From: Heterodontus francisci
Taxonomy: Eukaryota
Length of the DNA: 64,000 bases
Direction: 5' to 3'
Assembly: GCF_036365525.1 (NCBI RefSeq)
Contig: NC_090416.1
Span: 14,064,323-14,128,322 of the forward strand
In this document: positions 1 through 64,000 of the stretch, piece by piece
Layout of the letters: every line of letters begins with the position of its first letter
Position numbering within the stretch: the stretch's first letter is position 1
Translations under genes and position numbers: made by a program
The notes under the pieces: generated by a model
Databases searched by the model: none
Told to the model about the DNA's origin: nothing
The model's input: the letters and a program-made list of their open reading frames with translations, nothing else

Positions 1-429
1 CAGACCGCATGAAGCCCCTAAAAACCTTGGTTACTTCTTTCTCCTAAATCTCTGAGGAGTTGGGTGGGGGTGGGGGCGGCGGGGGTATCTCCAAATTTTT
101 AATGTGTTACCGAAATTGGTAACACATTTGTGCGTGTGTGTGTTTCCTTGGATTTCATACTTGGTCATCTACATTTAAATGGCATGTGTAATTTGAGACG
201 CTGCACTCAACTATGCAATTTGGGTAAACCTGCAAGACTCTCCCTCGCTGTTTACTTTATTGGAGATAAACAGGGTGTGGACTTAAAATAGCTGGAATTA
301 TCCCAGTAGACAGAGCCTCACGATAGGATCGGAAGTTTACTTCCTGTTCAGTCAGTCACTAACATGCAACAACAAAGCCTGCCTCTCCCTCCTCTGCTTG
401 TTTTACTGTTCGACTCTGTTCACTATCCT

Positions 430-910
430 GTGTCGCACCAATTTCCGTTCGCCCATCACTTGCTGTCCTACATTGCCTCCCAGTCCAGCAATGCCTCAAT
501 TTTCAAATTCTCATCCTTTTTTTGTCTCAAAATCCTCCACGGCCTCGCCATCTCCGTTACCTCCTCCAGCCCTCTGTGATCTCTGCCCTCCTCCAAATTC
601 TGGCTTCTCACACATTGCCAGTTTTAATCGCTCCACCATTGGCGGCCGTGTCTCCAGCTGCCTGGGGGGCCCCAAGCTCTGGAATTCCCTCCCTAAACCT
701 CTCCCCCACCCCCACCCCCCCCCTCTCCTCCTTTAAGACGCTCCTTAAAATTGACCTCTTTGACTGAGCTTTTAGTCACCTGTCCCTAATATCTCCTTCT
801 GTGGGCTGTGTGGGTCAGGATCAAAATTTTATCTGATAGCGCTTCTGTGAAGTATCCTTGGGATGTTTTACTACTTTAAAGTTGCTATATAAATGCAAGT
901 TGTTGTTTAA
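430..910 (+). mobile_element. L2-like LINE 3' fragment
   Basis: Ends ...gctatataaatgcaagttgttgt. The same block (ccctccctaaacctctc...ctctttgacc..gcttttggtca) recurs near 22740-23345, 25000-25460(-), 40160-40520, 43900-44420, 49310-49630 and 57710-58145. Family assignment from memory. Confidence 0.55.
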
Positions 911-964
911 ACGAGATATCCATCTCTCTCTTGCAATGAACTTGCATTATAATACCTTCTCAAA

Positions 965-1620
965 TCAACAGTATCTTATAATCAGCTGGTAGCACTCTTA
1001 TCTCTGGGTGAGATGACTCTTGTTCAAGCCCCACTCAAGGATTCCATACCCAATCCAGGCTGACACTTCCAGTGCAGTACTGAGGAGTGCTGCCGTGTCG
1101 GAAGTGCGTTTTTTTGGATAAGTTGGCAAAAAATGAGGATTGAGCAGGTGGACGTAAAAAAAAAAAAAAAAATAGTCCCACAGCATTATTCGAAGAAGAG
1201 CAGGTGAGTTCTCCCCGGTGTTCCTGAGCCAATATTTATCCGTCTACCAACACCAAATGAACTGGTCGTATGTCTCCTTGATACCAGTGGGATGTTGCTC
1301 CCCATCTTCTGGATGAGACGTTAAACCGAGGCTCCCGGCTGCCCTCTCAGGTTGATGTAAAAGATCCCACGGCCGCTATTGGAGGAAGAAACGGGGTGGG
1401 GGGGGTGGGGAGTTCTCGCCGATGTGCTGGGGCCAATATTTAATCCCTCCACCAACATCACTTTTTTAAAAAAAACTATCTGGGTCATTATTACATTACT
1501 GTTTGTGGGATCTTGCTGTCTGCAGCTCAGCTGCCACGTTTCCTGCATTACAACAGTGACTACTAACATACATTTGGACGTCCTGGGGTCATGAAAGGTG
1601 CTATACAAATGCAAGTCTTT
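965..1620 (+). mobile_element. tRNA-derived Deu-domain SINE copies (SacSINE1/AmnSINE1-like), two adjacent partial copies
   Basis: tRNA-like head followed by the recurring core gatgagacgttaaaccgagg...aaagatccca...gccaatatttatccctc and tail ctatacaaatgcaagtc. Confidence 0.6.
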
Positions 1621-1757
1621 AGCACCTCAACAATAATTAATTGTGTCAAAAGGTTTTCAGTGTAATGAAACATTTTTTTTTCTCATTGTAAATGCACTCC
1701 AGCCTGTCTGTTAACCTTGTACGTACTGAATTTAACTCCCTGTCTTGTTTCTAACAG

Positions 1758-1808
1758 GCTTTTCAGTCACTGGCCCAAGACATATTGATAAAGACAAGCA
1801 AGAAATCG
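1758..1808 (+). CDS. RAB13: Ras-related protein Rab-13, penultimate coding exon
   Basis: ctaacag|...|gtaagt, phase 0/0. Encodes AFQSLAQDILIKTSKKS, matching the Rab13 helix-5 exon AFSSLARDILLKSGGRRS. Upstream exons lie outside the window. Confidence 0.85.
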
Positions 1809-2039
1809 GTAAGTTTACTGCAAGATTGATTTCCTTGTGCTGTATATATTGGACTAGCACCAACCCCCCGAAGTGTGTGTGAGAGCCCAAAAGAGTCATG
1901 TTTCGCTGCTGCCTTTCCATTCCCAGCTGTACCTTCCGTACAAGAGTTTAAGGATAGGTGTATTTCCTATCTCCCTGCCCCCACACCCTCGTACGGGGAC
2001 AGTCTGCCTCTCCCATGGGCCTTGCCCAAGTGATGTGTT

Positions 2040-2580
2040 CTTTAGAGTCGTATATGTCGCAGGAATCCATGCTGGCTCTCCATGGAGCTGTGCAGTCAGC
2101 CCCGCTCCCCGGCTCGATCCCCGTAGCCCCGAAAGTCCATTTCTCTCAGGTGGCCCTTCAACTTCCTCTCGTAGTCATTGATCATCTCCACTTCCACCAC
2201 CCTTGTTGGAAGTGAGTTCCAGGTCATTACCACCCACTGCGTAAAAAAAAATTGCCTCCTCATATTTCCCCTGCATCTCCCTCCCAAAACTTTCAATCTG
2301 TGTTCCCCAGTCCTTGTACCATTTGTTAATGGGAGCAGTTTTTCCTTGTCTTAACTTATCGAAGCCTGTCATAATCTTGTACACCTCTATTAAATCTCTC
2401 CTCAATCTCCTTTTATTCTAAGGAGAACAAGCCCAGCTTTTCCAACCTAACCTTGCAACTAAAATCCACCCATCCCTGGAACCATTCTGGTAAATCTCCT
2501 CTCAAGGACCCTCATGTCCTTCCTAAAGTGTGGTGACCAGAACTGGACGCAGTACTCCAGTTGGGGCCTGACCAGAGCTT
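2040..2580 (-). mobile_element. CR1-type LINE 3' fragment
   Basis: Minus-strand peptides RRDLIEVYKIMTGFDKL and FFTQWVVMTWNSLP are typical of the CR1 ORF2 C-terminus. Confidence 0.75.
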
Positions 2581-3544
2581 TATGTCTTCATAGAATGATA
2601 CAGCAAGGAAAGGAGGCCATTCAGCCCATCGGGCCTGTGCCGGCTCTTTGGTTGAGCTATCCAATTAGTCCCACTCCCTTGAGCCTAGACAGTGAGTGAA
2701 GGGGGCAGCGGGGGGGGGGGGGCAACATCAACACTGGCACTTGCCACTGGATTTTGATCAGGAGCAGGAACCCCTGGCTGATTTTACTCCCCCACTGGTC
2801 TGTGACCCCCACCCCGGCCCCAAGTTGTAAATCACCTACTGCCACTTTCTGTCTCGGCTAGAATGGCTGCTTGGGACAGCTAACCAGAGAGAACTATTGT
2901 TGGAGCTATTCCTCAGCAAGCAGTACTCCCTTAAGGACAGTAGTGGGTCAGCGGAAAGAGGTTTGCTGGGGGGGTGGGGGGGGACGTGAAGGCTAGGGAA
3001 GAAAAGAACCTGCATTTCTATCGTGCCTCTCGCGACCTCAGTATGTCCTGAAACGCTTTACAGCCAATGAAGCCGTTTTTGGAGTGCAGTCACTGTTGTA
3101 ATGCAGGGAAATGTGGCAGCCAATTTGCGCACAGCAAGCTCCCACAAACCGCAGTGTGATGACGACCATTTTTCTCGTCGTCATTCTGGTTGAGGGATAA
3201 ATATTGGCCCCAGGACATGGGGCGGAGCTACCCTGCTCCTCTTCGAAATAGTCAACACAAAAGCAAAACGCCGCAGATGCTGGAAATCTGAAACGAAAAC
3301 AGAAAATGCTGAGCAGGTCAGGCAGCATCTGTGGAGAGAAAAGCAGAGTTCACGTTAACTCCCGACAGATACTCCTGTATCTTTTGCATCCACCTGAGAG
3401 GGAAGACGGGGCCTCAGTCCTAAGTCTCATCAGAAGGGGAGGGAGTGTAGCCCAAAAATGGTCTTGCAAATCAGAGATTGCCAACAATGTCTCTCTCTTG
3501 CATGTTTCTTGTTTAACTCTTTTGTTTATGTTCTCCAAACCTAG

Positions 3545-3622
3545 GGCTTTGGCTCCCCAAGCTCCAAGACTCAGTTGGACAGCCCACAGAAGACCAGTTC
3601 CTCCAAGTGTTCCTTAGTTTAA
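3545..3622 (+). CDS. RAB13: Rab-13 terminal coding exon with CaaX prenylation motif
   Basis: Pyrimidine tract + ctag| then GFGSPSSKTQLDSPQKTSSSKCSLV*. The KCSLV end matches the Rab13-type CaaX (human KCSLG). A long unique 3' UTR follows, with AATAAA at 6291-6296. Confidence 0.85.
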   Translation, partial: GFGSPSSKTQLDSPQKTSSSKCSLV

Positions 3623-6600
3623 GACTCAACACTACACACCCACCACAGAGCTTCGTAACCTCCTCGGAGACCCATTTTGGATAACTTATTGAAATCAACT
3701 ACTGGACCTGCCCGTCTGGGGACGGAACAGTCAATCATTCCGGCTTCGCTCCTGGTCTAACTTCACTCGAATTCCCTCCACACCCTACCTACCTTCCTTC
3801 CACACCCTCCCTCCCTCCCGCCCCCCCCACAACTCCCCCCGCCCCCCCCACAACTCCCATGCCTTCTATTCCTCAGTGGAAGATACTAAGCTAAGCTCCT
3901 CTCTCTTTGACTGAGATGTCCTCCCAGTAACCTGGCACGTCAGGTCTGGAAAATAGGATGTAAGGTTTTCTTCTTTGTATGTCCTGGGATACCGTTGCTG
4001 TTGGGAACTGAGTGGCAGCAGGGGAGGCGAATTTTGAATCTCAGCCGTTCCATTGTGAATTCTGTAATGGGGAGAGGGGGAGGGAGAGGAAATGGAGATT
4101 TCATGAGCAATCGAAAGCCTCAATGCCTTGTACCGGCACTGTATTATTAACTCTTTCTTCATTTCCATTTTTTCTTTTTTGCTCCTTTTTAAAGGGCGAG
4201 ACTCGCTCTCTTTTGCTCTTGAAGCTTTAAGATACTTAGGGAAATACTCACATTTGTTCCGCAGTCATGGGACCATGGAATGAGATTAATGTCAGGCAGG
4301 GAGGGGAATGGGAATTGGGGGCAGGGAGCGGGATTCTGCTGATCTGAAATTCCAGTGCGGGGGAGGAAGGTTCTCACGGAGCGACTGATTAACATTGGGA
4401 AACTAGATGCGAAGTGATCTTTGCTTTTATTTTAAATTATTGTTTTGATTTCTTCAGCTAAAACAGCACACTCCTCCTCTTTCCCTCCATGGATCTGTAA
4501 TGTGTGGTAGGTGCCTGTCCCCTTTTCATGCTAATGACCGCCCCCCAATACCCTAAAGATTTGGGATGGGACAATGCCAGAAGTCTAAAGAACCCTGTAC
4601 GCTCGAGGCTTTGGGATTGAATGAGTTGAGAGGTCCCCAAACGGTTGGGAGATAGACCTGGTGATCTGGGATCTTCTGAATAGATCAAGAAACACTACCC
4701 ACAATTAACCTACTAGATAATGCTGCGATGCTGAGCTACATGGACCAAAAAGATCCAGGTTCCTTCCCTGCTCCGTGCTAATTTAACTGATCTCCAGGTG
4801 GGACACTGTATCGCTTGGCTAGAGGTGAGTGAGGCAGTGGGGGGAAAGGAACTGTCCAGTGACTGCTGATGGACGGTGCACCTGTGGATCAAAGGTGAGG
4901 AGGGAAGTGGCTGTTGTGACTCCTGTTGCTGAATAGCTTGTCGACACACTCACAGTCCAGCCTCATTTGGGTAAAGAGCTTGTGCCTCCATTTACAGTTG
5001 GCTATGCGGGGACAGGATATTGTAAGAAGAAGTGAATTGAGAAAAATACTTGCGACTTGTCCTTCTGTTGGAGAATCCTTGGGTTGGGCGAGTCGGAAAT
5101 AGCCAGGTGAGCTGGATAAATGAAACATGGCTTAAGTAGGTGAAAAGAAGAAGGGAAGACAAAAGCAGGAATTATCTTACAATGGGACCAGCACTTGATA
5201 TGCAATGGTGACAGAAGGGTTAAAAAGCTTTTCTAAGGCAGGGTGGCTCTCTCTACACCCTCCCCGACCACCTCTCAGACAAGGGTTGGAAGCCACACGC
5301 ATGTAAAGGATAACAAGTAAGGGTCCCTCTTGATGTGCACCTCCAAGGCACTTTCAAGGGGAGGGGGGCAATCAGAAAACTGCTGCCCCCCCCCCTCCCC
5401 CTCTTACAGGCATTTTGGGAATCAGTGATGTCATTTGCCTTCAAACGCACTTCTGTCACTGTCTGGCCTGCTTTCAGCACCGTGATCAAGGCTTTGATTG
5501 GTAGGTGATTGGTTGTTTACGCTGACAATAACCTAGCCTCAGATATTGCTACATTGATGAATGAAGAGGGGAGGGATTTGTGGGGGGGTAGGTCAGTGGG
5601 AATAGCCAAGCTGGAAGCAGATTGTAGTTAATGGACGGGCCTTCTTGACTATTTGGTATCGTGGGGCAAGTGGAAAATGAGGTGGCCAGTTAACCTGGGG
5701 AGGAAGGATGGTGGCCTTAGAGGTGTCTTAATTGAATTCGGTGCCTCTGGGGGTAGGAAGGGGAAAACCAGCTGATGATATTGTGACTCACCCTCCTAGC
5801 TGGGAAGCACATGTGACATTGAGCCTCATTGGCAATGCTGTACATGTTTGAATACCCTGCCGGTACAAGAGAAATGGCCACTAGGGCACCGCATGTTCAG
5901 AAGAGATGGGGGAACAAATTGGTGGTGGGGTTGCAGGGACCCCACTGATGGGGCACCAGGTCTACATCCTATTGCTCTGTGACACCGTGCTCAGCACCAC
6001 AGGGCTTCACGCCTTTTCTCTACTCCTGTCTAATGTCAACCGGAATTTAAACTAACAGAAAAAGACGACTAATCAGCCTGTCAGGACTGAGCACCGCCCA
6101 GTCGCAGGGATCGAACTCTGCTCGAGTCAACGTCCCTGAACGAGGCACATTGTGGCAACTCACTATCCCTCATCAAGCATTCCTAAAGTGTCGAAAGACT
6201 GAAGCCTCCAGAAAACAATCGCAGGCCATCTCTTCCAGTTGTGCCATATTGGTGTTGTAGCTGCATTAGCACCTTGTACAATGCTGATGTAATAAATATT
6301 TGTGGCTGCGGACTTTGATCCACACGACTCAATATTTCCACAGCTCTTTTTAAAAAAAAAAATTCATTCTCAGGTCGCTGGTATCAATGGCAAAGCTGGC
6401 ATTTATTACCCATCCCTGATACAACTGAACAGTCCACTCAACCACTTCGGAGAGCACTTAAGTGTCAACCGTATTGGTGTGGAACTGGAGTCACACGTCG
6501 GCCCAGAACAGGTGGGCAGATTTCTTTCCACTAATGTGGCAGGAACCAGAGAACACAAATTTAAGGTAACTGGCGAAAGAACCAGAGGGGAGATGAGACC

Positions 6601-6663
6601 TTTTTTTTAAACACGGCAAGTTGTTAGAATCTGGAATGCAGTGCCTTAAAGGGTGGCGAGAGC

Positions 6664-6980
6664 TAAAGGCCGACTGCCCGACCCGAACCCAACGACACGC
6701 GTCAGGTTCGGGTCAGGTCGCACTTCCAGGTCCGGCATTCGGGTCGGGCCAGGCACGCTCTATCACCACCTCAGGTAAGTGACTTTAATGTTAATTTACT
6801 TTTTGGGCTTGGAAGGTTGTTTTGCTACAGTTATTTTAAGCTTGTGCAGATCAGCAACAAAGTGAAAAATGGAAGGTAGGTTAACTGGTGGTCAGGTTGG
6901 GCGTGGGAAATAAATGGCAGGACTCTGTCTGGGTCGGGCTCAGGGTCGGATTTAATTTGCAGACCCCGAGCCGGCCTTTA
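6664..6980. mobile_element. hAT-type MITE (non-autonomous DNA transposon)
   Basis: 12-bp TIRs taaaggccgact / agccggccttta (1 mismatch), 8-bp TSD gcgagagc / gtgagagc, subterminal cccgacccga-like repeats. Interrupts a CR1 fragment. Confidence 0.8.
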
Positions 6981-7389
6981 GTGAGAGCAGTATCAATTAG
7001 TTGGATAATTACTCCTGTGAAGTGTCATAGAGTCATTTACGGCACAGAAAGAGGCCATTGATTCCATGCTGGCTCTTCACGGAGCCATGCTGTCACTCCC
7101 ACTCCCCAGCTCAATCCCCGTAGCCCTGCAAGTCTACTTCTTTCAGGTGGCCATGCAACTTCCTCTTGGAGTCATTGATCATCTCTGCTTCCACCACCCT
7201 TGTGGGAGTGAGTTCCAGGTCATTACATTACACTACATACTTCTACTGGGACACCCAAAACTGCTTCCTCATATTCCCGCTACATCTTTTGCCCAAAACT
7301 TTCAATCTGTGTCCTCTAGTCCTTGTACCATTTGTTAATGGGAACAGTTTTTCCTTGGGATGTTTTATTACATTAAAGGTGCCACAGAA

Positions 7390-8450
7390 ATGCAAGTTAC
7401 CTTTGGTCACCTACCAGGCACTGGAGAATTTCCATCAGCAGTGTCTCCACAGAATACTCAAAAGTCAAGTGGGAAGACAGACAAACAAACTCCAGAATCC
7501 TCACTGAAGCCAATTCCTCCAACATCACAACCAAGATTATGCTAAATCAGCTCTGCTGGTCTGCACACTGCATCATGTCAAATAGTCGGCTACCGAAGCA
7601 GATCTCTAACCAACATATGAATTAGGAGTAGGCCAGGCCACTCGGCCCTTCAAGCTTGTTCTGCCATTCAATAAGTTCCTGGCTGAACTGATTACTCCAC
7701 ATTTCCACCTACCCCCGATAACCTTTCACCCCCTCGCTTATCAAGAATCGATCTACCTCTGCCTTAAAAATATTCAAAGACTCTGCTTCCACTGCCTTTT
7801 GAGGAAGAGAATCCCAAAGACTCACGACCCTCTGAGGAAAAAAAAATTCTCATCTGTCTTAAATGGGCGACCCCTTATTTTTAAACGGTGACCCCTAGTT
7901 CTAGATTCTCCCTCAAGGGGAAACATCCTTTCCACATCCACCCTGTCAAGACCCCTCAGGATCCTGTATGTTTCAATCAAGTCACCTCTAACTCTCCTAA
8001 ATTCCAGCGGATACAAGCCTAACCTGTCCAATCTTTCCTCATAAGACAGCCCGCCCATTCCAGGTATTAGTCTACTAAGTCGCACAACTTAATGATGGCA
8101 CCCAATCTCAAGGACAACAGAGAAAACATTTTAAGGACGCTCTGAATGCCTCATTGAAAAGGGGACAAATTCACATTGGTGCTTGGGAGGAGCTTCCCAC
8201 AAACTGTACCATGTGGCAGTGCCTCATCCACACAGTCGGCAACATAAACTCTGCTGTGGAGAAGCAACAAAAGCGGAAGGAGGGAGAGCGGGACCCTGGC
8301 TTGAGACCCCCATCCCTCAGGGCTACTCTTGTTCTCTGTGTGCAAAGACCTGCTTCAGGATTGGCCTACTGAGTCACTTGAGGACACAAATCATGAAGCC
8401 TGATAGATTTCATCCTTGTTTCAGGGGATTGACAACAACATAGATGCAAG
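7390..8450 (+). mobile_element. Degenerate RTE/BovB-like LINE 3' fragment interrupted by a CR1 copy
   Basis: Peptides LENFHQQCLHRILK (5' part) and CSLCAKTCFRIGLLSHLRT (3' part) resemble the RTE ORF2 C-terminus. Confidence 0.6.
7612..8075 (-). mobile_element. CR1-type LINE 3' end nested in the RTE fragment
   Basis: ORF 7822-8085: LSYEERLDRLGLYPLEFRRVRGDLIETYRILRGLDRVD. Confidence 0.8.
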
Positions 8451-8837
8451 TTATTTAAACCAGTTCTAGAACTGTGGCAATGTGTCACATATTGACCAGG
8501 GATTGAAGCTGGGGCTTTTCTGGTCTTATGTTATATTACATCAGTTACCAACAATAAATACTGGCCTGGCCAGCGACGCCCACATCCCATGAATGAATTT
8601 AAAAAATTGTTTTCAAACATATATGTATATAAACAAGAGCCAGAGGAAATTAGTTTTTTTTTTACACAGTAAGTTATGATCTGGAATGCGATTCCTCAAA
8701 GAATTAGGAATGGATTTAAGGCAAGAAATTTGCAGGGCTATGGGGAAACAGCAATACAGACATGATAGGCAGAATCACATCCTGTGCTGTAAGATTGTAT
8801 GATTAAGGGAAACAATAACCAGCTTGCATTTGGAGTT

Positions 8838-9285
8838 AAAACAAAAAAAAGTGCAGAAAAGACTCAGCAGGTCAGGCAGAATTTGTGGAGAGAGTTCACG
8901 TTTCAGGTTGATGACCTTTGGTGCGGACTGGCAAACGTTGGAGATGTAACAGGTTTTATGCAAGTAGAAGGGGCCGGGAAAAGGAGGGAGGGAAGGACTG
9001 TGATTCAAGTAGAACTCCGAAGAGTTCCGATGAAGGGTCACCGACCCGAAACGTTAACTCTGCTTCTCTTTCCACAGATGCTGCCAGACTTGCTGAGTGA
9101 ATCCAGCATTTCTTGTTTTTGTTTCAGATTTCCAGCATCCGCAGTATTTTGCTTTTAGATTAAATGACAAAATGGATGATGGTGTAAGGCAAATGTGGGT
9201 GGTGATGAGACAAGTAATAGGTGTAATAAAAACAAGAAATGCTGGAAATACTCAGCAGGTCTGGCAGCATCTGTGGACAGAGAAG
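8838..9285. mobile_element. Cluster of Penelope-derived short repeats in alternating orientation
   Basis: Motif gaaacgttaactctg...cacagatgctgccagacttgctgagt...tcagatttccagcatc on both strands. Further copies at 3256-3360(-), 10849-10985 and 13880-13995. Confidence 0.55.
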
Positions 9286-9489
9286 TAATAGGTGTAAATG
9301 GGAATAGCATAAGTAACAGCTGTCATGCAAAAAGCTGGGTGCAAATTGTTGAACTCAGTGTTGAATCTTGAAGGATATAAAGTGCCCAATCGAAAGATAA
9401 GGTGCTAGTCCTTGAGCTCCATTGCAACAGTGTAGAAGACCAAGAACAGAGTGAGAATGAAGCAGAAAATTTGGAGATTAGCCTTTGCC

Positions 9490-10004
9490 TCGGAAGTAGG
9501 AGGGGGAAAACTACAACTCCCAGAATGCTTTGCCAGAAAGCGCATGACCACCTGCTCCACGAGAAAGGGGCGGGACCAGAATCAGCCTCCTTGTCCCGCT
9601 CTTTCTCCGACATCCGATTGGTCAAGGGCAGGGCTTTCAGCAGCTCACCGGCTCGAGTGCCCGTCAATCATTTGTCAACCTGCACCCCCCCCCCTCCCGC
9701 CATCCTCGATGCCGTCGATTGGCAGTCGCGTTGAAGAGGCGGGGACCCAACGCGCGCCGAGGCTCCCGTCAATCATTTTCCACCGTCCCGCCTCCCATCC
9801 AGCTCTCGATCCCGTGATTGGTCAGGCGGTTGAGAAGGCCGCGATCCGATTGGATGAGGAGCCTGTCAATAATAGCAGGCCGCGCACACCTCTTCATCCA
9901 CCTCAAACTGGAAGCTCATCGAAGTTGCGGCGGCGGCGGCGGCGGCGGTTTCGTTTCAAAATAAAACCACGCCGCGATTGAGTGTTTGTCCGCTCGCTGT
10001 GGAA
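9490..10004 (+). promoter_or_regulatory. APH1A CpG-island promoter / 5' UTR
   Basis: CpG-rich. ZNF143/SBS-type motif actacaactcccagaatgc at 9510-9528, several ATTGG (CCAAT) boxes, GC boxes, (GCG)7 at 9927-9947. Confidence 0.7.
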
Positions 10005-10117
10005 ATGAGCGCGGCTGTTTTCTTCGGCTGCACCTTCATCGCCTTCGGGCCGGCTTTCTCGCTGCTGCTCTTCACCGTGGTTGGAGACCCGCTGCGGGTG
10101 ATCATCCTGGTCGCTGG
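10005..10117 (+). CDS. APH1A: Gamma-secretase subunit APH-1A, exon 1
   Basis: MSAAVFFGCTFIAFGPAFSLLLFTVVGDPLRVIILVAG|gtgagg, 113 nt. The seven exons sum to 798 nt = 265 aa + stop. Confidence 0.95.
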
Positions 10118-10759
10118 GTGAGGTGGTTTTATTCGGGGAAATAATTCCCTCAATTACTCCCTCAGTTTCCCTCACCATCCCCTCCACCGCCTCCTAAATC
10201 TGCCTCCGAGTGGCAACCGTCAATCATTAAAGTCCCTGGGAGCCGTTGGCCCCTGTTGCCGGATTTAAAGGGGTGGTCACCTGCATGTTGAAGGGGCGGG
10301 GCCAAGGGTTTAGCCGACAAAAAAAACACTTTTTTTTTGTTAAAGCACCAACTTTTCCCCCTTGGGGGTTTTTTTTAAAGGGGTACCACCTGCCTTCCAG
10401 ATACTATGCTTCCCCTCTCCCCACCCCCTCACCCCCTTTACCTGCATGAGTCCTGCCAGGCTATTTGACTGCGTGGGGCGTGCCGCGACGAAGAAGCGGG
10501 CGGCCCAGCCCCTCGAGCCTGTCCTGCCATTCAATTAGATCAATGACGGCAGATGCCCATTAACCACGGAGGGCAGTCGGAAAGTAATTCGGCTGCTTTC
10601 TCGGCTCTTTTCCTCCAAACCCCCCCCCCCCCCCACCAACCGCCCCAAACCATAGGGTGACTGAGGCCAGTTGTTGCACTTGCTACAGTCGGTCCGGCTG
10701 GGATCACAACATAGACTGGATCCTAGAGTACGAGGGGACGTAGAAGCCATGCGCTTCAG

Positions 10760-11405
10760 CTGTGCAAGGCCTGTTTAGACCGCACTCGAGTACTGGGCAC
10801 GACACCTTAAGAAGGATATATTAGCCTTGGAGAAACCCAGAACGATACCTGAAGAATAGTCACGTCGATTCGAAACGTTAACTCTGTTTCTCTCTCTCTC
10901 TCCACAGCTGCTGCCAGGCCTGCGGAGTATTTCCAGCACTTCCTATTTTTATTTCAGATTTCCAGCATCTGCGGTATTTTTTTGTTTACCAGCATGATAG
11001 CTGGACCCCAAGGGTTAAATTACGAGGCAAGATTACACAAACTAGGATTATATTCCCTGGAATTTAGAAGATTAAGGGGTGATTTGTTCAAAGTTTTCAA
11101 GAGGGGAACAGATAGTTTCTCTCTATCCAGCCTATTTCCACGGATTGGGGAGTCTGGAATTAGGGGGCAGAGTCTAAATATTGGAGCCAGACCTTGCAGG
11201 AGTGAAATTAGGAAACAATTCCACACACAAGGTTTGGAACTCTCCTGCAAACAGCAGGATCGTTTGTTAATTTTAAATCTGACATTGATGTGTTTTTCTA
11301 AACCAAAGGTATGAAGGGATGTGAGGCAAAGGAGGGTAGATGGAGTTGGGTCACTGAGCAGCCATGATCTCAGTGAATGGTGGAGCAGGCTCGAGGGGCT
11401 AAATC
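10760..11405 (+). mobile_element. CR1-type LINE 3' fragment with nested Penelope-derived repeat
   Basis: GLNYEARLHKLGLYSLEFRRLRGDLFKVFK; insertion at about 10849-10985. Confidence 0.7.
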
Positions 11406-13553
11406 TTTCCTATGGTTGTGTGATGCCACGCACTTTACAGCTCAAAAAGATCCCCGATGACAGGAAAGACAGCCCGGGACAACATTCCTCCCTCAAAACC
11501 TCACCGCCAAGATTGACTGGCCATTTTTTTTCCTCATTGCTGTTTATGAAATCCTGCTGTGCACACTGTCTATGTAACAACAGTCACGGAACCCGTGAGT
11601 AACTCACTGGGTGAGGCATGAGCGATATCATGTGCGTTATGGAATCATACAGCACAGACGCAGGCCATTCTCCCCATCGTGTCCGTGCCAACTCTTTGAA
11701 AGAGCCATCCCAATTCGACCCACTTCTCCGTAGAATTACCCATGGCAATGTGGGTACTATATCGACATTTGTCTTGTCTAGTTCTCTGTTTGTACTTAGT
11801 GGGAATTCAGCACCTTTTATTTGTTTAGACATGAAGTTTGAATAAAGTGTGTGGGAGTGAGAAGAACAAGGTACAAAGATAAGCTTTCGGTGGGTATTTT
11901 GTCATCTTGTACTGAAGATCACAAGTTAAATACTGATTCGGAAGATCATTCAGCTCTTTTTTTTGGGTTTCCCCCGCCCGCAATTGGATAATGCTGGGGC
12001 ACCTCTCTGTAAAATGGCATCGTCCTGCTGTCGTGGTTAAAATATTATGCATCGAAATCTTTTTGTGCTGTTTATATGTTACCTCTGTGGGGGGGGGGGG
12101 GTTCCCTCCCAGTATCGATCCTGTCCGCCCACAGATGTTCTATTTTAAAGTGCGCTCTCTGCCGTTTTATCTGTCTGTCTTAATTTAAATGCCATATTTT
12201 TAAATTGAACTTGTATTTCTCAAGCTCTTTTCATGACCTCAAGACGTCCCGAAGCGCTTTCCAGCCAATGAAGTACTTTTGAAGTGTCGTGACTGTTGTA
12301 GAGGGACATGTCAGGCAGTTAGCACATAGCAAGCTCCCACAAACAGCAGTGAGATAAATGAACAGATATTCTTGTTTTTTTTTTTAAATGATGTTGCTTG
12401 AAATATTGGCCTCGGGACACCAGGGAGAACACCCCCCCCCCACCCCCCTCCTCCTCCTTCATGCAATGGGATCTTTTCCACCCACCTGAGAGGGCAGACC
12501 AGGGGCTAAGTGTAACATCTCATCCAAAATATGTGCAGCACTCCCTTTTATAAAAAAAAAAGCATTAACACACTGCCCAGCGCAATATTGAAAAAGTGTT
12601 TCCCATTCTCCAGTGAGCTGGCTGACCTTTCAGTCCCCCTAGTCTCAAAAAGAGACGAATCAATCAGAATTTCTGTTCCTCAATTCTAATGCGGACGTGC
12701 AAATAATTCCGAGGTGATGTCAGTCATTGTGGGCTGTGGTTTCTCATTTCTCTCTGATTACTTTCAGGTTTCACTCCCAGTCACTTGGACCTGAACTGTG
12801 GTGAACCACTGCCTCAACCACAGACACATTCATGGCTTTCAGTCCAGACACACAGTTGTCGCAGGGGATGTTTTATATATATATATATTTTAAAAAGTAG
12901 TTCTTTCCCTCCTCGGCCCAGCTGTTCTTTAAGTGTCAGCCCAGGCTCAGTGGGTGGCACCGTCGCCTCTTGATTGAGAAGGTTGTGGGTTTTGCTCTCA
13001 CTCCGCAGACTCAATTACGTTATCCGTGCTGACGCTCCCAGATGTGAGACGTTAAACAGAGGCCAGGCCCCCGTCTGGCCCCCCACTCTCGGGTGGATTT
13101 AATAGACCTTGCAACGCTTCTTCAAAGAAGAAGGAAGCGGGTTCTCCCGGTGTCTTGGGGCCGATATTTATCCCTCTCAGCCAACGTCACTTTGAATCCA
13201 AAAAAAAAATAACACCAGACGATTTGGGTCGTTGCTGTTTGTGGGATCTTGCTGTGCGCAAATCCGACATTTCCAACATTGCAACAGCGATTGCAGCTCG
13301 GGCAAAAGTACGTCGTTGGCCGTGAAGTGCTTTGGCACGTCCTGTGGTCGGGAAAGGCGCTATATAAATGCAAGTCTTTTGGGGCTGGCAATTCCAGAGG
13401 GATCGGAGCTCCCAGACAATGATGGCATGCTATTTGACCACATGGGATGTTGCATGGCAAGTGTGCAGCAGCATTAGTTCACCCCCCCCCCCCCCCCCAC
13501 CCCACTGGTCAATATGGTTTGTATTGCTGATGTTGTCCTCTTTGTTTCCGCAG

Positions 13554-13724
13554 CTCATTCTTCTGGCTGGTGTCGCTGCTCCTCTCCTCGCTGGTATGGT
13601 TCGTCGCAGTGCAGCTCAGCAACAAGGAGAACCCCAGCGTGCAGCACGGGTTGCTGATCATGGGGGCTGGGATCTCCGTACTGCTGCAAGAGGCTTTCCG
13701 CTTTGCCTGTTACAAACTGCTCAA
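13554..13724 (+). CDS. APH1A: APH-1A exon 2
   Basis: tttccgcag|...SFFWLVSLLLSSLVWFVAVQLSNKENPSVQHGLLIMGAGISVLLQEAFRFACYKLL|gtaagt, 171 nt. Confidence 0.95.
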
Positions 13725-15141
13725 GTAAGTTCCAATCCGTGATGAGCGAAAGAAATCGCTGTGTGTCTCCCCCCCCCCCCCCCCCCCAGTGCAGCACTGC
13801 CGCCCCCAGTGCAGTTCTCCCGGGTATTGCGACCGATATTTCTCCCTCGGCCAACATGACTTTTAAAAAAAAATAATACAGATTGTCGAGCTGAAACGTT
13901 AAGCCCGTGTTCCCCTCTCCGCACATGCTGCCTGACTTCTGAGCATTTGCAGCGTTTTCTGCTTCCACTTCAGATTTCCAGCATCCAGCAGCTTTCCTAA
14001 AACCGCTCAGCTGGCCGTTATCTCGGTGCTGTTTGCTCGGGATCTTGCTGTGCAAATCGCCTGCCCCCGTTTCTCTGCGTTCCCCCGTTTTGAGACTGCT
14101 CAATTCCCTGTGAAGCTCTTGAGGTGTCCTGAGGATGTGAAAGGTTTTTTTTTCCCTTGTTAAGTAAGCTAGAATGAGCTACTCCTTTGACATGAGGTCG
14201 ACTGAACGATCCCGACGTGCCATCACATACAGGAAAACTCCGGCCACGCCAACTGTGATTTTAAAATGGGGACTATTCTGCACTGCCCTATCTGTCCCTC
14301 TGCTTGGCACAGTGGGTATCTCACTTACTTCTGTGTTAAAAGGTTGTAGGTTCAAGCTTCACTTTAGAATTCAAACCCATAATCTCGACTAGTTCAATTC
14401 AGTGCTTTTATTTTTAAAAACTTGTATTTATTTAGCCCCTTGCATGACCTCAGGAAGTCCCAAAGTGCTCTCCAGCCAATGAAGTACTTTCGAAGTGTGC
14501 TCATAGAGTCACAATGGCACAGAAGGAGGCCGTTTGGCCCATCGAGTCCATGCTGGCTGTCCATACGGCAATCCACTCAGTCCCACTTCCCCCCCCCCCC
14601 CCCCCTGCTGTATCCCTCGTAGCCCTGCAAGTTTATTTCCCTCAAGTGCCCATCCAATTTCCTACCGAAATCGTTGATCGTCTCGCTGTTGTAATGTAGG
14701 AAACGCAGCTGTCAATTTGTGCAAAGCAAAAGCCCGCAAACAGCTGTGCGGTAGTGACAAGATAATCTGTTTTGTTAGGGACGTTGGTTGTGGAATCATA
14801 GAATCTTGTACAACAGGAGGAGGCCATTTGGCCCATTTTCCCTGTGCTGGCTCTTTCTCTTGATTTGAGGGATAAATATTGGCCCAGGGGAAGCATTCCC
14901 CTCCTGTTCTTCGAAATGGTGGCCGTGGCATCTTTTACACCCACCTGATTGGGCAGATGGGGTCTCATCCGAAGAAAGGCACCTCAGGCTGTGCAGCACC
15001 GAGGAAAAGCGGGAAGGGTGTAGCGTGTTTTCCTTCTCATCCGAGACAGAGCTCAGTACGCAGGGTTTCAGTTGTTTCAGCTGCTGTGACTGGAAGCACA
15101 AGTATTCTTTAATCTTCCACCTATCTCCTTTGTACCTGCAG

Positions 15142-15215
15142 GAAAGCTGACCAAGGCCTCACAGCGATAAGTGAAGATGGAAGATTGCCCATCTCGATTC
15201 AACAGATGGCATATG
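15142..15215 (+). CDS. APH1A: APH-1A exon 3
   Basis: cctgcag|KADQGLTAISEDGRLPISIQQMAY|gtaaaa, 74 nt. Confidence 0.95.
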
Positions 15216-15597
15216 GTAAAAGAAACCTACAGCCCATTACATAGAAGTTACAGCATGGGAACAGACCCGTCGTGTTGGAACACCATGTTCTGCTTCATTG
15301 CGAATTTAATTGTAAATTTGCTCACCGACCCACAAAAGCTCCCGGTCCAGCAAAGCCTCTTTTATTTGTTTTTATTTTTTGTTACATCCTCGTCCTTGTT
15401 TTCAAATCCCTCCATGGCCTCCTTGCCCGCTCCCTATCTCTATAACCTCCTCCCGCCATACAACCCTCCGATATCTCTGCGCTCCTCCAATTCTGGCCTC
15501 TTGCGCATCCCTGGTTTGGGATTGAATTTCCCAGGTGTGTTGAGAGAGGTGCCTCACAGCCCATCCTCACGTGCGCCTCTCCCTCTCTCTTCCGCAG

Positions 15598-15720
15598 TTT
15601 CAGGTCTCGCTTTCGGAGTCATCAGCGGTGCCTTCTCAGTCATCAACATACTGTCGGACTCGCTGGGACCGGGTGTGGTGGGAATTCACGGCGGGTCACC
15701 CTACTTCTTTCTTACCTCAG
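15598..15720 (+). CDS. APH1A: APH-1A exon 4
   Basis: tccgcag|VSGLAFGVISGAFSVINILSDSLGPGVVGIHGGSPYFFLTS|gtgagt, with the GxxxG motif, 123 nt. Confidence 0.95.
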
Positions 15721-16439
15721 GTGAGTTGAGGAAACAAGGGACCCCCGCGTGGTGACTACACTCACATCAATTGCATGGCGGCATCTGGTAAAGCGACCCC
15801 AGATCCGTGTGGTGTCCTGATTTCAGGAATGTTATGTTGTATGTTCCCTGTCCTTCCACTGAAGTCGCTGATTACATTCTGAGTTGAAGGATGAACGTGT
15901 TTAACTTTGGGTCTCAGGTGTGGCTCGGTGGGTAGTCCTCTCGCCTCTGAGCCAGAAGGTTGTGGATTCGAGTCCCACTCTGGGGACATGAGCACATAAT
16001 CTGAGAGGACGCTCCCAGTGCCAGTACCGAGGGAGTGCCGCACTGTCTTGAGGTGCCGTCTGCCCTCCGGTGAATGGAAACCTGCCATCCTTACCCTGCC
16101 TGGGCCTATATGTGACTCCCATCCCACACGAACATGGCTAACTCGTAACTGCCCCGTGAAGTGACCGAGCAAGCTGTTTGGTTGTATGATACCCGCTGTC
16201 AGTGGTTAAAGAAGGCGGCCCACCAGCACTTTCTCAGGGGCAACTAGGGATGGGCAACAAATGGCAGCCTTGCCAGTGACGCTCACATCCCTGGAGTGAA
16301 TCTCAAAGAAAAGTTCTGAATTTGCATTCAACCCAAAGCCCTGCCCGAACAGTGCTGAATGGGGAAAATCTACCCCTTGGAGAAAGTTAACACACGCGCA
16401 CACACACACACTAACTGGGTGATTCCTGTCTCTCTGCAG

Positions 16440-16567
16440 CTTTCCTGACCATGGCTGTTGTTCTCTTGCACACGTTCTGGGGGGTCGTGTTCTTTGACGC
16501 CTGTGAGAAGAGGAGGTGGCTGGCGCTGGCGGCAGTCGTCATTAGTCACGTTCTGACGTCGGGCCTG
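16440..16567 (+). CDS. APH1A: APH-1A exon 5
   Basis: tctgcag|AFLTMAVVLLHTFWGVVFFDACEKRRWLALAAVVISHVLTSGL|gtgagt, both conserved intramembrane His, 128 nt. Confidence 0.95.
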
Positions 16568-17796
16568 GTGAGTCTACCTCTTTACATCTCCCCTCCCCCA
16601 ACCAGCAGCCACTGGCTGACAGGCAGGGTAACGACCCTCCCTTGTCCACCTGTGAGTCCAAACAGTGAGTGTCCGCCAGGCCACTTGACAGTAAGAGTAG
16701 CTGATCCGGATCCTGAGCGGGGAATGTGATGCATTCCACAGCCGAATAACCTGCTGGCCTCTCACTGCCTGGTCTTGGACATGAAGAATGCCCTCTTGAC
16801 CAGGCAATCAAGTGATCTTAACTACCCCTTGTGAACAGACCCCAGCAGGAGTCAGTACTTTCAGGGGTGAAGGGCAGATTGGTAATATGTTGGAGCTGGG
16901 TTGGGATTCTATGCGACACAGTTATAGGATGCAGTGACCACGGTTATGTCTTGCTGACCCTTATATTTTGGGTTTCGGGAAGCACATATTTCTGCAGGGA
17001 GATGCCTGGAGGAAGTGATTATTGAAGTAAACTCAGTGAGTCTGTCTGTTCAAGTGGAAGATAAAGATCCCAGAGTGAGAGTGGGGAGTTCGCCTGGCGT
17101 CCTGGCCAACATTCCTCTCCCAGTCAACACTGCTGTTTGAGGGAAGATGACCGGTGCAGAATGCAGGCTATGTTACAACCCTTCAAAGCATTTAATCATG
17201 CAAAGCACTTTGAGACATTTCGATCTGGCACTGTGTCGTTTGCTCACTAAGGACGAGACATTAAACCGGGGCCCCGTCTGCCCTCCCAGGTGGACGTAAA
17301 AGATCCCATGGCCACTATTTTGAAGAGCTGGTTAGGTCATCCCAGTGTCCCGACGCTGGTACCGATCGCTCAGTCAACATCTACAACAGATGACCTGGCC
17401 ATTGCCGCATTGCTGTATGTGGGATCTTTCTGTGCGCAGATTGGCCTGCCGTGTTTCCTACATTACAAATACTGAATTAGCTGTAAAGGCAACTTGCAAT
17501 GTCTTGAGGTCCAAAGGCCCTGTAGAAATGAGAGTTCTTTTCTTTCTATTCTGCCCTGTGGTTTTCTTTCATTTTGTCTGCACAGATTAACCTCCTCAAT
17601 CGCCACCTTTCTTTCCGACCATATGCAGAGTGGGAGCTTGGTGTCTCTCCCCAAGCAGGGAAGGGCCTGTCACCCCGCAGTCAACTACCTTGAATGGGAA
17701 ATGTAGTAAATTTTCAAAATACATGAACTGTTCCTCACTGCCTCAGTGCTGCTGTCCTGCAAATGACCTTTTAATTCCTTTTTTTTTCCTTTTTAG

Positions 17797-17920
17797 ACAT
17801 TTCTAAATCCTTGGTATGAGGGAAGCCTTGTTCTGATTTATGGCATCACGGTTGCCATGGGAGCCTGGGCCTACTTGACAGCAGGAGGATCGGTGCAGAA
17901 TATCTGGCGCTGCGTCACAT
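17797..17920 (+). CDS. APH1A: APH-1A exon 6
   Basis: ttttag|TFLNPWYEGSLVLIYGITVAMGAWAYLTAGGSVQNIWRCVT|gtaggt, 124 nt. Confidence 0.95.
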
Positions 17921-18646
17921 GTAGGTACACATGGTGTTAATGCCCATCATTTCCTGCCCCCCTCCCCAGTATGACCCAAACTGGTGCAAGTCTTCTGTGA
18001 CTGGATTTTTTTTTTTACATGCTTTCTGTTCTCTCCCGAGGACATCGGCACCCTCGCGATCGTGTGGTCAGTGGTTTCGTGCAAGTCCCATGCACTAGAA
18101 GTCTTCCAGGTCAGCTGTCCGACTGTGGGGGGCATCACAGCCGATCCCCGCTCTTGCCTGCCTTGCACTGGGTAGAGATCAGGAGTGGACGCTGATTTGT
18201 TCCCCTCCCACCCCAACCCCAGCCTAGGGCTCTTAGTCTTCTAACAACCTGATACATCAATGGTGGTGTTGGTCAGTCTGTTATCAGACAATCTCCCATA
18301 GATCCAGACACCAAAGAAGGAAACCCCTACGCCCCTCCCCCACCAAGCAGTGATGAAGGACTTTGGGAACCATAGGTCCAAAATCATCTGTTCCTCTGCT
18401 ACACTTGCCCCACATCCTGTCTCGGTTGAATCTATAGCGTGTCCCCTCCAGGTTGACCTCGGCACAGTAACCTCTCCAGGGTTCAAGGGAAGAATAGTGA
18501 GCTGGCTGAGGCAGCCAGAGGGCTGCAGGACCTTTGAAAACCTGCTGCAGAAATCCAAGGAGGAGAGAGAGCCAACTACTGGTAAACAGACAAAATGAGT
18601 TGTCTTCTCCCTGCTCCGCCCAGATATTCCTGGGCGCAATGTGGAT

Positions 18647-19040
18647 TAAAGGCCTGCTCGGATCTACAAAAAAGAAACCCGACCCGAGACCAACAGAACC
18701 GCATTCGACCCAGCCCGAGTCTTTCCATTTTTTTTTTGCCAAGCCCGACCCGACCGCCGGAATGTTCACTTTACCTACCTTCTGATTCCGAAGCCGCAGC
18801 ATGAGCGCGGTGACGTCGTGGAGACGCTCACTGCGCAGACTCAGAGTTTCCCTCCTTGACGTCCCGGACTCCCAGCTCGGGCAGGCTTTTCAACTTTTAA
18901 ACACTTAATTAAACTCAACGTCCCATCAGAGCAAAATGTAATACTTACTGCGTGTGTCCGAGGCCGAAAGACGGACTCGGAAGAGCGACCCGACCTGGAA
19001 CCGACACTTCATCGGGTTCGGGTCGGGTAGCAGGCCTTTA
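18647..19040. mobile_element. hAT-type MITE, same family as 6664-6980, opposite orientation
   Basis: Perfect 12-bp TIR taaaggcctgct / agcaggccttta, cccgacccga subterminal repeats; no matching TSD. Confidence 0.75.
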
Positions 19041-19930
19041 CCCCCAGGGGTCAATTTTGGGACTTCTGCTTTTCTTGATTATATATTAATAACCTAGACT
19101 TGGGTGTACAAGAGCACAATTTCAAAGTCTGCAGATGGCTGAAACCTTGGAAGTATTGTGAACTGTGAGGAGGATAGTGATGGACTTCAAGAGAACATAG
19201 ACAGGAATGGACGGAGAAGTGGAAGATGGAATTTAATGCAGAGAAGTGTGAAGTGATACATTTTGGTAGGAAGAATGAGGAGAGGCAATATAAAATAAAG
19301 GGCACAATTCTAAAGGGGGTGCAGGAGCAGAGGGACCTGGGGGTATATGTATACAAATGATTGAAGGTAGCAGGACAGGTTGAGAAAGCAGTTAATAAAG
19401 CCGACAGGATCCTGGGCTTTATAAATAGAGTACAAAAGCAAGGAAGTTATGGTGAACCTGTATAAAACTCTGGTTCAGCCTCACCTGGAGTATTGTATCC
19501 AGTTCTGGGCTTTCAGAAGAATGTTAAGGCATTAGAGAGGGTGCTGAAAAGATTTATGAGAATGATTCTAGGGATGAAGGACTTCAGTCATGTGGATAGA
19601 TTAGAGAAGCTGGGACAGTTCTACTTGGAGAAGAGAAGATTAAGAGATTTGACAGAGGTGTTCAAAATCACAAGGGGGCTGGACAGAGTAGATAGGGGGA
19701 AACTGCTCCCGTTGGTGGAAGGATCGAGAACCAGGAGGGCACCGATTTTTAAGGCGATTGGCAAAAGAAGCAACAGCGACCTGAGGAAGAACTTCTTCAC
19801 ACAGCAAGTGGTTCGGATCTGGAATTCACTGCCTGAGAGTGTGGTGGAGGCAGATTCAATCGAGGCACTCCAAAGGGTATTGGATAATTAACCTGAAGAG
19901 AACATTTGCAAGCTTACAGGTGAAAGGTTG
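19041..19930 (+). mobile_element. CR1-type LINE, degenerate RT-to-3' fragment
   Basis: Frameshifted RT remnants and [12 protein letters not shown]...NFFTQQVVRIWNSLPESVVEADSI. Confidence 0.8.
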
Positions 19931-20149
19931 AGGTGATCCACTGTAACCATTCTGTGACGTTCTAAGTGTTTCTATTCCGCACGCTGGATTGAGGCTCAGC
20001 TGTCATTCTTCAACCCCACCCCCACACACTATGGTGAAATATCCTGCTGCTACTCTCTGGCTGGGTTCGTAGATGGAGAATGGCCACTCGACTGACAAAC
20101 TGGAGGGCACCTCCTGTAACTGGACAACTGCATTCGGTTATGGGCACAG

Positions 20150-20670
20150 CACATCAGGACGGGCTCAGAGTGGGTGCAGCTCAGATTCACCGGAATGATC
20201 CCAGGGTTAAGAGGGTTAAATTATGAGAACAGGTTGCATAAGACCAGGCTTGTATTCCCTTGAGTTTTAATACTGAGGTATTCAATTGAAGTGTTTCAAA
20301 GTGAGTAAAGGAGTTGAGAGGGTAGATAAGGAGAAACATATTTCCTCTGGTCAGGGAGGAGTCCAGAACATTGAGGGGGCGCGGGGGGGGGGCAGAACCT
20401 TAAAATTCGAGCCAATGCCATTCAGGGGCGATATCTGGGAGCACTACTTCACACAAAGGGAAGTGGAAATCTGGAACTCTCTCCCTCCATAAAGCTGTCC
20501 AGGCTGGGGAGGTCAGTTGGAAATGTCAAAACTGAGATTGATAGATCTTTGTTGGGCCAGGGTACGAATCAGGTAAGTGAATGGAGTAAAGGTTCAGATT
20601 ATTCATGATCAAATTGAATGTCGGAACCGGCTTGAGGGACTGAATGGCCTCCTCGTGTTCCAATGTAACT
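20150..20670 (+). mobile_element. CR1-type LINE 3' fragment
   Basis: HYFTQREVEIWNSLP and CR1-like 3' UTR ending tgaatggcctcctc. Confidence 0.7.
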
Positions 20671-20935
20671 GAGGTCCAGTACGGGTCATTTGGGAAAGAT
20701 GGGGACAGTGTTGGAAGACACGTTGGTCATGGTTAGTCGCGGTCAATGTTGCATCAACAGGTGAGAAACTCTGCAGGATAGAAGTGTAAGCTGGAGTGTT
20801 GCTGCTTTTTTTTTTTAATTTTTGATGTGTGGGGATAAGGGTCAGTGCATAGGTGTGTCCGGATCCCTCGAAGGGTTAACTGCGCTCGCGCTGGCTCGCT
20901 CTCTTTCTCGGTTGACCCCGTTGTTTGTGTTTTAG

Positions 20936-21000
20936 GCAAACAGGAGCCCGACCCCCACGTTCTGGTCTATTCAGCTCTCCAGCCACCAGCTGAGGATTGA
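20936..21000 (+). CDS. APH1A: APH-1A exon 7 (long-isoform C-terminus)
   Basis: tgttttag|CKQEPDPHVLVYSALQPPAED*, matching human APH1aL CRRQEDSRVMVYSALRIPPED; this tail distinguishes APH1A from APH1B. Confidence 0.92.
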
Positions 21001-24000
21001 AGATCAGTCCGACTGCTCCTCCTGGCCCCTCCACTTGACCAACCTGCCCACACACCTTCCCTCGGGCTGTGTGGTGCCCAGCTCCCTTCAGAACACCAAG
21101 ACAACACGGACTCGGACAGCAATTATTTGTTGTGTGTGTTGGACGGGGCATTGTGAAGCAGGCGGTGGAAGGGCTTAACACTGATTTACCTCAAGCAATG
21201 ACCTGGTCCGTCCCCTGGAAGGGAACGGACTTCTCGGAAGAAGCAAGTCGACTACTGAACTCATTATGGGACTCTTGATCTGAACTCTGTCACAGTGCAA
21301 TACTATATTAGCATGGGTGTGAATTTTCTTTTCCCCTGTTACGGCGCAGGGACTGATTTATCTAATCTTTCGGCTGGAGTTCAACTGAAAGGCGAGGGGA
21401 CAGGGTGTGTCGCTCGACCTACTCCGTTTTCCCAATGGGACTTCAATAGCATTCCACATATGCCTGTCAGGGCTTTGACTGGTCGAACCAGAGGAAAGGT
21501 TCTCTCTGTCCTGTGTGATTTATTTAAACGGAGCTCTGTGTACCCCTCAAACTCTGGCAAGAGCAAAAAAACCATTGCTCAACACTTCACAGGTAGCCAA
21601 TCTCTGGGTTTAAAAATAAAAAGGAAGGTGAATTCTCCCTGACTACCTCCACCCCTCACTGCCTGGCCGGGGACTATGATTTTTGCTTCTTCAAAGTGTT
21701 TCCCTAGGGTAACGTGTCGTCGAAACTTGCTGCAAAGTAAGAGCTGACAGTTCTACTGTATTGGGATCTGCAGCCACCTTTAGCTTTCCTCGTGCACGCA
21801 TTGCAGCCTAGCATCGGGCACCAAAAGTAAAAGCTCCGTCTACTCTGGCCCCTCTCACTCTGCCTCAGCACCACACTCCCACCCCACCCTCCCGAAACTC
21901 AGCCATTTCTGCAGCTTTTCCATATCCACCATCCTTTTGTGGAGCTTTGAGTGATTGTCAGTTTCTGTGCCACGTTTGCCCCAAAGCAGGCCGAGTGAGG
22001 CTGTCCAGCACCTCTTCCTTTGGGAGCCATTGGAGAGAAAGTCTCCCGTCAGCGTGAGCTGCGTTTAGACCCAGGTCAGGGAGGTGAAAGATCGTGTCAG
22101 ATGTATCTCATCACCTGCAGATTCCTCATAGTTTCAATGCAGCATTACTTAAACACACTCCCTCAGGATCTGAACTGGAACGGGGTGGATAGCATCCATA
22201 GTTCTCATAGATCCTCCTCCATTTAGTTGTTCTCCCAGGTGCACCAAGACTACTTAGTAGGCTTGAGGTACATTTCAGGCGGTGGAAAAGGCACCCTTGG
22301 CGGCCCTAAATTCAAGAGGGCTGACCAGCCTGTGTACTGAGGACCCTGTCTGTCTCTCCAAAGAAATTGGTTATATATATTGAGCGAGTGTGTGGCATGG
22401 AGAAGGGGATTATGAATTAAATTGTTCTGTAAGGCCTATTTAAAAACAAAAACTGGAAAGATAAACCTCACCACAAACAGACCGTAAATAAGGTCATGAA
22501 TGAGCTACAGTGATCAGCTGCCTTAACGCACAATTCAATATGGCAGAAGAGGTGTCTATATTCAACTGAATAATGTGACTTGTAACAAGATGATTTTGAT
22601 TATACGCATATTCACTTGAGTATTAGTATTTGATTTAAAATACAATTACAGTATTTTACTTATTTTATTGGAGTTGTCCTTTTGTTTTACATGCTGCTGC
22701 CCGGTGACATCATCCGAAAGCACAGGGTTAGTTTGCACATACACGCTGACGACACCCAGCTCTACCTCACCACCACCTCTCTCTCCTCAGGCCTGCTTAT
22801 CCCACATCCAGTACTGGGTGAGCAGAAATTTTCTCCAATTAAATGTTGGGAAGACTGAAGCCATCGTTTCCGGTCCCCACTCCAAACTTCGTTCCCTAGC
22901 TACCGACTCCATCCCTGGCAGCGTTCTAAGGTTAAGCCAGTCATATTTGACCCCCCAAGATGAACTCCGACCTCATTCGTGCCATCACGAAGACCGCATA
23001 TTTCCACCTCCGTAACATCGCCTGACTTCGCCCCTGTCTCTGCTAAACTGCCACTGAAACCCACATTCGTGCATTTGCTACCTTTAGACTTGACTATTTA
23101 ATGCACAACTTTAATTGTTCCACCATCGGTGGCACCGCCTTCAGTTCCTCAGGCCCTAAGCGCTGGAATTTGCTCCCTACATATCTCCACCTTGCTTTCC
23201 TCTTCTAAGACACTCCTTAAAACCTACCTCTTTGACCAAGCTTTTGGTCATCTGACCTAATATCTCATGTGGCTGGGTGTCATATATTTTGTTTTATAAT
23301 GCTCCTGTAAAGTGCCTTAACTGCGCTGTATAAATGTAAGTTTTGGCTCGTGTTGCTGCTGTGGGTCCCGCTGTCCCAGCGTGACGGCTCTCTGGAGCCT
23401 GGCACCTGCACTCTGTTTTCATGCTCCCCGTTTGCCGTCCCGCTGGGTACAATTCCGCCGGCGTTGCGTTCCCATCCGAGCTGTGCGCTAAATGGCTCTC
23501 GCGCTTCCTGCCTCACCACAGCCACTGCACGTCATTGGCCCTGAAACACTTCTGGGTGTCCAAAGGCGCAGTAGAAATGAAGGTTTGTTCCTTCTCAAGT
23601 CGCTCTAGACAAGGGGAGACGGTGGCGTGGTGATATTGTCACCAAACTAGTAATCCAGAGGCCTAGGCTAATGCTCTGGGGACATGGGATCAAATCCCAC
23701 CGTGGCATTTAATTTTAAAAAATTCATTTAATGAATAAAAATCTGGAATGAAAGCTAGTCTTAGTAATGGTGCCATGAAACTAGCATCAATTATTGTTAA
23801 AAACCCATCGGGTTCACTAATGTCCTTTAGGGAAGGAAATCTGCTGTCCTTACCTGGTGTGGCCTACGTGTGACTCCAAACCCAACAGCCTGCCCTCTGA
23901 AATGGCCCACCGGGCCACTCAGTTGTCAAAGACAATTAGGGATGGGCAACAAATGCTGGTCTTGCCAGAGCCGCCCACATCCCATGAAAGAATTTAAAAA

Positions 24001-24120
24001 AAAAAATAAGTTGTTGATTGCAAACACCAGAAAGCCAGCCTGGAGATTAGGGCGGGGAGACCGAGAGAAAGTAACTTGCAAATCATGACTCCGCACAGTT
24101 TTACACACCTTTTATTTGTG

Positions 24121-24139
24121 TTGCCATTAGGTGGCAGCA
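24121..24139 (+). promoter_or_regulatory. Candidate CTCF site between the convergent APH1A and CA14 3' ends
   Basis: ttgccattaggtggcagca resembles the CTCF core consensus. Confidence 0.45.
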
Positions 24140-24329
24140 GGGTGCCTTGTAAAGTGAATCATCAGCAATGAGACCAAAGGCCAGTCAACGTGACCAGTCC
24201 TCCTTGCCTTTAAATAGGGCCAGTCAATTCAACAGAACAGGCAGACGGGATCTCGGTCATCCAGAAGCCTAGATTGAGTGCCTATTATCTGATCTCAGTA
24301 CGATGCACAGTTCTGGTCTCCATACTGCC

Positions 24330-24725
24330 ACAGCTGAGAGGAATGGATGAACGAGTTGGTTTTTTTGTAGAAAATAGAAGGCTGAGATGTGACCTGAGAG
24401 GTCTTTTTAAGATTATGCAAAGGTTCGACAGGGTAGACGTAGAGAAGATGTTTCCACTTGTGGGAGGGACCAACGATAGGGCCCATAATTATAGTTATTA
24501 ATAAATCCAATGGGGAATTCAGGAGCAACTTCTTTCCCCAGAGAGTGGTGAGAATGTGGAACTCGCTACCACAGGGAGTGGTTGAGGGGGAATAGCAGAG
24601 ATACATTTAATGGGAAGCAGGATAAACGCATGAGGGAGAAAGGAATAGGAGGATATGGGGATAGGGTGAGATGAAGAGAGGGTGAGATGAAGAGAGGGTG
24701 GGAGGAGGCTCGTGTGGAGCATATC
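24330..24725 (+). mobile_element. CR1-type LINE 3' fragment
   Basis: NRRLRCDLRGLFKIMQRFDRVDVEKMFPLVG. Confidence 0.7.
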
Positions 24726-26281
24726 TGTGCTGTAAATACTTCATGTTCAAAAAGGGATTGACGCAAATAAAGATGTTAGAAATTTAATGTAACGGAGTTT
24801 TTCCAACAACTTTTTTGGTTACAGGTATTTTTGTTACAAAGTTTACATAATTTGGGGGTTTCCAGAGTTGTGAGGGCATGTTCCAGTGGGTGAAGCTGCC
24901 GAGAGTTCAGTGGACCAGTGTTTTAGTACTGATGCACTGATGACCTGGGAACCAGTGGGCGTTCACTATGCTTCAGAAAGAATATAACATACCAGCCGTA
25001 CAACAATTTATATATAACACCTTTCAAGTAGCAAAAACGTCCCAAGGCACGTCACAGGATTGTTATCAGATAAGATTTGACCCTGAGACACATGAGATAT
25101 TAGGGACAGGCGACCAAAAGCTCGGTCAAAGAGGTCGGTTTTAAGGAGCGTCTTAAAGGAGGAGAGAGAGAGAGGCGGAGAGGTTTAGGGAGGGAATTCC
25201 AGAGCTTAGGGCCCCCAGGCAGCTGAAGGCACAGCCGCTAATGGTGGAGCGATGGAAATCGGGATTGTGTAAGAGGCCAGAGCTGGGGGAGGTTACAGAG
25301 AGAAGTGGGCAAGGGTGGTACGATGCGATGGAAGGATTTGAAAACAAGGCTGAGAATTTTTAAAATTTGAGATGTTGCAGGCCAGCGAGCTTAGTGGGTG
25401 ATGGGTGAACAGGACTCGGTGCGAGTTAGGATACGGGGCAGCAGAGTTTTGGTTGAGCTATAGGACAGGATGATAGTCGGGAGTAGGAGGAAGTGGGGGG
25501 AAAAAATGGGTGTGCAACATTGGGATAAGAGCTGCTCATAGTCTGCTATGAGCACCCGGTGGAAACCCACGCAGGGAGAACAACAGGCAGTACCCAGAAC
25601 CAAACCTGGGTCGCTGGCGCTGTGAGGCTGCGGTGCTGACCACTTCGCCGCCCCACAGTGTTGGAAAATGCTACCCTCTTATTGTAGCGCCCCTTTTGAT
25701 GAGCATAGTAGCTCCTGGTTGCTGCCCAGGCCCCTTTAATTCTCGGTAGCTGGCTGCGTGCCTCGTTTTTCCACCAATAACCAAGAGGTGGAACGGGGTG
25801 TGTAACCGACAGTGGCTCGGCATAGTCACTCAGCGAACGGCTGAGCCGATCCGCGTCAAGGTAGCTGATTCAGTCAAGGTGCTGCCTTTGGGACTCTTGT
25901 CTGGATTGGGAAGTAGTGGGGTTGCTGGGGGCCCGTGCAATCACCCAGGGTTCCTGCTCCTGATCGCTGTTCGGCAGCTCTTATTGAGGATAAGGCTAGG
26001 CTTGGCTGAGATTTCCCCACCCCAGTCGAATGACCTGTTAGCGCTGGCCGCCTCCCACAGTTGAATAGCCTGTGGGTGTCCACCACCCCACCCCCCCCCC
26101 CCCCCCCACCAAACGGTCGAATGGCCTATCGGTGACTTGCTGCCACTCACGAGCTATGTCCACGGATTAGCAGTTGCTGTATATGAAATTGCTCTCCTCT
26201 TCCATTGCTACGATGAGAGACTGTAGAATGAGACACATGTTGAGAAGTGCAAGGTGGAGAGCTTACACAGAACGTGATTAT

Positions 26282-26352
26282 TTACTGGTGGAGTTTTGTT
26301 GATAGTATTTTCATGAGAGCCATCATCGCTTTTCGCAAGTTAATAGCCCAGC
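26282..26352 (-). CDS. CA14: Candidate terminal coding exon of the carbonic anhydrase gene
   Basis: First strong acceptor after exon 8 (ttttcttcctgtag). Phase 1 gives GWAINLRKAMMALMKILSTKLHQ* and a 315-aa protein. An alternative path 26151-26220 + about 24907-24970 exists. Confidence 0.4.
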
Positions 26353-26387
26353 CTACAGGAAGAAAATAGAATCATCACGTGCCGTAA

Positions 26388-26812
26388 AGACTTGCATTTC
26401 TGTAGCGCCTTTTCACAACCTCGGCGCGTCCCACAGCGCTTTCTTTACAGCCAATTTTAAATACCTTTTAAAGTATGATCACTGTTACAATATAGAGAAC
26501 TGTGAAAGCCCGATCCCATAAACAGCAATTCGACAATGACCTCATAACTAATTTTTGGTCATGTTTGTTGAGGGATAAATATTGACCCAGGAAAAACTCC
26601 CTCCTCTTTTCAATCCTGACAGTGGAATCTTTAACGTCCACCTAAGAGACCGCCTCAAATGAAAAGCTGCACCTCCAACCGTGCAGCACGCCCTCAGTAC
26701 TGCACTAGGAGTGTGGGCCTGGATTCAGTGGTCAAGTCTCCGGAGTGGGGCTTGAACCCACAATCGTCATGCCTGTGAGGCAAGAGCGCTACCCACTGAG
26801 CCATGACTGACA
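26388..26812 (-). mobile_element. Deu-domain SINE, near full length
   Basis: From tail gacttgcatttc to tRNA head ...cccactgagccatgactgaca. Confidence 0.65.
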
Positions 26813-26839
26813 CAGTAAAACCTCATCAAGGGGACTCAC

Positions 26840-26966
26840 CCATCGAGAAGGAGGCTTTTACCCGCCTGTTGTTGAGGGGCTGCGTTTCTCGGAAGTTGTT
26901 GATCAGTGGTCGTGTTTGAGCTGTGTCAGCGGATGTGCTAAACAGCCCCGTCTTCAAGGCCGTAAA
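26840..26966 (-). CDS. CA14: Carbonic anhydrase exon 8
   Basis: cttgcag|FTALKTGLFSTSADTAQTRPLINNFRETQPLNNRRVKASFSM|gtgagt; NFRxxQPLNxR motif. Confidence 0.9.
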
Positions 26967-27473
26967 CTGCAAGAAGAAAAGAGAAGATTAGTGCTCGGAG
27001 AAAGAAGAAAAGACTTGCGTTTCTGTAGCGCCTTTCACAACCTCAGCATGTCCCAGAGTGATATACAGCCAGTGATATCTGAGTCTGCCACATGGACTCA
27101 GCAGTTCAAGAAGGCAGCTCACCACCATCTTCTCAAGGGGCAATTAGGGACGGGCAATAAATGCTGGCCTGGCCAGTGACGCCCGCATCCTGTGAAAGAA
27201 TTTTTTTTTTTAAAAAGCGAATGACTGGGAGGAGCTCATTTCTTCTCCCATCACTCGGCCTTTGAGTGTCGAGGCCCATTGCAGCAACACATCTCCAGCT
27301 CCTTAAGCATAGCTCACGGGTGAGGCCTGATGTGTAAGGCCGCGTACTACACCAGCCAGTGCACCTGGCCATTGAGCCACTAGTGGGAGCTTCCAAAGGC
27401 TCTCGAATGACTGCAAACATTTAGAGTTCGGGGACTTAGCCATTCAGAGATGCTCCCGTTAGCCCACACGTAC

Positions 27474-27631
27474 CTGGGAAAGGGAGAGCTGCACTCGCTG
27501 GTGAAAAACAATCCATAGAACACTCCGGAAGCAGGGCGGGGTGGTCAGTGAGCCGTTGTAGGTGAAGTATTTGTCCAGCTGCTTGGGAAGCAACGACTGG
27601 ACGTCGAAAGAGGGAATCGCGACCTCTTGAC
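27474..27631 (-). CDS. CA14: Carbonic anhydrase exon 7
   Basis: GQEVAIPSFDVQSLLPKQLDKYFTYNGSLTTPPCFRSVLWIVFHQRVQLSLSQ|gtacgt; GSLTTPPC motif; 158 nt. Confidence 0.93.
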
Positions 27632-28294
27632 CTGGACGTTGAACGACAGAATGTACAATTCAAGCCAAATTGCCAACATGTCACTGATTTATCTACTGTC
27701 AGCCGTGGCACAGTGCGTAGCACTCTCAAGTTGGAGACGGAAGGTTTTAGCCCGTAATTCATTCTCCCCGGTGTCCTGGGGCCAATATTTATCCCTCAGC
27801 CAAGATCACTAAAAACAGATGGTTATTTCTGCTGTTTGTGGGAGCTTACTGTGCGCAAATTGGCTGCCATGTTTCCTACATGACAGCACTTCAATAAGTA
27901 TTTTACTGGCTGCAAAGCCAAGAGAGAACTAAGGTGGCCGCGAGATTTTTCTGCATCCACCAGAGCGGGCAGGCGGGGCCTCAGTTTAGCATCTCATCCA
28001 AAAGGTAGCACCTCCAACAGTGTAGCACTCCCACACTACCGTCACTGGTGCGTCAGCCTAGATTTTGTATTCAGGTCTCTGGAGTGGGATTTGAACTCAC
28101 AACCTTTTGACCCCAGACCTACTGAGCCACAGCTGAGGCAATTGAATGAAGTGGCATCAGAATTAGCTCGGCGAAAGGGAAAGGACGATGGAAGCAACAC
28201 AAAGTTTAATAATCGACTATGGGATTTACTTTGAGCACCTCTCAGAGAGGGTCTGGTTAACTACGTTAATCATGATTTCTCCCAGAGTTCTTAC

Positions 28295-28361
28295 CTGCAA
28301 ACGCTACAGATTCCAGGCGACTCAGAATATTTTCGTAAGCTGGATTTTTAAAATGCCCGAC
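28295..28361 (-). CDS. CA14: Carbonic anhydrase exon 6
   Basis: VGHFKNPAYENILSRLESVAFA|gtaaga; 67 nt. Confidence 0.9.
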
Positions 28362-28587
28362 CTTTATTAAATTAAAAAAAAGATATCAGTTTTATAAACA
28401 TCATGATTTTTTTTTTGATGCACTTTTTTTTTAATGGCTATGTGTACCGATGTCATCAGTCCCGTCCAGAACGGAAAAATTCTCCCGTCAGTCATGCCTG
28501 GAGACTGCTGCGAGTGACTGCAATTGATATTACTGACTTAATTTGTATTTAGTAACTATCCCACACTCACTGCTGAATAAATAAGCC

Positions 28588-28790
28588 TGAGTAAATAGAC
28601 TCTGCTGTAAACTCGTCTCTGTCTGCTCAGTAAATAGACACTTTGCTGTCAAATAGACTCTGTTTGCTGCTTGCTCAGTAAATAGACTCTTCCATAAAAT
28701 AGACTCTGTTTGCTGTTTGCTCAGTAAATAGACTCTTCCATAAAATAGACTCTGCTGTTTGCTCAGTAAATAGACTGTGCTATAAAATAA
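28588..28790. repeat. Degenerate ~45-bp minisatellite built on an aaatagact core
   Basis: gctcagtaaatagactc...aaatagactctgtttgctg repeated about 4-5 times in CA14 intron 5. Confidence 0.75.
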
Positions 28791-29041
28791 ACCCTGTTAT
28801 AAGTCTCGCCCCACATCCAACACATCGATTGCCAGAATGGTGTCAATACTCACTCCACATACAAGATGGTGTTGGATCTGGGAGAGCCATCTACTGGCCA
28901 GAGGTTGGAGCTACATTGTTACACACACCTGTTTACATGCAGGATTTCCATTCTATGTTTTTACATAAGCAGAGCAGTGCTCAATGTTGATGTGTGCAAA
29001 TGAGCAAAAATCCTGACAACAGGAGTCAGATTGAGACTCAC

Positions 29042-29137
29042 CTCCATCAGAATTGCCAGGACCACCAGTCCATCTGCTTTGCTCATGGCCTCCGACACAC
29101 TCCGGTATTTCTCTGAATTGTAGTGGACGACATGCAA
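29042..29137 (-). CDS. CA14: Carbonic anhydrase exon 5
   Basis: [32 protein letters not shown]|gtgagt; carries the third Zn-ligand His; 96 nt. Confidence 0.93.
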
Positions 29138-30601
29138 CTGGAAAACATCAAACCGACCGTTAACTCGCGCGGTCTTCTGTCGCTGCGGCTTGCATCAGTG
29201 GCTGGGTCGACCCAGCATTGGTTGCAGTTGCTCTTTTTTGGGGTTTTGCGGCACCCACAAATAAAATAAACCCTGTTATAAGTCTCGCACCCAGCCTGGC
29301 ACCTGGGTACCTGAATATCCGACTTAGGAGGGCATCACAACCAAGTCTGATCCCGTCGGCTGCGAAGTGAGGGGGCACTTAGCAACCAGGGCGAGTTCTA
29401 CCCCTCCCTAACACGGAGTCTTCAAGGTTAATCGTGGCACCCTGTCTAAGACCAGTTAGCTCAACGCAGACATCAAATCTGGGTGGGTAGGGGGAAATGC
29501 TTGTTGATTTAGATGGCTTAGTAGGGTACATTCGGTGTGCCTGGGTGTCCAGCTGAGAACCAACAGCTTGCATTTATGTAGCACAAGTTAACATAGTAAA
29601 ACGAACACAGGATCGTTACCTTGGGCGGTGTTCCTCCTGGCTGGAGAGTCTAGAAGTAGGGGATCACAGACTCAGGATAAAGGGCTCGGCCATTTGGGAC
29701 TGAGATGAGGAGAGACTTCTTCACTCAGAGGGTTGTGAATCTTTGGAATTCTCTACCCCAGAGAGCTGTGGATGCTCAGTCGTTGAGAATATTCAAGGCA
29801 GATCGATGGATTTTTGGGCACTGAGGGAATTGAGGGATGTGGGGATCAGGTGTTGAGGTGGAAGATCATTCGTGCTCTTGTTGAATGGTGGAGCAGGCTC
29901 CAGGGGCCGAATGGCCAACACCTGCTCCTATTTCTTGTGTTCTTATTGGACCACGATTTGACACCGAGCCACATGTAGAGATATTAGGACAGGTGCTTGG
30001 TCAAAGAGGCAGGTTAAAGACAGAGAGAGAGGTAAAAAGGGTGAGAGGTGTAGGGGGGGGTGGGGGTGGGGGGGATTGCAGAGCATTAGGGTCCAGGCAG
30101 CTGAAGACAAGTGGTGGCGCGATGGGAATCGGGGGATGCACGAGGCAAGAGTTGGAGGAGCGCTGGGATCTCGGAGGGTTGTAGGGCTGGAGGAGGTTCC
30201 TGAGATAGGGAAGCGAGGCCTTGGAGGGATTTGAACTTGAAGATGAGGATTTTAAAATGGAGGTGTTGCTGGGCCCAGAGCTGTTGTAAGTCAGCGAGCA
30301 CAGCGGGGGGGGGGGGGGGGGGGTGATGGGTGAACGGAACTCGGTATGAGTTAGGATACGGGGGGGGGGTGCGGGGGTGGTGGGGGGCAGCAGAGTTTTG
30401 AACAGGCTCAAGTTTACTGGGATGGAAGATGGTAGGCTTAGCTAGGAGACTATTGTCGGAGTCTGGAATATCGCAGAGGTGTGGATGAAGGTTCCAGCAG
30501 CAGATGAGCTGAGGCAAGGATGGAGATGGGCGATATTACGGAGGTGAAAAGCAGGAAAATTAACTAAAATTGTTATTACCCCTTCTTGCCGTGGCTCCTA
30601 C

Positions 30602-30744
30602 CTCAGCATGCGCCCTCTCTCCGTCCATTAGGTGTTCTGATCCCTCAGTCTCTTCCACATTCCCCCAGTGGAAGTGCAGTTGCACGGCTGTGTATCTCTT
30701 GGGCAGGCTGCTGATATACATGGTGGAGGGTAGAGTCAGCTGCA
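30602..30744 (-). CDS. CA14: Carbonic anhydrase exon 4
   Basis: VQLTLPSTMYISSLPKRYTAVQLHFHWGNVEETEGSEHLMDGERAHAE|gtagga; QLHFHWG and GSEH motifs; 143 nt. Confidence 0.95.
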
Positions 30745-31191
30745 CTGAGAGAGGAAAGAAACAGAGGTACATCTTTATGACAATGGCGTCGGAGGTAACA
30801 GGAGTTTACACGGGTCACGCCACACTCCCTCAATTTGAGCTCATCCAAAACTCTGCTGCCCCGTATCCTAACTGGCACTGAGTCCTGGAGACCCATCCCC
30901 CCTGGTTTCTCGCTGACCTACATCGGCTCCCGGTCCCTCAACACATCCACCATAAAATTTCTCATCCTTGTGTTCAGATCCCTCCATGGCCCCCACCGCC
31001 CCACCCCATCGCTGTAACCTTCTCCAGACCCTACAACCCTCCGAGATCTCTGCGCTCCTCCAATTCCGGCCTCTTGCCCATCCTCCGATTCCCATCACTG
31101 CACCATTGGCGGCCGTTCCTTCAGAAGAAAGGAGAAAAAGGCACGCAAATTGATTTAGAAATATGACAGACTGGTGTTAATCTGTCCTTAC

Positions 31192-31371
31192 CTGTGTGGC
31201 CATTGTTGGAGAGCGTGAACGAGTTGCTGTCTGATTTAATGTATCCCTTCAATTGGACTGGTCTCAGGGAGGGATCATACCTGACATGCTCAGTCTCAAT
31301 ATTGATAGGGGACTGTGATCCTTTCCCACAGTGCAGATATTCCTCTTTCCAGTGTTTTGGACCTTGAGGGC
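31192..31371 (-). CDS. CA14: Carbonic anhydrase exon 3
   Basis: PQGPKHWKEEYLHCGKGSQSPINIE...SFTLSNNGHT|gtaagg; QSPINI and proton-shuttle His; 180 nt. Confidence 0.95.
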
Positions 31372-31697
31372 CTGGATTAAATGGGATAATTAGATTGGCA
31401 AGCTAATGGAAATTCATCGCGGGCTAATTTAAGCCCTAAGGCATCTTTCACCTATCAATGCAAGTTCTTCTTGTTGGTTGAAAGGTTTCTGGATTCCAGT
31501 CAGGGTTGCTATAGTTGGCCTGGGATGTGGAGGAGATAAACCCAGCCAAGATACTCTCTCCTCATTGCTGGCCAGTGACCGCACCCCCCCCCCTTGAATG
31601 TACGCTGAGGTGAGGACAGGATGGGGCTCGGCTGTGAGCAATGTAGAGATAGTTGTAAAGAAATCTGGTACCATCAATGTGAAAAAACTCAGTGTCA

Positions 31698-32359
31698 CAT
31701 CAAACACTCCCAGGACAGGTACAGCACGGGGGTTAGATACAGAGTAAAGCTCCCTCTATACTGTCCCCATCAAACACTCCCAGGACAGGGACAGCATGGG
31801 GGTTAGATACAGAGTAAAGCTCCCTCTATACTGTCCCCATCAAACACTCCCAGGACAGGGACAGCATGGGGGTTAGATACAGAGTAAAGCTCCCTCTACA
31901 CTGTCCCCATCAAACGCTCCCAGACAGGTACAGCACTGGGGTTAGATACAGAGTAAAGCTCCCTCTACACTGTCCGCATCAAACACTCCCAGAACAGGGA
32001 CAGCATGGGGGTTAGATACAGAGTAAAGCTCCCTCTATACTGTCCCCATCAAACACTCCCAGGACAGGGACAGCATGGGGGTTAGATACAGAGTAAAGCT
32101 CCCTCTACACTGTCCCCATCAAACGCTCCCAGACAGGTACAGCACTGGGGTTAGATACAGAGTAAAGCTCCCTCTACACTGTCCGCATCAAACACTCCCA
32201 GAACAGGGACAGCATGGGGGTTAGATACAGAGTAAAGCTCCCTCTATACTGTCCCCATCAAACACTCCCAGGACAGGGACAGCATGGGGGTTAGATACAG
32301 AGTAAAGCTCCCTCTACACTGTCCCCATCAAACACTCCCAGGACAGGTACAGCACGGGG
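31698..32359. repeat. 70-bp tandem repeat array, left part (9 units plus a partial unit)
   Basis: catcaaacactcccaggacaggtacagcacgggggttagatacagagtaaagctccctctatactgtccc; unit starts 31698, 31768, 31838, 31908, 31977, 32047, 32117, 32186, 32256, 32326. Confidence 0.95.
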
Positions 32360-33136
32360 ATTGGCTGGTCAATTTGGAGCACTTCCTGCCAGCAATCAGG
32401 GGGAGCAGCTGCACCTGTGTTGCAGCAATTGCAGAGTGGAGAGAGGATACTGGAGAGAGGTGAATACAGAGTGGAGACTGCAGCAACTGGAGAGAGAGAC
32501 TGGAGAAAGGTGAATACAGAGTGGAGACTGGAAACTGCAGCAACTGGAGAGAGAGACTGGAGAAAGGTGAATACAGAGTGGAGGGAAACCATCAAGGAAG
32601 GCTGCAATTTTTCTGGAGAGGTGGGTGTCAGGGCACCTGAAAGACTATTAAGTTTAAACTGTTTGGGGGAGGGAGAAGAGGCCTGAAGACTCAGGGGTGG
32701 GGCAGCCAAATCCAGTAAGGGCCCCTGTGTTTGTATTGGTGTTTGCACACAGGGAGCTCCCTCCCCACCCCAACTGCCTGCTCGGGACAGCTGGAGTTGC
32801 CCGGGTGAAGACTGTCTTGTTAAAATCAGAAGAGGAGAGTACCGGGCGGCTCCAGCTGTCCCGGGCGAAGAAGCCTCCCCCAACTGGAAGACAACAAACA
32901 AGTTTGGACTAATTGTGATAAAGGTGCTCCAACTGGCAGTTGAAACAAACATCCTTTTCAGCCTTTCTCTCCCTTCCTCCACTCAGTCGCCTCAATCACC
33001 TATCCTCCCCTTTTCCTTTACCATCCTACGCCATCCTCCTCTACTCCCACTCCACCTTGTTTAAAGTTTGCTTTTTTTAAAAAAAATTGTGTAAATTTGT
33101 TTTGTTTCTTGGGGGTGGACGTAGCTCTTAGACCCC

Positions 33137-35176
33137 ATGGCAAGCCCCTCTTCGCCGGTGGCGGGGCCTTCCCGTTCATATGCTGCTGCGGCTGCTGCAG
33201 CTGCACCTGTTGCCCCGTCACCGTTTGCTTTATTAACAACGAAGCATGGGGTCAAGAGCTACGTCCACCCGAACATGACTATAGAGGCATGTGTGAAAGC
33301 AATGGCCGAGGTTGTCGGCCCTTCGGCCATTGTTGCAGCCTCTAAAATGTACGGGAAGGCAGTGTTTTTCCTGAAGACCGAGCGGGCGGTGTCCCTGGCT
33401 CTGAGCAAGGGGCTCACCGTGGGCGGGACCTTTCTGCCAGTGGACCCCCTGGAGGCCACTGCGCAAAGGCTCATTTTATCCAATGTCCCACCCTTCATCC
33501 CTGGTGAGCTCCTCCTTCCCCACCTGCACCATCTGGGGGAGGTAAAGACGGGGCTCACCCCAGTCCCGCTCGGTCTTCGGGAGAACAGCCTCCGACACGT
33601 GTACTCCTTCCGCCGCCAGTTATTCATGCAGCTGGCGCGGGAGGAGGTGACAGAGAGCCACTTCAATGTAGAATTCCAGGGGACGGCCTACCGCGTCTTC
33701 TGGACCTTGGACGGGGTGCGGTGCCATGTCTGTAAGGGGGTGGGGCATGTTCGTAAGAACTGCCCCAACCTCCCGGCTGCCAACTCCAACTCAGCGGCCC
33801 AGGGTGGCGACGCTGCACCTCCTCCCACCCCCACTACACCACCACCAGATACCATTCAGTCGGTACCGGAGGCTGTGGTTTTCACGGCCTCCGGCAGGGA
33901 GGGGGGTGACCGTCCAAGTGGAAGGAAGGCGCGGAGGAGAAATAAACATCGAGAGGCACGTCCCCTGGATATCGTGACACTACCCGAGCCTGAGCTCAGC
34001 CCAAGGCCCGATCTCGGGAAGTCAACTTGCCCCAGGGCTGGGCTCAGGCCCAGGGTGAATAAAAAAAAGGAGAGTGTGGAGGTGGAGGCCTCTGATGATA
34101 TGGAGGTCTCTGAGCCTCCGCACACAACTGGGAAAAAGAGGAGAAGGCACCCCTCCACAGAAATAACACAGGGCCCTGAGGTGCAGGGCCCATCTGTTGG
34201 AGGGGAGCTGTCTCCTGTTTCGGGTCCCCAGGTTTCCCCTACCGCCACCACCAAGGCTGCAAAGTCCGGGCAGGTGCTCCCTATTCCTCAGGATGGAGGG
34301 GAGGGGATGGCCCCGGTACGTGAGGCCCCTCCTGAAGGAGTAAGTGGGGCCCTGCTTGTGGTGGGGGAGCCTGGGGAAACCGCCCATTCCGCCACTGCTA
34401 CTGGGTCGGGTGTCCTGAATGAAGGGGAGGGCGAGGCCCCAGAGGGTCGGGCCTCCCAGCCGGAGTCCACCACCAACCAGGAGACACCCGACCCAGTTAT
34501 AACTGAGAATGCTGCCCCATCTGCTGGGCCTGTGGGTGCTGGCGGAGCGGGAGATGGCCTCCTCTCGCCGCCTCCAGTCTCGGCTCCGGCTGGTTTCCCG
34601 GAGTCCGGAACTTCTGTCTCCCCTGGACCACTCATTGGCCTGGGGATGGAGGTGGAGGGGGGTCCTGAACCGCTGGTGCCTACAGGCTCCAGTTTCACAA
34701 TAGAACCCAGAGAGGACTCCTCCGCCATCGATCCTGGGGGTGGGATCGTGACGGAGGCGGGACCAGCTGGCGCGGCCGGGGCGTCCGCCCCACAGTGTGT
34801 GGTGGATGTGTCGGCCGCTGGCGGTGACGACCCGGAGGAGGATGGGGATTCGGTGCGGGGCACGGAGGATGATCTTGATTCCATCGCCAGTGAGGTGGTG
34901 GAGTCCCTCGTGCCTCCCACCGAATCTCCTCTCATCCCCACGGCGGAACTCCGGGATTTCCTCGCGGCTTGCAGAGGTTGCCGCAATAAAGTTCAGCTGG
35001 CCCTCGACCGTTGGTCGAATCTGGCGCTGATCATCCAGTCCGTCCGTGCCGCCCTTAAGATAGCGGGCAAGCGCGCGGACGTGAAACTGGTTGAGAGGCG
35101 CCGTTTTAATGTGTTCCTCAATGGGTTGCTGGGGGAGTGGAGGGCCAGGTGCACTTCCACTCCCTCCTCACAGTGA
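33137..35176 (+). CDS. Tx1-type ORF1 (gag-like nucleic-acid-binding protein, CCHC knuckle)
   Basis: 679 aa. N-terminal region with SKMYGKAVFFL and LILSNVPPFIP, knuckle CHVCKGVGHVRKNC, long low-complexity linker, helical C-terminus. Confidence 0.9.
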   Translation: MASPSSPVAGPSRSYAAAAAAAAPVAPSPFALLTTKHGVKSYVHPNMTIEACVKAMAEVVGPSAIVAASKMYGKAVFFLKTERAVSLALSKGLTVGGTFLPVDPLEATAQRLILSNVPPFIPGELLLPHLHHLGEVKTGLTPVPLGLRENSLRHVYSFRRQLFMQLAREEVTESHFNVEFQGTAYRVFWTLDGVRCHVCKGVGHVRKNCPNLPAANSNSAAQGGDAAPPPTPTTPPPDTIQSVPEAVVFTASGREGGDRPSGRKARRRNKHREARPLDIVTLPEPELSPRPDLGKSTCPRAGLRPRVNKKKESVEVEASDDMEVSEPPHTTGKKRRRHPSTEITQGPEVQGPSVGGELSPVSGPQVSPTATTKAAKSGQVLPIPQDGGEGMAPVREAPPEGVSGALLVVGEPGETAHSATATGSGVLNEGEGEAPEGRASQPESTTNQETPDPVITENAAPSAGPVGAGGAGDGLLSPPPVSAPAGFPESGTSVSPGPLIGLGMEVEGGPEPLVPTGSSFTIEPREDSSAIDPGGGIVTEAGPAGAAGASAPQCVVDVSAAGGDDPEEDGDSVRGTEDDLDSIASEVVESLVPPTESPLIPTAELRDFLAACRGCRNKVQLALDRWSNLALIIQSVRAALKIAGKRADVKLVERRRFNVFLNGLLGEWRARCTSTPSSQ

Positions 35177-35208
35177 GGTATTGGTGACGGGTTTTACGTA
35201 CCTTTGAC

Positions 35209-38200
35209 ATGAAGATAACCATAGCCAGCCTCAACATCAACGGCAGCAGAGGGGCTCACCGCAGATTTCACAATCTCTCAGTCCTTAGGGAAGGGAGATA
35301 CGCGGTGAGCTTTCTGCAGGAAACCCACACCGTTCCGGGAGACGAAGCCACCTGGCTCCTGGAGTGGCAGGGTGGGGTCTACATGAGTCACCTCACCCCT
35401 ATTTCTAGTGGGGTGGCTATCTTGTTGGCCCCGACTTTTCAGCCGGAGATCTTGGGGGTCAAGGAGCTAGTGCCGGGCCGCTTGCTCCACCTCGCCGTTC
35501 GCCTGGGTAGCGTGCCGCTCCACTTTGTGAACGTGTACGCGCCCAGGCCCGGCGCTTTGCAAGCGCGCTTCTTTGAAGAAGTGTCCGCTCTCTTGAGCTC
35601 CATCGATAGCGGCGAGTGCATCATCCTCGGGGGGGATTTTAACTGCACCCTCGAGGTGGGGGATCGCTCCGGTCCCCAGCGCGGCCAAGCGTCGGTGGAG
35701 AAGTTGAGGGGACTGATCAGCTCCCTTAACTTGGTGGACGTCTGGCGGAATCTCCATCCCGACTCCAGCGCCTTCACGTGGAGGTCTGGAGGAGGGGGGT
35801 CGCGAATCGACCGCCTCTACATTTCGCAGGCGTACGTCTCCCGTGTCTCGGCGGCCTCCATGCGGCTGGTGCCGTGCTCGGACCACCGCCTGGTGTGGGC
35901 GGAGTTCACTCCGCTCCGCACGCGGGCGGGGTCTGCGTACTGGCACTTTAACAACCGGCTGCTGGAGGACGTGCGATTTCGGGACTCGTTCTGTCGATTC
36001 TGGGCCGACTGGAGAAGGAAGCAGGGGGGCTTCCCCTCCTTGAGGCTATGGTGGGATGTGGGCAAGACTCACATCCGCGTCTTCTGTCAGGAGTACGCGA
36101 AGGGGTCGACCAAGAGGCGGGAAGCCGAGGTCGGGCGCCTTGAGAGGGAGGTGCTCGACTTGGAATCCCGCCTCGGTCATGCCGTCGCGGACCCGGCCCT
36201 GTGGCAGGCGTACAAAGAGAAGAAGGGCGCGCTGAGGAACCTGCAGCTCATAGGGTCCCGAGGCGCGTACGTGAGGTCGCGGATCCAGATCCTGGAAGAT
36301 TTGGACCGCGCCTCACCCTTCTTCTACTCGCTGGAAAAATGGCGGGGGGTCCGTAAGCAGCTCGTCGAGCTGCTGGCCGACGACGGATCCTCCATCACGG
36401 ATCCGGAGGGAATGGGCCTCCTGGTCCGGACGTATTACAGTGCGTTGTTCTCTCCGGATCCGTCCAGCGAGGATGCGCGCAGAGTTTTGTGGGAGGACCT
36501 GCCGCAGGTCAGCCCGGAGGGCGCCGAAGGATTGGAGGCTCCGCTCACGTTGGCGGAGCTGACTGGCGTCCTCCACCAGCTCTCGAGGGGCAAATCCCCA
36601 GGGCTGGATGGGTTGACCGTGGAGTTCCTCAGGGCGTTCTGGGACGTCCTGGGGGACGATTACGCGCGGGTCCTGGGGGAAAGCCTGGCGACCGGGGAGA
36701 TGCCCCTCTCGTGGCGCAGGGCGGTCATCGTCCTGCTGCCGAAGAGGGGCGATCTCCGCCTGCTTAAAAACTGGCGTCCGGTCTCCCTCCTCAGCACGGA
36801 TTATAAGATCTTTGCCCGGGCTATGTCTACCCGCCTGGGCTCCGTGCTGGCCCACATGATCCACCCCGACCAGTCCTACACGGTCCCGGGCCGGTCCATC
36901 CAGGACAACATCCACCTGGTCCGGGACCTGATCCATCTTTCCCAGAGGACTGGTCAGTCGGTCGCCTTTCTCTCCCTCGATCAGGAGAAGGCGTTCGACA
37001 GGGTGGATCACGATTACCTTTTCGGTACTCTGCGCGCTTTCGGACTCGGGCCGCATTTTGTGTCCCGGGTCCGACTTTTATACGCCGCCGCAGAGTGTCT
37101 AGTCAAAGTTAACGGGTCCTTGACGGCGCCCCTTCGATTTGGGAGAGGAGTGCGTCAGGGGTGCCCCATGTCCGGCCAATTGTATACCATCTGCGTGGAG
37201 CCCTTCCTGTGCCTGCTTCGCAGGAGGTTGACGGGATTGGCTCTGCGCGAGCCGGCCATGCGGGTCGTCCTCTCGGCTTACGCCGACGACGTGCTCCTCG
37301 CAATCACAGATCCCGTTGACTTGCGGAGGATGCGCGACTGCCAGCAGACCTTTTCTGCCGCGTCCTCCGCGAGGATCAATTGGGAGAAATGTTCCGGACT
37401 CCTGGTTGGTCAGTGGCGGGTGGACTCCCTGCCGGAGGAGATGACACCTTTTGCGTGGAGCACCACGCACCTCCTCTATCTGGGAGTCCACCTTAGCCCC
37501 GCTGAGGAAGCCTGGCCGGCAAACTGGCAGGAGTTGGAGGCGAAAGTCACCGCTCGGCTGGGGCGCTGGACAGGACTGCTCCGAGTGCTTTCCTACAGGG
37601 GCCGAGCGTTGGTCATAAACCAACTGGTGGCCTCCATGCTGTGGTACCGGTTGGTCACTTTGGCCCCGCCCCCTGTATTTGCCACCAAGATCCAGAAGAA
37701 ACTCGTCGATTTCTTCTGGGGCAAGAGGAAACACTGGGTCTCTGCCGCGGTCCTGAGTCTCCCGATCGAGGAGGGCGGTCAGTCGCTGGTGTGCGTCCGC
37801 ACCCAGGCTGCGACTCTCCGCCTTCGGACCCTGCAGAGATACCTGTACGTCGAGCGTCCTCCCAGATGGTGTGCGCTGGCGACGTATTTTTTCCGCCAGT
37901 GTCACTGCCTTCAAGACGACACGCAGCTCCCGGTGGAGTCCGTTAGCCGCGCCTCTCTGAGGGAGTTGCCTGTCTTTTACCGGGATCTTTTCCGAGTCTG
38001 GAACATGGTCGCCTCCAGTCAGGGCGCTCCCCCGCCGGCGGAGGAGAGCGCCTCGGCTGTCCGGGCGGCCGACTCCGGGGACGGTCCGGCGGGCGGAGGA
38101 GTAGCCGAAACCCCCGGGACGCCCCTCACTGTGGGTGGCGAGGGGGCTCGGGAGTGCGGAGCGATCCCGGCCGAGCTGACGCCCGCTCGGCCGGAACTGC

Positions 38201-38946
38201 TCATCGGACCCAGGCCCCGAAACCCTCCTCGGGAGCCGGTCCCGCACAATCCGAGCTGCCTCTCGGAAATGCCCTCCGTGCCATTCCAATCGGCGCGGAG
38301 GGGTTTCCTGTACGGGCTGCTCCTGCACACTCTCCACTTCCTCGCCCTCGTCAGCCGGCCGGACACGCCCTGGCGGTCCGCGTTGCCATCTGGCGGCGAG
38401 GGGAAACCCCGATGGAGGTCTCTCTACGCGGGAGTCTTCCCCCTTTACATCGGGGACCTGGGGTGGAGGGTGCTGCACAGAGCAGTCCCGTGCAATAGGC
38501 TTTTAAGTAGGTTCACGGACTCCCAGGCCACCTGTACTTTCTGCGGCCTGGACGAGTCCGTGTTCCACATTTATATGGAGTGTGCGAGGTTGCAGCCCCT
38601 ATTTGAGTATCTGAAGGGGCTGCTCCTCAAATTCTGGCTGCACTTCAGTCCCACACTCCTGATCTTTGGGCACCCGGTGCGGAGGGGCTTGGGCCGGGAG
38701 GAGGATCTCCTCGTCGGTCTGCTCCTGGGCCTGGCCAAGGTGGCAATTCACAGGTCCAGGTTGCGGGCCGTCGGGAGTTCCGTCCTCCCCGATTGCCTGC
38801 CCCTCTTCCGCGGTTACGTTCGCGCCCGGGTGTCCCTGGAAAAGGAGCATGCGGTGTCCGCCGGTACGCTTGAGGCCTTCCGCGACCGGTGGGCACCGCA
38901 GGGACTGGAGTGCATCGTCGACGCCAAGAATGGCATTTTAATTTGA
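35209..38946 (+). CDS. Tx1-type ORF2: APE endonuclease + reverse transcriptase + C-terminal Zn finger
   Basis: 1245 aa. SLNING, FLQETH, GGDFN, SDH (APE); LDQEKAFDRV, GVRQGCPMS, YADD (RT); CTFCGLDESVFHIYMEC. Confidence 0.95.
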   Translation: MKITIASLNINGSRGAHRRFHNLSVLREGRYAVSFLQETHTVPGDEATWLLEWQGGVYMSHLTPISSGVAILLAPTFQPEILGVKELVPGRLLHLAVRLGSVPLHFVNVYAPRPGALQARFFEEVSALLSSIDSGECIILGGDFNCTLEVGDRSGPQRGQASVEKLRGLISSLNLVDVWRNLHPDSSAFTWRSGGGGSRIDRLYISQAYVSRVSAASMRLVPCSDHRLVWAEFTPLRTRAGSAYWHFNNRLLEDVRFRDSFCRFWADWRRKQGGFPSLRLWWDVGKTHIRVFCQEYAKGSTKRREAEVGRLEREVLDLESRLGHAVADPALWQAYKEKKGALRNLQLIGSRGAYVRSRIQILEDLDRASPFFYSLEKWRGVRKQLVELLADDGSSITDPEGMGLLVRTYYSALFSPDPSSEDARRVLWEDLPQVSPEGAEGLEAPLTLAELTGVLHQLSRGKSPGLDGLTVEFLRAFWDVLGDDYARVLGESLATGEMPLSWRRAVIVLLPKRGDLRLLKNWRPVSLLSTDYKIFARAMSTRLGSVLAHMIHPDQSYTVPGRSIQDNIHLVRDLIHLSQRTGQSVAFLSLDQEKAFDRVDHDYLFGTLRAFGLGPHFVSRVRLLYAAAECLVKVNGSLTAPLRFGRGVRQGCPMSGQLYTICVEPFLCLLRRRLTGLALREPAMRVVLSAYADDVLLAITDPVDLRRMRDCQQTFSAASSARINWEKCSGLLVGQWRVDSLPEEMTPFAWSTTHLLYLGVHLSPAEEAWPANWQELEAKVTARLGRWTGLLRVLSYRGRALVINQLVASMLWYRLVTLAPPPVFATKIQKKLVDFFWGKRKHWVSAAVLSLPIEEGGQSLVCVRTQAATLRLRTLQRYLYVERPPRWCALATYFFRQCHCLQDDTQLPVESVSRASLRELPVFYRDLFRVWNMVASSQGAPPPAEESASAVRAADSGDGPAGGGVAETPGTPLTVGGEGARECGAIPAELTPARPELLIGPRPRNPPREPVPHNPSCLSEMPSVPFQSARRGFLYGLLLHTLHFLALVSRPDTPWRSALPSGGEGKPRWRSLYAGVFPLYIGDLGWRVLHRAVPCNRLLSRFTDSQATCTFCGLDESVFHIYMECARLQPLFEYLKGLLLKFWLHFSPTLLIFGHPVRRGLGREEDLLVGLLLGLAKVAIHRSRLRAVGSSVLPDCLPLFRGYVRARVSLEKEHAVSAGTLEAFRDRWAPQGLECIVDAKNGILI

Positions 38947-39133
38947 GTTTTTTGTTTATTTATCTGTTTTAATAAAGTTATTTTAAAACTGTAAATATGT
39001 ACATAAAGGGGGCCTGAGGGATAAAGGCCCCCTCGATGTGAAAAATATAAAAGGGGCCTGGGGTATAAAGGTCACCTTGTAAAAAGAAAAAAAAAAAAAC
39101 GGGTTTGATACAGAGAAAGAAAAAAAAAAAAAA

Positions 39134-39226
39134 ACGGGGTTAGATACAGAGTAAAGTTCCCTCTATACTGTCCCCATCAAACACTCCCAGGAAAGGTACA
39201 GCACTGGGGTTAGATACAGAGTAAAG
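39134..39226. repeat. 70-bp tandem repeat array, right part
   Basis: Resumes in register after the poly(A): acggggttagatacagagtaaag...catcaaacactcccagg...ttagatacagagtaaag. Confidence 0.9.
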
Positions 39227-39384
39227 ATTGGGTGAGAATGTGATCCAGAGAAAGGGATTGACTGTAAATGGACAGTGACAGAAGTGGAAGCCGATCGTTT
39301 AGATTCCCTCTCAGACATGGGGAACATTGCAGGAAGATCAAAGAAAGGGGATTGGGGTTAAAATACTGTTTGGAAAGGACTTAC

Positions 39385-39405
39385 CTTCATACGTCCAGCG
39401 GGAAC
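39385..39405 (-). CDS. CA14: Carbonic anhydrase exon 2 (21-nt micro-exon)
   Basis: ttttcctgtacag|GSRWTYE|gtaagt; the conserved W-x-Y; phase 1/1. A 21-nt second coding exon is also recalled for human CA14. Confidence 0.85.
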
Positions 39406-40659
39406 CTGTACAGGAAAAGAGAGCAGATTCGGTATCACAAACTACAGCACAGAAACGGTCTGTTCAATCCACCTGCTCCTTGCTGGTGTTCACATTGTAC
39501 ACGAGCCTCCTCCCACCCCTCCTTCTCTCACCCTCCAAAATATCTGAGAATGACTGGGGACACAGATTGAACCATTCATTACGTATGCCGCCCAAGGCTT
39601 CATAGCCTATGAAGGTAAAGCAGGGATACTCCTGATGCACAAGATTTGCATGGAGCTCAGTTGCTTTGGTGTGACTGAATTCCCAATTCCAATGTCTCAG
39701 TGGTAAATGCATGGCCCAATGTGGGACTGAACCATCCAGACCAGGAAGATCCCAAGTTTGACTCATGCTCCCCTGCGGGTTGGTGGGGGGGGGGGGGGGT
39801 AGGGGGGGCGGGGTGGTGCCACTGTTGGTTTTAGCGCCCTGCGTTTGTGAAGGGCGTCAAATAAATGCAAGTCTTTCTTCTCCACGTTGCGAGCACTGTA
39901 TTTGGAGAGTGCTCCGTTTGCTCTCTAAATGCTTCAGCAATCTGGGGACAGACAAGCACGTTAGTGTTTGGAGCTGGAAACTTTTGCTCAGCAACTGGCC
40001 GGGTTCTCTGAAGCATTGGGCAGGCTGCGAAACTAAAGACAGCTGGGTCTAACACCACCATCTCATTGCTTCTGCCTCCAAGGTGGGGCACAGATCCATT
40101 GTAGCCTTTCTTCGGAGAGTCAGAATGTGTTCAACTCCCTCCTGGCCCCACTCCCCCCCCCCCCCCCCCCCTTATCTCTGTAACCTCCTCCAGCCCCTAC
40201 AACCCTCCGAGATCTCTGCGCTCCTCCAATTCCGGCCTCTCGTGCATCCCACCCCCCCCTGCCCGATTCCATCGCTCCACCATTGGCGGCCGTGCCTTCA
40301 GCTGCCTGGGGGCCCTAAGCTCGGGAATTCCCTCCCTAAACCGCTTGCTCATCCTATAAAGATGCTCCTTAAAACCTACCTTGTTGCACTAGGTTTTGAT
40401 CACTATTCTAAGTGTCTCCTTATGTGGCTCAATGTCAAATTTAGTCTGATAACTCTCCCGTGAAGTGCCCTGGGATGGAATACTTTGCTAGGTTAAAGGC
40501 GCTATGCAAATGCCAGTGGTGGTGCTGTGTAATGTGATCTGCGTTGTCTATGCACTTCTCTCCTGAAGGCGTCGACTCTGGGATACGGGTTTCACGGGTG
40601 CACCAAACGGCCACAGCTGCCTCCGCTGGACCCTCTCTGACTGGGAACAGTGAGGGGCA

Positions 40660-41100
40660 AGACTTGCATTTCTATAGCGCCTTTCACAACCTCAGCACCT
40701 CCCGAAGCGCTTTTACAGCCAATGAAGTACTTTATTTGAAATGGAGTCGCTGTTGTAATGTAGGATGATGATAATGACCCAGATCATTTGTTTTTTTTAG
40801 TGATGTTGGTTGAGGGATAAATATTGTCCCCAGGACACCGGGGAGAACTCCCCTCCCCCCCCTACCCCCCTCCTCCCGCTCTTCTTCCAACAGCGGCCGT
40901 GGGATCTTTAACATCCGCCTGAGAGGGGTCTCGGTTTAAATGTCTCATCTGAAAGACGGCACCTGCGACAGTGCAGCACTCCCTCGGTACTGGCACCGGG
41001 AGTGTCGGACTGGGATTATGTACTGCAGTCTCTGGAGTGGGGTTGGTTGTGAAGCCACAGCTTGCTGACTCAGGTGAGAGTGCTACCCACTGAGCCACAA
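40660..41100 (-). mobile_element. Deu-domain SINE, near full length
   Basis: Tail-to-head match to the other copies. Confidence 0.65.
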
Positions 41101-41782
41101 CTGGTAATACAGTCGGGAGGTTGTCTGAATCAGCACAGGATCCTGCCTGGTAGATCGGGAGACTGAGAAGGTTTAGAAAGGCACATGATAATGACATGCT
41201 TGAAATGATCAGCAGCAGCAACAAACAGTTGGAAGATTAGCACTTGCCGAAGCGGACTACTTAAGACTATTTATACCGACTTGTAGGAGGCTGCTCAATT
41301 ATCAAAGGCGTCACTGACACCTTTTTTATTCACAGTGGGGCAGTCACGGGACGATGTTTCCTTGTTTGCCTCTTTCCTGAGCGGTGTCACCACGCGTCCC
41401 TTCATGAAACACTCTCTCAGTATTCGCGCCGCCCGGACGGATCGGAATCATTCAGGGCGCTGAGTAACCAGGTGATCGTTGGTCTGTGTTTGTGGGCTGT
41501 GAGGCGATTGGTGGTGATGCCGCCCGCAGTTGAACAGCCGTTCGTTGATTGCAGCGGCCAGCTGGGCAACGGTGTCCAGCGCTGGTGGTGCCGGGTGTCG
41601 GCTCGAGGAAGGGGAGAGGGTCTCCGGAGGGAACGGTTAAAGGGAGCACAAGATTAGGGAGCGTGGTGGGAACTTTGGGAATCGCTCGATCAAGACGGCA
41701 CTTGGCGTTGTACAGTTGCTCGGAGCGCTGTTTAAAAAGGAAAATGAATGCTTAGTTGACAGGTAACTGGTGTTAAACTTAC

Positions 41783-41867
41783 CTCCCCTCACTGCTTCTG
41801 TCTGACCAACTTCTGACAACAGCAGAAACACACTGCAAACTGCTAACGCTGTGACTCCTGACTCCAT
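41783..41867 (-). CDS. CA14: Carbonic anhydrase exon 1 (signal peptide)
   Basis: MESGVTALAVCSVFLLLSEVGQTEAVRG|gtaagt; good Kozak (aggATGG), hydrophobic core, phase 1 joins exon 2. CA14 is assigned from exon sizes and tail-to-tail linkage to APH1A. Confidence 0.8.
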
Positions 41868-42336
41868 CCTCCTGCCAACTGCCCAAGTTTAAAGGAAGAG
41901 TGTCGGCTGTCTGGAAAGATTATGGGTACCAGTTGCCGTGGAAATACTGGAGGCTCGTCAGCTCCAATCACATTTCAAGCCCCTCACAGAGACTCCCCCC
42001 ACTCCTTAACCCATTCATGCCTTCTTAAGGTGGAACAGTTCTGTTAAGGTGGATCTTGCTCATGCCTCATGCAATTTCGCTTGCAAATGTGTTGCCGCAC
42101 TTGTGTGAAATTGCTCTGTCCACCACTTTGATCGGGGTCGTTCAAAACATTAATCCTGGAAGAGCAGAGAGTAAGTTCCCAGTGTCGGGTTAACCAAAGC
42201 ACAGCCAGTGAGAGTAAACTGCGAAAACTCTTGACAGAAATGTTCCTGCAAGTGTCAGCTTGGTTCAGTCAGGAGGTTGTGGGTTTGAGTCCCACTCCAG
42301 AGACTTGAGCACATAAGCCAAGCTGACGCTCCCAGT

Positions 42337-43195
42337 GCCAGTACTGAGGGAGTGCTGCACTGTCGGAGGGTCAGTACTGAGGGAGTGCCGGACTGTCGGA
42401 GGGTCAGTACTGAGGGAGTGCCGCACTGTCGGAGGGTCAGTACTGAGGGAGTGCCGCACTGTCGGAGGGTCAGTACTGAGGGAGTGCCGCACTGTCGGAG
42501 GGTCAGTACTGAGGGAGTGCCGCACTGTCGGAGGGTCAGTACTGAGGGAGCGCCGCACTGTCGGAGGGTCAGTACTGAGGGAGTACCGCACTATCGGAGG
42601 GTCAGTACTGAGGGAGTGCCGCACTGTCAGAGGGTCAGCACTGAGGGAGTGCCGCACTGTCGGAGGGTCAGTACAGAGGGAGTACCGCACTATCGGAGGG
42701 TCAGTACTGAGGGAGTGCCGCACTGTCGGAGGGTCAGCACTGAGGGAGTGCTGCACTGTCAGAGGGTCAGTACTGAGGGAGTGCTGCACTATCGGAGGGT
42801 CAGTACTGAGGGAGTGCCGCACTGTCGGAGGGTCAGCACTGAGGGAGTGCTGCACTGTCGGAGGGTCAGTAATGAGGGAGTGCTGCACTGTTGGAGGGTC
42901 AGTACAGAGGGAGTACCGCACTATCGGAGGGTCAGTACTGAGGGAGTGCCGCACTGTCGGAGGGTCAGCACTGAGGGAGTGTTGCACTGTCGGAGGGTTA
43001 GTTCTGAGGGAGTGTTGCACTGTCGGAGGGTCAGTACCGAGGGAGTGTTGCACTGTCGGAGGGTCAGTACTGAGGGAGCACCGCACTATCGGAGGGTCAG
43101 TACTGAGGGAGTGCCGCACTGTCGGAGGGTCAGCACTGAGGGAGTGCCGCACTGTCGGAGGGTCAGTACTGAGGGAGTGCCGCACTGTCGGAGGT
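42337..43195 (+). repeat. 33-bp minisatellite (about 26 units) inside a SINE
   Basis: gtcagtactgagggagtgccgcactgtcggagg; flanked by SINE head (about 42252) and tail (about 43415). Confidence 0.95.
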
Positions 43196-44976
43196 GCCGT
43201 CGTTAGTGGTCAATATTCATCACTGAATTCATCACATCATTAAAAGCGGATGATCTGGGCCAGTATCACATTGCTGTTTGTGGGATCTTGCTGTGCGTAG
43301 ATGGCCACGTTTCATGCATTACGACGGTGACTGCACTTCAAAATAGGACTTTATTGGCTGTAAAATGCTTTGTGGAGTCCTGGGGTCGTAAAAAAGGTGC
43401 TATAGGAATGCAGGATTCTGCTTTACCTTTGCAAGCTGCTCAGTCAGGAACTGGTCAAGGTTCGTGGTGCACTGGTGATTAAAATACTTCAGAGTTTTAA
43501 ACATTTTTATATAAGAGGTTTTGCACTAATGCTCTTAGCATTCCGAATGGGTGACTCACATTCGCATGGTGCCATTTCATTTCTCTCGGCTACGTCTCAA
43601 AGTGCTACGCATTTCAGGAATTACTTGGGAAGCGAATGTTCTACAGGCAGACGTGGCAGCCATTTTTGCACCCAACAAGTAGCAATGATTCTGTTTTTGG
43701 TTGAGGGAGGAATGTTGGCCTGGACACAGGGAGAGCAGGACCCCGCTGTTCTTCGAATTGCTAACCCACAGGAGCGGACAAGACCTACTCTAAAGGGGTA
43801 GAGTTAATCTTCCTGTGCCTGGGCTGCTTGTGGGGGTCGGGGGGGGGGGCAGCGACCACAGGAGATTCAGGCAGGCTCCATCATCCGTGGCTTCGAAACC
43901 CCCCAGACTTGACTATTCCAATGCTCTCCAGCCTCCCACCCTCCGTAAACGTCAGCTGCCCTGTCTGCTAACTCGTGCCAATTCCTGTTCACACATCACC
44001 CCCTGTGCTCGCTGACCTACATCGGCTCCCGGGCCGGCAACACCTCGGTTTTTAAATCCTTGTCCTCCAGTGCAAATCTCCTCTGTGGCCCTCGCCCCCT
44101 CCCTATCTCTGTAAGCTCCACCAGTCCTACAACCCTCTGCGTTCCTCCAATTCCGGCCTCTTGCATATCCCCCGATTCCCATCGCTCCACCATTGGCGGC
44201 CGTGCCTTCAGCTGCCTGGGGGGCCCTAAGCTCTGGAATTCCCTCCCTAAACCTCTGCCTCTCTCTCTCTCTCTCTCTCCTTCTTTAAGACATTCCTTAA
44301 AACCAACCTCTTTGACCGAGCTTTTGGTCAGCTGTCTTCTTGTGTGGCTCAGTGTCAAATCTTGCCGGATAGCATCGCTATGAAGTGCCTTTGGACGTTT
44401 TATTGCATTAAAGGCACTGCAGTTGTATTACACCTCATCTGATTTCCCTTGGGATCCACTAGCCACAGACCCAGAAAGGGGAAGACCTGCCCCAAAGTCT
44501 CCTATAAGAGACAAACCCTTCCGAACATACAGTATTGAAGTGTCAGCCTAGCTAGGCTATGTGCCTAAGCCCTTTGCCTCATGAAATTCTAGTTCACTGG
44601 TGCTAGCTACCCAGCCCGAGCGCTGATCAATTCTGTTTAACTGTCCTAATTCGGTTTGTTAGTCACCACTCTCCCAGGCTCAAGACAACAGCCATTGCCT
44701 CTGTCACAGCCTCAAACATAAACAATAGAAAAGATGAACAAACTTAATGAAAGGAAGATTTGCATTTCTATAGCACCGTTCACAACCTCAGGGCATCCCA
44801 AAGTCCTTTACAGCCACAGAAGTGGTTTTTCGAAGTGTAGTCACCGTTTGATTGAGGGAGGAGTATTGGCCAAGACACAGGGGGGAGAGCTCCCCCCCTG
44901 CTCTTCTTTGAATGGAGGCCAGGGGATCTTCTGCACGCTCCTGAGAGTTTGATGTCTCATCTGAAGAATGGCACGG

Positions 44977-45355
44977 CAGCACTCCCTCAATACTGCCTCT
45001 CCGACAGTGCAGCACTCCCTCAATACTGCCTCACCGACAGTGCAGCACTCCCTCAATACTGCCTCTCCGACAGTGCAGCACCCCCTCAATACTGCCTCTC
45101 CGACAGTGCAGCACTCCCTCAATACTGCCTCTCCGACAGTGCAGTACTCCCTCAATACTGCCTCTCCGACAGTGCAACACTCCCTCAATACTGCCTCTCC
45201 GACAGTGCAGCACTCCCTCAATACTGCCTCTCCGACAGTGCAGTACTCCCTCAATACTGCCTCTCCAACAGTGCAACACTCCCTCAATACTGCCTCTCCG
45301 ACAGTGCAACACTCCCTCAATACTGCCTCTCCGACAGTGCAACACTCCCTCAGTA
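44977..45355 (-). repeat. 33-bp minisatellite (about 11-12 units) inside a minus-strand SINE
   Basis: cagtgcagcactccctcaatactgcctctccga; SINE spans about 44757-45440. Confidence 0.95.
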
Positions 45356-46168
45356 CTGGCAGTGGGGGCGTCAGCCTCGATTTTGTGCTCAACTCTTTGG
45401 AGGGGGACACAAACCCACAACGTTCTGACTCCGAGGCGAGAATACTCTCACCCTATAATATTTGGGAAGATGTTTCTCATTCGGAATCATTCATTTGAGG
45501 CTCCAAACTATAACTAATGAAACGCATTGCCTGTTTTGATATGGACCCTAACAAGGGGCCCCCAGGATTTAGGCCCCAAACATCCACTGACTAGTGGTTC
45601 CTGCCCAAGGGAGGGGAGTGCAGTAGCCAGCAGTACCCTCTCCTGATCACGATGCTGACAAGTACAAACCTGCGTAGGTTGGACAGGAAAGGGCCCAGTC
45701 ATGATGCCCCCCAAGACTGAATAGCCTGCTGATATTCATCACCAAAGCATCAGCACTTGGCCTTCAGGCAGAAGTGTTGGAAATTGTGGAGGTGGGAGGG
45801 GGAGGAAAGAACTGGGCGACATGTACTGCTGTTTAAATAAAAAAGATTTTGATCGAGTCTAGTCTGACTGGCTACTCAGCTGTGGGTGGCAGCGATGTCT
45901 GGCCATGAATTTACTGGCTATGAGTCACACACTGTCAGCAGTGACTGTATGAGTGTGGTTGGTGAATGAATGGGAACGATTGACAGGCTGTGGGTGAGGA
46001 TTAGTGCCAGTATAAACTTTGCATATAAACGTTAAACACGGAACAAGACATTGGATTAACCTGTTCATCCAGCTGGCTGCGCTGAGTTGGAGTGAGGGAT
46101 GCGGTTTGGGAGCACCAGATTTAAACACAGTGACATATCAACTTCATGACATTTCTTTGGGAAAAAGG

Positions 46169-46620
46169 AAGACTTGCATTTCTATAGCGCCTTTCACCAC
46201 TTCAGGATATCCCCAAAACACTTTACAGGCAATGAAGTATGGTCACTGTTGTAATGTAGGAAACACAGCAGCCAATTAGCGCACAGCAAGATCCCACAAA
46301 CAGCAATGTGATAATGTCCTGATTAATATTTTTTAGTGATGTTGGTTGAGGGATAAATATAAGCCCCAGGATACTAGGGAGACCCCCTTCCATCCCCCCC
46401 CCCCCCCCCCCCACCAGCTCTTCTTCAAAATAGTGGCTGTGGGTCTTTTACATCCACCTGAGAGAGACAGACAGGGCCTCACTTTAATGTTTCATCCAAA
46501 TGAAGGCACTTCCGACAATGTAGCACTCCCTCAGTACTGGCATTGGGCGTGTCAGCCTAGATTTTTGTGCTCAAGTCTCTTGGGCTTGAACCCACAACCT
46601 TCTGACTCAGAGGCGAGAGA
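46169..46620 (-). mobile_element. Deu-domain SINE, near full length
   Basis: gacttgcatttctatagcg...aaccttctgactcagaggcgagag. Similar copies at 12208-12545, 12932-13380, 49806-50265 and 61547-61952. Confidence 0.65.
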
Positions 46621-47467
46621 AAGAGATATACCTGCTGTAAAATGACGGACATTTGAAGAAAAATTGCCCCTCTTTCCTACAGATGCTGGTTCTTGCAGGG
46701 CTATGATTCCCCTGGGTGCTCAGTTATTCACATGTGAACCCAGGTACTGGGTTTGACAGGATATTCGACCTTGAGGTTTATCGCAGCCAAGCTTACTTTT
46801 TATCCAAACACTCCACACATACACACTTTCCAGCAAGGGTCAGCAAGGATCAGGGTGGGAACACTACCCCTGCCTATTCCAGGGATATAAGGCAAACAGT
46901 AGCTGTTTAAGCAACCGATGCAGGTTGTGGTCAGGCACTGGCAGTGGGTTGAGTGGGGGGGTGGGGGGGAGCTTTTGCATCCCTCGATAAACCCGAGAGG
47001 TGACAAATAGTCGTGCAATGAATTTCAGAGAAAAAGACAGTAAGGAAGTGAATTTGCCCTTAGAACTCACAGTGCTGAAAAAGAAAGAACCATAGCATTG
47101 AAATCATAAATCTTAGCATTAAACTCAAAATGATGCTGATGAAATTCACAAATCTAGTGGAAAAATGATAAGATCACAGAAGTAAAATATAAAAATCAGA
47201 AATTAAATCATGGAAATGTGAGGTTGAATAATATGTAAAACTGTCAAAAGAAATGTTAGATTGTGAACATCCTAAAAGAGAAAATTGATGGTGAAATAAT
47301 GTTTGTGAAATGGAATCTATTTACAAACTCTCTTTGTTTATCAGGTATTCAAGTACACATTGTTCAGATGTCGGTTCGTGCGGTTCGAGTTGTGCAGCCG
47401 GGGAGGCTCGGAGCGACGCACCGGTCCGTCCCTCTCTCCCTTCCCCCACCGTCTGTCGGCGCCGGGA

Positions 47468-47550
47468 ATGGCGGCTCACGCTCGCTTCGTGTCGCGGACG
47501 GTGATGGTTCGGGGCAGCGAAGTGGAGGCGGCCTACCGGACCCTGACCCG
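47468..47550 (+). CDS. MRPS21: Mitochondrial ribosomal protein bS21m, coding exon 1
   Basis: MAAHARFVSRTVMVRGSEVEAAYRTLTR|gtgaga; 83 nt; within a CpG island. Confidence 0.93.
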
Positions 47551-48901
47551 GTGAGATGAGATGAGAAGGGAAGGGGAGAGGTCGTCAGGCCCGTGGCTAC
47601 GGAGTAGGCCGCAGGCTTCGGCCTCCCTTCAAGGATGAACCATCACCCTCCCTTCTTCCCCCGCCCCGGGGGCGCTCCCTCCCTGCCACCCGCCCGGTAC
47701 TCGGGAAAAGGGGAGGCTGTGCTGCTGCACGCGGTGATCGGCGGCTAGCTATTCGGCCATGGCGGGCATCACCGTTTGATATTGACTAGATGCGACGCCT
47801 CCCATAGTCGAATGACGCGCCGCCCATTTCCGGTCCTATTTGGGAAGGAGGATAGTAATGAAGGAAGGCTATCGGATTGTTTTTAAACCCGAGGAGGGGG
47901 TGATGGGGAGAGAGGTGGGTATCAATGCCTGTCCTTGCCCCCTTTCACAGCAGCAGTCGACGTTAATATGGCTCCCTGGTGGGGTGGATGGACCAGAGGG
48001 CGTTAGCCTGTCTGCTGTCGTTGTTGGCCACTTTGTGTGAACGTGAGCTTCACCTGTGGTGCATAAAGTACAACATTGCAGAGCAGGAGCACCGACTGAA
48101 CTTTTCCTCTCTCCAACCCTGAGATGCAGGCCTGCATGGTTCAGTTACGCACCAACTGCATTTAGCAAGTGGGAGGTTCAAATGTCAGCTTGATTTAGTG
48201 GGTCGCACTCTTACCTATGAGTCAGGAGGTTGTGGATTTGAGTCCCACTCCAGAGATTGATCAAATCCATGCTGACACTGCCAGTACTGTACTGAGGGAG
48301 TGCTGCACTGTTGGAGGGGCCGTATTTCAGCTAAGGCGTTAAAATTGGTGCTGTGGGCACCCGCTGAACCTTTTTTAAAAAATGTTTGCGTGTTTTCTGT
48401 CTCCCTAATGTCTGGAGTTGTTGGCAGCTTCTGGAGTGCTCTGCTGACCCGAGTGGTTAGTCCCAGTAGGATTCTGGCACAACCGCCTGTTTGAGCTTTA
48501 GCCACAGACGGCACTTCTGCTGACCAGCAACTGACGGGGGCCATGGGTGAGTCCTGCAGTCAGATGGATTTCGCTCAGTGTTACAGCGTGTGTTCTCCCC
48601 AAGGCACAGACAGATCCCGTGCCTGCTTCTGTATCTAAGAGGTGTTGTCTTCCACGTCATCTGCAGATCTAATGTCTCATCTGAAAGACTGCCCCTCCGA
48701 CAGTGCAGCACTAGGAGTGTTGGCCTGGATTTTGCGTTCCATGCTATGGAGTAAGTTATAACAGCCTGTAGATTCTAGGATGAAAGGCTGGAGGAGGGGA
48801 GGAGGCCCACAGTTAGATTCTGGGGAGGAATTGGAATAGTGGACGGTCTCGATTTCAAGACAGGGAGCAGGAAGACTAATTACTTCTCTGCCCCCACCCA
48901 G

Positions 48902-49082
48902 GATCCTGACCACAGATGGGATTATCGATGAGGCAAAACGCAGGCGCTACTACGAGAAGCCGTGTAGGAAACGCATCCGCGAGAACTACGAGAATTGCCG
49001 GCGCATCTACAACATGGAGATGGCCAGGAAGCTGGCTTTCCTGATGAGGAAGAACCGTCAGGACCCCTGGCTGGGCTGCTAG
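48902..49082 (+). CDS. MRPS21: Mitochondrial ribosomal protein bS21m, coding exon 2
   Basis: cacccag|[59 protein letters not shown]; total 87 aa; AATAAA 49264-49269. Confidence 0.95.
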
Positions 49083-51699
49083 GCACCTGCACCGATGGGA
49101 TTCTGAGTGCGAAATAGCACATGATCACACTTTGTGGTTTCGGTGCCGAGAAAGGTGGAAGCTCGTGACTGTGGTTTTGTGAAAAACCAGACTCGAGCTA
49201 CAGTCTAATGTATTGCAGGGGGCCAGGCCTATGGTCCAGTGGAGCTGCAGGTTTTCTGTTCTGAATAAAATACGAGGACTGCACAAGCCAAAACTGTGTA
49301 ATGTTCTTTACCTCCTCACCCACTCCCTATCTCTGCCACCTCCTCCAGCCCCTACAACCCTCCGAGATCTCTTCCTCCTTCTCTTGAGCATCCCTCCGAT
49401 TCCCATCACTCCACCATTGGCGGCCGTGCCTTCAGCTGCCTGGGGGCCCTAAGCTCTGGAATTCCCTCCCTAAACCTCTCCGCCTCTCTCTCTCCTCCTT
49501 TAAGACACTCCTTAAAACCGACCTCTTTGACCGAGCTTTTGGTCATCTGTCCTAATATCTTTTATGTGAAGTGCAATTGAGACATTTTTGTTTTACTGCA
49601 TTGAAGGTGCTATATAAATGCAAGTTTTGTAGTTGGTGATTCTGGCTGGAAAGTTTGGCTGATGGTTGATGACGAGAGTGAGCTTGGCTGTGATGCCACC
49701 ACAGTCGAATAAAGTCGACTGAGTGTCGAGGCTCTGACGTGAGTAGCAGCCTCTCCGGTGAGCGATTGGAGAACAGATTTAGAAGTGTACAAAAAAAAAG
49801 AAAGGTTTGCATTTCTTTAGCGCCTTTCACATCCTCAGGATGTCCCAAAGCGTTTTACAGCCAATGAAGTACTTTTTGAAGTGTAGTCACTGTTGTAATG
49901 TAGGAAATGTGGCAGCCAATTTGCACACAGCAAGATCCCAGAAACACCAATGCTCTACGTGATGGAAGGGATGATGATTTATATTTATTGATCATAAATA
50001 TTGGGCCCCAGGACACCGGGGAGAACTCCATCCCCGCTCCCCACCCCACCCCCCGCTCTTCTTCCACTGATGGTCATGGGATCTTTGACGTCCACCTGAG
50101 AGGGGCCGACGGGGGCCTGGGTCTAACATCCCATCTGAAAGACGGCATCTCCAACAGTGCAGCACTCCCTCAGTACTGACACTGGGAGCATCAGCCTGGA
50201 TTCGGCGCTCCAGTTTCTGGAGCGGGACTCGCACCCACGAACTTCTGACTCTAAGAGGCACAGAGTAATTTCCCCCCCCCTCCTGCTCTGACATGTGTTG
50301 CCAGAACAGAGACTGGGCGAGGTGTGTGCTGCTCGCTTTGAAGCCTGGGTAGAAATGCTGCAGGGTTCAGGGACTTGCGTGACCTGAGCTGAATGACCTA
50401 GAAACAGCTTCCTCATTGAGCACGCCTCTGGAATGAATTTGAACAGGCGATATCTTTAAATGAATCTGACTTGCACACAAGGTGGATTCAGCAGCAGAAA
50501 ATATCTTCCAGATGAGACATTCATCCGAGGGCTGAGGTGAACATAAAAGATCATGTGGCCACTGTTCCAAGGAAGAACACAGGGGAGAAATCTCCCCACC
50601 GCATGCCATTATTTATCCCGCAGCCAACAGCACGAAAACAGATGATCTGGGTCATTATCACGTTGCTGTTTGTGGGATCTGGCTTGTGCGCAAATATTCT
50701 GCTGCGTTTCCTACATTACAACAGTGACCACACTTCAAAAGTACTTCATTGGCTGTAAAGCGCTTTGGGAGGTTCCAAGGTCGTGAAAGGCGCTACAGAA
50801 ATATATTTTTTAAAAAGTCTGTCTTCCAAATCTACAGTCAACGATCTTTAAATATGAGTGTGTGTGTGAGAGGGTGTCTCCAAACTGCTCACTGGCATGC
50901 AGTTCCACAGATATCACCTGGTACCTTGTGAGGCTCAACAATGACTGTTGGCAGGCTATTTGACTGCAGGTGGCATCGCTGTGGAGCCTGACCTGCCAAC
51001 CCCAGCCCCCCCCCCCCCCACCCACCCTGACACCCACACACTGTCCCTTCCAAGAAGGAATGTTTAGAGTGGCACCGCATGGCTGATGTTCTCCCTCCTC
51101 AACCCAGCAATGACCCTGCAGCTGTGATGCACCCCTTGGTCGAAGAGTACTGTGATTGCCCACTTGTCCAGTCTTGCCCGTAGCGATTGGCCAATTGAAA
51201 ATGGCTTTATGGGTGCCCCAATTTACATTACCGCCTGGTATTTGTCTTGGTTGCCACACCTAGAAACTGCAGCTCTGGTGCCAGAACTATTTTTAGATGG
51301 CATTGTCTGCGTGATTGAATTTCAACTGGAAAACTTCTTCGCAGCTGCTGGTTCCTCGGGATTAGTGACACCCTTCACCCAGCCCCAGTCAGAGGGGAAA
51401 TCTTGCATCCCTTTCCTGTCTCTTCCACTGACAAGGTCTGTAAACAATCCACCAGTCAAGCACCATTGAGGGAGAGGACACAAGGTGACGTATACAGACC
51501 CTACCTCAGAACTGAGCTGTTATAGCCGAACAACATTTAAAAAGAAACGGAGCAGGGGAAAGGGTGAAGGGGGGAGCACAATCAGACACGCAGACTGGAA
51601 GAGACCTGTCATGAACTTAGTTGGAGATGGTTAAGAGGAAGCAATGATATTCACATAAAGAAATGAGACCATACAGACCCAGTCACCCGTGCTCCAACA

Positions 51700-53910
51700 C
51701 AGCCCCTCTCCCAAGCACCCACCCATTGCGACCCCACCCATCCTTCATATTTCTTCCATCCCCTTCTCCTCTCCATCTCTCCCCTCCCACTCACCTCCTC
51801 TACTCTATATCTCCTGCCCCTCCTCCCTGCAACACCTACCTCCTTCCTTCTCCCCCCTCCCCCCACATCTCCTGCTCCCTCCTTCCCTCATCTCCCGCTA
51901 CCCCTCCTCCTCCCCTCCACATCCTCTGTCCTTTCTTTCCCTCCACATCTCCCACCATCCTCACCGCTGTGTCCTCCTCCCCATATACCCTTCACCGCAT
52001 CCCCGATCCCATTCCCCTATATCCCCCCTCCCATAAAGCCTCTATTCCCCCCATGTTCCTCTCCCCTCCCATATCCCCCACCCTTCCCCATATACCCATT
52101 CCCATATCCATATCCCCCCTCCTCCATATCCCCTTCTCCCAACCCTTTTTCTCATAACCTCCTTCCCCGTATTCCCTTCGCCTGTATCCCCCTTGGCCTG
52201 TATCCCCCTTCCCCCATATCCCTCCATATCCTCCCTCCCTGTATTACCCCAGAGCCCTGTAACCCCCTTCCCCAGTTTCACCCTTCCCGTATTCTCCTGT
52301 ATCTCCCCTGCCCATATTCTCCTGTATTCTCCCATAACCACTTTCCCCTGTATACGCCTCCCCATATTCCTCCATATACCTCTTCCCCATATCCCCTCCC
52401 CCTGTATTCAACCATATCCCCCTCCCCCTGTATTCCCCGCACCCCCATATTCCCCTCTACTTATTCTCCCATATCCCATCCTCCCGTATTCCCCCATATC
52501 CATCTCCCCCCATATTCCCCCATATCCATCTCCCCCCATATCCATCTCCGCCCATATTCCCCCATATCCATCTCCCCGTAACCCCTCCCCCCATATCCAT
52601 CTCCCCGTAGCCCCTCCCCCCATATCCATCTCCTCCGTAACCCCTCCCCCCATATCACCTCCCCCGTAACCCCCCCTCCTATTCCCCCATATCCATCTCC
52701 CCTTAACCCCTCCCTCCTATTCCCCCATATCCATCTCCCCGTAACTCCTCCCCCATATTCCCCCCATATCCATCTCCCCGTAACTCCTCCCCCATATTCC
52801 CCCATATCCATCTCCCCGTAACTCCTCCCTCCATATCCATCTCCCCGTAACCCTTCCCTCATTTTCCCCCATATCCATCTCCCCATAGCCCCTCCCCCAT
52901 ATCCATCTCCCCGTAACCCCTCCCTCCTATTCCCCCGTAACCCCTCCCTCCTATTCCCCCATATCAATCTCCCCGTAACTCCTCCCTATTCCCCCATATC
53001 TCCTCCCTATTCCCCCATATCCATCTCCCCGTAACCTGACCCCCAAATTACCCCATATCAATCTCCCCGTATCTCCTCCCCCATATTCCCCCATATCCAT
53101 CTCCCCGTAACTCCTCCCCATATCCCCCCATAGCCATCTCCCCGTAACTCCTCCCCCATGTTCCCCCATATCCATCTCCCCGTAACTCCTCCCCCATATT
53201 CCCCCATATCCATCTCCCCGTAACTCCTCCCCCATATTCCCCCATATCCATCTCCCCGTAACTCCTCCCCATATCCCCCCATAGCCATCTCCCTGTAACT
53301 CCTCCCCCATGTTCCCCATATCCATCTCCCCGTAACTCCTCCCCCATATCCATCTCCCTGTAACTCCTCCCCAATATTACCCCATATCCATCTTCCCGTA
53401 ACCCATCCCCCATATCCATCTCCCCGTAACGTGACCCCCAAATTACCCCATATCCATCTCCCCGTAACCGTCCCCCATATTCCCCTATATCCATGTAACT
53501 TGTCCCCCATATTCCCCCATATCCATCTCCCCCGTAACCTTTCCCCCATATCCATCTGCCCCATAACCTGTCCCCCATATCCATCTCCCCGTAACTTGTC
53601 CCCCATATCCATCACCCCATAACCAGTCCCCCATATTCCCCCATATACATCTCCCCCATAACCCCTCCTGGAACCCCCATACCCCTTTCCCGTAACCCAC
53701 CCGTACTCCCTTCCCCATAATCCCTCCCCTGTAACCTCACGTAACCTCTCCCCCGTCATCCCCTCCCGTATTCCCCTCCCCGTATTCCCCATCACCCCCT
53801 CCTCCATAACCCCCTCCCCATTACATCCTTCCCCATAAGTCCCATCCCAGATCCCATATGCCCCCTCCTAATAACCTCCTCCCCCTTATCCCCTCCCTAT
53901 ATTGACCTCC
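51700..53910. repeat. C-rich low-complexity region / variable-unit minisatellite
   Basis: Core ccccatatccatctccccgtaac(tcct) interleaved with ccccatatt; most regular at about 52480-53660; almost no G on the + strand. Confidence 0.9.
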
Positions 53911-54204
53911 ACATTCCTCATTCACCTCAAATCCACCTCTATATTCCCCCAAAACGCTGTCCACATTCCTTCCATATTCCTCTCCATATTCTCCCTGCTT
54001 TGTTGCTTTCGGAATACTGCTCAATTTGTGACATTTCCCTGTGCTGAACGAGAGTCCACGCCCCTCGGTATGTTTCCTCTCTCGATCTGTCCCAAGACAT
54101 ACACTGTCCACCTCCACCTCCAGCCCTGTGCAAATGGTGCCTCCTTTTCTGAATCACATCCCTCCCTCCTTGTCAGCCACCATGAAAGGAGGGAGGAGGG
54201 GATA

Positions 54205-54418
54205 GGGGGGGGCGGGCCTTCTCTGATTGGCCGGTCCAGGGCGGCCAATCAGAGGGTGGCTGGCAGGGCACAGGGGGCTACACGTGTGGTGGCTGAAAAC
54301 TGCTACATGCAGGGATACACGTGTTGCAACATTGATCAGTTTCAGAGAGAGATACGGACAAGAGGACCACAGAGACCGGGACGTGGACAGCCCAGTCAGA
54401 GAGAAAAACACAAACCAG
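54205..54418 (+). promoter_or_regulatory. CIART promoter and putative non-coding first exon
   Basis: GC box, inverted CCAAT pair 54221-54254, CACGTG at 54281 and 54318, donor ccag|gtaaaa after 54418. Confidence 0.7.
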
Positions 54419-56531
54419 GTAAAAAAAACCCCACAAACTCTGAATTTCCTTCCCATATACTGCCCAGCTTTATTTCACAGTCTAGTTACTTTTAATTCTC
54501 TTTAAGGAATAAACTGAGAGGGGTGTCACAACCACCAGCCTCTGATTTCCTTTGTTGAAGTTTGCAAGATAAAATGCTGTGGATTAATTGATTGGGAAAA
54601 AAAATTGCGAGTGCTTTTTTTGAACATTACCCCCCCCCCCCCCCAAAAGAGTCAAAGTTAATGTTTTTTTTCTCTTCAAGACTGTTAATTTCCCCCCCTC
54701 CCCCTCATTTTTTTTTTATCATGCAATGCTTTTGTGGGCAATTTTGAGTGTTTACGACTACCTGTGACTGTTTTTGCTGGAACCATTGTGGAATGTGTTT
54801 TTATAATAACAGCCCCTTGAGATTTTGGGTCGTGAGAAAAGACTTTGACCAGCGTTTTAAATTGTGTGTCGGTCAGTGAATCCTGATATCCTATTTCAGC
54901 AGAGTGGGGGAGGCTGGGCGGCAGGTCTTTTGTTCTGCTCATTGTTTTGGAATACCTTCTTGAGATATTTCACCGGGCATCAAAGACCCTAAACCTGACC
55001 AAGATAGTGAGATTTCACCGATGGCTGCAGATTTTTTTCTCTCTCTCTCGTTGCTGCGAAATACAGATGTTTCCCGATCACTTTTTTTTTTGTTCTCTCT
55101 CTCTCTCTCTCTCTGGCTGAAATTCCAGTTTCTCCTGCAAGCTCCGCCTCTCCAGACCCTCGGCTGCCGTCTCAGTCCTAACAAAGAGACTCCGTTGCGA
55201 CTGGCAGACCCTCCCCAAGGATCGCCCTCCCCCGACCCGCTTTTCAAAAGGCGATTCTCTTGTCCCTTTTAGCTCTTTGGAAATAATCTTTTCACAAGTA
55301 GGGAGGCTGGGGTGCACTGGAAAGGGGGTCCGATCCCCGCCCAGAACCCGCTGTTCATCCTGGAAGCAAATTTAAGGCTGATCGGTCCCTTCCCCCGTCA
55401 TTTAAATACCAGCCACACTTTCAGGGGCCCTTATTTAAAAAATTGTACAACAGATTCAGACTGATTTTCGCTTTCTCAGGAGGAGGGGGGGGGGGGGGGG
55501 AGGTGTACTCTTTATATATATTTTTTAAATAAATCAAAACATAAATGTTGGGTCAATTGCTCAATTCATCTGGGCAATAGGTGAACCTAATAGATCTGGA
55601 GGGTCCCAGGTTCGAACCCCAGTCTCGACTGAATTGGCCAGCTGTAGAGCCATCAAGTTGCTGCTGGTTCTCTGTAGACCAATCCAGTTAGTCCCCCATT
55701 CCTCCACTCCATCCCCGTGGCCCTGCAACTTTATTTCCCTCAAGTGCCTGTCCAATTTCCTTTTGAAGTAATTGATCGTCTCTGCTTCGACCGCCCTCGT
55801 ATCTCAGCCAGTGGGATCTGCAGCTGTAGGCTAAATTATCATGTCCTAGACCACTGTTCAGTGACCCCGTGCAAGAGCACTTAAATGCCGGTGTTTCTGC
55901 TCCGCATCAGCCTCCTCCCACCCATTCTTCATCTCACCCTATCAGCATACCCTTCTTTTCCTTTCTGCTTCATTTGTTTATCCAGCTTCCCCTTAAATGT
56001 ATCTCTGCTATTCCCCTCAACCACTCCCTGTGGTAGCGAGTTCCACATTCTCACCACTCTCTCTGGGTGAAGAGGTTTCTCCTGAATTCCCAATTGGATT
56101 TATTAGTGACTGTCTTATATTGATGACCCCTTTAGTGCTGGTCTCCCCCCCACAAAGGGAAACATCTTTAATTCTACCCTGTTGCATTGTATGGCTTGAA
56201 GGGCTGAATGGCCTACTCCTATGTTCCTATGCATGTGATCACTGTCACTAATGAGCAGATTATCTGGTTGTTGTCAGGCTGCTTTGTGTGGGAGCTTGTT
56301 GAGTGCAAATTGGCCCCTGCGTTTCCCTACACAACAACAGTGACTACACTTCAAAAAAGTTGACTGTCAAGTGCTTTGGGGTGTCTTGAGGTCATGAAAG
56401 ATGCTATATAAATACAACTCTTGCATTTAACCAGAAACCGTGACAACATTTAACACTAGAACTGCCTATGTAAGCATTTAGAATGGGAATTTTGTATGTA
56501 AACAGTCACATGATGATGTACTTGCAGGCTC

Positions 56532-56550
56532 TGGCCATCAGGTGGCGCCA
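56532..56550 (+). promoter_or_regulatory. Candidate CTCF site in CIART intron 1
   Basis: tggccatcaggtggcgcca is close to the CTCF consensus. Confidence 0.5.
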
Positions 56551-56756
56551 TGGAGTGAGTTTCTGAAATCCTTCTCCCAATTCTATAACCATCTGGGCAA
56601 TTAAGGATGGACAATAATTGCTGGTCTAGCCAACGATACCCACATCCCACAAACGAATAAAGAAAATATTATTTTAAAACCAGAAAAGGGCTGTGGACAA
56701 CTTTTGGTACTAAAGATATTTTGCTTTTAGCTTTACAGAAACGTTCAGGGCTTCAA

Positions 56757-57266
56757 ATGGATTCTTCTGGTAGTAGAGCTTCTCGGGAGTCCATTGAGGG
56801 GTTCAGCAGCGAGGAGGATGGGGATTGTGATGTTTTCCTTTCCGACAGTGATTCTGCTAAACATGTCAAAGAGAACAGTCCAAGCCTGGACAGGCAAACA
56901 GGGCTTCCCGTGCAAGATCGGTCCTCGTCTACTGGCATGGGTGCGGTCTTTGTCAGTGAGGGACCGTTGGCCAGACCTCAAGCCTTCATCCCCCACCCGA
57001 TGTCAGCCACCCACCTCAAGAAGCCCTTGGAAAACATTTACTTTGCCTCGACCTGCGTGCGTCAACGCAACCCCTTTCCTGGCAGTGCTGATCGAGGAAG
57101 GAACTCGAAACTCCCACAAGGGGGCCACCTAGTTGATCAACGTTCCAAGAGATTCGTCAGCAGGGGTCTGAAGAGGAGATGGGAAGAGTCCAGACAGCAT
57201 GGGAATGCACTGAATGAAAGAAAGTCTCACGCCAAGACCAGAGGGGACCTCCTTTTTGCACAGAAG
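56757..57266 (+). CDS. CIART: Circadian-associated repressor of transcription (CHRONO), coding exon 1
   Basis: Acceptor ctttacag at 56738; MDSSGSRASRESIEGFSSEEDGDCDVFLSDSD...TRGDLLFAQK|gtttgg. Confidence 0.88.
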
Positions 57267-57339
57267 GTTTGGAAAGTTTCTTCTTGTCACTTTACTTCCC
57301 GTAATTGATTTATTTTGTTCTTTGTTTGTGTGATGTGGG

Positions 57340-57555
57340 TGTTAATTGCATATTAATTGTGTTTGATTGTATGCAGGCAGTGGGCATTAACTGGGGATTC
57401 ACTTGAGCCCCTATAAATAGACACTGACTGAAACTGTGGTTGTTGGGTTAGGAGATTTGCACTTGTAAATGTGTAACTCTGTAAATAAATGTAAAAAATG
57501 TGTAAAGATTGGCTCCAGTTACATCCCCCACCAACTGGCTTTCTGGAATATAACA
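57340..57555 (+). mobile_element. Solo LTR (216 bp)
   Basis: tgtta...taaca termini, TATAAA 57412, AATAAA 57484, 5-bp TSD gtggg/atggg (1 mismatch); interrupts a repeat fragment. Confidence 0.7.
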
Positions 57556-58439
57556 ATGGGCAGTGCCAGCATTTATTGCCCACCCCGACTTTCCCCTTGA
57601 GAAGGTGGTGGTGGGCTTTCTTCTTGAACCAGTGCAAGCCCATGGAGTGAAGCTGCTTCTACAATTTGTTGGGTAGAGAGTTCTAGGATACTGGGTCTTT
57701 GTTTCCTCCAGACTGAACTATTCCAATGTTCTCGCACCTTCCACGCTCTGTAACCTTGAACTCATCCAAAATTCGGTCCCCGGGTCCTAACTGACACAGA
57801 GTCCTGTTCATCCATCACCCCTGTGAGCACTGACAAGTCCATTAACACCTCAATTTTAAAATTCTCATCCTTATTAAATCTCTCCATGGCCTTGCCCCTC
57901 CCTATCTCTGTAACCCCCTCCAAGAACGTCCAAGATCTCTGCACTCCTCCAATTCTGGCCTCTTGCGCACCCTCGACATTGAATCACCTGTCCATCGGTG
58001 GCTGTGCCTCTAGCTGCCTGAGGCCCTAAGCTCTGGGATTCCCTCCCTAAACCTCTCCGCCTCTCTCTCTCTCTTTCTCTCTCTCATCCTTAAGAAGCTC
58101 CATAAAACAGACCTCTTTGACCCAGCTTTTGGTCAGCTCTCCTAATACCCCCTCAATGGGGCTTGTATTGCAAACCAAGCTGAGGAATGGCCACTCACTT
58201 GAGTGAGGAGGTCCTCTTGCCAATTAGGGAGAAGGTGAGTCAGGGGCAGTTAAACGCAAACAGTGGGCGGAGCGAGTAGGTCAAAGGGAGAGTAAAATCA
58301 GGACCGAGGTTCTTGATAGAGTGACCAGCACATGGGATAGAAAGGGGAGTGGGGGTAAAACTCTGGAATTGTGGAGCGGATTTTTGCAAGACGCTATAAG
58401 GTCTCTTGGGTCTGTATTTTGTGATTTGACAGAGATAGC

Positions 58440-58920
58440 TAAAAGACTTACATGGATGATACAAAAACTCAGAGGTTATAACTATCAGGAAAGACTGAAC
58501 AGGCTGGGGCTCTTTTCTCTGGGAAAGAGAAGGCTGAGGGGTGACCTGATAGAGGTCTTTAAAATTCTCAAGGGGTTTAATAGGGTAGAGGTAGAGATGT
58601 TTCCATGCAGACGAGATCAGAACTAGGGGGCCTTTGGTATAAGACAGTCACTAATGAATCCAATGGGGAATTCAGGAAAAACTTCTCTGCCCAGAGAGTG
58701 GTGAGAATGTGGAACTCTATACCACAGGGAGTGGTTGAGGGGAATAGCAGAGATACATTTAAGGGAAAGCTGGATAAACACATGAGGGAGAAAGGAATAG
58801 AAGGATATGGGGATAGGGTGAGCTGAAGAGGAGGGGGTGGGAGGAGGCTCGTGTGGAGCAGAAATGCTGGCATGGACCAAAAGGGCCGAATGGTCTGTTT
58901 CTGTGATGTTAATTCTCTGT
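58440..58920 (+). mobile_element. CR1-type LINE 3' fragment
   Basis: YQERLNRLGLFSLGKRRLRGDLIEVFKILKG; NFSAQRVVRMWNSIPQGVVE. Confidence 0.75.
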
Positions 58921-58983
58921 AATTCTATGGATTTGATCCGACCTTCTGTTTACTTGTTGTGTTTCTTTTTGGGGTGGGTCCAG

Positions 58984-59059
58984 TGCACAGAGCTGCAGGT
59001 GTTCATCAGACCTCTGAACGTCCTCCTCGATGGACTGAAGACTGGACGCTACAACAAAG
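58984..59059 (+). CDS. CIART: CIART coding exon 2
   Basis: gtccag|CTELQVFIRPLNVLLDGLKTGRYNK|gtaagg; 76 nt. Confidence 0.92.
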
Positions 59060-59801
59060 GTAAGGATGAGCTTTAAATATTGTTCTCTGAAGGGTGGGAG
59101 GGCAGTGCGGAGGTAGCGCAAGGATACGTCCCTCGCTGGGCGTAGAACGTGAGGTCATGGGGTCGTTCCTCTCTCCCGATCCCTCAGCAGATATGCCAAG
59201 CTACCAATCCCAACTGTGCTCCTGAAGGGAACAGAAACAAAACAAAGCCAACTCTCTTTTTTTTTAATACATCCTGGTGATGTGGGTGTTGCTGACAAGG
59301 CCAGAATTTATTACCCATCCCCTTTTTGCCCCTTGAGAGAGCAGTGGTGGGTTGCCTTCTTGAAGCCCCGCGACGGGTTTGGTACAAACCGAGTGTCTCG
59401 GGCCACTTTAGGGGGCGGTTAAGAGTCAAGCGTGTTGGATGTGGGGACTGGAGTCACATACAGACACAGACTAGGCAAGGACGGCAGGTTTCTGTCCCTG
59501 AAGGGGGGACGTTCATGAACCAGTTGGGTTCTTTAAGACAGCTTTGTGATCAATTTTATTGATCGCCAGCTTTTCATGCCCGCATTTCTTAAAACTAAAT
59601 TCAATCGTAGCAGGGATGCATTTAAGGGGGGGACGCTGGATAAACACATGAGGGAGAGAAGGTTAGGCCGATAGGGAGAGGTGAAGGAGCTCGTGTGGAG
59701 TATTGACACTCAGCACGGAGCAGTTGGGCTGAATAGCCTGTTTCTTGTAAACTCTGGCATTGCGACAGTTCTCAGGAAGTGGTGCTTTGATCTTTTTGCA
59801 G

Positions 59802-59880
59802 GCCTCACCAGTTTCCAGCAGAGTGTTGCCATGGACCGGATTCAGAGGATTGTGGGAGTCCTGCAGAAACCGGCAATGGG
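59802..59880 (+). CDS. CIART: CIART coding exon 3
   Basis: tttgcag|GLTSFQQSVAMDRIQRIVGVLQKPAMG|gtaggt; near-identical to the human motif. Confidence 0.95.
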
Positions 59881-60400
59881 GTAGGTGCCCGGCCGTGCAG
59901 GATGGCGTTTTTGGTCGTTTTTGGTATTGAAGCTAGAGGAGGCTCGGCTGGGGACTTGCCGGTCCGTGCTACTTAAATGGGGGGTGGTGAGAGTGCTGCC
60001 CGCTGAGCCACGGTCAACACTTTAAATGTCTGCTGCACTGAGGCGTAGGAAAACGGACAACAAAGTGAAGCAGAGAGATTAGCAGCCTGGCCGTGGATGG
60101 GGAGGGGTGGAGTGGGAGGGCGACCATAATCTTGGTTTACAACTGAAGTTGCCTTGGGCTGCCCGTCGGGCCTGGTCTCGAGGGCTTCCCACCAGGCCCG
60201 GTCCCGAGGGCCTCTCTCCGCATCTGGGCCAGGGAGTGTGGGGGGGTTGTGGAGCCTGAATCGGCTAGGGCTTCTGCTGCCGAGACTGAAATGGGGCTCC
60301 CCTGGGCAAATGTGGACATCTTTGTGGGTCACTTTGCTGTGATGCAAAATACTTGTTCATACGATTTAAATAAAAATTTTCTCTACCCTATTTACAACAG

Positions 60401-60527
60401 GGAGCGTTATTTAGGCACCCTCCTCCAAGTGGAAATGATGTTAAAGGTTTGGTTTCCTCACGTTACCATGGCAACGCCGAGCTCCGAAGGCTCCGGGCCT
60501 ACAGGAACTGACTGCAGCGCGAGGAAG
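60401..60527 (+). CDS. CIART: CIART coding exon 4
   Basis: acaacag|ERYLGTLLQVEMMLKVWFPHVTMATPSSEGSGPTGTDCSARK|gtacgt. Confidence 0.92.
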
Positions 60528-60917
60528 GTACGTGGTCCCGATTGGGTCGGGGGGGGGGGGCTCCAGTAACCAATACACAGTCTTCTGACCAGATCGGTTT
60601 AGTGCCGCCTCGGGCCCTGACCCCTTTGTGTTCAGCCAAGGCTCCAAGTATTTATCCAATTCCCCTTTTTGAAAGTTACTATTGAATCTGCTTCCACTGC
60701 CCTTTCAGGCAGCGCGTTCCAGATCACAACATCTCGCTGTGTTAAAAAATTCTCATCTTCCCCCTCTGGTTCTTTTACCAATTATCTTAAATCTGTGTCC
60801 CTCTGGTTCCCGACCCTCCTGTCACTGGAAACAGTTTCTCCTTATTTACTCCATCAAAACCCTTCATCATTTTGCAGTAGTTGCCAGGAATAATTGTCCT
60901 TTGCCTCTTGCCCTCAG

Positions 60918-61469
60918 CACGTGCGGACCAGCTCCTCGGACACTGGTTTCTCATGGGAGTCGGTCTCCCCTGCCTCATCTCGAAGTCAATCCTTCAGCGA
61001 TGGTGGAGCCCAGGAGCCACTGGACACGGCTACAGGGCGGAGCCGGGAGGAGGGGTCCACAGAGAGGTCAGAGCCCGGGAGAGACGCGCCGGGAGGATCT
61101 CCCAGGGTTGGCCTCACTTGGCTTCGCAGCCCAGGTCATCCCGCCGCGCGCCACCTGGGCCAAGCGGATGGCACCTCGGTGGTGCGTTGCCTTGCTTTGG
61201 TCATGCAGGACAGTTCGGTCTCCTCCACCACCTATCCCCATTTCAACGGGGCGGTCCCCCAGCCTTGGACGGCCATCGTCGGACCCTCGGTGCGCCGGGA
61301 ACGCCCGGCCAGAAGCATCAGCGCACCCCCCTGCCTCCCCGCGACGCAAGAAGGCCGCGGCACCCCCACCTCCTGGCCGCTCCTCCTATCCTATGATTCG
61401 ATTGTGGTCCTGGATCTCCGGGAGCGGCTGGGGGCCTTCGGGAGAGAGAGCGAGAGGCCTTCAAAGTGA
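60918..61469 (+). CDS. CIART: CIART terminal coding exon
   Basis: gccctcag| phase 0, open to TGA; contains LTW and QDSSVSSTT; AATAAA at 61536 and 62199; total about 447 aa. Confidence 0.75.
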   Translation, partial: HVRTSSSDTGFSWESVSPASSRSQSFSDGGAQEPLDTATGRSREEGSTERSEPGRDAPGGSPRVGLTWLRSPGHPAARHLGQADGTSVVRCLALVMQDSSVSSTTYPHFNGAVPQPWTAIVGPSVRRERPARSISAPPCLPATQEGRGTPTSWPLLLSYDSIVVLDLRERLGAFGRESERPSK

Positions 61470-62529
61470 GGCCTGCGTCGTGGGCCCAAACGCAGAAAAC
61501 TCTATTACCTTCCCCCTCAAAAGAGGTGAAGAGGGAATAAAAGGAGGACTTGCATTTCTATAGCACCTTTCACAACCTCAGGACATCCCAAACGCGTTTT
61601 ACAGCCAATGAAGTACTTTTGAATTGTAATCACTGTTATAATGTAGGAAGCTCAGCAGCCAATTTGTGCACAGCAAGATCCCACAAACAGCAATGAGATA
61701 ATGAAGAATTTCTTTTCGTGACGTTGGTTGAGGGCTAAGTATTGGACACTGGGGAGAGCTCCCTATGCTTCTCTTCCGATAGTGGCCGTGGGATCTTTTA
61801 CATCCATCTGAGAGGGGCAGACGGGGCCTCATCCTGAAAGACGGCACCTCCGACAGTGCAGCACTCCCTCAGTACCGGCACCGGGAGCGTCGGTGTGGAT
61901 TTTGTGCTTGGGTGTGTGGAGTGGGGACAAGAGTGCTGTCCCACTGAGCCAAACCGACTGTCAAAATGGACACTGAGGTGGGGGAGGGGGTGGGGGGGGG
62001 GTAGTTGCTGGGGTCCACGGAGTGCATTTTGGATGGAGACACGGAGATAGTTGCCTCAAGTGTCCTTAAAACATTAGTGTTGCTTGTCATCTCTGGATCA
62101 ATGCAGCCTGGTTTCCTACTGAGAACAAAGACCGTCTGTCTCCAAGCTAGGAACTATTTCTGGGGAGGGTCGAGAACATTTTGGAATAATTTCTGAAGAA
62201 TAAAGTTGTTTGCAGGTTTAACTGTGTGGTCAAGTGGGACCATAGGACACAGCTTTTGTGACTGATTCTCAATTTGCATCTCGGTCTTCCACCGGCAACT
62301 CACTCTTATCAAAACTGTTCCTCGTTTTGAAATGTATTTGTTGTATCGAAAGGGTTTACATGATTAATCATGGTGTGTGTTTTTTTTAAAATTACTTTCC
62401 CACAAGGGAACACAAGGGTTGCCAACCTTTCAGGATTATCCTGGAGTCTCCAGCAATGAAAGATTAATTTTCAGGACGCGAGCAAAAATCATGGGGGCGT
62501 TTAAAATAATTGCGCAGTGCTTTCATTCC

Positions 62530-63055
62530 CTTAACATAAGAAATAGGAGCAGGAGTAGGCCATTCGGCCCCTCGAGCCTGCTCCACCGTTTAATAAGATC
62601 ATGGCTTGATCTGACTGTGGCCTCAGCTCCACTTTCCTGTCTGACCCTGTAACCCTCAACTCCCTTGTAGATCAAAAATCTGTCTAACTCAGCCTTGAAT
62701 ATATACAACGATCCAGCCTCCACTGCTCTCTGGGGAAGAGAATTCCAAAGATTAATGACCCTCCCTGAGAGAAGAAATTCCTTCTCGTCTCTGTCTTAAA
62801 AGGGAGACCCCTTATTCTGAAACTGTGCCCCCCGTTGTAGATTCCCCCACGAGGGGAAACATCCTTTCAGCATCTACCCTGTCCAGCCCCCTCAGAATCT
62901 TGTATGTTTCAATAAGATCACCTCTCATTCTTCTAAACTCCAATAGGCCCAACCTTTCCTCATAAGACAACCCCTTCATCCCAGGAATCAGCCTAGTGAA
63001 TCTTCTCTGAACTGCTTCCAGTGCAAGTATATCCCTCCCTAAATAAGGAGAGCAA
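62530..63055 (-). mobile_element. CR1-type LINE 3' end
   Basis: aacataagaaataggagcaggagtaggccattcggcccctcgagcctgctcc terminus; IFKAELDRFLIYKGVEGY. Confidence 0.75.
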
Positions 63056-63789
63056 AGCTTTTGACCATTAATGATAAGTATGTCGGAAATGCGGTGGGGG
63101 GGGAGGGGAACTAAAGACTGTGTTATTGACAGTCAAGACGTCCAATCAGGTAGCAAAATCAGTGTGAGGAAGCGGGGCTTTGTGAGAATGGACATCAGGT
63201 GACCAATGGTGGGAGAGTGTTGGGGGCATGGCAGGAGGTCATGTGATAACCTCCAGCAATACACCCAAGCAAAGTTGGCAACCCTAGTTGGGAGGGGAGG
63301 GAAAGAGGGGGTCTCGAATTAGTGCTGGCCGGTTCCAGTGCTACGTTAGATCTGTTGGCATCCCTGACAAAATGGTGGATGCGGCTCACACCTGTGAACG
63401 TTTGCGTCAAGGGGTCTTCCTTCCACCCACCCCGCTGCCTGTCTTGGGCACGCTAAGTTAGATTTACGATATGGTCATTGTGGCAGTAGATGGATTGTCG
63501 AGCGATAATTGTAATGGGTTGAAGGCCTCCCCGATAATAAAGGTTCCCGTGGAATTGGCAGCTCAGGTTGGCATATGTGCGTCTCATTTCTGTTTGACTG
63601 ATCTGCTCCTGCTTTTATGGCCCCTCCCACTATAATATTGTGGAAAGGATAGCGAGGCAGTTGGAGAAGGTGCAAAAAATAAAAGGGGAGGGGGTGGTAA
63701 AACTCTGGAATCGCAACAAACAGCTAGTGTGGAGGGGATTTTTGCAAGACTGTAAGCTCTTTTTGGGTCTGTATTTTGTGATTTGACAG

Positions 63790-64000
63790 AGATAGCTAAA
63801 AGACTTACAAGGATAATACCAGAACTGAGAGGTTATAACTGTCAGGAAAGACTGAACAGGCCGGGGGGATCTTTTCTCTGGGAAAGAGAAGGCTGAGGGG
63901 TGACCTGATTGAGGTCTTTAAAATGATGAAAGGGTTTCGATAGGGTAGATGTAGAGAAGGTGTTCCCACTTGTGGGGGGGGAGAGACCAGAACTAGGGGG
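63790..64000 (+). mobile_element. CR1-type LINE 3' fragment, truncated by the window end
   Basis: agagaaggctgaggggtgacctgattgaggtctttaaaatgatg; paralogous to the 58440 copy. Confidence 0.7.

Follow-up and report, generated by a model that had tools for sequence, protein, structure and literature searches.

A young Tx1L-lineage retrotransposon that prefers one base of a 70-bp shark repeat and probably carries the repeat to new sites

We think it likely that the element described here represents a young LINE family of the Tx1L lineage that prefers one base of a 70-bp tandem repeat as its landing site, and that takes pieces of downstream repeat along with it when it moves, probably because read-through RNA undergoes target-primed reverse transcription. 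Parts of this behavior can be seen directly in the copies themselves: a common insertion base; duplications of ~13 bp at truncated copies; 5' letters that come with the element at full-length copies; and, at unrelated sites, repeat cargo with poly(A) and target-site duplications (TSDs) at its borders.

The window element and its family

The window—the whole stretch of 64,000 nucleotides that was analysed—holds a tandem array of the repeat, 9.5 units long, on the + strand at positions 31698–32359 (period 70, 93% matches). The array breaks off after CAGCACGGGG at 32359 and picks up again, in register, with CGGGGTTAGATAC at 39135, continuing for ~1.3 units to 39226. An earlier note on this DNA described a two-ORF element splitting the array in this way, and was right to do so; it also found ACGGGG(G) in two of the ~11 array units, a count with which we agree. 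The cut site, CAGCA^CGGGG, lies between 32354 and 32355, and CGGGG flanks the copy on both sides (or ACGGGG, since the A could equally belong to the poly(A)). The 5' junction zone (32344–32359) is target sequence that matches the family's target-like 5' leader, and is where the two would have been joined. The target letters CGGGG are retained there, and 5–6 bp therefore look duplicated.

Between these junctions, and all on the + strand, the element comprises a CpG-poor 5' UTR (32360–33136) with a 57-bp internal repeat at 32437–32583; ORF1 (33137–35176; 679 aa), with one putative CCHC knuckle (aa 195–211) and a long low-complexity region; ORF2 (35209–38946; 1245 aa), with an APE endonuclease (aa 6–226), a reverse transcriptase (aa 511–762; YADD) and a C-terminal CCHC-type motif; and a 3' UTR (38947–39080) with AATAAA and two GC-rich hairpins (fold z −3.3). 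Both ORFs are uninterrupted, as had been claimed. They were also said to be CpG-rich, which fits ORF2 well (observed/expected 0.87) but ORF1 only weakly (0.59); the 5' UTR stands at 0.18 and the flanks at 0.44–0.49. In other copies, at least one other type of 5' UTR is joined to the same ORFs. The loops of the 3' UTR hairpins read GATAAA/TATAAA in the window copy and AATAAA in most copies, and poly(A) starts at several places, 4–30 nt behind AATAAA, TATAAA or GATAAA hexamers. The tail has a detail that the earlier note passed over: a first poly(A) tract (39081–39099) is followed by 16 nt of variant target sequence (39100–39115), which we read as 3'-transduced from the flank of a donor copy, and then by a second poly(A) tract (39116–39134), the true 3' end of the insertion, before the array resumes.

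The element had been assigned to the Tx1 clade, and ORF2 domains, alignment and tree together bear this out, placing it in the Tx1L lineage. ORF2 matches the Pfam domains PF03372 (E 1.5e-16) and PF00078 (E 2.5e-38), and its catalytic motifs and a CX2CX7HX4C motif align to Tx1L. The best named full-length relative is ORF2 of Tx1L from Xenopus laevis (UniRef name YTX2), which has the same layout and is 55% identical over 76% of the query, or 52% in the alignment; a partial match, at 93% identity, is named from horn shark, which makes a shark the probable host. A phylogeny was built from the endonuclease–reverse transcriptase region (24 rows, from 23 of 120 listed matches, midpoint-rooted, without named representatives of Keno, Mutsu, Dewa or L1). 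In it, the element groups with Tx1L and with sturgeon and turtle proteins in an 8-row clade with support of 100/100. A search with the endonuclease returned identical copies and no sister families. The CX2CX4HX4C motif of ORF1 is present in the sequence, with PF00098 scoring 15.8 (E 0.015), under the cut-off of 20.8.

An exact 27-mer at the end of ORF2 occurs 1,281 times in the genome, so there are at least 1,281 3' ends, and one type of 5' end has 306 exact copies. Endonuclease domains are identical in all 150 scored copies, ~124 of which, counted by eye, keep an open ORF2 frame of at least 1216 aa. Among 120 long loci, picked largely as best matches, ORF2 is full-length in 73, with a median identity of 99.1%, and open in 39. 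To judge from these sequences, the family is young, with more than 100 apparently intact copies.

Preference for one base of the repeat

Targeting of a single base in the repeat, proposed from the window alone, stands up genome-wide. Fifty-eight copies, comprising all exact matches on three contigs (C1–C3) and not selected by score, were classed by eye according to their final integration sites: 33 lie on target, at CAGCA^CGGGG, 24 lie off target and one is unclear. On-target copies whose 5' end fell outside the fetched stretch were classed from the 3' flank alone. The genome contains 13,961 exact matches to a 38-mer of the target; even with 200,000 cut sites, fewer than 0.001 on-target copies would be expected by chance. 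Target-specific Tx1 families have been defined as those with one sequence type in >20% of their flanks (available text of Kojima 2015, PMC4494074), a proportion exceeded here at 57% (33/58) after cargo carriers are removed. Strict specificity is another matter; with 24 of the 58 copies elsewhere, the family has a strong preference, no more.

Other samples agree. Behind the first poly(A), 28 of 29 other best-scoring 3' ends fetched (40 scored) have the target or the 5' end of another element. In two overlapping sets of intact 5' ends, found with queries starting inside the element, every end (30/30 and 30/30) adjoins either a repeat unit or a stub of stacked poly(A) and target, and among pooled 5' ends, partly target-selected, 135 of 136 adjoin the target or a stacked tail. 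Genome-wide, 7,272 canonical sites are empty and 3,651 lie behind poly(A), a count likely to be inflated by local amplification; the latter are skewed by strand (1,168 and 2,483). The suggested preference for the ACGGGG variant finds no support, variants having about equal shares after poly(A) and in empty units (CGGGG 82/102, CGGGGG 28/42, TGGGG 17/16, CAGGG 17/15).

The earlier note proposed 3' flanks as the test of targeting. Most copies do pass (46 of 58), but the count is too generous, as 13 of the 46 are off-target copies that pass only through the target sequence they carry as cargo; flank counts overstate specificity where an element transduces its own target. Could the association then be spurious, insertion being near-random, with selection purging full-length copies elsewhere and with cargo and duplicated element-plus-array blocks swelling the numbers? 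Besides those 13 carriers, some loci are indeed duplicates (L031–L033, L041/L047 and L331/L332). Selection, however, could not fix one base and one orientation; the junctions are base-exact at unlinked loci, each copy having flanks, a tail and array variants of its own; and the enrichment exceeds 30,000-fold on a generous count of sites. We consider near-random insertion very improbable.

The window copy suggested a 6-bp TSD as the signature of the family, and in this it misled. Poly(A) tails and TSDs together are a criterion of the Tx1 clade, and a script run on 42 truncated copies found TSDs, median 13 bp, at 28. Of these, 27 were listed as off target (wrongly in the case of L203, which lies on target); 26 of the 27 are 7–15 bp (median 13), and C-A stands at the tail junction in 21. 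On-target truncated copies L203 and L220 have TSDs of 13–14 bp. At full-length 5' junctions, in contrast, the letters are mostly the element's own: CTGGG precedes ATTGG at 69 of 92 such junctions but occurs in 3 of 252 empty units, an observation that holds whatever letters stand in the 3' flank, and the CTGGG 5' junction occurs exactly 750 times in the genome. The window copy has an apparent TSD of 5–6 bp because it is among the 11 of 92 junctions that keep CGGGG, instead.

Where do these letters come from? We infer that the RNA starts with a target-like leader, which then anneals to target sequence upstream. In 32 of 33 cases the junction unit has lost a local variant at positions −1 to −12, compared with 53 of 145 controls between empty units; at −13 to −22 variants are kept in 0 of 4 against 14 of 40 controls, numbers too few to tell whether the leader exceeds ~17 nt. 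Loss of local variants could also reflect the nuclease's choice of canonical units, and it is only the CTGGG letters and the junction of L230, with 11 leader bases absent from the local array, that separate the two. In the order of events we envisage, the endonuclease would nick CA^NGG on the bottom strand, doing so best within the repeat and more loosely at other sites; the top strand would be nicked ~13 nt downstream; and the leader, of at least 11 and likely ~17 target-like bases, would allow full-length cDNA to anneal to the upstream target and integrate cleanly there. Away from the target, 5' ends are almost never seen.

Much of this could be recast with a less discriminating enzyme, one whose preference for CA^NGG is loose, with the pile-up stemming mainly from RNA–DNA pairing (of the 5' leader and of read-through sequence) and from open chromatin near chromosome ends. 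Off-target sites, which have little in common beyond C-A and often GG, would suit such an enzyme, as would the 5'-truncation of off-target copies (24 of 24) and a full-length copy, L227, that ends in another satellite with CACGGGGGGTTA. So would the hairpin loop of the endonuclease, a feature linked to target selectivity in the available portions of PMC1950540 and PMC1919474, which is short and glycine-rich, with 7 residues versus 11 in Tx1L. Yet the R1Bm loop (7 in the graft) is equally long and R1Bm is specific; the Tx1L endonuclease by itself nicks almost only its own target (PMC1950540, in part); and 5'-truncated copies that lack the leader are found on target, too (L141, L203, L220 and others). 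Pairing and chromatin as the main cause of the preference strikes us as possible, but rather doubtful.

Repeat sequence behind the tail

In 3' transduction by mammalian L1 elements, transcription reads through a weak poly(A) signal, the insertion gains a second poly(A) and a TSD surrounds the cargo; orphan cargo, without any element sequence, also occurs. Our preferred reading, of a target-preferring LINE that takes downstream repeat along, puts a comparable 3' transduction to work in the shark, one that the earlier note missed. Weak poly(A) signals would let transcripts run past the tail into the array. Target sequence lies between two poly(A) tracts in 13 of the 24 off-target copies on C1–C3. 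The bulk of the repeat is near contig ends; the arrays identified as cargo below are interior ones. Twenty repeat loci were picked away from the main clusters on C1–C3. At 11 of these (10 independent) a script-verified TSD of 10–16 bp surrounds element plus repeat, or repeat alone; three lack a terminal poly(A); and six (L313, L315, L318, L319, L321 and L323), with spurious or weak script TSDs, were left out of the count. The listed empty canonical sites that lie >25 Mb in from either end of C1 or C2 fall at eight loci, and seven of these are cargo, six with a verified TSD. L316 carries ~7 units with six intact cut sites, and intact sites are present also in the cargo of L317 (four), L328 (three), L325 and L326. 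L325 and L328, the latter consisting of four repeat units, resemble the L1 orphans in having no element sequence. The difference is that L1 cargo is an arbitrary flank, whereas that of the shark family is nearly always its own target.

One apparent transfer links two loci. L029 (C17) contains ~300 nt that match the flank of L009 (C40), then new poly(A), then a new target, and the two are an apparent donor–daughter pair. The window copy and L001 have the same 16-nt tag, down to the interruption in the A tract, but L001, with 13 mismatches over the last 1.35 kb, is not the nearest relative of the window copy there (several others have 9–13); the donor was not found among five tag matches.

Compound tails might arise in another way than by transduction, with one nick taking up a series of tiny insertions that each leave a TSD. 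Short 5'-truncated insertions after 9–14 bp of target do occur in tails (L077, L107 and L096), and although tail fragments span 9–69 nt, 28 of 82 are 9–18 nt, in the range of TSDs. Only 15 of 82 fragments, however, begin like the target that follows them (2 of 28 for the short ones), against 16% by chance, and so the fragments are not TSDs. Fragments also lie within TSDs at unrelated sites, and L009 and L029 point the same way. Tiny insertions are refuted as the main source of the tails and are an unlikely general explanation; they remain a minor contributor.

With transduction as the preferred source of the tails, cargo with intact cut sites would supply new landing pads, and it is likely that the carried pieces do give the element new landing sites. 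Copies would also stack head to tail at tail|CGGGG and at the element's own 5' junction, because both resemble the target. R1 elements stack in tandem at a reused site. A seeded interior array with a later insertion was not seen, and of the 18 copies >25 Mb from a contig end on C1–C3, 17 are off target and one is unclear. One might go further and picture the element as building its own niche. Its RNA would carry the target at both ends, the front copy restricting full-length integration to the target and the rear copy founding new arrays with intact cut sites; element and satellite would amplify each other, and the loop would explain much of the spread of the repeat in sharks. We put this forward tentatively, with the odds somewhat against it.

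The element did not invent the repeat. Older versions of a single unit, lacking the CGGGGTTAG motif, occur inside a dispersed repeat of ~280 bp whose copies are 71–81% identical to one another and whose A-rich end is on the opposite strand; the satellite is therefore an amplified piece of an older element. The parent repeat has no tRNA head in 23 copies, and the window array no longer sits inside a parent copy, the match upstream and downstream being no more than ~8 nt. A second site in the parent as the source of the leader was also rejected, as a 14-nt match in 1 of 23 parent copies is chance. Rfam revealed no RNA family in the 70-bp repeat. Ribozymes (hammerhead, twister and HDV) in the repeat or at the 5' end were set aside, with no match at the gathering score and none up to E 10, and with junctions that fold no better than shuffles.

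Related systems, significance and spread

Targeting of this kind is familiar. Tx1L, too, inserts into repeated, non-genic sequence (PMC4494074 and PMC1950540, in part), although its target is the DNA transposon Tx1D rather than a 70-bp tandem repeat. Besides its shorter endonuclease loop, the shark family differs in that 41% of sampled copies are off target, and in having a target-like 5' leader and target cargo, neither of which is mentioned for Tx1L in the accessible parts of those two papers. Satellites are listed as a class of Tx1 target in the legend to figure 3 of Kojima 2015 (PMC4494074), and the same source, as far as its text was available, describes tandem Tx1 insertions around a TSD. 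The crocodilian Tx1-Mar families, SINEU-3 and the ‘Sat’ Tx1 families discussed there likewise prefer repeats, form tandem insertions that sandwich the target and have 5' extensions derived from flanking target; their targets and hosts are different, and that text does not describe 3' transduction as a means of dispersing the target. In R2 and R1 of 28S rDNA, co-transcribed target sequence aids targeted integration (PMC4494074, in part), as it may here. Both belong to other clades, and neither spreads the essential gene into which it inserts.

The pairing of this element with this repeat is not mentioned in the portions of PMC3747384, PMC5499810 and PMC10620051 that were available, and a literature search, with most subscription papers, Repbase and Dfam outside its coverage, turned up no report of this Tx1 family, of the 70-bp repeat or of a Tx1 element that spreads its own target. 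The targeting is thus of a known kind, Tx1 into satellites; no report was found of the element–repeat pair, of its leader or of an element that disperses its target in this way.

Leader and target dispersal are worth testing. Here is an intact vertebrate element that combines polymerase with endonuclease, has a defined cut site and a leader that supplies natural homology, and exists in abundant apparently intact copies: a system in which to weigh the nuclease against RNA–DNA pairing in Tx1 targeting, a question that bears also on retrotransposon-based gene insertion. It offers, too, a concrete route by which a satellite can jump to other places on the chromosomes, with TSDs and a donor–daughter pair to document it.

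The element, or part of it, is present in 20 of 24 listed public runs from several organisms, and in the contigs of four runs, from four organisms, all 30 bins of the element are covered and the 70-bp repeat is present as well. Contigs of two other organisms contain tail-like target–poly(A)–target pieces, a weak hint that the habit of transduction is shared.

5′ ends of the element and insertions at its cut site

Near-identical ORFs of this Tx1L-lineage element carry differing 5′ UTRs, with the junction at around element base 750 (copies L101, L106–L111, L113, L114, L116 and L118, among others). All of these 5′ UTR types start with (C/T)TGGG or CGGGG, and beside this start, in every type, lies what we take to be a reverse CCAAT-like motif.

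At the element's cut site in the 70-bp repeat (CAGCA^CGGGG), three loci—L023, L096 and L107—hold short pieces of non-element or related-family sequence, each with its own poly(A). Such pieces suggest that other RNAs are inserted at the cut site, or are transported by the element as cargo. Four element copies (L112, L027, L279 and L281) are joined to the ORF interior of another copy, not to the 70-bp repeat.

Satellites and the parent repeat

The tail module of one locus, poly(A) plus ~45 nt of target, has been amplified into a new satellite, with 72 matches within the stretch at that locus (L207; G000:C2:222031483-222039383). Elsewhere, a full-length copy has its 3′ end inside a different satellite, of ~29 bp, that contains the near-cognate CACGGGGGGTTA (L227; G000:C21:35910637-35919637). 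One ancestral unit of the 70-mer is contained in an old dispersed repeat of ~280 bp (L335–L337, L339–L368); a tRNA head was looked for in 23 copies of this repeat, and was not found.

Relatives in another organism

When a public sequencing run from organism C (X11) was compared with window positions 32298–39158, near-identical pieces spanning the whole element were found at low depth, alongside abundant diverged relatives. The near-identical pieces may represent recent transfer or contamination.

Other repeats in the window

Two arrays of a 33-bp repeat, at 42339–43194 and 44976–45358, lie on opposite strands; each seems to have grown out of an internal segment of a sequence that we presume to be SINE-like. 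The window also contains a long, degenerate, C-rich minisatellite (52174–53991) and a 46-bp repeat (28590–28798).

Follow-up and report, generated by a model that had tools for sequence, protein, structure and literature searches.

A diverged target copy between two poly(A) tracts at the 3' end of a putative Tx1-clade retrotransposon in a shark minisatellite

How did a piece of target DNA come to lie between two poly(A) tracts at the 3' end of a retrotransposon? The window, i.e., the whole stretch of 64,000 nucleotides of Heterodontus francisci DNA analyzed here, holds an insertion in a minisatellite that ends in an A-rich tail, a 20-mer resembling the target and a second A tract, after which the target resumes. 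The original prediction gave the sequence and coordinates of tail, 20-mer and tail, and these were found exactly as written when re-read from the window. The start and layout of its span were also right, but its end at 39145 cuts through the outer target copy, which comprises 22 bases (39135-39156). The 20-mer had been described as a slightly diverged copy of the downstream target, and the likeness indeed lies above chance. Specifically, it is separated from the outer 22-mer by three edits (a G run shorter by one, the substitution A>T at 39106, and a missing T). None of 21,049 other 20-mers in the window, taken at every third position with two repeat regions excluded, came within three edits of the target copy (best six), nor did any of 20,000 shuffled inner 20-mers (best four). 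Within the window the inner 20-mer has no second exact occurrence, the canonical form is found in all 11 other target cores, and TRF called a 36-bp tandem of 2.2 copies at 83% across the double tail. The double tail is confirmed as an observation in the window sequence.

The element and its target

Judged by its sequence, the segment from 32360 to 39080 plus tail is a putative full-length, intact non-LTR retrotransposon of 6.7 kb that we assign to the Tx1 clade. Both ORFs are uninterrupted over 5.8 kb, and the window contains no N. ORF1, which had no match in Pfam, carries a CX2CX4HX4C zinc knuckle spotted by eye, and is followed by ORF2 with an N-terminal APE endonuclease and RT (PF03372, residues 13-233; PF00078, residues 518-769). 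The best of 52 matches to ORF2 was Xenopus Tx1 ORF2 (YTX2_XENLA), with 521 of 948 residues identical (55%) and a further 49% over 244 aa, and a Heterodontus protein covering 28% of ORF2 was 93% identical, a sign of a shark host. The features considered, namely ORF layout, nearest named relatives, poly(A) tail and TSD, all point to the Tx1 clade. No further copies or fragments of the element were found within the window by blastn or tblastn. The divergence since insertion would be 0.4-1%, a rough figure derived from the open ORFs and a single near-private base in about 260 bp (38926, where 649 of 684 reads of sample X22 have G).

In the 3' UTR, TATAAA lies 11 bases ahead of the first tail. The two hairpins stand in tandem, with arms identical in 23 of 33 alignment columns and a GATAAA/TATAAA hexamer at each loop. 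The predicted folding energy of the region is -35.4 kcal/mol, with a z of -5.0 that is inflated by the A runs. The tandem hairpins (39000-39078) are a candidate 3' recognition signal for ORF2. At the other end of the element, the tandem repeat of the 5' UTR (32437-32583) is purine-rich.

Table 1. Positions in the window of the element, its tails and the interrupted target
Feature	Positions	Strand	Remarks
Upstream part of target minisatellite, 9.5 units of 69/70 bp	31698..32359	+	TRF
Upstream TSD copy, acgggg	32354..32359	+	5 bp if A not counted
5' UTR with 57-bp internal repeat	32360..33136	+	Start fits 413-read loose-end consensus in 28 of 30 letters
ORF1, open, 679 aa from first Met	33137..35176	+	
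ORF2, open, 1245 aa from first Met	35209..38946	+	APE, RT, C-terminal Cys/His motif
3' UTR	38947..39080	+	Two related hairpins (39000-39040, 39051-39078); TATAAA at 39064
First tail, AAAAAG + A13	39081..39099	+	AAAAAG 39081-39086, A13 39087-39099
Inner diverged copy of target +1 to +22, a 20-mer	39100..39119	+	
Second tail, A15	39120..39134	+	
Downstream part of target minisatellite, 1.3 units	39135..39226	+	Begins with downstream TSD copy

Upstream of the element the minisatellite unit breaks off at ...cacgggg, and the unit downstream picks up at (a)cgggg, so that element, inner copy and the two tails lie together within a TSD of 5-6 bp (downstream copy 39134/39135-39139). With its four Gs, the upstream TSD copy matches the outer copy and not the inner one, which has three. 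The four-G, 69-bp unit that yields this TSD is common, with the joint 39202>39134 present in 520 X22 reads. Rfam gave no match at gathering thresholds in 31000-41000, so the target does not belong to the RNA genes listed there. TRF matched the upstream array at 93% with a period of 70 and at 98% with a period of 209, and this 209-bp, three-unit higher-order period is a sign of recent amplification. The minisatellite ends at 39226/39227, which is position +22, the same as the end of the inner copy. The unique flank that starts at 39227 shares its first five letters with the 5' end of the element; the idea that it is the 5' end of a decayed relative was rejected, as blastn found no match.

One insertion site across the family

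Reads and contigs from four samples out of 24 runs were compared with 38820-39419 at 90% likeness, the other 20 runs (including X10-X12, a small share) providing no evidence. X1 consists of contigs from organism A and may be the source sample of the window, X22 consists of raw capture reads from a different sample of the same organism, and X5 and X6 are contigs from two other organisms. The read counts given here come from the best 15 of 182 joints, 12 of 306 between-letter records, 17 of 467 loose ends and 19 of 8,226 pieces. Depth in X22 was about 943 at the ORF2 end versus a mean of 0.35 over nine unique-flank bins, which points to a family on the order of thousands of copies, a rough estimate because X22 is a capture library. 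Over 96 bases of the end of ORF2, X5 and X6 were each identical to the element, and the 3' UTR was absent from both.

The element family inserts at one fixed base of the 69/70-bp repeat, at many loci. On the 5' side, 413 X22 reads break away from the repeat behind 39208, a base that corresponds to the 5' junction in the window. Their consensus agrees with the first 30 bases of the element as given in Table 1, at an agreement of 0.51, and therefore only part of the 413 reads are element junctions. On the 3' side, 82 of 114 X22 reads at 39119 have a longer run of As before the target. A share of more than 20% of flanks is the criterion for a target-specific family according to PMC4494074, in the part of it drawn on here; ours is a judgement from reads. 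Target specificity, for which the 20-mer had been offered as single-locus evidence, therefore holds on other grounds: it rests on many loci, because up to 413 reads exit at a single base, and not on the 20-mer.

The 5'-junction reads (up to 413) are also numerous relative to the depth at the ORF2 end, which suggests full length for many family copies, something uncommon in L1-like elements. Position 39014 is the starting base of 35 of about 169 X22 molecules, which may be a library effect or a duplicate. Within the first tail, the G at 39086 is the rarer state: 36 of 51 X22 reads have A there, and the other 15 may represent a subfamily whose end grew into an old tail.

The arrangement of target, A run and the start of the target again recurs at other loci, in nine of the best ten X1 records listed. 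Five of these form a class ending at +23 (depths 460, 210, 208, 154 and 75; total 1,106), with one C after +22 and runs of A8, A9, A9, A11 and A15. The other four end near +32 (depths 104, 64, 143 and 71; total 382). The single-copy flank contig has a depth of 4.63, and the inner stretches of three of the four +32 records depart from the target consensus at depths above it, although sandwich depth above single copy may reflect array amplification without retrotransposition. In X22, a target-to-A-run joint (39162>39120) was supported by 46 reads with 30 starts. The +32 end lies 11 bases past the AGTAAA of the target (39150-39155), within the 10-30 bases past the signal given as the polyadenylation window in the part of PMC13009371 used here, and the +23 end falls outside that range. 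The second repeat unit received most of the +23 depth (878 of 1,106), a hint that the sequence upstream is plain minisatellite and no element, although the placement of a joint on unit 1 or unit 2 is the tool's choice.

Origin of the inner copy

We tentatively read the inner copy as a short 3' transduction, direct or inherited, and give this explanation slightly less than an even chance. The likelihoods attached to this and the other explanations are judgements and were not computed. The original prediction of a 3' transduction from a parent at the same position of another repeat unit fits the anatomy, with its two tails and enclosing TSD. The 20-mer by itself is no proof of such a parent, because poly(A)-only insertions with a long TSD would explain the +23 sandwiches equally well.

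Starting from the observed anatomy, TSD, fixed family-wide site and recurring sandwiches, the read-through, the source locus and the order of events may be reconstructed as follows. The family endonuclease would nick a fixed base of the 69/70-bp minisatellite, as the biology of Tx1 leads one to expect. A source copy at the same base of another unit would have been transcribed through its own tail, AAAAAG-A13, and the read-through RNA would take in 20-22 bases of the downstream target and then a second A tract, either by polyadenylation at the source or because that tract was already in the source DNA and was inherited through a sub-lineage. TPRT would then copy the whole RNA into the present site and create the 5-6 bp TSD around the entire unit. 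Either way, the inner copy would be older than the present insertion, and for this reason three changes could stand beside a young, intact element. All three edits are on the inner copy, and at 0.4-1% divergence at least three changes in 22 sites have a probability of 1e-4 to 1e-3. An older, RNA-borne inner copy is favored because three one-sided edits are hard to gain after insertion. The pairing of the four-G TSD with the outer copy and the existence of the +32 class also agree with a transduction.

On the other hand, the missing source, the poor signal for an end at +22 and the dominance of the +23 class count against a transduction. The cut at +22 falls one base past AGTAAA, and the inner copy does not preserve this hexamer intact. 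Among the signal hexamers considered, the sole one in range is a weak AAGAAA at 39084, 30 bases upstream, and TATAAA lies 50 bases before the second tail. In the part of PMC13009371 covered here, 274 of 349 L1 endpoints have a polyadenylation signal and about a fifth do not. The inner changes are also not common variants of the target among those listed, which counts against a transduction as well: no deletion at 39136-39139 or 39152 reached at least 3% among the target variants listed, and no record for 39142 appears among those listed, beyond which there are 53 more.

As for the source, none among the records listed clearly carries the inner variant, either as parent or as sibling. X22 depth, 120 at 39060-39079, is down to 12 reads by 39106, and 10 of these 12 have A. 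In X1 the same base is A at 422.7 of a depth of 484.6 and T at 62 of 485; in X5 it is T throughout (84 of 84). The residual T (2 of 12 in X22, and in X1 and X5) was rejected as evidence of siblings on grounds of ambiguity, since a canonical junction aligned without a gap also puts T at 39106. We also rejected the inner 20-mer as the usual 3' end of the family, given A in 10 of 12 reads at 39106 and the existence of single-tail joints (39079>39126 and 39089>39207 among the X1 joints listed, which may be other copies). There may be a sub-lineage of a few tens of copies with the inner variant. Pattern scans found no match in metagenome contigs or in viral contigs, and the one match in a genome contig (L001, 3001-3020) was discarded as a chance exact target-core 20-mer in bacterial DNA that lacks the surrounding repeat.

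The strength of the +23 class, which is the largest among the best ten X1 records listed and is mostly placed with minisatellite upstream, raises the possibility that the inner copy was made at this site, in the form of a long TSD produced by the TPRT of the family. We regard this as a real, though rather doubtful, option. It could have happened in two events, with a poly(A)-only insertion bearing a 22-23 bp TSD and a full element using the same nick successively. In a single event, the RT would copy A15, jump to the overhang of the cut top strand and copy 22 bases back, which would restore the priming end at the nick, and then re-prime on the RNA tail and copy the element; RT errors would in that case be fixed on both strands. 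The inner copy begins exactly at the nick, in keeping with such a duplication, and precedents are described in the parts of the literature consulted: R1 copies separated by their 14-bp TSD, different junction classes in full-length and truncated R1 (both PMC2718515), and tandem SINEU-3 that sandwich a TSD and were mobilized by Tx1-Mar (PMC4494074). However, the full-length copy at this locus and the 413-read junction imply a TSD of 5-6 bp, and the two copies of a TSD are identical at birth, yet three edits are found here, all on one side. The fragment at this locus also stops at +22 and lacks the T that stands locally at +23. Moreover, had an A-only insertion come first, the upstream TSD should have three Gs, whereas it has four (unless the element starts with G).

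The endpoint at exactly +22, which is hard to place under the preferred transduction, would be predicted by a later 35-bp tandem duplication, through slippage or end-joining, at a microhomology of AAAG. These four letters end both the head of the first tail (39083-39086) and the target 22-mer (39153-39156), and the duplicated unit would be A13 plus target +1 to +22. Such an event would account for AAAG before both tails and for the tandem seen by TRF, and it gives a role to the tail G at 39086, which, being a minority state, is a coincidence under the other models. We nevertheless consider it unlikely. It would postdate a young insertion, so that the three one-sided edits would be as improbable as calculated above, and sandwiches elsewhere end at +23 and +32, where the AAAG microhomology does not apply. 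Slippage was also rejected as a cause of the missing T, since both directions of slippage keep the T.

Lastly, the inner copy could stem from an error in the assembly or consensus that duplicated the junction noisily beside homopolymers. All three edits are of a kind seen next to runs, none among the best 19 of 8,226 pieces listed spans the double tail, and single-tail junctions occur in X1, though possibly in other copies. Against an error stand the open ORFs, the lack of N in the window, and the unique flank (39197-39419, 223 bases), which one X1 contig matches with 0 differences, a match that is not independent if X1 is the source of the window. The same architecture was also seen at other loci in independent raw reads and contigs. 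We judge an error to be quite improbable.

Known relatives and wider meaning

Like the shark element, Xenopus laevis Tx1L has two ORFs with APE and RT and is target-specific for a repeated host element. They differ in that the shark target is a 69/70-bp tandem repeat and that the TSD of the full-length shark copy is 5-6 bp, as against 23 bp in Tx1L. The target of Tx1L is Tx1D (PMC4494074, PMC1919474, both used in part), and recognition of the top strand had not been identified as of PMC1919474, in the part of it covered here. Sequence-specific insertion into multicopy targets is also shared with Keno, Kibi, Koshi, Tx1-Mar and satellite-targeting Tx1 families, satellites being a class of Tx1 targets according to the legend of Fig. 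3 in PMC4494074.

The order of element, tail, short flank and second tail within one TSD is that of human L1 partnered 3' transductions, most of which are shorter than 100 bp in the portion of PMC13009371 consulted. Unlike those, the flank carried by the shark element is the target itself and is therefore no unique tag of a source, so that it resembles a local duplication. The shark case also differs in having no good signal in the 10-30 bases before the second tail. Drosophila tandem R1 and crocodilian SINEU-3 likewise hold a target fragment from the nick site between two element-made sequences (PMC2718515, PMC4494074, in part). In the shark, by contrast, the second insert would be poly(A) only, and the fragment is diverged and longer than the copy's own TSD. 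As for the relation of intervening sequence to TSD length in such tandems, the TSD here is 5-6 bp and a +23 sandwich class is also present; the copies are not identical, with three edits in 22 bases, all in the inner one, next to an intact element. Read-through and target annealing have been discussed for SART1Bm and R1Bm in the part of PMC7265360 seen here.

Double tails are already known from L1, and sandwiched TSDs from R1 and SINEU-3; such structures are a by-product of retrotransposition. What appears to be new is a high-copy Tx1 family aimed at a shark repeat, seemingly undescribed: our literature search, which covered few subscription journals, found nothing on a cartilaginous-fish Tx1 family or this repeat, and Repbase or Dfam may have it. 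Its value would lie in an intact, very abundant vertebrate Tx1 family with single-base target specificity and two preferred junction endpoints. The junction classes bear either on the second-strand cut of APE elements or on the insertion of target-carrying RNAs, and the latter would bear on the upkeep of dispersed shark minisatellites. Being intact and site-specific, a vertebrate LINE of this kind could also be tried in assays of RNA-templated insertion. It seems unlikely, though worth stating, that the family routinely makes RNAs whose ends lie within the target (near +23, or at +32 through AGTAAA) and reinserts them. If true, the LINE would lengthen and reshape the minisatellite on which it depends, replenishing its own target, and sub-lineages would be tagged by decayed target copies in their tails.

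Elsewhere in the window, a second minisatellite, with a 33-bp unit, forms two arrays (42339-43194 and 44976-45358) in opposite orientation, about 1.8 kb apart. From 51845 to 53991 runs a long low-complexity array, C-rich and with a strong skew, in which periods of 14-15, 28-29, 38 and 75 bp are nested. An isolated A17 run (1156-1172) is possibly the tail of another retroposed insert.
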